Origin: a virus | Taxonomy: Duplodnaviria > Caudoviricetes | Reading direction: 5' to 3' (one strand) | DNA: 36,662 nucleotides | Virus record (IMG/VR): IMGVR_UViG_3300020045_003757 | Location: 1-36,662 of that record | In this document: in pieces, positions 1-36,662 of the stretch | Layout: every line of letters begins with the position of its first letter | How positions within the stretch are numbered: position 1 is the stretch's first letter | Notes under the pieces: model-generated | Told to the model about the DNA's origin: nothing | Database searches by the model: none | The model's input: the letters and a program-made list of their open reading frames with translations, nothing else | Translations under genes and position numbers: made by a program

Positions 1-2
1 TG

Positions 3-2021
3 ATGAAGGAACAACTTACGAGCCAACAGGCACAGACACCGTCTACGAGCCGTAGAAAAAGAAACCGTAAACACGGAAGGTCTTCGGGTTCTGCTCATTC
101 ATTTATGAAGGGCAAAGGTTCTTCTATTCCACTTCCTACACAAATGGAAGACAAAACAAAAAAGATTGTTTCTTGGGGTGGTAATAATTTATTTCCTTAT
201 TACTTGAATTATCTTTTCAAAAATAATCCTATTCACGCAGGGATTGTAAGAAGCAAACAGTACTACACAACTTCAGGCGGTTTGGTTTACGAAGGCGCTG
301 ATGTAGATAAATACAATGTGTTTTTTCTTAATGGTAAATCAAATCCAAATGAACAAAACTTACAGGAAGTTGTAGAAGATTTTTCTTTGGACTTAGAGAA
401 ATCAAATATGTATGTTTGCCGTATCTTAATGACTAAGGTAGGCATAAGACAATACCGAAAAGCCGTACCGATTCCATTTGAAAGAGTACGATTTGAAATT
501 GAAGAAGTAGATTCAAAAGTTATTTTAACGGGACGTATAAAAGTTTCTGCCGATTGGTCAGATGAACGTGCTGAAATAGAATATCTTTCACAGTACAATC
601 CTGAAGACCCTGAACAAAGAGAGTTCTATGTTTTATACATGGAAAAATCTAGTCAGTCGTTGGATGCTTCCAATTCTAAAAAACCAAATCCATCTATTTA
701 TCCTGACCCGCCGTATGGTGGTGGGATTGTTTCAATTGACACGGGAATAAAAATAAATAAGCACGGTAACTCCGAACTTGACAACGGATTTTCTTTAGGC
801 ACTATCTTAAATTTAAACAACGGCAGGCCTTCGAATGATGATGAAAAGAAAAAGTTAGAGCAAGATATTGCAGACGCTTCAACGGGAGTTGATAATACGG
901 GCGGTGCTTTGGTTCTTTACGGAAACGGTAAGGATAGAGAGGCAAGTGTTACAAGTTTAAACGGAAATGATTTACCTGAAAGATATTTAAACGTAAAAAA
1001 ATCTAGTGAGGAAAGTATTATTCATTCTCACTCGGTAGTTTCCCCTACTCTTTTTGGAATCATGCAAGAAGGTTCGTTTAACGCTGACCAATTAGAGCAA
1101 GGTTACGCAATTATGCAGGGTAATTATTTTACTTCAAGACGTAAAGCAATTTTAAGTGTGATTAATTGGCTTGGTAAAACATTTTTCGGACTAACAGGTG
1201 AAATAAAATTCATTCCTGTTGTGTTACAATTAGAACAACAAGTAACTGATGCCGATTCACAAACACTCACAGCCATAAATACTCTTTCGCCACTTGTTGC
1301 AACCAAGTTAATTGAGAGCATGACAGCAAACGAGATTAGAAAACTTGGTAAGTTGCCCCCGATTGAAGGTGGTGATGTGATTAAACAACCTGCGTCTGTA
1401 CAATTTTCAAAAGAAGACAGTGATATAATTTTAGAACGTCTAAAAAAACATGGACAATCAAAAGATAAGTATCACATTTTACATTCTGTTTCTTTAACTG
1501 ACTCATCACAGGCATACGAAATGAATTTGATGACAGAGTTTGTCAAATCAATTTCAACAAAGCTATCAGACAAAGCAAACCAAGCACTCAACTTAATTAA
1601 TCAAGGCGAAGGATTTAATTCTATTCGCACCGCTTTAGATATTTCAGGAACTGAACTTGCAGGAATTTATAAAAAGTTGCAGGAACTTAAAATGATTTCA
1701 ATCGAAGGTAAAGTTTTAGCCAAAGGAGTTGAGCAACTTGTGTCATCTGACATTGAAGCGATGGAAATTTTATACGAATATCGTTTAAGACCCAACGCGC
1801 CTGAACTTAAACCTGATGGGGCGCAAAAATCAAGACCGTTTTGTGTTGAACTTCTTGCACTAAATAGACTTTATACACGAGATGAAATACAAATGATTAG
1901 CGGTGCAGAGGGATATGACGTATTTAATTATCGTGGTGGGTGGTATCACAATTGGGAAACTAATGTAAATCAACCGATGTGCAGACACGAATGGAATCAA
2001 GTAATTGTATTTAATAAATAG
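3..2021 (+). CDS. Phage portal protein with C-terminal extension (wHTH-like segment plus Cys-containing MuF/minor-head-like domain)
   Basis: Portal-like motifs WGGNNLFPYYL, YPDPPY and IIHSHSVVSPTLFGI, followed by head-completion genes. C-terminus has SRPFC...RGGWY...CRHEW. The start codon is uncertain because it lies at the window edge. Confidence 0.85.
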   Translation: MKEQLTSQQAQTPSTSRRKRNRKHGRSSGSAHSFMKGKGSSIPLPTQMEDKTKKIVSWGGNNLFPYYLNYLFKNNPIHAGIVRSKQYYTTSGGLVYEGADVDKYNVFFLNGKSNPNEQNLQEVVEDFSLDLEKSNMYVCRILMTKVGIRQYRKAVPIPFERVRFEIEEVDSKVILTGRIKVSADWSDERAEIEYLSQYNPEDPEQREFYVLYMEKSSQSLDASNSKKPNPSIYPDPPYGGGIVSIDTGIKINKHGNSELDNGFSLGTILNLNNGRPSNDDEKKKLEQDIADASTGVDNTGGALVLYGNGKDREASVTSLNGNDLPERYLNVKKSSEESIIHSHSVVSPTLFGIMQEGSFNADQLEQGYAIMQGNYFTSRRKAILSVINWLGKTFFGLTGEIKFIPVVLQLEQQVTDADSQTLTAINTLSPLVATKLIESMTANEIRKLGKLPPIEGGDVIKQPASVQFSKEDSDIILERLKKHGQSKDKYHILHSVSLTDSSQAYEMNLMTEFVKSISTKLSDKANQALNLINQGEGFNSIRTALDISGTELAGIYKKLQELKMISIEGKVLAKGVEQLVSSDIEAMEILYEYRLRPNAPELKPDGAQKSRPFCVELLALNRLYTRDEIQMISGAEGYDVFNYRGGWYHNWETNVNQPMCRHEWNQVIVFNK

Positions 2022-2024
2022 GTT

Positions 2025-2558
2025 ATGGCGTTATCATTTACATACTTACTCGACATTGCTAATTGGCAACAATACGGAAACCTTAATACTCAGGTTGACC
2101 CAAAGAAACTTCGTCCAATTATTTTAGGTGTTCAACAATTAAAGATTGAGCCTGTAATCGGAACGGCACTTTATAATAAATTAATCACAGATTGCCCAAC
2201 TTATACAGGACTTTACGAGACGCTTATGAATGAGCATATCATTTTACTTATGATTGCCTACTGTGATTATCAATACACTTGGCAAGGCACACAACTAACA
2301 AATAAAACCGTTGGTAAAAATAACGATGAACACATAAGAGCCAATGGAACAGATGAGAATAATGACTACCGAGATAGCTTGATTCAACTTGCAAAGCAAA
2401 GAGAAAAGAAATTAATTGGGTGGTTGTGTGATAACTTTGATGATATACCTGAACTTGCAGAGTGTGACCCGTTAACATTGCATCAATCAATAAGACCAAG
2501 TAAAGGGGAAAATAATTACGGTGGTGTTATTGGAATTTTACCAAAAAGAAGAAGATGA
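2025..2558 (+). CDS. Head-tail connector/adaptor (DUF6712-like)
   Basis: Directly after the portal. Pattern QQLKIEPVIGTALYNKL resembles adaptor proteins of Bacteroidota phages. Confidence 0.6.
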   Translation: MALSFTYLLDIANWQQYGNLNTQVDPKKLRPIILGVQQLKIEPVIGTALYNKLITDCPTYTGLYETLMNEHIILLMIAYCDYQYTWQGTQLTNKTVGKNNDEHIRANGTDENNDYRDSLIQLAKQREKKLIGWLCDNFDDIPELAECDPLTLHQSIRPSKGENNYGGVIGILPKRRR

Positions 2559-2659
2559 TTAAGCCTAGTAAAAAAACAAAACAAAAAGTTGCAAACGCTG
2601 TAAAGAAATTATTGAATGTCAATCAACACTCAAATAACACAAAGAAGACTAATAGCTGA
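2555..2659 (+). CDS. Small basic ORF, 34 aa (MIKPSKKTKQKVANAVKKLL...)
   Basis: ATGA overlap with the upstream stop and fills the gap before the next gene. Not in the ORF track. Confidence 0.3.
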   Translation: MIKPSKKTKQKVANAVKKLLNVNQHSNNTKKTNS

Positions 2660-3344
2660 GATTCTTGAATGGGCAGATGCTCACGAGATGATTTTTAAAT
2701 CAGGCTATGGTGATTTCTTGCAGTTGTATGGTGAAGATGAAAATCTTTACCCGTACTTCATGGTTAACATCTCAAACGGAACGGAGACGGCTTTTTATTT
2801 TAGGTATCAAATAGAAGTCTTTGTTGCGATGTGGGTTTGGGATGACAGAACAAATCAACTACGCTCTGAAAGTGATTCAGAATTAATCTTAAGAGACTTT
2901 ACAAACACGATTAGGATTTCACCACGTTGGCAACAATTCTCACGGATAGATTCTGTTGAGATGCCAAAGCGAAAAGTAATTGAAAGAGGTGGTGATAAAG
3001 TGACGGGTTGGGGTGTTACTATTAATCTTTCGGTAAAAAAGAAAGCAAGTATCTGTGATATTGAAGCGTTACTTCCTACTTATGATTTCGACACTCAATC
3101 AGTAACAACAGCAACAGTAACAGGAAATGATACTTTAATGGTTTCACTTGCTTGTGGCGAGGCTTATGAGTTTAATATTAAAGACCAAAACGGGAATTTA
3201 GTAGGCACTTGGAATGCTCTAACAAATACATGGACTGTTAATGTTGGTGGTGGTGGTTCATTCACTTATAGTTTTTACGTTGACGGAGTTGACACGGGTA
3301 GCGATGTAGTGGTGGACGGAACAGATATAGATATACTTTGGTAA
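2616..3344 (+). CDS. Virion structural protein, tail-terminator/neck-like
   Basis: Synteny after the adaptor. LYP...SDSELILRDF...VTGW pattern plus a C-terminal beta-rich extension. Confidence 0.5.
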   Translation: MSINTQITQRRLIAEILEWADAHEMIFKSGYGDFLQLYGEDENLYPYFMVNISNGTETAFYFRYQIEVFVAMWVWDDRTNQLRSESDSELILRDFTNTIRISPRWQQFSRIDSVEMPKRKVIERGGDKVTGWGVTINLSVKKKASICDIEALLPTYDFDTQSVTTATVTGNDTLMVSLACGEAYEFNIKDQNGNLVGTWNALTNTWTVNVGGGGSFTYSFYVDGVDTGSDVVVDGTDIDILW

Positions 3345-3345
3345 G

Positions 3346-4728
3346 ATGGCAAATATTTTAAATTTAGGATTATCGGCAGTAGCCACAGGAACAGTAGACG
3401 GTATTACAGCGACTTACTCCCCTGCAATTACATTAACTGATAGACGAATTGTTTATTTAAGAACACTCGGAACAAACACGGTAACTGCACCAACTTTTAA
3501 TCCTAACGGATTAGGAGCGCAAACGATTACTAAAGGTGGTGGTTCTGCTTTGGCTGTTGGTGATTTGGACGGTGATGTGATTTTGATGTATGATTTAGCC
3601 AACACGAATTGGGAACTTTTAACACCTAAAGCGGTTTCATCAAGCACTCCAACACTTGCTCAAGTATTAGGAGCAGGGCAAAGTGTTAATGGTCAATCAA
3701 TATTATCAGCAAATAACCTTAACTACTTACAGTTGTTTGACGCAGGTGTTGTCGTTGGTTTTGATGATGGTTTAGGTGTTTTGGGTGACGTAAGTTTGGA
3801 CGCAACAAAATCGCAACTTTATTTTGAAGACCCGTCAGGCTCAGGATATGTAAGGATTATAGCAACAGACAATACAGTTTACCATGATTTATTATTAAAA
3901 CTTAGTGCACCAAACGTAAACCTACCACAAGAAACTGCCTCGCTAATTTTATCAACTGACGCGAGTAAAAACATTAAAGGTCTTTCAACAACTACCTATC
4001 CGTCGTTAACAGAACTTGCTTATGTGAAGGGTGTAACATCTGCAATCCAAACACAGTTAAACGGAAAAGAACCACTTAAAGGTTCTGATGATAACTACGT
4101 TACAGACGCTCAACTTGTTGTTATTGGTAATACAAGCGGAACGAATAGCGGAAATGAAACAACAGCAACTTTAGGGGCAACAATAAACAGCGCAACTTCG
4201 GCAACTCCAAATGATACTGATTTAGTTCCTGTTATTGAAAGCTCTGTTGTAAAGAAAAACACTTGGACACAAATTAAAGCTTTCTTAAAAACTTATTTTG
4301 ATACGCTTTATGCTAGTCAAGGATTTACACTTCAATCAGCATCAACAGCAGTTAATCCAGGTGCGCTATCAACACACTCATTTGCGGATGCGAATATTGG
4401 TACATCAACTACTTATAATTCTTTAGTTAGAATATACGTGCCAAAAGCTTGTTATTTAAAAAGCGTTAAAGTATTTGTAAAGGTTGCAGGAACATTGGCT
4501 GTTGGTGGTCAAAACTCAACATTCTCATTAGTGTTAAACGGAGTAACTGATAACGATGTTTCGACAACTGTAAAACATGATAGTACTGGCACGCTAGTTT
4601 CAAAAGATAATTTCAATGTAGCTTTTGCGAATGGTGATTGGTTTAACTTCAAGATTGTTCACCCGACTTGGGGTACACCACCAACATCTGTTTCTTATAC
4701 GGTAACTTCTTATTTTGAAAACTTATAA
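3346..4728 (+). CDS. Tail fibre / receptor-binding-like protein
   Basis: Thr/Ser/Gly-rich with the fibre motifs TPTLAQVL and TELAYVKGVTSAIQTQLNGK. Ends in a beta-sandwich-like C-terminus. Confidence 0.65.
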   Translation: MANILNLGLSAVATGTVDGITATYSPAITLTDRRIVYLRTLGTNTVTAPTFNPNGLGAQTITKGGGSALAVGDLDGDVILMYDLANTNWELLTPKAVSSSTPTLAQVLGAGQSVNGQSILSANNLNYLQLFDAGVVVGFDDGLGVLGDVSLDATKSQLYFEDPSGSGYVRIIATDNTVYHDLLLKLSAPNVNLPQETASLILSTDASKNIKGLSTTTYPSLTELAYVKGVTSAIQTQLNGKEPLKGSDDNYVTDAQLVVIGNTSGTNSGNETTATLGATINSATSATPNDTDLVPVIESSVVKKNTWTQIKAFLKTYFDTLYASQGFTLQSASTAVNPGALSTHSFADANIGTSTTYNSLVRIYVPKACYLKSVKVFVKVAGTLAVGGQNSTFSLVLNGVTDNDVSTTVKHDSTGTLVSKDNFNVAFANGDWFNFKIVHPTWGTPPTSVSYTVTSYFENL

Positions 4729-4730
4729 CA

Positions 4731-4925
4731 ATGAGCGCACAACAACTGATAGATATTCTTTTAGGTATTCTCGGAGTAGGAATACTAGGCATGATTTCTT
4801 TTACTGTAAAATACTTGAAAGAAATAGCGGCAAACTTGAATGAGTTAAATAAAAACTTTGCTGTAATGATTTCTAGACACGACGATTTAGAGCGCAGGGT
4901 TGAGGACTTAGAAGATAAAGTATGA
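4731..4925 (+). CDS. Single-TM coiled-coil protein, holin-like
   Basis: N-terminal TM segment and coiled coil. ATGA-coupled to the lysin gene. Confidence 0.5.
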   Translation: MSAQQLIDILLGILGVGILGMISFTVKYLKEIAANLNELNKNFAVMISRHDDLERRVEDLEDKV

Positions 4926-5350
4926 GATATACAGCAGAACTTTGTAGAACGTTTAGAAACGATAAACAGGTTTTAGGACAAATTGATGTCTTAGATGAAA
5001 ATGGAATAGTTTTTACTTGCTTTTCTTTAGAACTCCCTGATTTAAATCATGATGGTATTACAGACAACGAACGCAGGGAGTCTTGCATACTTGAGGGTAT
5101 TTATAAAATCAAGAAAGAAAACCATAAAAAGTTTGGTTGGTGTTATAGGGTTTATGATGTTCCAAATCGTGACGGTGTTTTAATTCATGCAGGAGTAAAT
5201 TTCACTCACACTTTAGGTTGTATTTTGCCCGCAACAAATCAAAAGGATTTAAATAAAGATGGCGAATTGGATAACACTGAAAGCAAAAAGGCACTAGCTA
5301 AATTAGTAGAATACGATTTGAATGAAATAAACATCTATTACAGACAATGA
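4922..5350 (+). CDS. DUF5675-family putative endolysin
   Basis: Motifs CFSLELP, SCILEGIY and VPNRDGVLIHAGVNFTHTLGCIL. Flanked by membrane proteins. Confidence 0.75.
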   Translation: MRYTAELCRTFRNDKQVLGQIDVLDENGIVFTCFSLELPDLNHDGITDNERRESCILEGIYKIKKENHKKFGWCYRVYDVPNRDGVLIHAGVNFTHTLGCILPATNQKDLNKDGELDNTESKKALAKLVEYDLNEINIYYRQ

Positions 5351-5544
5351 GACAATTCTTTACAGAGGCAAACGACCGCCTTTCAATGATGCGAGGCTTG
5401 TCGTTCTTGCTTGTTGTTTCAGGAATAATAGTTGTTTCTGTTGCGGTTTGGTTTAAATTAGACGGTGGTCACTATGGAATCGAATTAGCGGTACTTGGAG
5501 TAATCGGTAAAGGCTATCAAAAAAGGATTGAGGATAAGGCATAA
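5347..5544 (+). CDS. Two-TM membrane protein, holin-like
   Basis: RLSMMR followed by two hydrophobic helices and a charged C-terminus. Confidence 0.5.
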   Translation: MRQFFTEANDRLSMMRGLSFLLVVSGIIVVSVAVWFKLDGGHYGIELAVLGVIGKGYQKRIEDKA

Positions 5545-5559
5545 ACTAAATTAAAAAAT

Positions 5560-6492
5560 ATGGGCAGAGTTTCGAAGATTCCTGAATACGTTAAAGAGTT
5601 TATTCTAGTGAAGTATGAAACTTCTAAAAACATTACTGCCATTGCAAAAGAAGCAAAGAGAATATTTGAATTAGAATTTGATGTTGAATTAATCCGTAGA
5701 TGGGCTTCAAGTTTTCTTCAGAAACAAGGCGCTTCAACAGTTATAAAAAGATTGTTTTTTGACATCGAAACAAGCCAAATGTATTTTAGAGGTTGGCGAA
5801 CGGGCGAACAGTACGTATCAGCCGAGCAAATAGTAAAAGGCAATAAGATTATTTGTATCTGTTATAAATGGCAATACGAAGACGAAGTACACCGATTGGT
5901 TTGGGATTCAAAACAAGATGACAAAGCGATACTCAAAAAGTTTATCAAGATTCTAGGTGAAGCCAATGAGATTGTAGGACACAACGGAGACAGATTCGAT
6001 ATAAAACAAATCCGTACACGGGCAATTCAACAAAAGGTTTTGATGTTTCCAAAATACAGAACACTTGATACATTAAAAAAAGCACGTGCATACTTTAGTT
6101 TTCCTTCAAATAAATTAGATTACTTAGGACAAATTTTAGAGGTCGGCCGAAAGTTAGACCATGAGGGTCGGGGTCTTTGGGATAAGGTCGAAGCAGGTAA
6201 TAAAACAGCATTAAAAACAATGGTTGATTATTGCGCTCAAGACGTTATTTTACTTGAAGATGTATTCCACGTTTTAAGCCCTTACATTGACCACAATACA
6301 AATCATGCGGTACTTAATAAGTTTAGCAAATGGCGTTGTCCTGAATGTGGTTCTAATAACGTTTCACTTTGTCACACCGATACGACAGCGATGGGCTATA
6401 TTAAACGCCACATGAAATGTAAATGTAAAAAGCAGTACCACGTATCAAACAAAACCTATTTGAATTACGTTGAATCGTTAAAAAATAAATAG
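5560..6492 (+). CDS. DnaQ/RNase H-like 3'-5' exonuclease with N-terminal HTH-like segment and C-terminal Zn ribbon
   Basis: ExoI FFDIETS, ExoII GHNGDRFD, ExoIII YCAQDV. C-terminal CPECGS...CKC. Confidence 0.85.
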   Translation: MGRVSKIPEYVKEFILVKYETSKNITAIAKEAKRIFELEFDVELIRRWASSFLQKQGASTVIKRLFFDIETSQMYFRGWRTGEQYVSAEQIVKGNKIICICYKWQYEDEVHRLVWDSKQDDKAILKKFIKILGEANEIVGHNGDRFDIKQIRTRAIQQKVLMFPKYRTLDTLKKARAYFSFPSNKLDYLGQILEVGRKLDHEGRGLWDKVEAGNKTALKTMVDYCAQDVILLEDVFHVLSPYIDHNTNHAVLNKFSKWRCPECGSNNVSLCHTDTTAMGYIKRHMKCKCKKQYHVSNKTYLNYVESLKNK

Positions 6493-6756
6493 ATGCTACT
6501 AAGACTCAAAATAAGAAACGTTGACGGTGTAGACGTGGGTTATGTTATAAATCCTTTTAGAGTTATTTACATGATGCCTAGCAACGTAAAGAACATAGAA
6601 GAGGGGACTGTTTTATTACTATCTAACAACGATGAATATTTCAGTCCTTCACCTATTGATGTTGCACAGGCAAGATGGGACGAAGCACTTGAGAGGGCTT
6701 ATACAGTTATTGTAGCTAACGTAATAGCAGAGGAATTGGCAAATGAAGAAGAGTAA
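6493..6756 (+). CDS. Hypothetical protein
   Basis: 87-aa ORF abutting the upstream stop codon. Confidence 0.6.
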   Translation: MLLRLKIRNVDGVDVGYVINPFRVIYMMPSNVKNIEEGTVLLLSNNDEYFSPSPIDVAQARWDEALERAYTVIVANVIAEELANEEE

Positions 6757-6783
6757 CACAGTTGTTACTAACAAGGTTGTTAC
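6753..6783. promoter_or_regulatory. Tandem palindromes TAACA-N4-TGTTA (candidate operators)
   Basis: GTAACA-cagt-TGTTAC (6753-6768) immediately followed by TAACA-aggt-TGTTA (6769-6782). Confidence 0.35.
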
Positions 6784-6840
6784 AAAAAATATTTTTAAAA
6801 TTGTGCAACCAATTCAAATTTATTTACGTTATTTGCATTA

Positions 6841-6937
6841 GTTACGACCGCGAATCATAACAAAGAAATTTTTTGGGAGGGGTAATACTCTTTGAAATGC
6901 ACCATTCAACTTCGCGGTCGGGGTGCATTTCTGTTTG
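6841..6937 (+). ncRNA. Structured leader RNA, element A (5' hairpin complementary to terminator-hairpin loop)
   Basis: CGACCGCGAA (6845-6854) is the exact complement of TTCGCGGTCG (6911-6920). The latter lies in the loop of the stem GAAATGCACC/GGTGCATTTC. Confidence 0.55.
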
Positions 6938-7252
6938 TGGTCTGCGAGAAATTGGCTGGTTGCACAAATAAGAATACTAGTGGTACAATGAGGACTCACA
7001 ACCACAGGGATAGCACAAAGGTAAAAGTCCCATGATGAGAGGTGTTGACAACGACACTAAAAGTAAGTTACCAAGACCAAACACGTTGTTGTTGATTTGG
7101 TTCACATGATGGGGGATTGATGCTTAGACGCAGAAATTTAGACCGTTGGTGTGGGATGTTCGGATTTAACGCAAGTTATTTTCTAGGACATTCTCACACC
7201 ACACTTAAAAAGATTGAAGGCATACCGCAGTTTAAGTTTAAACCAATAGATT

Positions 7253-7405
7253 ATGGATAAGGGATGGTTTGAAAAAGAGAGGTACAAGAAATATCTCAAA
7301 GAAAAAGAGTTAAAGAAAATAGAAACTAAAAAAGAGGGCGAAAGAAAAAAGAGGCTTCGCAAGATTTTAGACAAAATTTGTCCTAAAAAGTTTGACACTT
7401 TCTAA
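7253..7405 (+). CDS. Small Lys/Glu-rich protein, 50 aa (MDKGWFEKERYKK...)
   Basis: Read manually. Co-oriented with its neighbours and has an AT-rich start context. Confidence 0.45.
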   Translation: MDKGWFEKERYKKYLKEKELKKIETKKEGERKKRLRKILDKICPKKFDTF

Positions 7406-7429
7406 ATAAATAATCCTTATATTAGCCAA

Positions 7430-7630
7430 ATGAAAGTTTACACTCATCCAAATTGTGACAGCCGATTAACATTAAAAAAAATCAACCGTAATGTTGGAAC
7501 ATTCAATATGATTGATAAGCCTAAAGGACGTAACATAAAAGGCGAAGAGGTTTACCCTGTTGTTATTTTAAACATTGATGGGTTGAATGAGGTTAACACA
7601 ATGATATGGCAACATAAATTACCTTCATAA
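7430..7630 (+). CDS. Hypothetical protein
   Basis: 66-aa ORF ending 1 nt before the next start. Confidence 0.5.
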   Translation: MKVYTHPNCDSRLTLKKINRNVGTFNMIDKPKGRNIKGEEVYPVVILNIDGLNEVNTMIWQHKLPS

Positions 7631-7631
7631 A

Positions 7632-7928
7632 ATGCGACAAAGACACTTAAATTTAATATTCGGAATAGGCTTTATAATTATGCTATGCGTATCTTTGTGG
7701 CCTGATGAAACACCTACGCAAATTCCAACGATTGATTACTCGAAATATGAAGCGAAATTTAATTCGTTACAAGACAGTATTAATCAACTTCGATTACAAG
7801 TAAACACCTTTGAGCAAAAGACCGACACGATTAAACTACAAATCTTAAGAGATGAAACTACTATTAAAAATCTTGACAATAACGGCATTGATTCAGCCTT
7901 TGCAGAACTGCTACGCACAACAAGATAG
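7632..7928 (+). CDS. TM plus coiled-coil protein, spanin-like (inner component)
   Basis: N-terminal TM and heptad coiled coil. Overlaps the next gene out of frame. Confidence 0.5.
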   Translation: MRQRHLNLIFGIGFIIMLCVSLWPDETPTQIPTIDYSKYEAKFNSLQDSINQLRLQVNTFEQKTDTIKLQILRDETTIKNLDNNGIDSAFAELLRTTR

Positions 7929-8226
7929 CATCTGTTTTAGTTATCCTGATGCAAAGAATATTCTAATTCTAGCCAACAAAGGAAAACAAGTTGACTCTTT
8001 AATCTACTTTTTTGATTCTCGAATTGATTTGCTTGAGGAAATTGTAGAACATAAAGAAGAACAATTAGAACTCGCACAGGAACTAATTTCCGAACAATCA
8101 ATAGTTATAGCCGACTTAACAGCGAAGTTGTCAGAATCGGAACGAAAAAGGCTAAATCTTAAACGTGGTGCAATTTCTTTGTTTGGAGTTATAGGAATTG
8201 AAACTTTGTTTTTGATTTTAAAGTAG
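7852..8226 (+). CDS. Signal peptide, coiled coil and C-terminal TM protein, spanin-like partner
   Basis: Signal peptide ending CYA|QQ, then a coiled coil and a hydrophobic C-terminus. Confidence 0.45.
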   Translation: MKLLLKILTITALIQPLQNCYAQQDSICFSYPDAKNILILANKGKQVDSLIYFFDSRIDLLEEIVEHKEEQLELAQELISEQSIVIADLTAKLSESERKRLNLKRGAISLFGVIGIETLFLILK

Positions 8227-8460
8227 TCGTTTCTCAAGATTCTCAAGCACTTGTTGGGCTTCGGTATAAAAGTGTTTGCATTTGATATAGTTGGTTGTGG
8301 ATTCGTCAACCCATAAAATTGTATGTGATAGTTGTTGAACAACCTCCCTCTGACATTCGATGGCGCATTTGGTAGCCAACAAGTATGATGGATTAAAACT
8401 ATAAAAACGCTCAATCAACGCCTCCGCTATATCGTTTATCTTTTTCTCTTGTGGGGTCAT
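8218..8460 (-). CDS. Hypothetical protein
   Basis: Last gene of the leftward block. Confidence 0.65.
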   Translation of the reverse strand: MTPQEKKINDIAEALIERFYSFNPSYLLATKCAIECQREVVQQLSHTILWVDESTTNYIKCKHFYTEAQQVLENLEKRLL

Positions 8461-8463
8461 GGG

Positions 8464-8655
8464 TTATTTTATTAAATGAATATGGTCAGCGCACCATTGC
8501 GCTTTATTAAGTGGGTCTAATGATAGGTACATTTTCAACCAAGAATCTTGGGTCATTGCGTACTTCATTAATGCTTTTACTTGTTCAAATTTATCATCTG
8601 AAAACAGTTCTAATTTACCCTGTTCTTTTAGAATAGATTTTATTTCTCTTTTCAT
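8464..8655 (-). CDS. Hypothetical protein
   Basis: Coupled to the upstream ORF by a 4-nt overlap. Confidence 0.6.
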   Translation of the reverse strand: MKREIKSILKEQGKLELFSDDKFEQVKALMKYAMTQDSWLKMYLSLDPLNKAQWCADHIHLIK

Positions 8656-9146
8656 TCCTTATTTTTTAGTATTAATTTTTCAGTGTATCTCAATAAAAAA
8701 TCATAATCAGATTCTTCAGAAGTTCGAGGAATATAATAATGTTCTTTTAAAAATCTCTCAGCCTCGACAAGCGAAGGGCGTTTGGTGGGTACATTTCTTG
8801 AGATTTCATTACAAACAACGAACTTACCGTGTGCCTCAAGAACATATTTGCCTTCTTGATTTTTTCCAATATAAAAAAGACGACCTTCCCACCAACCATT
8901 TGTATCTTTCCACATTACCATTTCCCCCGCCTTAATCTCCTCGTCTTGAATAGGTTGTTTAACTTCTTCTTTTGGTAGCATTGATTGGACTATTTTAATT
9001 GCTTCGTCAGTCGCTTGATTATGGCTTCTAAATTCGATTGTATCTTTAGAATACTTTTTAACGTACTTATTAAAATCCAATTTCTCAATCACCTCATTCA
9101 ACACTTTTCGTGTTTCGTCTTGTCTGATTTCGTTTTCTGTTTTCAT
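8652..9146 (-). CDS. Hypothetical protein
   Basis: 164-aa ORF with an A-rich start context. Confidence 0.65.
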   Translation of the reverse strand: MKTENEIRQDETRKVLNEVIEKLDFNKYVKKYSKDTIEFRSHNQATDEAIKIVQSMLPKEEVKQPIQDEEIKAGEMVMWKDTNGWWEGRLFYIGKNQEGKYVLEAHGKFVVCNEISRNVPTKRPSLVEAERFLKEHYYIPRTSEESDYDFLLRYTEKLILKNKE

Positions 9147-9187
9147 ATTTAATTTTGTTTAGTTTTTTAATCAAAAGTTAATCTTTG

Positions 9188-9288
9188 CACGTGAGACGGG
9201 ATTCGAACCACCTCTAAGGGTCATCATATCTATTAGTTTGCAAGCCCTTTCTGGGCATCTAATCGCTTTGCCGTTAAGCTACTCACGT
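9188..9288 (-). tRNA. tRNA-Cys(GCA)-like scaffold with two 15-nt insertions (atypical or pseudo-tRNA)
   Basis: Acceptor ACGTGAG/CTCACGT, D-stem GCTT/AAGC, anticodon stem ATTAG/CTAAT with TT-GCA-AA, T-loop TTCGAAT. No encoded CCA. Confidence 0.6.
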
Positions 9289-9307
9289 ATTCAATGTCAA
9301 TTCAGAA

Positions 9308-9460
9308 AACGGGTGACAGGATTTGATACCTGTACGGTTTTGCATTACCGATTTTCGGGGAGTGATATTCGTTACCTTTCTTTTTTACTCACGAAGAATA
9401 AAACCTAATCGTGTCGCCATAATCCCTTTTCACGACCTACATTATTTCTGTCACACCCGT
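9308..9460 (-). ncRNA. tRNA-shaped RNA of about 150 nt with enlarged anticodon loop and very large variable region
   Basis: Acceptor ACGGGTG/CACCCGT, T-arm ACAGG-TATCAAAT-CCTGT, stems GGTCGTG/CACGATT and GGTTTT/AAAACC. Confidence 0.5.
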
Positions 9461-9474
9461 AATCTGAATCAATG

Positions 9475-9624
9475 TTATTTTTCAATATTGTTAACCAATT
9501 CCAATTTAACAATTTCAAGTATTCCAATAACCTCAGATTTTGTTGGGTTACCTGATATTATTCTCTCAATGTTTTTCTCTGTAACATTAATTGTAATAGT
9601 AAATTCTTTATTTTTCTTTGCCAT
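9475..9624 (-). CDS. Small hypothetical protein, 49 aa (MAKKNKEFTITINV...)
   Basis: Read manually. Co-oriented with the block. Confidence 0.5.
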   Translation of the reverse strand: MAKKNKEFTITINVTEKNIERIISGNPTKSEVIGILEIVKLELVNNIEK

Positions 9625-9658
9625 ACTTCTTTATTTTTTAATTTAATAAGTGAGTGCT

Positions 9659-9937
9659 TTACTCACTTGGGTTAAATGCGTCATGTGACTCTCTCAAAAG
9701 CTCCGTAGTCTTATCAAATCCGATAACGTCAGAAACTTTGCCAATGAACAATTGAAAGACAAGTTTTTTTTGTTTCATTTCCTCATTCTCTTTTTGTAGG
9801 GATTGAGTGGTTTGGTCGGAGTATTCTTGAATCTTAGGTTTAATCAAAGTACAAGCAAGGAATAAATCATGTTCATCCCATGCAATACCTATAATTTCAC
9901 CGCATAATTCGTCTAAGTTTTTATTAGTGTCGCTCAT
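9659..9937 (-). CDS. Hypothetical protein (MSDTNK start module)
   Basis: Shares its first 19 nt with 10131..10538. Confidence 0.65.
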   Translation of the reverse strand: MSDTNKNLDELCGEIIGIAWDEHDLFLACTLIKPKIQEYSDQTTQSLQKENEEMKQKKLVFQLFIGKVSDVIGFDKTTELLRESHDAFNPSE

Positions 9938-9939
9938 GG

Positions 9940-10104
9940 TTATTTGGTCTTAGGTGTGGTTACTTTAGTTTTAGGTAGTGGCAATCTTGAACTTGCTACA
10001 TCGTAACAGTCTGCTGATTTACCGCAACACTCACAACGCCCAAACGATTTCATAAATCCTTCTGGCCATTCGTTTTTTACTTTACATTTTTCACAGTAGA
10101 ACAT
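9940..10104 (-). CDS. Small Cys-rich zinc-finger-like protein, 54 aa
   Basis: Read manually: MFYCEKC...GRCECCGKSADCYD. Fills the gap between neighbours. Confidence 0.6.
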   Translation of the reverse strand: MFYCEKCKVKNEWPEGFMKSFGRCECCGKSADCYDVASSRLPLPKTKVTTPKTK

Positions 10105-10130
10105 ACTCTTTTATTTTATTTGTTATTTGG

Positions 10131-10538
10131 TTAGGAAGGAAGTTTTGGTATATCCATCCAATGAGAAACATCTAATGCTCTTTGACTTGTAGTGTCTGAA
10201 TTTGAAATAAATTTATTTCCATCTTTCATAAAAACTACATTCGTCCATGTTTCTCCGTTTACAACAGCAAGCGCATGGTAGTAGTTTTCGTATTCTTCTA
10301 ATTTAGGAAGTCTATCTTTAACTGAAATCCATTGTTTTGACTCCAACTCTTTTTTCAACTCTTCAATCTCTTTGGATTGGTGGAGGTTTTTTTGTGAGAA
10401 ATATTCAGAAAGTCCCCTTTCAATTAAATCATAAGGCACAACTATATCGCCACTTTTAGTAGTAAAAATATAATGTTGAAAAACTAATGCAAGTTCTTTG
10501 CTGTCAAATTCCTCTGCCGTTTTATTAGTGTCGCTCAT
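10131..10538 (-). CDS. DUF551-domain protein
   Basis: Signature WISVKDRLP...VSHWMDIPKLP. Confidence 0.7.
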   Translation of the reverse strand: MSDTNKTAEEFDSKELALVFQHYIFTTKSGDIVVPYDLIERGLSEYFSQKNLHQSKEIEELKKELESKQWISVKDRLPKLEEYENYYHALAVVNGETWTNVVFMKDGNKFISNSDTTSQRALDVSHWMDIPKLPS

Positions 10539-10729
10539 AATTTACTTTTTGAATGATTTATTAATTCTAAATTAGTTGGATATTTCTGTTGAATAATCTG
10601 ATGTGTCAACATTGTAGCATCACTCACTTCGTTATAAGTAGAACCTAAATTATAATGTAGTTTGTGCTTGCAACAATCTTTATAATTTTTTGACCAAATC
10701 TTCCAATATAAACATCTTGTGTCGCTCAT
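10535..10729 (-). CDS. Hypothetical protein (likely start MSDTRC at 10729)
   Basis: In-frame ATG with the same MSDT module as two neighbours. The upstream part of the track ORF overlaps RNA structure. Confidence 0.55.
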   Translation of the reverse strand: MSDTRCLYWKIWSKNYKDCCKHKLHYNLGSTYNEVSDATMLTHQIIQQKYPTNLELINHSKSKL

Positions 10730-10744
10730 AACTTTTATAAATTT

Positions 10745-10842
10745 AAAACTCCCGTGCCTTAGAACATAGCGATATGACCACCTCGACTGAGGTGTACAAG
10801 ACACGGGAATAGTTTTAATGTTTTTTCAATCATATCGCTGTG
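10745..10842 (-). promoter_or_regulatory. Structured leader, element C, with 24-aa uORF (10833-10759)
   Basis: Stem TCCCGTG/CACGGGA encloses the hairpin CACCTC-AGTC-GAGGTG and TCATATCGCTATG, which is complementary to the uORF start region CACAGCGATATGA. A -7-like TACTTTTA lies at 10851-10844. Confidence 0.5.
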
Positions 10843-10852
10843 GTAAAAGTAA

Positions 10853-11089
10853 TTAAACTTTTGGATTATTTGTATATCTATCAATAATAATTACAGAACC
10901 TTTTTTTTGTAGTTCAATAATGTTTGAGTTTGTTGGTCTTGCGTCTTCAATTTCAACCCTAAAATCTTTTACGTGTGTAGCGTCTTCTTGCCACCAAGTA
11001 ACTAACTCGAAACCGTAGTTTGAAACAGGCGGAGCAACCCTTATAAATTGCAGGATTATTCTTGGATATAGATTAGTATGTTGTCCCAC
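10853..11089 (-). CDS. Hypothetical protein
   Basis: Overlaps the end of the upstream gene. Confidence 0.5.
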   Translation of the reverse strand: MGQHTNLYPRIILQFIRVAPPVSNYGFELVTWWQEDATHVKDFRVEIEDARPTNSNIIELQKKGSVIIIDRYTNNPKV

Positions 11090-11606
11090 TTTTTACAATT
11101 ATTAAGTTATAACTCTTTAAAGATTTTACATATTGGTCACCGTCCTCTGCATATCCACTATATCTTAGAAATTCATAATAATCTGTGCAATTTTCAGGCA
11201 TATTTCTCTCTTGATAACCTTTGTAGTCTTTTACTGACTCTACCCAATGGGTATAAATACTGTAACCATGTGGATTGTCAGGAGTTTTTACGCCACCTTT
11301 ATACCCAAACAAATTATTTCTTTTCAAACAATTCCAAGAGTTAAAATACTTACCATCCTCTTTACATTCGTGCATAGCCTGACGTAATACGATTTCAGAA
11401 AACTTAATATCTGCTTTCATTATTTCAGAATATACATTTTCAATTGTACATTCGTAATAACAGTATTCCAAAGTGTCCTTTTGAATATCTTTTACCATTG
11501 GTGTTGGTGGGTATTGGTCTTTTATTATTGATATACCACCAAGTACTATTGATGTTACACACATAATTATTAAAGACACTCCGAATAAAAACCATCCTTT
11601 TTTCAT
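11073..11606 (-). CDS. Membrane-anchored glucosaminidase (GH73-like) muralytic protein
   Basis: N-terminal TM, then IVLRQAMHE, NNLFG, WVESVKDY and GYAED. Confidence 0.7.
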   Translation of the reverse strand: MKKGWFLFGVSLIIMCVTSIVLGGISIIKDQYPPTPMVKDIQKDTLEYCYYECTIENVYSEIMKADIKFSEIVLRQAMHECKEDGKYFNSWNCLKRNNLFGYKGGVKTPDNPHGYSIYTHWVESVKDYKGYQERNMPENCTDYYEFLRYSGYAEDGDQYVKSLKSYNLIIVKSGTTY

Positions 11607-11613
11607 AACTTTT

Positions 11614-12255
11614 CTATTTATAAATTCCTATTTGTTCGTTAAACTTTCTTCTTAATTCGATTCTCATTTTAGGAGCGTAGGTTGAGTCTAATTTCTTAAG
11701 TGCGCTTACCACCTTACTCGCTTTAGATTTTGCTTGTATCAATTCGGGAATAGTTAATTTTAAAGTAGTGTATTTAGTTTTTAATTCGTGTACTGTTTCT
11801 AAATATTCACTTCCATACAACTCAAGTAATCCTTTATCGTACCCGTCAGGGTTTCCTGACTTGTGGCTATTCTGTTCAAAAGACTGTGCATGAATGTTTA
11901 ATAGATTAAAACGTAGTTGGGGATTTGCACCCACTGAAAACCTATGTCCCCCTGCAATCTTACCACCCATTCTCAAAGACGAAATACAAGGAACGTCTTT
12001 ATCAATTAGCCTAGCGATATGGTTCATTATTTTTTGTAGTTCGTTTGACCAATCTGAATGAGTCATTAACCGCTCATAGCCTTCTTGTTTTTCTTTTCTT
12101 GCTTTCTTTTTGTTAAGTATCTCTACGTATTTGTAGGAACATTTAACGGAGCATAGCATTTGAAGCGGTCTGTTAGGTGTGTACTTTGCTTTACAAACTT
12201 TGCAGACCTTTTGTTTAGGTATCTTATCCTGTATTTTTATAGCCTTTGCGCTCAT
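11614..12255 (-). CDS. ninG: NinG/Rap-family recombination endonuclease
   Basis: N-terminal CKVC...CSVKC. Core ARLIDKDVPCIS...GGHRFSVGANPQLRFNLLNIHAQ. Confidence 0.8.
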   Translation of the reverse strand: MSAKAIKIQDKIPKQKVCKVCKAKYTPNRPLQMLCSVKCSYKYVEILNKKKARKEKQEGYERLMTHSDWSNELQKIMNHIARLIDKDVPCISSLRMGGKIAGGHRFSVGANPQLRFNLLNIHAQSFEQNSHKSGNPDGYDKGLLELYGSEYLETVHELKTKYTTLKLTIPELIQAKSKASKVVSALKKLDSTYAPKMRIELRRKFNEQIGIYK

Positions 12256-12494
12256 TTATCTGTTTCGATTAGTAACGTTTCACATTCGTCATAATGTTTA
12301 AATCCTGCTTTTTGCTTTTCAGATATAGCTTCAAACTCAAAATCATAAAGCCAAATATTGTGATGCTGACCACCAACAAAATAAGAAAGTTCATAGCTTG
12401 AATCGGAGCGCATACATACACCCGTAATTAAGGCTTCAATACCGCCTATCCTTGTTCTTACTCTTTGTCCTAATTTATAAACGTATCTACTCAT
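12252..12494 (-). CDS. Hypothetical SH3-like small protein
   Basis: Begins YKLGQRVRT. Translationally coupled on both sides. Confidence 0.6.
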   Translation of the reverse strand: MSRYVYKLGQRVRTRIGGIEALITGVCMRSDSSYELSYFVGGQHHNIWLYDFEFEAISEKQKAGFKHYDECETLLIETDK

Positions 12495-12904
12495 AAATAT
12501 TCTTTGTGTTGTGTGATTTGATTGTCAATGTAAATCTGTGCTTCTAAATATTCGTCTGCACTTGGCAAATACAATCCTGCTTGTGCTGAATAGTTCCTAA
12601 TCCATTCAATGAACTTTGTTAGTTCATCTGTTTGCATTTGGCTTGTATGTCTTAAAAACTTTTTGCCGTTCTTTTCATAAGTACACCAACTGCACTCACG
12701 TTTTAACAAAGTCTTTGCCTCATCTAAAGTATATCCAAACTCCATCCCGAATAAACTAAACAGAACGTGGATATATTTATTCTGTTGAATGGTGCGTTTA
12801 GGAGTGACTTTTGTAAGTTCAACTAAAGAACCATCCGCTTTGAGTTTGTTGAGCCTCACTTGGACGCTAATTAAATCCGTTGACTTTGTAAGGTCGTACT
12901 TCAT
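12491..12904 (-). CDS. NinB-like recombination protein
   Basis: KRTIQQNKYIH...TSQMQTDELTKFIEWIR...GLYLPS. Located near NinG. Confidence 0.6.
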   Translation of the reverse strand: MKYDLTKSTDLISVQVRLNKLKADGSLVELTKVTPKRTIQQNKYIHVLFSLFGMEFGYTLDEAKTLLKRECSWCTYEKNGKKFLRHTSQMQTDELTKFIEWIRNYSAQAGLYLPSADEYLEAQIYIDNQITQHKEYL

Positions 12905-13308
12905 TTCTTAGGTATTAGAATTAACTCTTCAAGTGATTTGTAGATACCTACTATATCTTTGTTTGTAATATCCAAAGCCTCTAATTTAATAGGGTCAATG
13001 TAAGCCAAATCTTTATCAGCTAAATAACTTATTTGTTCTTTCAGGTTATTTGTGTTTGATACTCGGCAATCCCGCCATGCTGAAATAAGTTTTAAACGTA
13101 ATTCAAACCATTCAGGATTTGCTTTGTACATAAGAGTTCTGCTATTGGCCTGTATTTTATACTCAGTCATTAACATAGCCTCACAACGTTCCTTTAGTTG
13201 TTGGCGTTCGTTTCTTAGTTTGGTTAAAGTACTTAAGCATTGGTTCGGGGATATCTCACCCCGTTCCAACTTTTCGCTTAAATCTTTTATTAGTTCTATT
13301 GTGTACAT
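12901..13308 (-). CDS. Hypothetical protein
   Basis: Translationally coupled on both sides. Confidence 0.6.
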   Translation of the reverse strand: MYTIELIKDLSEKLERGEISPNQCLSTLTKLRNERQQLKERCEAMLMTEYKIQANSRTLMYKANPEWFELRLKLISAWRDCRVSNTNNLKEQISYLADKDLAYIDPIKLEALDITNKDIVGIYKSLEELILIPKK

Positions 13309-13928
13309 CAGAACGGTAAATTTTGGTCATCTACTTCAACCTTGTGAGAATGATTCTCTGACTCCAAAGCAAATCTTTGTTTGTACTCGACAGAATCTTT
13401 CATCTTGTTACGTAACCACTCAGGAAGCGAATCGAATTTTGCTTGGTCAAATTCAGCCCATGAAAACTCAAACGTTTCGTTAATCTGTGGTGGGCAAATC
13501 ATTCCTTTAGGTAGGGTTGAGACTGAGGAAATTTTGGCGTAGGTTTTATCCTTTTTAACTTCGTGGATAATTGAAACCAAACATTCTTTACCAAGTAATT
13601 TGGTAACGTCAAACGCTTTCGCTTCGTCATCTGTGAATGCTTTACCTCTCCAATCTTGTAAATACTTTCTAAGGCTTGACTTTTCGTGCATTGATAAAGT
13701 GAAGTCTTTCGACACGAAGAACGGCTTTTCACCTTCACCCTCTTTAAATTCCTTTAATTCTGTTGGTAGTTCCCAAGCCAAACGAATCTTGTTTTGTGTT
13801 TTCGGAGTTCCTTCAAAACTCTCTGTTACTGTTCCAACGTGTACCATTGAAAAACAACGTGCGGCGTAAGTGCCTGCTGCAATTGGTTCAAAATCTGAAC
13901 CGCCTTTGTTTTCTGCTATTATGCTCAT
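13308..13928 (-). CDS. Phage ssDNA-binding / replication protein (NGO0469/DUF669-like)
   Basis: FEPIAAGTYAARC, TLSMHEKSSLRKYLQDWRG, and an acidic SSB-type tail DDQNLPF. Confidence 0.7.
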   Translation of the reverse strand: MSIIAENKGGSDFEPIAAGTYAARCFSMVHVGTVTESFEGTPKTQNKIRLAWELPTELKEFKEGEGEKPFFVSKDFTLSMHEKSSLRKYLQDWRGKAFTDDEAKAFDVTKLLGKECLVSIIHEVKKDKTYAKISSVSTLPKGMICPPQINETFEFSWAEFDQAKFDSLPEWLRNKMKDSVEYKQRFALESENHSHKVEVDDQNLPF

Positions 13929-13974
13929 AATTTATATTTATTTATTTGTTACTAATTTACTTATTTTATCTGAC

Positions 13975-14304
13975 TTATACATGTGTAAAACCCTTTTTTA
14001 ATAGTCTTTTCAAGTCTTTAATCTCTGACTCCATAAAGTCTATTCGAGGCTTTAGGCCTTTGCCTGTTTTGGGTCTTTCAAATAAAAAAGTTGGTTCATT
14101 ATAAAAATCAACTGTTATGTAATTTTTATAATAACGACTTATTACCTCATAAATATCAATCCCTAAATGCCTATCTGACGCATTACACAATCCAAATTCC
14201 AAACCTCTGCAATTCAATATTGAATTTGTTACATTCTCCTTATAAGCCTTTTTATAAATAGGCAGTAGTTGTTCAAACACTTTAATTAAATCTTTAATTT
14301 TCAT
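13975..14304 (-). CDS. Hypothetical protein
   Basis: 109-aa ORF in the leftward block. Confidence 0.6.
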   Translation of the reverse strand: MKIKDLIKVFEQLLPIYKKAYKENVTNSILNCRGLEFGLCNASDRHLGIDIYEVISRYYKNYITVDFYNEPTFLFERPKTGKGLKPRIDFMESEIKDLKRLLKKGFTHV

Positions 14305-14316
14305 ATCCTTTGTTAT

Positions 14317-14508
14317 TTAGTTATACAAATTTTCTACTTCAATTCTAAAAAGCAAACACTCTGTCTCACTTATTAATCCTTGTGATAAAAGAACCTTTGC
14401 TGTGTCGTATAAAAGGCACTTACATTGAGCCTCTAATATAATAGGGTGCTGACTCATTTTAATTGATTCTTTGAATTGGTCGTTTAGTTTTATTACTAGG
14501 TCTTTCAT
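14317..14508 (-). CDS. Hypothetical protein (likely ATG at 14508)
   Basis: In-frame ATG in a GCGATATGAAAG context. Confidence 0.55.
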   Translation of the reverse strand: MKDLVIKLNDQFKESIKMSQHPIILEAQCKCLLYDTAKVLLSQGLISETECLLFRIEVENLYN

Positions 14509-14613
14509 ATCGCTATTTGTTTTAATTGTTTGTACTACCAAAGCCACTACCTGATATTGATAGTGGCTATTTCCCTCACGGAAAACTTGCGATTTAAAAC
14601 CGCTTGGAAAAGT

Positions 14614-14790
14614 TTATTTTGTAATAACATCCGCTTCTGCCGAAAACTGAAACCCTCCCTTTGGTGAAATACATTCAACAGAAACAATTAAAACACCGTT
14701 AGAGTTAGTCTTTTTAGAAACATTAACAATAGTATGAAATCGACTATTAAACTTCACTCTATCATTTACTTTTAAATCTTTAGCTTTCAT
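14614..14790 (-). CDS. Hypothetical SH3-like small protein (likely ATG at 14790)
   Basis: MKAKDLKVNDRVKF. First gene after the leftward promoter. Confidence 0.55.
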   Translation of the reverse strand: MKAKDLKVNDRVKFNSRFHTIVNVSKKTNSNGVLIVSVECISPKGGFQFSAEADVITK

Positions 14791-14832
14791 ATCGCAGTTT
14801 TTAAAACCTCTCGTTAATTCGATTGGTTGGGA

Positions 14833-14931
14833 CAATATTAATACATTTATTTCAATTGACAATATATTTTTAAAAATATTTTTATTTATTTTTAATTTTG
14901 TTTTGATATATTAAAATTAGTTGTATATTTG
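14833..14931. promoter_or_regulatory. Divergent Bacteroidota-type sigma70 promoters
   Basis: Leftward: TTG(14862-14860)-N19-TAATATTG(14840-14833). Rightward: TTTG(14902-14905)-N18-TATATTTG(14924-14931). Both sit at the strand switch. Confidence 0.65.
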
Positions 14932-14952
14932 TCGAAACAAAATAAACAAATT

Positions 14953-15255
14953 ATGTTCGGAAGAAGAAAATTGCAGAAACAAATTGATGAGTTAAAGAAA
15001 GATGTCTTTAGACTTGAAAACAAACCAAATAATATTGGTGATACTGTGTGGGTTCATGAAATAAAAGGAATTATTATAGGTGTTGAGCTTAAGGAAAATG
15101 ATAAAGAAGACGGGTTCTTTAGTCTTCGATGGAATTGTTTTGGTGACTACTACTACATCTACAAAGTTTTTTGTGATAAAACTACTCATACAATTAAATC
15201 AGATACACCATTAGTTTTATACAATCCAAAAATTCACAAATCAAAAAGAAAATAA
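14953..15255 (+). CDS. Hypothetical protein
   Basis: In-frame ATG downstream of the rightward promoter. Confidence 0.6.
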   Translation: MFGRRKLQKQIDELKKDVFRLENKPNNIGDTVWVHEIKGIIIGVELKENDKEDGFFSLRWNCFGDYYYIYKVFCDKTTHTIKSDTPLVLYNPKIHKSKRK

Positions 15256-15257
15256 TT

Positions 15258-15416
15258 ATGGCTAAAAAAGAAACACGAGGGAGAAACAAGTTAGACCCTT
15301 CAAAGAAGAAGCAATTAGTATCACTATTTTTAGAGGGTGCTTTAATCAAAAGACACGGGGGTAAAGTCAACCTAGTCGAAAAGGTTAAACAGTTCTTAGA
15401 GGATGACGGTAATTAA
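15258..15416 (+). CDS. Small basic putative DNA-binding protein, 52 aa (MAKKETRGRNKLDPSKKKQLVSLFL...)
   Basis: Read manually. RGR motif followed by a beta/helix pattern reminiscent of ribbon-helix-helix proteins. Confidence 0.5.
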   Translation: MAKKETRGRNKLDPSKKKQLVSLFLEGALIKRHGGKVNLVEKVKQFLEDDGN

Positions 15417-15436
15417 TAACGATTAAAAACTAAACT

Positions 15437-15790
15437 ATGGAAAAGATAAATATTGCACCTTTTTGCGTGGGCGATAAGGTGGTTTATATTGGGGCAACTG
15501 AGGATGGGCTTATTAGTAAAAAGACTTATATTGTTGAAGGTATAAATTTCAATTGCTGTGGTTGGGCTGTTGATGTTGGGGGGTTCAAACATTTTATATC
15601 TAAAATTTCTGCTTATTGTTTTGATTGCGGAAGGTTAAGAAGTGATAATTGGTGTGTTTCAGATAAAAGTCCTTACACAACTTGGTTTTCACATACTGAG
15701 TTTCGCAAAATTTCAGAACAATCAATGAAGAAACTCACCTTTGAGCAAATCCAAAAAGAGGAAAAGGAAGAGGTGTTACAATTAAATTAA
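15437..15790 (+). CDS. Hypothetical Cys-containing protein
   Basis: Motifs PFCVGDKVVYI, CC and CFDCG. Confidence 0.65.
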   Translation: MEKINIAPFCVGDKVVYIGATEDGLISKKTYIVEGINFNCCGWAVDVGGFKHFISKISAYCFDCGRLRSDNWCVSDKSPYTTWFSHTEFRKISEQSMKKLTFEQIQKEEKEEVLQLN

Positions 15791-15804
15791 AAAAAACATA
15801 AATT

Positions 15805-16113
15805 ATGAAAGTAGAAATAACAAAAGACCGCATTTTAGAAGCGGCAAGTAAATGCTCAACCGCAAAAGAAACATTAAAGACTTTGTTTCCTGAAGTATTT
15901 AAGGATGATAAATATTTTAAATTAAATATGCCTGAAGGGTTCTGTGCTTATTTATATGGTAACCCACACGACGGAAACCCATGTATAGACGTTAGTGATG
16001 GTATTTATTACTCAGAGGAGTTGATACAAAAATCATTTTTATTAAGAGGGAATTGTAATTGGGAGTTAAGACATAAAGACGGAAATTCATTTTTAATCCC
16101 TACTAAAAAATAA
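15805..16113 (+). CDS. Hypothetical protein
   Basis: N-terminal module ITKDRILEAASKC...LKTLFPEVF. Confidence 0.65.
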   Translation: MKVEITKDRILEAASKCSTAKETLKTLFPEVFKDDKYFKLNMPEGFCAYLYGNPHDGNPCIDVSDGIYYSEELIQKSFLLRGNCNWELRHKDGNSFLIPTKK

Positions 16114-16116
16114 ATC

Positions 16117-16158
16117 TTACAACAACGGTTGTAAATTGAAAAAAGTTTTGTAATATTG
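16117..16158 (+). promoter_or_regulatory. Promoter TTG-N19-TAATATTG overlapped by the palindrome TTACAAC-N4-GTTGTAA
   Basis: TTG at 16129-16131, TAATATTG at 16151-16158, palindrome at 16117-16134. Confidence 0.55.
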
Positions 16159-16159
16159 C

Positions 16160-16258
16160 AGAGTCGCGGACTGAGAAACCAAACGACTTTATTAGAGAAA
16201 GCAATTTCTCACCAATGGAAACCCACTCAACTCTCAGTCCGCAGTGGGTTTCTTTTTT
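16160..16258 (+). ncRNA. Structured leader RNA, element B (same architecture as element A)
   Basis: GCGGACTGAGA (16166-16176) is the exact complement of TCTCAGTCCGC (16232-16242), which lies in the loop of GAAACCCACT/AGTGGGTTTC followed by T6. A middle hairpin has a GCAA tetraloop. Confidence 0.6.
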
Positions 16259-16592
16259 GAAATATACAACAAGAAGAGTTCAAAGCCGAAACTCAGACAA
16301 AAAAAGGTGTAAAAACTTGTTGGAATAAAAAAGACTTGGTAAATGGAGCAATGACTAACTGTCAACTCCGACTTGCACAGAAACAACCAAGACCTAAAAA
16401 GCGAGGGAACGATGTTGACTACTCGCTACGTTCAACAGTAACGTCAAGGGGGGAACTGCTTTTTTATTCGACTAAAAAAAGTCACCTATAAGGGTTGATT
16501 GATTTTGGTTAATTCCTCACATGGATAGTGTGCAAGGGATAAAGACGAAGAACACCCTAAAAACAAAGGATTGAAACACTAAAAAAAAGAAT

Positions 16593-16814
16593 ATGAAAGA
16601 AGGAATAATACAAAATGTAAACGGAGTTGATTATATGCTATTTGAGTTCTTCACAGAGAATGAAAGTTCAGTTGAATCACTTACAGATAAGACGAGAAAA
16701 TACAAAGGCATATTGCAAAAGTTCGATATTAAACAATCTATGTTTGGCACGTTTAAATCGGCTGAATGCATGGTATTGATACCAGTAGAACACGCTTTAG
16801 AATTTGGAGGCTAA
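16593..16814 (+). CDS. Hypothetical protein
   Basis: 73-aa ORF with an A-rich start context. Confidence 0.55.
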   Translation: MKEGIIQNVNGVDYMLFEFFTENESSVESLTDKTRKYKGILQKFDIKQSMFGTFKSAECMVLIPVEHALEFGG

Positions 16815-16843
16815 CCATTGATTAAAAACACTAAACTAAAAAC

Positions 16844-17260
16844 ATGAAGACAGCAATTGAATTTATAAAAAAATATGGCATTGAAAACAATGTTTTGAAC
16901 CGTGAAGACTTACCCGAATATTGGAAAAGACCATCCGATTTAATGGAAGAATACGCTTCACAATTCACTCCAAAGAAAGAATCAAAGACCATTGAAGAAA
17001 GAAAGACTGAATTTAAAGATGAAGTTTTGAATCGTTCAACGGATAGAGTTGGGTTAATATACGATTGGAAAATGGTTAATGAATTTACTGACTATTGGAC
17101 AGAGATAAGCCCCAACGCAAAGAAGATGCGCTTTGAAAAAGAAAAAGTATTCGACATTAAAAAAAGATTGGAGAGATGGAATAAGAACCAAAAAACATTT
17201 AACAATGGAAAACCTACCACAACAACAGACGACGCAATTAGAAGCTTTATCACTGAATAA
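16844..17260 (+). CDS. Protein carrying a replication-initiator C-terminal-like domain
   Basis: FTDYWTE...KMRFEKEKVFDIKKRLERW resembles the C-terminal domain of Bacteroidota phage replisome organisers. Confidence 0.55.
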   Translation: MKTAIEFIKKYGIENNVLNREDLPEYWKRPSDLMEEYASQFTPKKESKTIEERKTEFKDEVLNRSTDRVGLIYDWKMVNEFTDYWTEISPNAKKMRFEKEKVFDIKKRLERWNKNQKTFNNGKPTTTTDDAIRSFITE

Positions 17261-17966
17261 ATTAATTAAGTCAGGTCTACAAATTAGACAACTTAAAAAC
17301 GATGCCCCACTACGTGAGGCACTCGCTTACTGTTTTGTTTTGGTTGGACTTGACAAAAAGAATTACCCTGTTGAGATTGAAAAGAAAGTTTTAATTGACT
17401 TTGTAATCGGTGCTTACGGTGGTTTAATTGCTGAAGAAATAAAGACGGCTTTTAAAATGGCGGTTTCAAAAAAGTTCCCTGACTTAGATGTTGCTTGTTA
17501 TCAAAAGTTTAGTTGTGAATACTTTGGTAGAGTCATGGCTAGTTATTATATTTGGAGAGGCAACGTTCTTAAACAACAATTCAGTGGTGAAAGGAATTTG
17601 CCTGAAGCAAAAATAAGTGATTTGGATTATTACGAGCGTAGGTTATTTCAACCGTATGACCTTTATTGTGAAACAAACAAATACACAATAGACGACTTAA
17701 ACGCTCACATAATTTATGATGACTTATTTAAGTGGGGCTTAATAACTTTCAGCAAGGAAGAAAAAGCGATATTTGGAAGTGAGGCAAGACTGATAACTCC
17801 AAAGAAGAAACGGGAGAAACCAACTGAGCCTGAAGAAAGCAAAGAAGACCACGACAGACGCATTGTAAAGGTCGCTAAGGCATTAACTTTAAAGGCTTGG
17901 ATAGAAGAACAGTCTTTTAACGAAACCAATTTAAGAGAGATAATAACAGTATTAATAAGAAAGTAA
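17205..17966 (+). CDS. Putative helicase-loader-like replication accessory protein
   Basis: Overlaps the initiator-like gene. Contains EEIKTAFKMA...YQKFSCEYFGRVMASY. Likely ATG at 17205. Confidence 0.45.
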   Translation: MENLPQQQTTQLEALSLNKLIKSGLQIRQLKNDAPLREALAYCFVLVGLDKKNYPVEIEKKVLIDFVIGAYGGLIAEEIKTAFKMAVSKKFPDLDVACYQKFSCEYFGRVMASYYIWRGNVLKQQFSGERNLPEAKISDLDYYERRLFQPYDLYCETNKYTIDDLNAHIIYDDLFKWGLITFSKEEKAIFGSEARLITPKKKREKPTEPEESKEDHDRRIVKVAKALTLKAWIEEQSFNETNLREIITVLIRK

Positions 17967-17967
17967 T

Positions 17968-18168
17968 ATGAAATATGAAATTCACATTGGGGAAATTTTT
18001 GATTTAACCACTAGTTCAAAGAAGCCAAAACAAACTTTAATTATTACACAAGAGCAACTTGCTGTAATCGAACAGTTCGCAAGTCAAAGAAAGGACGCTG
18101 AATTAAACACAATCTATAAATTGAATGATTGTGAATTTAAAATCTACCCTTCATTTAATATCGATTAA
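17968..18168 (+). CDS. Hypothetical protein
   Basis: Tightly spaced in the operon. Confidence 0.55.
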   Translation: MKYEIHIGEIFDLTTSSKKPKQTLIITQEQLAVIEQFASQRKDAELNTIYKLNDCEFKIYPSFNID

Positions 18169-18171
18169 TTT

Positions 18172-18501
18172 ATGAGCCAAACAAAGATAGTAACAGGAAG
18201 AAGTTTAAAAACAGGTAAAGTCGTATCAAAAAAGAAATACGTAGATGGATATGATTTCAATGATATGTTGCAATATTGTGTACCTGTTATAAAAAGCCTC
18301 AACACAACAGGCAAACTATTTAGAGCAAGACAAATAGAACACGAGTGTAAGAGACTAAGAAAGGGAGCGTTTGAACTATTCACTCCTGAACAGGTAGATG
18401 AACTCTTAAACCGTCCTATAACAACTCAGGAACGATTAAGAAACTATCGAGGCAATGGTAGGTATTTAAACGGAAAAATTCCACAAATAAAATTAAGATA
18501 G
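18172..18501 (+). CDS. Hypothetical basic protein
   Basis: Tightly spaced in the operon. Confidence 0.6.
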   Translation: MSQTKIVTGRSLKTGKVVSKKKYVDGYDFNDMLQYCVPVIKSLNTTGKLFRARQIEHECKRLRKGAFELFTPEQVDELLNRPITTQERLRNYRGNGRYLNGKIPQIKLR

Positions 18502-18503
18502 AT

Positions 18504-18605
18504 ATGCCAAACAACAAAAAGAAAAAGAAGAGTCGAGGCTATAAAAGAAAAATGCGTCGATGGGATAGAATGGTTAAAGAAAATAGATTGCCTGAATCAT
18601 TTTAA
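18504..18605 (+). CDS. Very basic 33-aa peptide (MPNNKKKKKSRGYKRKMRRW...)
   Basis: Starts 2 nt after the upstream stop. Read manually. Confidence 0.35.
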   Translation: MPNNKKKKKSRGYKRKMRRWDRMVKENRLPESF

Positions 18606-18754
18606 AACAAATAAAAACATTCCGTTAAGCACACGGTGAACAGCGACTAATTAAACATCTAGCGGTGGTACGTCCTGAAATACGTATTAATTAGTAAAGA
18701 GAAACGGCAGTTAAAATGTTCTGCCAATTGAAATAAATTACTATCTTTGGATTA

Positions 18755-19228
18755 TTGATAGCATCTGAACAAATAGCAAACGACCCTGAATGTCTGAAAA
18801 TGGCACGGGTTCTTTGTCCTTCAAACTATCTTGAATTGTTTAATGAAACATGGCTTCAAGTAAGAGAGTCAGAGTTAGACGGGGTGGTAGTAAGGGACTA
18901 TCGTAATTACTTTTTTAAAGCTCTTAGAAACAACGGATTCAAAAAGCAAAAAGAAATAGTAATAGTTGAGCATTTTGAAAGTAATATTCCCTGCCGTCAA
19001 TTCCTTTGGGATTTTTTAAAGACAGAAAATTTAAACGATGATTTGGAATTTTACAAAAATATACTTACTTTAGCGGTCGTTTGTAAGAATAAGAGAGACG
19101 CTGCGAAATATGCAGAAATGACTAAAACTCAATTCTACGTACACCTAAACAAAGCAAAGCAATTATTAAGAGATGAATATTTTAGAACTACAACTGACGA
19201 CAACTTTGATTTTGATTCTTTGGTTTGA
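18755..19228 (+). CDS. ECF-like sigma factor / late transcription regulator
   Basis: Region-2-like ELFNETWLQV...NYFFKALRN and region-4 HTH KRDAAKYAEMTKTQFYVHLNKAKQLLR. Sits just before the packaging genes. TTG start. Confidence 0.55.
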   Translation: MIASEQIANDPECLKMARVLCPSNYLELFNETWLQVRESELDGVVVRDYRNYFFKALRNNGFKKQKEIVIVEHFESNIPCRQFLWDFLKTENLNDDLEFYKNILTLAVVCKNKRDAAKYAEMTKTQFYVHLNKAKQLLRDEYFRTTTDDNFDFDSLV

Positions 19229-19484
19229 TTTATTCGGACTTCATAACATTATACTAAGTTGGTTTGGTAAAGAGGTTTGGCAGATTGAATCACATCACAA
19301 GTGGTATCTTCAATTGTTCGCTTGTTATTTCTGTACTGGCTTTTGGATTGGTACAATTGTTTCGGGAATATATTTCGGTTTAACCTATGATTGGCGAACC
19401 GCTTTAACACTATTAGTTTTAAATTTCGTAATAACCCGAATACTTGACAACTTGTTAGGGTTCGATTCAATAAAAAGCAAATGA
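19173..19484 (+). CDS. Membrane protein with CxxC motif
   Basis: Three hydrophobic segments and LFACYFCTGFW. Confidence 0.6.
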   Translation: MNILELQLTTTLILILWFDLFGLHNIILSWFGKEVWQIESHHKWYLQLFACYFCTGFWIGTIVSGIYFGLTYDWRTALTLLVLNFVITRILDNLLGFDSIKSK

Positions 19485-19960
19485 GTTATCAATTTAGTCC
19501 AAGATTAGAAAAGTTACCCTTCCTTACAGTCGCAAGTGAAATAGTTGCGCTGAGTGAAGATATTAAAAAGAACATCCAACACAGAGGTCGAAACTTTGAA
19601 ATAGTAAAGCAGGGATATGAAGAGTTAAAAAAAGCACAGGGTTTACCACCATCATCAAAACGTTTATGTCGTTCAGGTTGCATAACCCAAATGAATAAGA
19701 TGATGACTAATTGGCTAGTCTTATTTGAAAAGTCAGGTGGTATCATTCCAAGTAACCCAACAGTTACAATCCTAACGCCAAGCATCCAAACGAAACATTC
19801 AGGCAACCCTTTAATTCCTTTAGATGACAAGCGTAAGGCGCTAGAAGAAAAGAGTTGGGCAGAACTAAACAAATTAGTAATTGAAAAGCGTAAAGGTGTT
19901 CCAATGGAAACAAACGGACGTGCTTCAAAGGTCACATTGATTAACGAACTTTTAAAGTAA
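19481..19960 (+). CDS. Hypothetical protein
   Basis: ATGA-coupled. Contains a CRSGC motif. Confidence 0.6.
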   Translation: MSYQFSPRLEKLPFLTVASEIVALSEDIKKNIQHRGRNFEIVKQGYEELKKAQGLPPSSKRLCRSGCITQMNKMMTNWLVLFEKSGGIIPSNPTVTILTPSIQTKHSGNPLIPLDDKRKALEEKSWAELNKLVIEKRKGVPMETNGRASKVTLINELLK

Positions 19961-20410
19961 ATGAAGAAGATTCATGGTGCGCCAACCACAAGACAGCAAG
20001 AACGTTCTAAAGAACGAAGAGGAAACGTCAATGTAAATAAATGTAACATGGGTGGTGAAAAAGGCTTTGCTTATTACAAAGATATGCCAGGCGTTCACGT
20101 AGACCAATTCGATAACCGTGAGATGATTAAATTCATAGTACAACCTGACGGTAAATGCACCGCAATATGTTACGCTCACAACCTATTAATCAAGCGCTGT
20201 ATAGATGAGTCAATGTCAAACCCAATGCTCAAAGGAATCATAACATCGGCAGCCTTAGACCACATCTTTAAAAACAAAACGCCTTTCAATTGGCTACTCC
20301 GTAAGCGGTATGCCTTTTTATTATTCATTCAATCATTCAAAGCCGAAAGAAAGAAAAGAAAACTTTTAAAGGCTTTATCTAAAACTAAGATAGATGGCGA
20401 ACAAGCATAA
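19961..20410 (+). CDS. Hypothetical protein
   Basis: Abuts both neighbours. Confidence 0.6.
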   Translation: MKKIHGAPTTRQQERSKERRGNVNVNKCNMGGEKGFAYYKDMPGVHVDQFDNREMIKFIVQPDGKCTAICYAHNLLIKRCIDESMSNPMLKGIITSAALDHIFKNKTPFNWLLRKRYAFLLFIQSFKAERKKRKLLKALSKTKIDGEQA

Positions 20411-20798
20411 GAAGATTGATGCTGATGAGTTAATAGAACTAGCCAACAAGTACTGTGATGAGTGTATAGGCAACAGACAGGAACAAGCAACAGGCTCAGG
20501 CAAGATTGTTGAGGTTACTTCAAGGCACATTCCAACTATCGCTTACTTCGTTTGTCATTGGTTAAGAAGACAACACTTTGAATTTTATAATAGGACAACA
20601 ATTTATAGAGTACTAAAAGATGAACAACATCCGTTATGCGACACTATAAAAAAAATACAGGGTGATTTTGATTCACTAGCCGTTGATATTGTTGCAAATG
20701 AGGGTAAAGGAATATTCTACGCAAAGAACAGATTAGGCATGACGGATAAGCAACAAATTTCAGGTGACCCTGAGCAACCTCTTTTCCCTGAGTTGTAG
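20394..20798 (+). CDS. terS: Terminase small subunit
   Basis: Upstream of TerL. PTIAYF...IFYAKNRLGMTDKQ resembles P22-gp3-like TerS. Confidence 0.75.
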   Translation: MANKHKKIDADELIELANKYCDECIGNRQEQATGSGKIVEVTSRHIPTIAYFVCHWLRRQHFEFYNRTTIYRVLKDEQHPLCDTIKKIQGDFDSLAVDIVANEGKGIFYAKNRLGMTDKQQISGDPEQPLFPEL

Positions 20799-20843
20799 TT
20801 GTCACCACACGGTGGACAAAGTAGACTAACTTATTGATAATCA

Positions 20844-22001
20844 ATGTTCATCAGAACCACCGCAATAAACAAAATTCTAAGATTAAAGGCTAGGAAGAAA
20901 GTAATTCAGGGCGGTTCTTCGGCAGGCAAGACAGTTGGAATACTTCCAGTGCTTATTGATATGGCCTCAAGGACAGCAGGATTAGAAATATCTGTTGTCG
21001 CTGAATCAATCCCACATTTAAGACGGGGCGCACTCAAAGACTTTTTAAAGATAATGCGATGGACAAACAGATTTAATCCGTGGCGTTTCAATAAATCACT
21101 TCTTACGTACACGTTTCAGAATGGCTCTTATATTGAGTTCTTTAGTGCAGAGGACGAAGGTAAGGTGAGAGGCGCAAGACGAAACATTCTATACGTAAAT
21201 GAAGCAAACAACCTAGAATTTGATACCTATCATCAGTTAGCGATTAGAACAAGTGGCGACATTTTTTTGGATTTCAACCCGACATCTGAATTTTGGGCAC
21301 ACACTGAGGTCTTAAAGGAATCAGATTCAGAACTACTCATTTTAACATACAAAGATAACGAAGCGTTACCACCAAATGTAATTGATGACTTCGATAATGC
21401 AAGACGAAAAGCAAATGAAGGCTCAAAGTATTGGCAGAATTGGTGCAGAGTTTATATTGACGGTCACATTGGAAACTTACAAGGCGCAGTCTTTGAAGAG
21501 TGGGAAGTAGTTGATTCTATTCCTGAAGGAGCAAGACTCTTAGGGCATGGAATGGATTTTGGTTGGGAAGTTCCTGCCGCCTTAATCGATGTTTATGAGT
21601 TTGAAGGTTCTTATGTATTTGATGAAAGGATATACGAAACCAAACTAACCAACCAAGATTTAGGTGATATGATTATTGAGATGGGAATTAGAAACAATCT
21701 TATCTATGCGGATTCGGCAGAGCCTAAATCAATATACGAGATTCAATCAATGGGTGTTAACATCCATGCGTGCGACTCCAAACAAGACATCAACTCTTAT
21801 GCGATTAAGAAGATGCAGAACAAACCGTTCTTTATCACTAAGCGAAGTGAGGGAATGATTAACGAAATAAGAAATTTAGTTTGGGGTAAGGATATAAAAG
21901 GCGTTGGAACAGGCAAACCAAAGAAAGGGAATGACCATGCGTTTGATGCTGTTAAATATTTTATTGGTACGATTGATAAATATGACGGAAAATATCGTTA
22001 A
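20844..22001 (+). CDS. terL: Terminase large subunit, PBSX family
   Basis: Walker A QGGSSAGKT, Walker B ILYVNEA, coupling motif DFNP, nuclease motifs GMDFG, ADSAEPK and NDHAFDAVKY. Confidence 0.95.
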   Translation: MFIRTTAINKILRLKARKKVIQGGSSAGKTVGILPVLIDMASRTAGLEISVVAESIPHLRRGALKDFLKIMRWTNRFNPWRFNKSLLTYTFQNGSYIEFFSAEDEGKVRGARRNILYVNEANNLEFDTYHQLAIRTSGDIFLDFNPTSEFWAHTEVLKESDSELLILTYKDNEALPPNVIDDFDNARRKANEGSKYWQNWCRVYIDGHIGNLQGAVFEEWEVVDSIPEGARLLGHGMDFGWEVPAALIDVYEFEGSYVFDERIYETKLTNQDLGDMIIEMGIRNNLIYADSAEPKSIYEIQSMGVNIHACDSKQDINSYAIKKMQNKPFFITKRSEGMINEIRNLVWGKDIKGVGTGKPKKGNDHAFDAVKYFIGTIDKYDGKYR

Positions 22002-22010
22002 GTTTGAATT

Positions 22011-22136
22011 ATGAAAAGAATGAGAATTAAAAAAGGTTTGACTGATATTGAAAAGAAGCAAATCATTGGACTGTCTATAATTGTTCTTGCCTCTGCTTGT
22101 ATCACTTCAATCATTTGGGTAATATGCTTGTGGTAG
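22011..22136 (+). CDS. Small single-TM protein, 41 aa
   Basis: Read manually: MKRMRIKKG...IIGLSIIVLASACITSIIWVICLW. Confidence 0.45.
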   Translation: MKRMRIKKGLTDIEKKQIIGLSIIVLASACITSIIWVICLW

Positions 22137-22726
22137 TATTCACACATGACAGACCCGAAATGTTAAAGAACACCATTCGAGAGGTTGGGGGTGATTTGAT
22201 ATTATGTAACGATGAAGACTGGTCAGGCAAAAGAAACTTTTGGAAGAAGTGGAAGTTTGCTGTTGAGTTCTGTAAAGATTCAGATGAAGAGTATTTTCTA
22301 TTTGTTCCTGATGATTTCAAGAACTACGACTTAGATATGATTAAACGCCTCACAATGCAAGGTTGGGATAATCATTTATTCGCTGTCAATCTTTCAAACG
22401 ATGGACGTTCACATTGTTGGGGTGGTTTCGGAACAGGTCAACCATCTTTTAATGTAGGTGAATATAAATTTGACGAGGTTGGTTTTGTTGATTGTGGATT
22501 CTTAACAAACAAACACACAATTGAAAGGCTTACTATTGATGAAGTTCCTGAAGGTTGGTTTAACAGACCTGATAAAAGTTCAGGAGTAGGACACCAACTT
22601 ACAAAAAAGTTTCGTAGTTTTGGAGTCAAGATGATAACACCAACACCATCACTTGCTTTTCATGGTGACCATGAATCAAAGATGCACGGTGAACATCGCA
22701 AAGACATACCTTTAATATCTAAATAA
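22124..22726 (+). CDS. GT-A fold glycosyltransferase-like protein
   Basis: VVVFTHDRPEML start, FLFVPDDF (xDD motif), late PSLAFHGDH. Confidence 0.65.
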   Translation: MLVVVFTHDRPEMLKNTIREVGGDLILCNDEDWSGKRNFWKKWKFAVEFCKDSDEEYFLFVPDDFKNYDLDMIKRLTMQGWDNHLFAVNLSNDGRSHCWGGFGTGQPSFNVGEYKFDEVGFVDCGFLTNKHTIERLTIDEVPEGWFNRPDKSSGVGHQLTKKFRSFGVKMITPTPSLAFHGDHESKMHGEHRKDIPLISK

Positions 22727-22843
22727 ATGACAACAACAAACGGTGAAGCACCAAAACCAAGCGGATTAGGTGGATTAATAAAAGCAGTCCTAGTGTTAGG
22801 CGTATGCGTTTACATGGTTGGAGTAATTGCAGGTTGGTGGTAG
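22727..22843 (+). CDS. Small single-TM protein, 38 aa
   Basis: Read manually: MTTTNGEAPKPSGLGGLIKAVLVLGVCVYMVGVIAGWW. Exactly fills the gap between two GT genes. Confidence 0.55.
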   Translation: MTTTNGEAPKPSGLGGLIKAVLVLGVCVYMVGVIAGWW

Positions 22844-23551
22844 ATGAAGATAGGTGCAGTCATTCCAGTTAAAGGTAGGCTTCCACTTTTGAAGCACACA
22901 ATCGAACGTCTTAAAAAAAAGAACGGAGTTGATTTAGTTATCTGTGTTGGTGATTCTGAAGACGAAGAGTTAACATCTTTGAAAGCTGGTGCGCTATTTG
23001 TTTATCATGCTAACATTCCACTCGGTAAGAAATGGAACGCAGGATTTCAAGAAGCAAAGAAGCATAACATTGATGTTGTTTTATTCGTTGGTAGTTCAGA
23101 TTGGCTCAGTGATAATTGGTTAAGCTACTCACTACCTTACATGACTGAATATGATTTAGTGGGTAAGTCTGATTTCTACATGGTAGATATTGCTGACAAG
23201 TTCCGTGCTTGTCATTGGGCAGGATATGGAAAAGGCGAAAGAGAAAAAGAGCCGATTGGAATTGGAAGATTAATTTCAAGCCGTGTCTTAGACCAAATGA
23301 ATTGGAAACCGTTTCAAGATGAGAAGGGTCATAACATGGATTACATGATGTTTCAAAACGTTGGTAAGTTAGGTGGTAAGATTGGACTTATTAAACAGGA
23401 TGACATGAAAGCGTTATCTATTTCAACTAATCAATGGAACAACCTACATAAGTTTGAACAACATTGGAACGATGAAATTCCAAGCAAATCAATAAGACTA
23501 AATGCCGAGATTCTAATCAAAGAATTTCCTGAACTTAAATTAATTTTCTGA
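22844..23551 (+). CDS. Glycosyltransferase family 2-like protein
   Basis: AVIPVKGR, PLGKKWNAG, degenerate DxD region FVGSSDW, GIGRLIS. Confidence 0.75.
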   Translation: MKIGAVIPVKGRLPLLKHTIERLKKKNGVDLVICVGDSEDEELTSLKAGALFVYHANIPLGKKWNAGFQEAKKHNIDVVLFVGSSDWLSDNWLSYSLPYMTEYDLVGKSDFYMVDIADKFRACHWAGYGKGEREKEPIGIGRLISSRVLDQMNWKPFQDEKGHNMDYMMFQNVGKLGGKIGLIKQDDMKALSISTNQWNNLHKFEQHWNDEIPSKSIRLNAEILIKEFPELKLIF

Positions 23552-24060
23552 TGCACCCTAAAAGTTTTTACTTCAACTACCAAGCGAATGATGAGATTGC
23601 ACCGCTTGATGTGATGATGAATAAGTATGTGAGCAATCACAACCCTAAATCTGTTTTAGACTTTGGTTGTGGTGTAGGTAAGAACCTAAGATACTTACTA
23701 GATAACAACGAAGGGTTGACGGTTTGTGGTATTGATATGTCGTTTGTTAATATCATTCATGCAAGGGCAAAGAACCGAATTGAATTTTTAGTGTTAGGTG
23801 ATGAATATCATTTATGCCGTTTAAGAGAGTTCGATGTAGTTATGACAACCTCAGTGCTTTGTCACATTCAGGACATCACCGAGATAGTAAAAGAGTTCAA
23901 ACGAATAGCAAAGGATTCAATTATCATCTGTGAAACCAAAGACATTAAAGGCGAGTTCTATTACGAACATGATTACGAGTCGTTTGGTTTTGAGTTCGTG
24001 GGATTGCAAATGGTAAGTGGGAATGATGCACTTTATAAAATATACCGATGGAAACAATAG
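23551..24060 (+). CDS. Class I SAM-dependent methyltransferase
   Basis: Motif I VLDFGCGVG, then GIDMS and FDVVMTTSVLCHI. Confidence 0.9.
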   Translation: MHPKSFYFNYQANDEIAPLDVMMNKYVSNHNPKSVLDFGCGVGKNLRYLLDNNEGLTVCGIDMSFVNIIHARAKNRIEFLVLGDEYHLCRLREFDVVMTTSVLCHIQDITEIVKEFKRIAKDSIIICETKDIKGEFYYEHDYESFGFEFVGLQMVSGNDALYKIYRWKQ

Positions 24061-25112
24061 AATGTAAACGATGCCTTTTTGATTCTTCTTTTGCCACAAT
24101 AAAAGAAGACGGCATTTGTGAATATTGCGATATTCACGATGAGTTGGAACGTCAAGCCAACCCTAAAGACTTTTACAAGCAGCTTGATAAAATAAGCAAA
24201 AAGAAAGGTAAGTACAATTGTATCATTGGTATTTCAGGCGGTAAGGATTCAAGCGCACTTACATACGCTGCCGTTAAATGGTGGGGACTTAAACCACTTG
24301 TGATTCATTTTGATAATCATTGGAACGGTTCAATTGCTGAATCAAATATGTTAAACGTCATAAAGACTTTGAATGTAGATTCAATTCGTTTTAATGTTAA
24401 TAAAGGTGAATACGATACATTGAATGAGGCTTTTTTAAGTGCGGGTGTTCCTGATGCTGACATACCGAATGATATTGCAATGACAAAAATCATGTATGAG
24501 ACTGCTAATAAATACGGAATTAAGTACATCTTAAACGGTCACGACTTTAGAGAGGAAGGGTCAACGCCTCGCGGTTGGACTTACATGGATGCTGAGTATA
24601 TTCGTTCTGTTTACTCATGGTTTACAGGTGGCAGAACATTAAAGAACTATCCTTTATTTACATTCAAAGACCAAATCAAATACTCTTTAAAAGGAATCAA
24701 GAACATACGCCCTTTTCATTACATGGTTGATAGAACTGAATTGGACGCTGAGATGATTGAGTTTTGTAAATGGCAAAGTTACGGGGCAAAGCATGGTGAG
24801 AATTTATACACGGAGTTTGTCGGCTCGGTATTACTTCCTAATAAATTCAAGATTGATAAACGTATTGTTTATTTGTCGGCTCAAGTTCGTTCAGGATTAA
24901 TCAGTAAAGAAAATGCAAGGATTCGTTTTGACTACAAAGCACCAATTGATTTGGCTAAGTTTCCTGCAGAATGGATGCAACAAGTAGGTGCAGAGAAACG
25001 AACGCACAAAGATTTCAAGACATACAACTTTAAAAAGTACCGACCTTTAATTTGGCTTATGGCTAAAATGAAAATAGTTCCTTACACGTTCTACAAAAAA
25101 TATTGTTTCTAA
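24048..25112 (+). CDS. N-acetyl sugar amidotransferase (WbuX/PseA/WbpG-like, PP-loop ATPase)
   Basis: CKRC...CEYC, PP-loop IIGISGGKDSS, HFDNHWN and DKRIVYLSAQVRSG. Confidence 0.85.
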   Translation: METIECKRCLFDSSFATIKEDGICEYCDIHDELERQANPKDFYKQLDKISKKKGKYNCIIGISGGKDSSALTYAAVKWWGLKPLVIHFDNHWNGSIAESNMLNVIKTLNVDSIRFNVNKGEYDTLNEAFLSAGVPDADIPNDIAMTKIMYETANKYGIKYILNGHDFREEGSTPRGWTYMDAEYIRSVYSWFTGGRTLKNYPLFTFKDQIKYSLKGIKNIRPFHYMVDRTELDAEMIEFCKWQSYGAKHGENLYTEFVGSVLLPNKFKIDKRIVYLSAQVRSGLISKENARIRFDYKAPIDLAKFPAEWMQQVGAEKRTHKDFKTYNFKKYRPLIWLMAKMKIVPYTFYKKYCF

Positions 25113-25741
25113 TGCTAATCACCGCAAATATTGCGACGTATAAACCGCGTAAAGAATCGCTCAAACGAATGCTTGAATCAATCGAAAAGCAATTCGATGT
25201 AATCAATGTTTATGATAATGAGGTGATGCCCAACCTAACAGACAACGGTAAATTTATTAGACTAGAAACAATCACAGAACCTGAATACTATTTTACTTTA
25301 GATGATGATTTGATTTATCCACCTGACTATGTTTCAAAGACAATCGAATCAATTGAAAAGTACGGTTGTATCATAGCCCATCACGGCAGACAATTACAAG
25401 GAACGTTCCTAGATTATTACACAATGCACAAAACGTTTCGTTGTTTGAATGATGTTCATTTAGCAGAGATTGTTGACGTGTGTGGTACGGGAGTCACAGC
25501 ATTTAGAACGGATTACTTTCATCCTAAAGGACTTGCTTTTGATAAACGACTAAGAATGTCAGACCTCATATTTTCGCTTGAAGCCGCTAAACAAAAAAAG
25601 ACAATCGGTGTTGTCCCTCACGATTGCGGATGGATTAAACCGATAATGAATAAAGAATCAATATTTGACACTGAAAGTTTAAAAGGTAACGCAGTGCAGA
25701 ATGGAATTGCAAACGAAATATATTTACTCAATCATGGCTAA
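25112..25741 (+). CDS. GT-A fold glycosyltransferase
   Basis: ANIATYKPR, DNGKF, YYFTLDDDLIYPPDYV, GTGVTAF and RMSD. Confidence 0.8.
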   Translation: MLITANIATYKPRKESLKRMLESIEKQFDVINVYDNEVMPNLTDNGKFIRLETITEPEYYFTLDDDLIYPPDYVSKTIESIEKYGCIIAHHGRQLQGTFLDYYTMHKTFRCLNDVHLAEIVDVCGTGVTAFRTDYFHPKGLAFDKRLRMSDLIFSLEAAKQKKTIGVVPHDCGWIKPIMNKESIFDTESLKGNAVQNGIANEIYLLNHG

Positions 25742-26333
25742 AGAAGAAATAATAAATATCCCTGCACACATTGACGAAATGAGAATTAATCATTTGCCGT
25801 TCTTGTTGGAACTTACAAAATTCAAAGATGAAGAGCCAAGCATAATTGATAAGTGCAAACTAAATTCCATGTTCACAGGAATACCACTTGTGAAAATGAA
25901 ACGCTATTCAGCAAAGGATAACAAACAACTATTCAATACAATCAATGAGGCTTACTCTACGTACGTGCAAAAGCCTTGCCCTTTAGAATTAACTTATGAA
26001 GGCGTAACTTACACGTTCCGATATGATTTTACTTTGCATCCTGTTGATTGGGATGATGACTATAAATCAGCGCAACCCGAATTTGAAAACAATCCTATTG
26101 ATATTGTTTCATTCGCTTACATTGAAAAAGGAATGGCTTATGGTGAATCAGATGAACAACAAAACCCAAAAAACCCAAGACACGTAAGAAACGAAGTATT
26201 CAAACGTAACCTTCCTTTATCAACGTTCTTGGATATACAAGGTTTTTTTTTGCTGAGTTACAACGTTCTGCAACTATACTTAACAACGGAAAAAATCCAA
26301 CACCTACAAAAAAAGGTAGAAAGCCTAAGATAA
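25734..26333 (+). CDS. Tail assembly chaperone-like protein with a -1 frameshift product extending to 26488
   Basis: GGT TTT TTT TTG slippery run (T9 at 26243-26251). The -1 frame stays open for 78 further codons to TAG at 26486-26488. Confidence 0.65.
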   Translation: MAKEEIINIPAHIDEMRINHLPFLLELTKFKDEEPSIIDKCKLNSMFTGIPLVKMKRYSAKDNKQLFNTINEAYSTYVQKPCPLELTYEGVTYTFRYDFTLHPVDWDDDYKSAQPEFENNPIDIVSFAYIEKGMAYGESDEQQNPKNPRHVRNEVFKRNLPLSTFLDIQGFFLLSYNVLQLYLTTEKIQHLQKKVESLR

Positions 26334-26489
26334 ATTTGTACGCTTGGGAAGATTCTGCTTATTACGTTTCAAAGTACTACGGTCTAAGTGTTGAAGAGGT
26401 GCGTAGGTGGTCGCTAATCTACTTTAAGTTTAAAGCCGACTCAATCAATCACAGGGAAGCTAAAGAAAAAAAGTTCACAAAACGATAGC

Positions 26490-26513
26490 CACTTTTGATA
26501 TTCTCACTCTTTA
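26490..26513 (+). promoter_or_regulatory. Candidate late promoter motif, copy 1
   Basis: CACTTTTGATATTCTCACTCTTTA, 20/24 identical to 34443-34466. Confidence 0.5.
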
Positions 26514-26518
26514 GTTAA

Positions 26519-27049
26519 ATGGCTTTAGAATATCTACAAACTTTAGGACGTGCAAGACAATCTTTAAAAACGATTGCATCTACTCCTATCGGGGAAGTTC
26601 TTAGTATGTTTGCGCAGTATCAAATTGATACAATGAAGTCTATTCAAAAGAGATACGCAACAGGCTCACTCAATCAATCACTATCATTTCAATTCGGTAA
26701 AGACGAAGATGGAATCAGTGTTGAATTTCTTGCCAATGATTATTGGGATTTTATTAATTCAGGTGTTAACGGTCTTCAGAATAATTATGGTTCACCCTAT
26801 TCATTTGCACAATACGCAAAATCAACAACTACACAAGGTTTAAACTTCAAAGAATCAATTGGGCTTTGGATTCAATCAAAAGGAATATACGCTGAAGATG
26901 ATAACTATGATGGACTTGCTTATGTAATTATGAGAGCCGTCAAAGAAAAAGGAATCAGACCGAATCACTTTGTTGATGAAACTTTTAGTGACGAAGCATT
27001 AGAGCAATTAGAAGAGAATATTTTTAAAGCATTTCAAGAAATGTTATGA
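26519..27049 (+). CDS. Tail completion/neck protein (HK97 gp10-like)
   Basis: ATGSLNQSL...YWDFINSGV...AYVIMRAVKEKGIRPNHFV. Confidence 0.6.
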   Translation: MALEYLQTLGRARQSLKTIASTPIGEVLSMFAQYQIDTMKSIQKRYATGSLNQSLSFQFGKDEDGISVEFLANDYWDFINSGVNGLQNNYGSPYSFAQYAKSTTTQGLNFKESIGLWIQSKGIYAEDDNYDGLAYVIMRAVKEKGIRPNHFVDETFSDEALEQLEENIFKAFQEML

Positions 27050-28215
27050 GCGTAACTATACATCAATCACCGCAATTCTACACACCTTCAGATAATCCTG
27101 TTGTGTGGGTTTTCTCATCCAACCAAACGGCACAAACTAATTTTAGTTATTTGGTTTCTGTTTATATCAACGGGTCTTTAGATTCTGACAACGTTGTGTT
27201 TCCTGAAGATGGAATTTACGCACAGTTTGACGCGAGTGGAATTATATCACGCAACACACAACCACCTGTAATAAGTCAAACGGCAATTGAAGACGCTCAA
27301 AATTATTGTTCTTGTTATATCATAGTGACAGAGAGATACGGTTCACCCCCAACCTCACAAGCAGACGCAACAAGTTCATCTGTTAATTGTTGGAAGGCAA
27401 GAATTAAAGACGAAGACTTTGAAGATTACGATTACACGGATTACGCAATGGGTTCTGCAACAACCGTCTTACCTGTTACACAATTCCCAACAACGATTAA
27501 CCCGAAGATAAGAGTTGACGAACAACACCGCTTAATGGTTCTTTCAAACAACGATGAGATTACAAACGTCGAATATAATCTTTATGATTCAGATGATAAC
27601 ATTATAGTCACTGATGATATTACGGTATCTATCACTGAGCCTGTTTCAATCTTAAACATTTCACCTTCGGTTATAATCGCAGGAACAACAATAGTACTTT
27701 CAGATTTTGACAACTGCGCTTACTATACTGTACTGATTTATCCAACGACTGCAAACCCTGTTGAGTACCGAATGGATATGAATACGAATCACAGATACGA
27801 TTACGCAGCACGTCTTCACTTCCTTTCAATGTTTGGCTGTATAGAAGGTTTTAGTTTTGATTTGATAGCAAGACAATCGGCAGACGTAACGAGCGAGGGC
27901 TATCAAAGAAAGTTTGGGTACATCTCAGGAAACTCTTTTGTATTTGATTCTAACAGAGGGACTGATATTGACATTGCAAAAGTAACTACCAATAAATTAA
28001 CTGTTGAATCAGATTGGCTTTTACAAGACGAACAGAATTGGCTTGTTGAAAATATGTACGATTCACCTGCCGTTTATATTGAACAAACAGATTACGATTT
28101 AAAACGCGTGAAGGTTACGAATACTTCTTATGCTTCAATGATTCAGGAAAACGATACGCTTGTATCTGAAAAAGTAGAACTTATTGTAGGTAAGAAAACA
28201 TCTATGATTTTATGA
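27046..28215 (+). CDS. Virion structural protein (tail tip/baseplate-related)
   Basis: Acidic and beta-rich. C-terminal FLSMFGCIEGF...SDWL...SPAVYI pattern. Confidence 0.6.
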   Translation: MSVTIHQSPQFYTPSDNPVVWVFSSNQTAQTNFSYLVSVYINGSLDSDNVVFPEDGIYAQFDASGIISRNTQPPVISQTAIEDAQNYCSCYIIVTERYGSPPTSQADATSSSVNCWKARIKDEDFEDYDYTDYAMGSATTVLPVTQFPTTINPKIRVDEQHRLMVLSNNDEITNVEYNLYDSDDNIIVTDDITVSITEPVSILNISPSVIIAGTTIVLSDFDNCAYYTVLIYPTTANPVEYRMDMNTNHRYDYAARLHFLSMFGCIEGFSFDLIARQSADVTSEGYQRKFGYISGNSFVFDSNRGTDIDIAKVTTNKLTVESDWLLQDEQNWLVENMYDSPAVYIEQTDYDLKRVKVTNTSYASMIQENDTLVSEKVELIVGKKTSMIL

Positions 28216-30692
28216 TAGACTTCTTCATAAATAATAAACGCGTTGATTTAAAAGATGATATTCCATTCCCTTTAACTTATACGGTTGCTGATATAAAAGA
28301 ACCAAGTAAACGAAAAAGGGATATGAGTAAAACAATCTCTTTGCCAGGTACACAAAATAACCGTGAACTATTTGCAAGTGCTTACAATATTACTATCACA
28401 GATTTAAATCAAGATGGTGTAGGTTTTGAGTTTGACCCTACCATCCGTTATCCTGCTTATGCACTTCGTAATGGTAAATTAATATTTTCAGGATTTGCAA
28501 ACCTTCAGCAAGTAAGAGTAAACAATGAGATACCTGAATTTGATGTAGTGGCTTTTTCAACTATCATTGATTTATGGATTGCACTAGGTGATATGACAAT
28601 TGGTGAACTTGGTTGGAGTGAGTACGACCACACGCTGAGCATTGCTAATATAACGGCAACATGGACGGCTGCGCATGGTTCTGATGTTTGGTATCCTTTA
28701 ATTGATTTTGGTTATACTTCAAACTTATTATCTTACAAGACAAATGATTTAATTCTTGCCGTTTACTTTAAAGAGATAATTGAAAAGTGTTTAGCGATAA
28801 ACTCTAATACTCTTTCATCTTCACATATCAGTAGTACGTTATTTAAAAGACATACGTTGGTGCGTGGCGGTGGAGCAAAGACAACAATCACAACAGCCGA
28901 AGCAAATGATAGGCACGTTGAATATACTGGTGATGGTGCAACTCAGTACAACATCGAAGCGAATGTAATAGGAACAAATACTTTTTGGAATGATTACAGA
29001 ACGATTCCAATATCAGATAACGTTGCTTTAACTCTTACACTTGTTGATGATACCTTAAGTCAGTACGACGAATCAAATGGTTATTTGGATGTTGCTAATT
29101 CAGGTAAGTACCGTCTTCACGTTACAGGAAACTTAACGCTCTATTATGATTTTTCTTCAGCACTTTCAAACGAAAGCATAAACATAAATTTAAAATGTCG
29201 CTCACAGCTAAATGGAATTAACGGGCAGTGGTACGAACAAAACATAACAGCGAGTGCAGGGGGAAATACTGCGATACCTTTAGACCTTTTAATTGATTAT
29301 GACTTAAACTCAAACGATGAGTTATTTGTTTATTTTGAGATTTCTTCACAGGGGCAATGCTCAGGTAATGCGCTTGGCGAAACGTTAGACATAACTTTGG
29401 ATTTTAACAACGACCTCACTTATGATTTAAGTTCAATCAACGCAGAGATTATTGACGGTGATACGGTTTATGTTGCAGGACAACTACCAAACATTAAAGC
29501 GGTTGACTTCTTCAATGATGTTATCTTAATGCACAATCTTTATATTTCAGAACCAAACGATGAAGGAGTTGTAAAGATTGAGCCAATTACAAGTTATTAT
29601 AGAGCAACAAACGACACGGATAATTGGACTGACCAACTAGATAAAAAGAAAGAAATAAAAATAATTCCTACTATTAATATCGCTGAAGGTGCTGAATACT
29701 ATTTTGGATTTGCTGAGGATAGGGACGCTTACAAGCAAAACTATTTTGCACAAAAAGGAATTGATTACGGTGATATGATTTTTAAAGTGCCAGGCAACTT
29801 CAAGAAAGGCACAAAAGAATTTCGTTTAAAAACAATGGCGCAAAGTTGCCCCGTTAAATTAGACGGAGTAGATTTAATTATCCCTAGAATCGTAACATTA
29901 AACCCAACAACAGGATTTAGTTCACCATACAAAGGTAAAGCAAGATGTTTCTTAAATAACGGAAATATTTCTTGTGATAGTTGGGACTTGGTAAATTCAG
30001 ACACTTTGGTTGCAACCGCACAAACAACCTACCCAAGAGCGCATCATTTAGATTCGCTTAGTTCACCTACTTATGATTTGAATTGGATGAACCCTGAGTT
30101 TGTTTTTTATACTGCAACGGCTTACACTACATCTAATCTTTACGACAGATACTACAAAGGATTCTTAAGAGAGATTGCAAGTCGTGACGGTAAGATGCTT
30201 TGTGCTTACTTCAAATTAAACGAAGGCGATTTGTATAAAGATTTCATGCGAAGGCTTGTGAATATTTCAGGTTCTGTTTATCGTAAAAATCTAATCAAAG
30301 ATTTCGACGTAACAAAAAACAACACAGTTTACTGTGAACTTATAAAAGTAATTGAAGGTAGAACACGAAGGTCATTTACACCACAAACCGCAACGGGGGC
30401 GTTACCACAACCAAACACGACAGAGACCATTACAGCAAGTACTTATGTAGGTTCTCAACAAAAAAGTTATGTTATTGATACAACAGGCGGTGATGTTACA
30501 ATGACTTTCGATTCTACTCTTTATACTTATGACGAAGGTTCTGAATGGGATTTTGTAAAGATTGGCGGCAATGATTTGATATTTACAATAGTTGGTGGTG
30601 AAACATTAAGCGGCGATACAAGTGTAACGGTAAGCAGAGATTACGACGCGCCAAATATTATCTATAAACAAGGTGAATTTTATTTTAATTAG
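28212..30692 (+). CDS. Large tail tip / hub protein
   Basis: N-terminal DIKEPSKRKRDMSKTISLPGTQNN pattern, YPLIDFG, 826 aa. Confidence 0.65.
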   Translation: MIDFFINNKRVDLKDDIPFPLTYTVADIKEPSKRKRDMSKTISLPGTQNNRELFASAYNITITDLNQDGVGFEFDPTIRYPAYALRNGKLIFSGFANLQQVRVNNEIPEFDVVAFSTIIDLWIALGDMTIGELGWSEYDHTLSIANITATWTAAHGSDVWYPLIDFGYTSNLLSYKTNDLILAVYFKEIIEKCLAINSNTLSSSHISSTLFKRHTLVRGGGAKTTITTAEANDRHVEYTGDGATQYNIEANVIGTNTFWNDYRTIPISDNVALTLTLVDDTLSQYDESNGYLDVANSGKYRLHVTGNLTLYYDFSSALSNESININLKCRSQLNGINGQWYEQNITASAGGNTAIPLDLLIDYDLNSNDELFVYFEISSQGQCSGNALGETLDITLDFNNDLTYDLSSINAEIIDGDTVYVAGQLPNIKAVDFFNDVILMHNLYISEPNDEGVVKIEPITSYYRATNDTDNWTDQLDKKKEIKIIPTINIAEGAEYYFGFAEDRDAYKQNYFAQKGIDYGDMIFKVPGNFKKGTKEFRLKTMAQSCPVKLDGVDLIIPRIVTLNPTTGFSSPYKGKARCFLNNGNISCDSWDLVNSDTLVATAQTTYPRAHHLDSLSSPTYDLNWMNPEFVFYTATAYTTSNLYDRYYKGFLREIASRDGKMLCAYFKLNEGDLYKDFMRRLVNISGSVYRKNLIKDFDVTKNNTVYCELIKVIEGRTRRSFTPQTATGALPQPNTTETITASTYVGSQQKSYVIDTTGGDVTMTFDSTLYTYDEGSEWDFVKIGGNDLIFTIVGGETLSGDTSVTVSRDYDAPNIIYKQGEFYFN

Positions 30693-30694
30693 TT

Positions 30695-31924
30695 ATGAGT
30701 TATTACGGAAATACAGGATTAACAAATGATGCGCAGTTAGATGCTTTTGGTAGGCTTCCTGTTTCATCACCTCAAACATTATTTGATGCTCAATTTACTT
30801 ATGACTTACAACCGTTATTATACGAGCGTGTAATAAGTAACGGAGCGACATCTACAATAACTCACGACTCAACAAATAGACGTGCAAAGATTTCATTTGT
30901 TTCTACTCCAACAGGCAACAATTGTTACTTACAATCGTATGAGCATTTTAGGTATCAACCTGGCAAGGCTCAACAAATATTTATCACTTTTAATTTTGGT
31001 GCAAACGTTGCGAATGTAATTGACATTGCGCAATACGGTGATTTAACCAACGCTTTTAGATTTCAAAGAAATGGCGGTATTTTATATTTCAGTTTGATTT
31101 CAGCAACTTCGGCAGGTGACCAAGATGTAGCGCAATCAAGTTGGAATGTTGATAAAATGGATGGGACGGGCGCAAGTGGTTTTACTTTAGATATGACTAA
31201 AACTCAAATCTTAGTTATAGATTTTCAAGCCTTGTATGTTGGTAGGGTTCGATTTGGATTTGACGTTGATGGGATAGTTTATTGGTGTCATGAATTTTTA
31301 AATGCCAACTCTGAAACATACCCATACATTCAAACTGCAAACCTTCCAATAATGGTTGGTATGTTTAGTAGCGGTGGAACGGTTACAAAAGATTTATATT
31401 TTTCTTGCTCCTCTGTTATTTCGATGGGTGGAGTAGATGAAACAGTAGGGTATGGATTTAACACACCTGACACAACGGTAACGGCAGGTAACGCAACAAG
31501 AACTCACCTTGTATCTTTACGTCCTAAAACAACTTTCAATTCAATTACAAATAGGACAAAACTTTTTGAGATTGAGATTGAGATTTTAGTAACAGGTAAC
31601 TCACCTGTATTTTATGAGTTATGTATCGGTCAGGCTTTTTCTGTTGCCCCAACCTATGCAGATGTGAACGCTACTTACTCAGCAAACGAATACGGAACGG
31701 GTGGTACGCTTTCAGGTAATCCAACTATTGTAATTGATTCAGGTTATATCCCTGCTTCTAATACAGTCAAATCTTCGGTAGGTAAAAAGATTACGGGAAA
31801 ATATCCTATCACTTTAGACCAAGCGGGGGCGGTTCGTTCTTTGGGAACTTTAACATTATTGGTTCAAGGTCTTGGGGCTGGTAGTGTAACACGTGGAGTA
31901 ATTAAATTTAAAGAAATAAGATAA
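30695..31924 (+). CDS. Virion protein with lectin-like beta-sandwich
   Basis: DAFGRL...TLFD, RYQPGK, QSSWNVDKMDGTG and YVGRVRFGF. Located in the tail region. Confidence 0.55.
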   Translation: MSYYGNTGLTNDAQLDAFGRLPVSSPQTLFDAQFTYDLQPLLYERVISNGATSTITHDSTNRRAKISFVSTPTGNNCYLQSYEHFRYQPGKAQQIFITFNFGANVANVIDIAQYGDLTNAFRFQRNGGILYFSLISATSAGDQDVAQSSWNVDKMDGTGASGFTLDMTKTQILVIDFQALYVGRVRFGFDVDGIVYWCHEFLNANSETYPYIQTANLPIMVGMFSSGGTVTKDLYFSCSSVISMGGVDETVGYGFNTPDTTVTAGNATRTHLVSLRPKTTFNSITNRTKLFEIEIEILVTGNSPVFYELCIGQAFSVAPTYADVNATYSANEYGTGGTLSGNPTIVIDSGYIPASNTVKSSVGKKITGKYPITLDQAGAVRSLGTLTLLVQGLGAGSVTRGVIKFKEIR

Positions 31925-32211
31925 TGGCAAACATAGTAGTTACAAGTACAGCTAATTCAATTGAAGTTGATTTTGGCGTTTATGCAGGGGGTAGTATTCC
32001 AAAAAAAAGAACCTACAATAAAGATAAAACAATTTTGTTTTTTTCACTTGAACCTTCGGATGCTTTTGTGTCTGCTATATCAGAGGGTAGCGCACAATGG
32101 AATTTAGCCTATACAGCAACAACAAACTGCTTTATAGTTGATTCAGTAGCGGGGGCAGCACCTTCTAGCAATTCAGATTTATACGATAAATTAAAAGCAC
32201 TCATAGCGTAA
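31924..32211 (+). CDS. Small virion-associated hypothetical protein
   Basis: TAATG coupling within the tail region. Confidence 0.55.
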   Translation: MANIVVTSTANSIEVDFGVYAGGSIPKKRTYNKDKTILFFSLEPSDAFVSAISEGSAQWNLAYTATTNCFIVDSVAGAAPSSNSDLYDKLKALIA

Positions 32212-32213
32212 TT

Positions 32214-34436
32214 ATGGCAGAAAGAGTAATAGCGGTTAAGATGACGCTTGATGCAGGTGAAACTGTATCAGAGGTAAACAAAGTTGAGCAAAGTTTAAAA
32301 GGCGTTGACGAACAAATCAACGACATTGCAGCCGACTCCAAGAAGATTAAAACTATTGAAGAGCGTTACACTGCGTTAAATAAAGCCGTTGCATCAGGCG
32401 AACTATCTCAAAGACAACTTGCAAAGGCTGTTAAAGAATACATGACCATCGCAATCCAAGCAGGTGAAAATTCACCAATTGGAAAAGCAGCATTACAAGA
32501 AGCAGGACAACTAAAAGATAGGCTCGGAGATTTAGCGGCATCAGTAAACAACCTATCTAAAGATGGTAGAGGTTTACAAACTGCTTTGCAATTAGGACAG
32601 GGTGTAATGGGTGGTTACTCTGCCTTTCAGGGAATCGTTGCGCTCACAGGAAAAGAAAACGAAGACTTAACTAAAACGATAATGAAACTTCAAGCGGCTC
32701 AGTCTGTCTTGATGGGAATAGAATCGTTACACGCATCTCTTCAAAAAGAAACTTTACTAAGAAAGAAATTAGATTCTTATTGGACAGGGATTCAAACAGC
32801 AGCCACAACGGCTTATACAGCAGTAGTCGGAACGTCAACAGGTGCATTAAAATTATTTAGACTTGCTTTAATTTCAACAGGAATTGGGGCGCTAATCGTT
32901 GCTATCGGTTTACTAATCGCAAACTTTGACGCGGTAGTTAGTGCGATTAAATCAGCAACAAACGCCTTACTGGCTTTCTTTGGTTTGGTAGATTTAGAAC
33001 AACAGAAAGCCGAAGAGCAAACGATTGCAGCAACCAAAGCACTCAAAGAGCAATCAGCACAACGCTTAAAAGATATTGACGCGCTACGTGAGGCTGAAGC
33101 CAAAGCGCACTCATCAAGACAAAAGGCTTTTGATTTAGAGATTGCACGAATGGAAGCAGAGGGTAAGTCTTCCCGTGAATTAAAGTTAGCAAAGATTCAA
33201 GATTTACTTGATGAACAAAAGGCAATCTTAGAAAGTAACTCCGCAAAGATTCAGGTTTGGGTTGATTACTATACACAACTTGCTGCGCTTCGTGGTCAGT
33301 CAAATGAAGAGTTTAAAGCATCAATGTTAAAGCAAGGTGTAGATTTAGATTCATTACAAAAGCAATCTGAAGAAATGCTTCAGTCTAATCGCGATGCAGT
33401 TTATTCGGCAGAGACAGAACTAATCGCATTAAAGAATCAGTTTAGAGATGAAGACCGAAAATCAGGTGAACAAGCGGCAGCCGATAAAAAGAAACTACTT
33501 GAAAAGGAAGTAGAAGACCGTAAGAAATTTCAAGACGAACTTGATAAAATCTTTGCAGAACAAAAAGCCGAAGAAGAAAAAAGACTTCAAGATATTTATG
33601 ATAGAACTTTAGCGGCTAATAAAAAACTTCACGAATTAAGAATCGAAGAAAGCGAAAGTGAATTTGATGACTTAGCGTATGCACACGAATTAAGAATGGA
33701 AGGTTTAGATGAAACCATTCCTGCAGAAAATGAACTTCGTTTGTATTACGAAGATTTATATTTAAAAGAAAAGCAAGCCTTAACTGACAAATACGCTGAA
33801 GAGCAAAAGGAAAAAGAAGAGGCAGAGGACGAAGCGCGTAAAGCACGCAACAAAGAGATTCTTGAATCAACAATGGAACTTGCAACAACTATAAACGACT
33901 TTGCAAATCAAATTGGTGAAAACAGAATTAACAGAATACAAAACGAAGCAAGACAAGAATTAGCAGTTGAGGGATTAACAGCACAACAAAAGTACGCGAT
34001 TGAATTAAGGGCGGCACAAGAAACAGATAAGATTGCTAAACGACAATTCAACAGAAACAAAGCGTTCAATATTGCCAATGCAGTAATGGACACGGCAGCC
34101 GCAATTTCTAAATCAGTTGCCGCCTCACCTACCACATTCGGTTTACCGTTCTCGGCTTTTGCAGCCGCTACGGGTGCGTTCCAAATCGCAACAATAGCAG
34201 CACAACAATTTGAAGGAACTGCTTCTAACATTACTCCGCCTTCATTCTCAACGGGCGGTGGTTCAACTTCGGGTGGCGGAAGTTCATCGAGTGGGAACTC
34301 TTCACAAACGGGTGACGCTAACACAGGGGTAACAACCAACATAAATCCTTTAATTAATAAAATAGTAATGGTTGAAACTGATGTGACTGACACGGTTAAG
34401 AAGGTTGCTAAGATGGAAGAGATTGCCACTCTATAA
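32214..34436 (+). CDS. Tape measure-like protein
   Basis: Ala/Leu/Glu-rich and helical, with TM segment ALISTGIGALIVAIGLLIA, a long coiled coil and a Gly/Ser-rich C-terminus. Confidence 0.75.
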   Translation: MAERVIAVKMTLDAGETVSEVNKVEQSLKGVDEQINDIAADSKKIKTIEERYTALNKAVASGELSQRQLAKAVKEYMTIAIQAGENSPIGKAALQEAGQLKDRLGDLAASVNNLSKDGRGLQTALQLGQGVMGGYSAFQGIVALTGKENEDLTKTIMKLQAAQSVLMGIESLHASLQKETLLRKKLDSYWTGIQTAATTAYTAVVGTSTGALKLFRLALISTGIGALIVAIGLLIANFDAVVSAIKSATNALLAFFGLVDLEQQKAEEQTIAATKALKEQSAQRLKDIDALREAEAKAHSSRQKAFDLEIARMEAEGKSSRELKLAKIQDLLDEQKAILESNSAKIQVWVDYYTQLAALRGQSNEEFKASMLKQGVDLDSLQKQSEEMLQSNRDAVYSAETELIALKNQFRDEDRKSGEQAAADKKKLLEKEVEDRKKFQDELDKIFAEQKAEEEKRLQDIYDRTLAANKKLHELRIEESESEFDDLAYAHELRMEGLDETIPAENELRLYYEDLYLKEKQALTDKYAEEQKEKEEAEDEARKARNKEILESTMELATTINDFANQIGENRINRIQNEARQELAVEGLTAQQKYAIELRAAQETDKIAKRQFNRNKAFNIANAVMDTAAAISKSVAASPTTFGLPFSAFAAATGAFQIATIAAQQFEGTASNITPPSFSTGGGSTSGGGSSSSGNSSQTGDANTGVTTNINPLINKIVMVETDVTDTVKKVAKMEEIATL

Positions 34437-34442
34437 AACGGA

Positions 34443-34466
34443 CACTTTAGATTGTATCACTCTTTA
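34443..34466 (+). promoter_or_regulatory. Candidate late promoter motif, copy 2
   Basis: CACTTTAGATTGTATCACTCTTTA upstream of the protease-capsid operon. Confidence 0.5.
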
Positions 34467-34486
34467 TTTCTGAAGAGACTTTCTTT

Positions 34487-35575
34487 ATGCCACAAAAAAG
34501 ATTGCCAGTATTTAAATTAGTAATTGACCAAGACGCTGAAGGTATGGACTTCATGGGTCTTGTAGATGCGCCTGCTCATGGTAAGACATGGGTAACGCTT
34601 AGTAAACTCCCTAAGAAGGTTGAGTTGAAACAGTACTTCAATGAAGAAAAGCGTATCGTTTCAGGTGTAGCCATTGCCACCGACTTACAAATTTACAGAC
34701 GGGATGAAAGTGGATTCGAGTACAACATTGTCTTTACAAAAAAAGATGTGCTTGATATTCTAAAGATGTTTTCTAAAAAGAAAATGTTCAACAATGTAAA
34801 CTTCATGCACGACATGGAGCGCATCGCTGAAGGAATTTATTTGATTGAAATGTCAATCATTCGTGATGACAAATCGAATATTCCAACAGAGTTTAAAGAC
34901 CAGAACTTGCAAGCAGGGTCTTTGATTTTTTCTTATTGGGCAGAGAGCGACACCGCTTGGAAGTTCATTAAAGAAAATGGCGCAGGGTTTTCAATTGAAG
35001 GATGGTTTAAAGAAGTCGAAGTTAAATTTCACAAACAAAAAAAAGCAATGAAAAAAAGTTTATTAGAACGTTTGGGATTCGGTAAAACTGAACCAACCAA
35101 ACACGTCTACGATAAGACGAAAAAAGATAAGTACGAATCAGCAGTAACTGTTGACGGTATCAATGTAACATGGGAAGGTGAACTAAAAAAAGGTACGCCT
35201 TTATTTGTAGTTCCTGCCGATGGCACTGACCCGTTACTAGCAAGCGGTGACCAAGAATACGCAATCGTAATGGAAGGCGTTACTTACGTGTGCAAAGTTG
35301 ACGAAGCAGGTTTGATTACAACAATCACTGAAGGCGAAGAAATGAAAGATGAAGAAACTGAAGACAAAGAAACTGAAGAGGCTTTATCAGCATTGAAAGC
35401 AGATTACGAAAAGAAAATCGCTGACTTAAAAGCAGAGCATGAAAGTAAATTTTCTGCCGTTGCAAAAGAAGTTGACGAAGTACGTGAGGCTTTTGAAAAG
35501 TTCGCAGAAAAAAAAGGAACTCCAAGAATCCCTAGCGGAACAAAACCAACTTGGAGAGACCAAAAGAAAAAATAA
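34487..35575 (+). CDS. Prohead protease (XkdF-like) fused to a scaffold domain
   Basis: GLVDAPA, KRIVSG, NFMH and GFSIEG motifs, then an acidic coiled-coil C-terminus. Directly upstream of the MCP. Confidence 0.85.
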   Translation: MPQKRLPVFKLVIDQDAEGMDFMGLVDAPAHGKTWVTLSKLPKKVELKQYFNEEKRIVSGVAIATDLQIYRRDESGFEYNIVFTKKDVLDILKMFSKKKMFNNVNFMHDMERIAEGIYLIEMSIIRDDKSNIPTEFKDQNLQAGSLIFSYWAESDTAWKFIKENGAGFSIEGWFKEVEVKFHKQKKAMKKSLLERLGFGKTEPTKHVYDKTKKDKYESAVTVDGINVTWEGELKKGTPLFVVPADGTDPLLASGDQEYAIVMEGVTYVCKVDEAGLITTITEGEEMKDEETEDKETEEALSALKADYEKKIADLKAEHESKFSAVAKEVDEVREAFEKFAEKKGTPRIPSGTKPTWRDQKKK

Positions 35576-35602
35576 TTATTTACAACATTAAAAAACGAAA
35601 TT

Positions 35603-36625
35603 ATGAAATTCGGAAATTTTGAAATTAAAAGAGGTAAGCTGTCCTTTTCAACAGCTAAAAAATTGGAGTTTGATTATGATATTTCAGACTTAGAAGATTA
35701 TGTAGACGAACAATCTCCTGAAATCATGGAAGACCTTATCGCTACATCTAACTTGAAATCTCGTATTTCAGTTATGAAAGATGTGAAAGGTTCTAAGTTG
35801 ATTAAACTTATTTCTTCTGAGCCATCTTTACAAGCGGCTTCTGCTTGCGGTTGGACTCCTGAAGGTGGTATGGTTTTGACTGATGTAACAATCTCAACTG
35901 TTCGTGTAAAAATTCAAGAGGAATATTGCAACGAAGATTTGAATGATACTTGGGCACAACTTGAAAACCGTGCAGGTGCAAATGACCAAGACACAACTGC
36001 TCCTGCTTTTGCAGACAGAATGATTGTGTACTACCAAGAGCGTGCAAACGAACTTGATGAAGACTTGATGATGAACGGTGATACTGCTTCAGTAAATCCA
36101 AACTTAGCGTTCTACGACGGGTTCTTGAAAAAATGGTTCAACGACGGAACTGTAAATGTTTATTACTCTTTAGAGACAGACATTGACGCTACTAACGCTT
36201 ATGACATTTTGAAAGCATTAGATACGGCAGTACCTACAATTGTTAAACGTAACAAAGCAAAAATCGGTTATGAGATTATTTGCGGACGTGAGACTGCACA
36301 GTTTGTATTAGACCAAGTTTGGAATGATAAAGATTACGCATCAAATTTATCTTTCACTGATAAAGATGGTGAGTTATCTTTTGTACTTCCTGCAACTACA
36401 ACTACTGTACGTTCACTTCCTTCTTTAGATGGAACTGATATTGTTTACGGTGTACCTTATAAATTTATGTTCTATGGAACTGATGTTGAAGGAGACATGA
36501 AAGGATTCCAATTTAAATACGATGAGACTGAAGAGTTGTTAAGATTCTCTGTTAAATGGAGAAGCGGAGTTCAACACGTTTACGGTAAATATTTCACAAG
36601 ATTAAGATTAACTCCTGCCTCTTAG
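35603..36625 (+). CDS. Major capsid protein
   Basis: 340 aa after the protease. QAASACGW, EEYCNEDL, GDTAS...FYDGFLK and FYGTD resemble Bacteroidota phage MCPs. Confidence 0.85.
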   Translation: MKFGNFEIKRGKLSFSTAKKLEFDYDISDLEDYVDEQSPEIMEDLIATSNLKSRISVMKDVKGSKLIKLISSEPSLQAASACGWTPEGGMVLTDVTISTVRVKIQEEYCNEDLNDTWAQLENRAGANDQDTTAPAFADRMIVYYQERANELDEDLMMNGDTASVNPNLAFYDGFLKKWFNDGTVNVYYSLETDIDATNAYDILKALDTAVPTIVKRNKAKIGYEIICGRETAQFVLDQVWNDKDYASNLSFTDKDGELSFVLPATTTTVRSLPSLDGTDIVYGVPYKFMFYGTDVEGDMKGFQFKYDETEELLRFSVKWRSGVQHVYGKYFTRLRLTPAS

Positions 36626-36662
36626 GTAGGGGTTAATTCCCTTTTATTCACTTTTAATAAGT

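What the first reader, a model, noticed from the sequence alone, without database searches (positions are those of the whole stretch)
9188..9288. tRNA-Cys-like gene interrupted by two equal-length (15-nt) hairpin insertions
Seen on the minus strand: ACGTGAG TA GCTT AACGGCA AAGC G ATTAG [ATGCCCAGAAAGGGC] TTGCAAA CTAAT AGAT ATG [ATGACCCTTAGAGGT] GG TTCGAAT CCCGT CTCACGT G. Removing the two bracketed 15-mers (9258-9244 and 9224-9210) leaves a fully paired 71-nt cloverleaf with a GCA anticodon. In this alignment both inserts start ATG and contain a small hairpin (GCCC/GGGC and ACC/GGT). The discriminator is G rather than the U73 used by CysRS, and CCA is not encoded. Inference: intact stems argue against random decay. 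It could be a tRNA-mimic ncRNA (for example an anticodon-nuclease decoy) or a tRNA with non-canonical mini-introns.
Basis: partly seen in the sequence, partly recalled or inferred. Interest (0 to 1): 0.72.

Follow-up and report, generated by a model that had tools for sequence, protein, structure and literature searches.

The report
Swollen tRNA look-alike in a phage
A small phage genome carries a 101-base gene that keeps the outline of a tRNA but has two extra hairpins; these are unlikely to be introns, and the gene is most likely a non-decoding tRNA mimic like the unexplained stable RNAs of phages T4 and T5, or a decaying relic of one.

Summary
Only the anticodon-loop insert is statistically solid (56 of 20,000). 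The T-stem insert is not (13-25% of shuffles) and reads equally well as 12 nt, so 'two equal 15-mers' is not robust. Mini-introns are unlikely: no bulge-helix-bulge motif, no splicing enzyme among the ORFs scanned, probable Flavobacterium-type host. The acceptor A1:U72/G73 is not cysteine-like. No homologue was found, so covariation is untested. Swollen tRNA shapes are common in phages (about 1,500 records), and two 88%-identical phages swap their interiors. Twenty bases upstream lies an unnoticed RNA with a manA-like core (9306-9471, below Rfam's cut-off). Best reading (0.45): a non-decoding tRNA-shaped RNA, likely host-processed, likely a decoy; decayed relic 0.35. The scan found this kind before on other DNA.

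The parts
9188..9288 (-). tRNA-shaped gene, 101 nt, non-coding, no CCA, discriminator G at 9188
   Evidence: (Rfam tRNA 30 bits)
9282..9288 (-). Acceptor stem 5' strand; pairs 7 of 7 with 9195-9189; first pair A1:U72
   Evidence: pair probability 0.89-1.0
9265..9279 (-). D arm, 4-bp stem, 7-nt loop with GG
9232..9263 (-). Anticodon arm: 5-bp stem (9263-9259 with 9236-9232) closing a 22-nt loop
9244..9258 (-). Insert 1 at position 31/32, 15 nt, 4-bp G+C hairpin with 5-nt loop; single copy in the genome
   Evidence: (hairpin probability 0.97)
9237..9243 (-). Canonical-looking 7-nt loop with GCA at 34-36
9210..9224 (-). Insert 2 in front of the T loop, 3-bp hairpin; 15 nt (51/52) or 12 nt (9221-9210) with a 7-nt variable loop; single copy in the genome
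9196..9209 (-). T loop with consensus sequence and two inner pairs; outer three positions pair only across insert 2
9306..9471 (-). Upstream structured RNA with a manA-like core: closing stem 9460-9454 with 9315-9309, T-arm-like hairpin 9333-9316, different interior
   Evidence: Rfam manA 21.2 bits against cut-off 55.2; shared end pattern retrieves true manA RNAs; 9290-9371 identical in one record of run X1
9475..9624 (-). 49-aa ORF of unknown function directly upstream, same strand
8652..9146 (-). 164-aa ORF of unknown function directly downstream, same strand
   Evidence: no family

Best explanation
This is a tRNA-shaped phage gene with an enlarged anticodon loop and an extra hairpin before the T loop; it likely makes a stable RNA that is neither spliced nor charged with cysteine and likely acts as a tRNA mimic, most plausibly a bait for host proteins that bind or cut tRNA. 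Steps: (shown) it keeps acceptor stem, D arm, anticodon stem and T loop, lies in a non-coding gap of a leftward gene block, 20 bases behind a manA-like RNA. (Inferred) both are transcribed with that block; host tRNA-processing nucleases recognise the acceptor/T/D outline and cut the RNA out, which would also trim the 3' end of the manA-like RNA. (Inferred) the 22-nt loop cannot decode and G73 with A1:U72 would not suit CysRS, so the frame serves as a protective carrier that displays the hairpins and the GCA loop. (Inferred, weakest) its target is a host tRNA-directed defence or processing protein.
For: Anticodon-arm parse beyond chance (56 of 20,000). 16 of 16 acceptor, D and anticodon pairs are Watson-Crick although no close relative exists among 237 ordinary tRNAs held (best alignment score 42.5 for 71 nt): gaining long inserts without stem-breaking substitutions suggests the shape was kept after decoding was lost (inference). 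Swollen tRNA shapes are a common phage gene type: about 1,500 IMG/VR records by pattern, several with both an enlarged loop and an enlarged variable region. Two phages 88% identical in the flanks carry, at two orthologous places, the same tRNA ends around different interiors (165 vs 129 nt, 126 vs 207 nt). T4 rnaC and T5 RNA1/RNA2 are annotated stable RNAs of unknown function with a T loop and long interior; T4 RNAC was seen on Northern blots (PMC9697503, passages). Engineered tRNAs whose anticodon stem-loop is replaced are processed and protected in E. coli (PMC3401473, passages). Phage tRNAs do counter anticodon nucleases (PMC11464382, passages), though by replacement, not as bait.
Against: No homologue, so no covariation. 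T stem pairs at only 1 of 3 outer positions, against 3 of 3 in 122 of 133 other swollen tRNA shapes; this could block processing. Folding energy is ordinary (z -0.87). One low-depth record with the upstream RNA's 3' half goes on into unlike sequence where this gene starts, so the gene looks dispensable or recently gained. No promoter or terminator signal above chance (sigma-70 scan, may not suit this host). The decoy role has no direct support here, and the two interior-swapping phages are only distantly linked to this one (19-aa match).
Confidence: 0.45

Rival explanations
1. Decaying pseudogene: a phage tRNA or tRNA-shaped RNA that took one or two short hairpin insertions and has no function now.
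For: Singleton in all collections searched; T stem broken; no CCA; ordinary folding energy; absent at this place in one related record. The second insert may be only a long variable region in front of a mutated T stem.
Against: Acceptor, D and anticodon stems are fully paired and D- and T-loop consensus letters are kept; small phage genomes seldom keep dead DNA long (general knowledge); only 44 of 133 comparable genes encode CCA, so its lack means little.
Confidence: 0.35
2. A damaged member of the phage family with an insert in the 5' strand of the anticodon stem (stem, hairpin, conserved ACAGCAA, then the true anticodon loop). The GCA loop would then be that motif and the second hairpin the former anticodon loop, with about 10 nt lost before the T loop.
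For: Same order of closing stem, hairpin and GCAA as in that family; 0.9% of shuffles give hairpin plus GCAA; the middle is 55 nt against 63-73 nt in the family.
Against: A covariance model of 21 family middles finds untrained neighbours at 25-26 bits but nothing above 2.3 bits within the window element's middle. The model also missed the L002/L069/L321 variant, so it is not very sensitive.
Confidence: 0.08
3. tRNA-Cys with two non-canonical mini-introns that are spliced out to give a working 71-nt tRNA.
For: Unique, clean parse; archaeal tRNA introns are mostly 12-25 nt and occur at odd positions, several per gene (PMC4090602, passages).
Against: No bulge-helix-bulge at either junction; too short for group I splicing (established knowledge); no endonuclease or ligase family in the genome; best terminase matches are Flavobacterium phages at 51%; the product would lack U73, a CysRS identity element (PMC7609411, passage).
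Confidence: 0.04
4. DNA-level footprint: the hairpins are tiny mobile palindromes, or the gene is an attachment-site scar.
For: Earlier scan notes describe such cases in other genomes (unchecked AI notes).
Against: Neither insert recurs in the genome above chance; no local source of 8 nt or more within 8701-9900; no integrase or GIY-YIG family among the ORFs scanned; the inserts are unlike each other.
Confidence: 0.04
5. tRNA-framed antisense regulator whose loops pair with leaders of phage genes.
For: An earlier scan note reports this for another phage (unchecked AI note).
Against: Loop 1 has a 6-nt complement in 6 of 50 leaders (shuffled mean 4.7, p 0.35), the second region in 1 of 50; longest complement anywhere in the genome 8-9 nt. 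Host mRNAs were not tested.
Confidence: 0.04

Closest known systems
Phage T5 RNA1 and RNA2 ('tRNA-like stable RNA with unknown functions', NC_005859) and T4 rnaC (species 1 RNA, NC_000866)
   Same: Paired ends, a consensus T loop and an interior too large to decode; lie beside other stable-RNA genes.
   Different: No sequence similarity (one search did not retrieve them); 101 nt against 125-144 nt; their T stems are intact; they sit in tRNA clusters, whereas this genome has no ordinary tRNA; they are known transcripts, this one is not.
Bacterial and phage tRNA-Cys(GCA)
   Same: 7-nt loop with GCA once insert 1 is removed; cloverleaf lengths.
   Different: G73 and A1:U72 instead of U73; no isotype stands out among 237 tRNAs compared; 30 extra bases.
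Archaeal tRNA genes with several non-canonical introns (e.g. Pyrobaculum; PMC4090602)
   Same: Two short inserts at odd positions.
   Different: No bulge-helix-bulge motif; bacterial-type phage without a splicing endonuclease hit.
manA RNA (Rfam RF01745), for the upstream element 9306-9471
   Same: 5' motif, closing stem, T-arm-like hairpin with GGUAU...AAUCC; similar length; phage location.
   Different: 21.2 bits against cut-off 55.2; interior helices do not align (30-36% identity to 15 representative hits); manA is described mainly from cyanophages and Photobacterium.
Engineered tRNA-scaffold RNAs (Ponchon and Dardel method, as described in PMC3401473)
   Same: tRNA frame carrying foreign structure in the anticodon arm, processed and protected by host enzymes.
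   Different: Artificial; intact T arm; shows feasibility only.

Membership tests
tRNA-Cys(GCA) | GCA in a 7-nt anticodon loop | tested here: not met
   Loop is 22 nt as encoded; 7 nt only after removing insert 1
tRNA-Cys(GCA) | U73 discriminator | tested here: not met
   G at 9188; 10 of 11 tRNA-Cys in the loci have U73
tRNA-Cys(GCA) | Charged with cysteine | not testable with these tools
   Needs aminoacylation assay
Protein-spliced tRNA introns (archaeal type) | Bulge-helix-bulge or relaxed form with a 4-bp central helix at the splice sites | tested here: not met
   2 of 4 and 1 of 4 central pairs; no equivalent register shifts
Protein-spliced tRNA introns (archaeal type) | Splicing endonuclease available in virus or host | tested here: inconclusive
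   No hit in 51 ORFs (PHROGs) or 50 (Pfam), but most ORFs have no family; host inferred from terminase only
Group I tRNA introns | Catalytic core of several helices, far longer than 15 nt | tested here: not met
   Inserts of 12-15 nt; no Rfam intron match
T4/T5-type tRNA-like stable RNAs | tRNA-like acceptor stem and T loop around an oversized interior | tested here: met
   the T stem is interrupted
T4/T5-type tRNA-like stable RNAs | Sequence homology to rnaC, RNA1 or RNA2 | tested here: not met
   blastn of 9185-9292 against 50,697 phage records gave only three 19-20-nt matches elsewhere
T4/T5-type tRNA-like stable RNAs | Position within a tRNA or stable-RNA cluster | tested here: inconclusive
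   No ordinary tRNA in the genome; one structured-RNA neighbour
T4/T5-type tRNA-like stable RNAs | Accumulates as a discrete RNA in infection | not testable with these tools
   No RNA run available to lay
Stem-insert (ACAGCAA) phage tRNA family seen here | Score with the family model of the middle region | tested here: not met
Stem-insert (ACAGCAA) phage tRNA family seen here | Second small stem-loop, 5-nt variable loop and intact T stem behind the motif | tested here: not met
   About 10 nt too short and T stem broken
manA (RF01745), upstream element | Rfam gathering score 55.2 bits | tested here: not met
   21.2 bits; E 0.18 over the window, 0.0027 over 561 bases
manA (RF01745), upstream element | Conserved 5' motif, closing stem and 3' T-arm-like hairpin | tested here: met
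   A pattern of these ends, drawn from the window and the Rfam consensus, retrieved 119 loci; 19 of 20 checked are manA above cut-off
manA (RF01745), upstream element | Interior helices and kissing loops that build oligomers | tested here: inconclusive
   Interior does not align; oligomers need experiment

The most novel reading that the evidence does not exclude
The gene belongs to a widespread, largely undescribed class of phage RNAs that use a tRNA frame as a carrier for exchangeable hairpin modules, swapped between near-identical phages as in an arms race, and acting as baits for host tRNA-cutting defences; here the frame also serves as a processing tag that matures a new, divergent manA-type RNA in a phage of Bacteroidota, far from the cyanophages where cage-forming manA RNAs were described.
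Probability: 0.2. Interest if true: 0.72.

Novelty: new variant of a known kind. Interest (0 to 1): 0.33.

Why it matters
T4 and T5 tRNA-like stable RNAs have lacked a function for decades. If swollen tRNA shapes are a common phage gene class with fast-changing interiors, that question becomes testable by comparing close phages and by challenging tRNA-targeting defences. This particular copy is a weak entry point: it has no homologue, a broken T stem and no expression data. The neighbouring manA-like RNA and the two families noticed in passing are better leads than the element itself.

Tried and rejected
Homologue searches for 9188-9288: IMG/VR pattern with the GCA loop gave 1 locus (L002), a different architecture; patterns on its D-stem type gave 119 loci, from 61 of 64 parts of the collection, none alike by eye; JGI metagenomes 4 loci; GTDB 11 loci, ordinary intron-bearing archaeal tRNAs, long-arm tRNAs or other swollen shapes; phage blastn no real match. 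Relatives via NinG: none. Relatives via the 460-aa protein: 80 loci, mostly short matches; the two closest are fragments that do not reach the element; 75 of the 80 records were searched for tRNA (8 of 29 and 5 of 46 had matches; of the 11 and 6 of 15 matches inspected none resembles the element). manA search over 48 of these records: 0, with no positive control ringing. manA-end pattern in 401 genomes of the phylum of G001: 0. First patterns for the upstream RNA: 0 hits; a mis-specified pattern that did not match the window itself gave 8 hits without any Rfam match. One search was uninformative. Sequencing runs: no RNA holder listed; run X1 does not cover the element. Pairing of either loop with the upstream RNA: p 0.07 and 0.61. 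Weak Rfam isrK and PreQ1 matches are far below cut-off. The 169-aa ORF named 'tRNA methyltransferase' by PHROGs is a generic class I methyltransferase in Pfam beside a glycosyltransferase and I do not link it. No paper describing this element or the stem-insert family turned up in the listings of ten full-text searches; subscription papers are not covered, and the supplements of PMC2864571 and PMC10690425 (not opened) and of the manA preprint (closed) may list related RNAs.

Full report
Setting. The window is a whole 36,662-base virus record with portal, terminase, NinG and NinB-like genes. The best terminase matches are Flavobacterium phages at 51% identity, so the host is probably a Bacteroidota bacterium (inference from one protein). 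The element lies on the minus strand in a non-coding gap between a 49-aa and a 164-aa ORF of a leftward gene block. The genome has no ordinary tRNA.

Observation. Sequence and coordinates are right. Rfam tRNA scores 30 bits; the insert-free 71-mer scores 120 in ARAGORN. With a 4-5-nt variable loop the 15+15 parse is unique and 11 of 20,000 shuffles allow any such parse. Splitting the test shows where the signal lies: the anticodon arm parse occurs in 56 of 20,000 shuffles, while one deletion repairs the T stem in 2,647 to 5,071 of 20,000. Because ATG is doubled at 9227-9222, insert 2 is equally 12 nt with a 7-nt variable loop. The equal length is therefore not a robust feature. The RNA folds no better than shuffles (z -0.87); the acceptor stem and both hairpins dominate the ensemble, D and anticodon stems reach about 0.2, the T stem 0.0.

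Not a cysteine tRNA with introns. U73 is a CysRS identity element (PMC7609411, passage); 10 of 11 tRNA-Cys in the fetched loci have it, while A1:U72 with G73 is commonest in tRNA-Gln (7 of 14). The insert-free frame has no close relative and no clear isotype among 237 tRNAs. Protein-spliced tRNA introns need a bulge-helix-bulge motif and are reported absent from bacteria (PMC4090602, passages); the central helix pairs at 2 of 4 and 1 of 4 positions, and no splicing enzyme family was hit, though most ORFs have no family at all.

No homologue. Pattern scans of IMG/VR, JGI metagenomes and GTDB, blastn of 50,697 phages and tRNA searches of 75 records linked by a virion protein found none. Covariation could not be tested. 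One 151-nt record of run X1, depth 2, is identical over 9290-9371, resembles the window by eye beyond 9371, and goes on into unlike sequence exactly where the tRNA shape begins. If real, a close relative has the upstream RNA without this gene; a single shallow record may be an error.

A common kind of gene. A D arm 44-74 bases from a T loop occurs in about 1,500 IMG/VR records (estimate from 6 of 64 parts). The set mixes long-arm tRNAs, intron-bearing tRNAs of giant viruses and true swollen shapes (sorted by eye). Of 133 distinct ones with a paired acceptor, 122 have an intact outer T stem and 44 encode CCA; this element pairs at 1 of 3. Two phage records 88% identical in the flanks carry at two orthologous places the same tRNA ends around unrelated interiors; they share only a 19-aa match with this phage, so they show the class, not kinship. 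T4 rnaC and T5 RNA1 and RNA2 are annotated stable RNAs of unknown function with a T loop and a long interior; T4 RNAC was detected by Northern blot (PMC9697503, passages). Earlier scan notes reached the same comparison for other genomes (unchecked AI notes). A sub-family with hairpin plus ACAGCAA inserted in the anticodon stem resembles insert 1 in layout, but its model does not score the element.

The neighbour. Twenty bases upstream, 9306-9471 matches Rfam manA at 21.2 bits, below the 55.2 cut-off. It has the manA ends: a pattern of those ends retrieved 119 loci, 19 of 20 checked being manA, and two further variants score 50-51 bits. The pattern was drawn partly from the manA consensus, so this shows shared ends, not descent. 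Its interior does not align. manA was described as a putative cis-regulatory motif of cyanophages (PMC2864571, passages) and recently as forming cages (bioRxiv 10.64898/2026.07.01.735769, parts 1-2 of 5 read). I call it manA-like, not a member.

How it most likely works. Shown: outline, position, lack of splicing signals and of cysteine identity. Inferred: co-transcription with the leftward block; excision by host tRNA-processing enzymes, as happens with engineered tRNA scaffolds (PMC3401473, passages); no decoding. Weakest step: bait for tRNA-directed host proteins; phage tRNAs are known to defeat anticodon nucleases by replacement (PMC11464382, passages), which is not the same as bait. The argument for selection is that 16 stem pairs stayed Watson-Crick while long inserts were gained; the argument for decay is the broken T stem, the lack of homologues and the X1 record. 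I give 0.45 to the mimic, 0.35 to decay, 0.08 to a damaged stem-insert family member, 0.04 each to splicing, DNA footprint and antisense regulation (the last tested against 50 gene leaders without signal).

Novelty. It works like the T4/T5 tRNA-like RNAs but is not homologous to them. A candidate-RNA survey of IMG/VR mentions tRNA-like motifs overlapping tRNA-Cys calls (PMC10690425, passages; supplement not opened). No description of this element appeared in ten searches, which do not cover subscription journals. Verdict: real feature, new variant of a known kind, interest 0.33.

Noticed in passing
window 9306-9471 (-): Structured RNA with manA-like ends and a different interior, directly upstream of the finding; 3' half identical in one record of run X1.
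   Followed up: partly
L004:594-704, L034:594-707, L041:594-711, L044:594-712, L089:294-408, L121:408-526 and about 20 more (alignment A1): A family of phage tRNA genes, often several per locus, with a 35-45-nt insert in the 5' strand of the anticodon stem (28/29 or 29/30): hairpin followed by conserved ACAGCAA, with varied anticodon loops downstream. Acceptor and T stems covary (13 of 16 predicted pairs), the insert hairpin too (6 of 7). Rfam names only tRNA. Could be an unknown intron type or a regulatory arm; stronger lead than the finding.
   Followed up: partly
L002:1490-1602, L069:590-707, L321:694-804 (approx.): A variant of that insert with another conserved motif, in two phages and a genome titled as a cyanobacterium.
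   Followed up: no
L469:1501-1665 vs L480:1501-1629; L459:1585-1710 vs L474:1586-1792: Two phages 88% identical in the flanks carry tRNA-shaped genes with near-identical ends and wholly different interiors at two orthologous places; one has an extra arm in the D loop.
   Followed up: partly
L340:488-674, L429:288-464: A second manA variant just under Rfam's cut-off (50-51 bits).
   Followed up: no
L205 and over 70 near-identical loci; L011/L046/L085 group; L003/L030/L108 group: Recurrent swollen tRNA shapes with closed anticodon stems and loops of 26-46 nt.
   Followed up: no
L325, L330 (about 694-800): tRNA-like D arm and T loop without acceptor pairing in two Bacteroidota-titled genomes, with a conserved middle.
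   Followed up: no
L124:10906-10978 (+): The closest relative by virion protein has a degenerate tRNA at the place that corresponds to window about 6760, where the window has none.
   Followed up: no
window 6760-7630: Long non-coding stretch before the two small ORFs at 7632-8226; no Rfam match at E up to 1.
   Followed up: no
window 22844-26333 (+): Methyltransferase and glycosyltransferase genes between terminase and virion genes.
   Followed up: no
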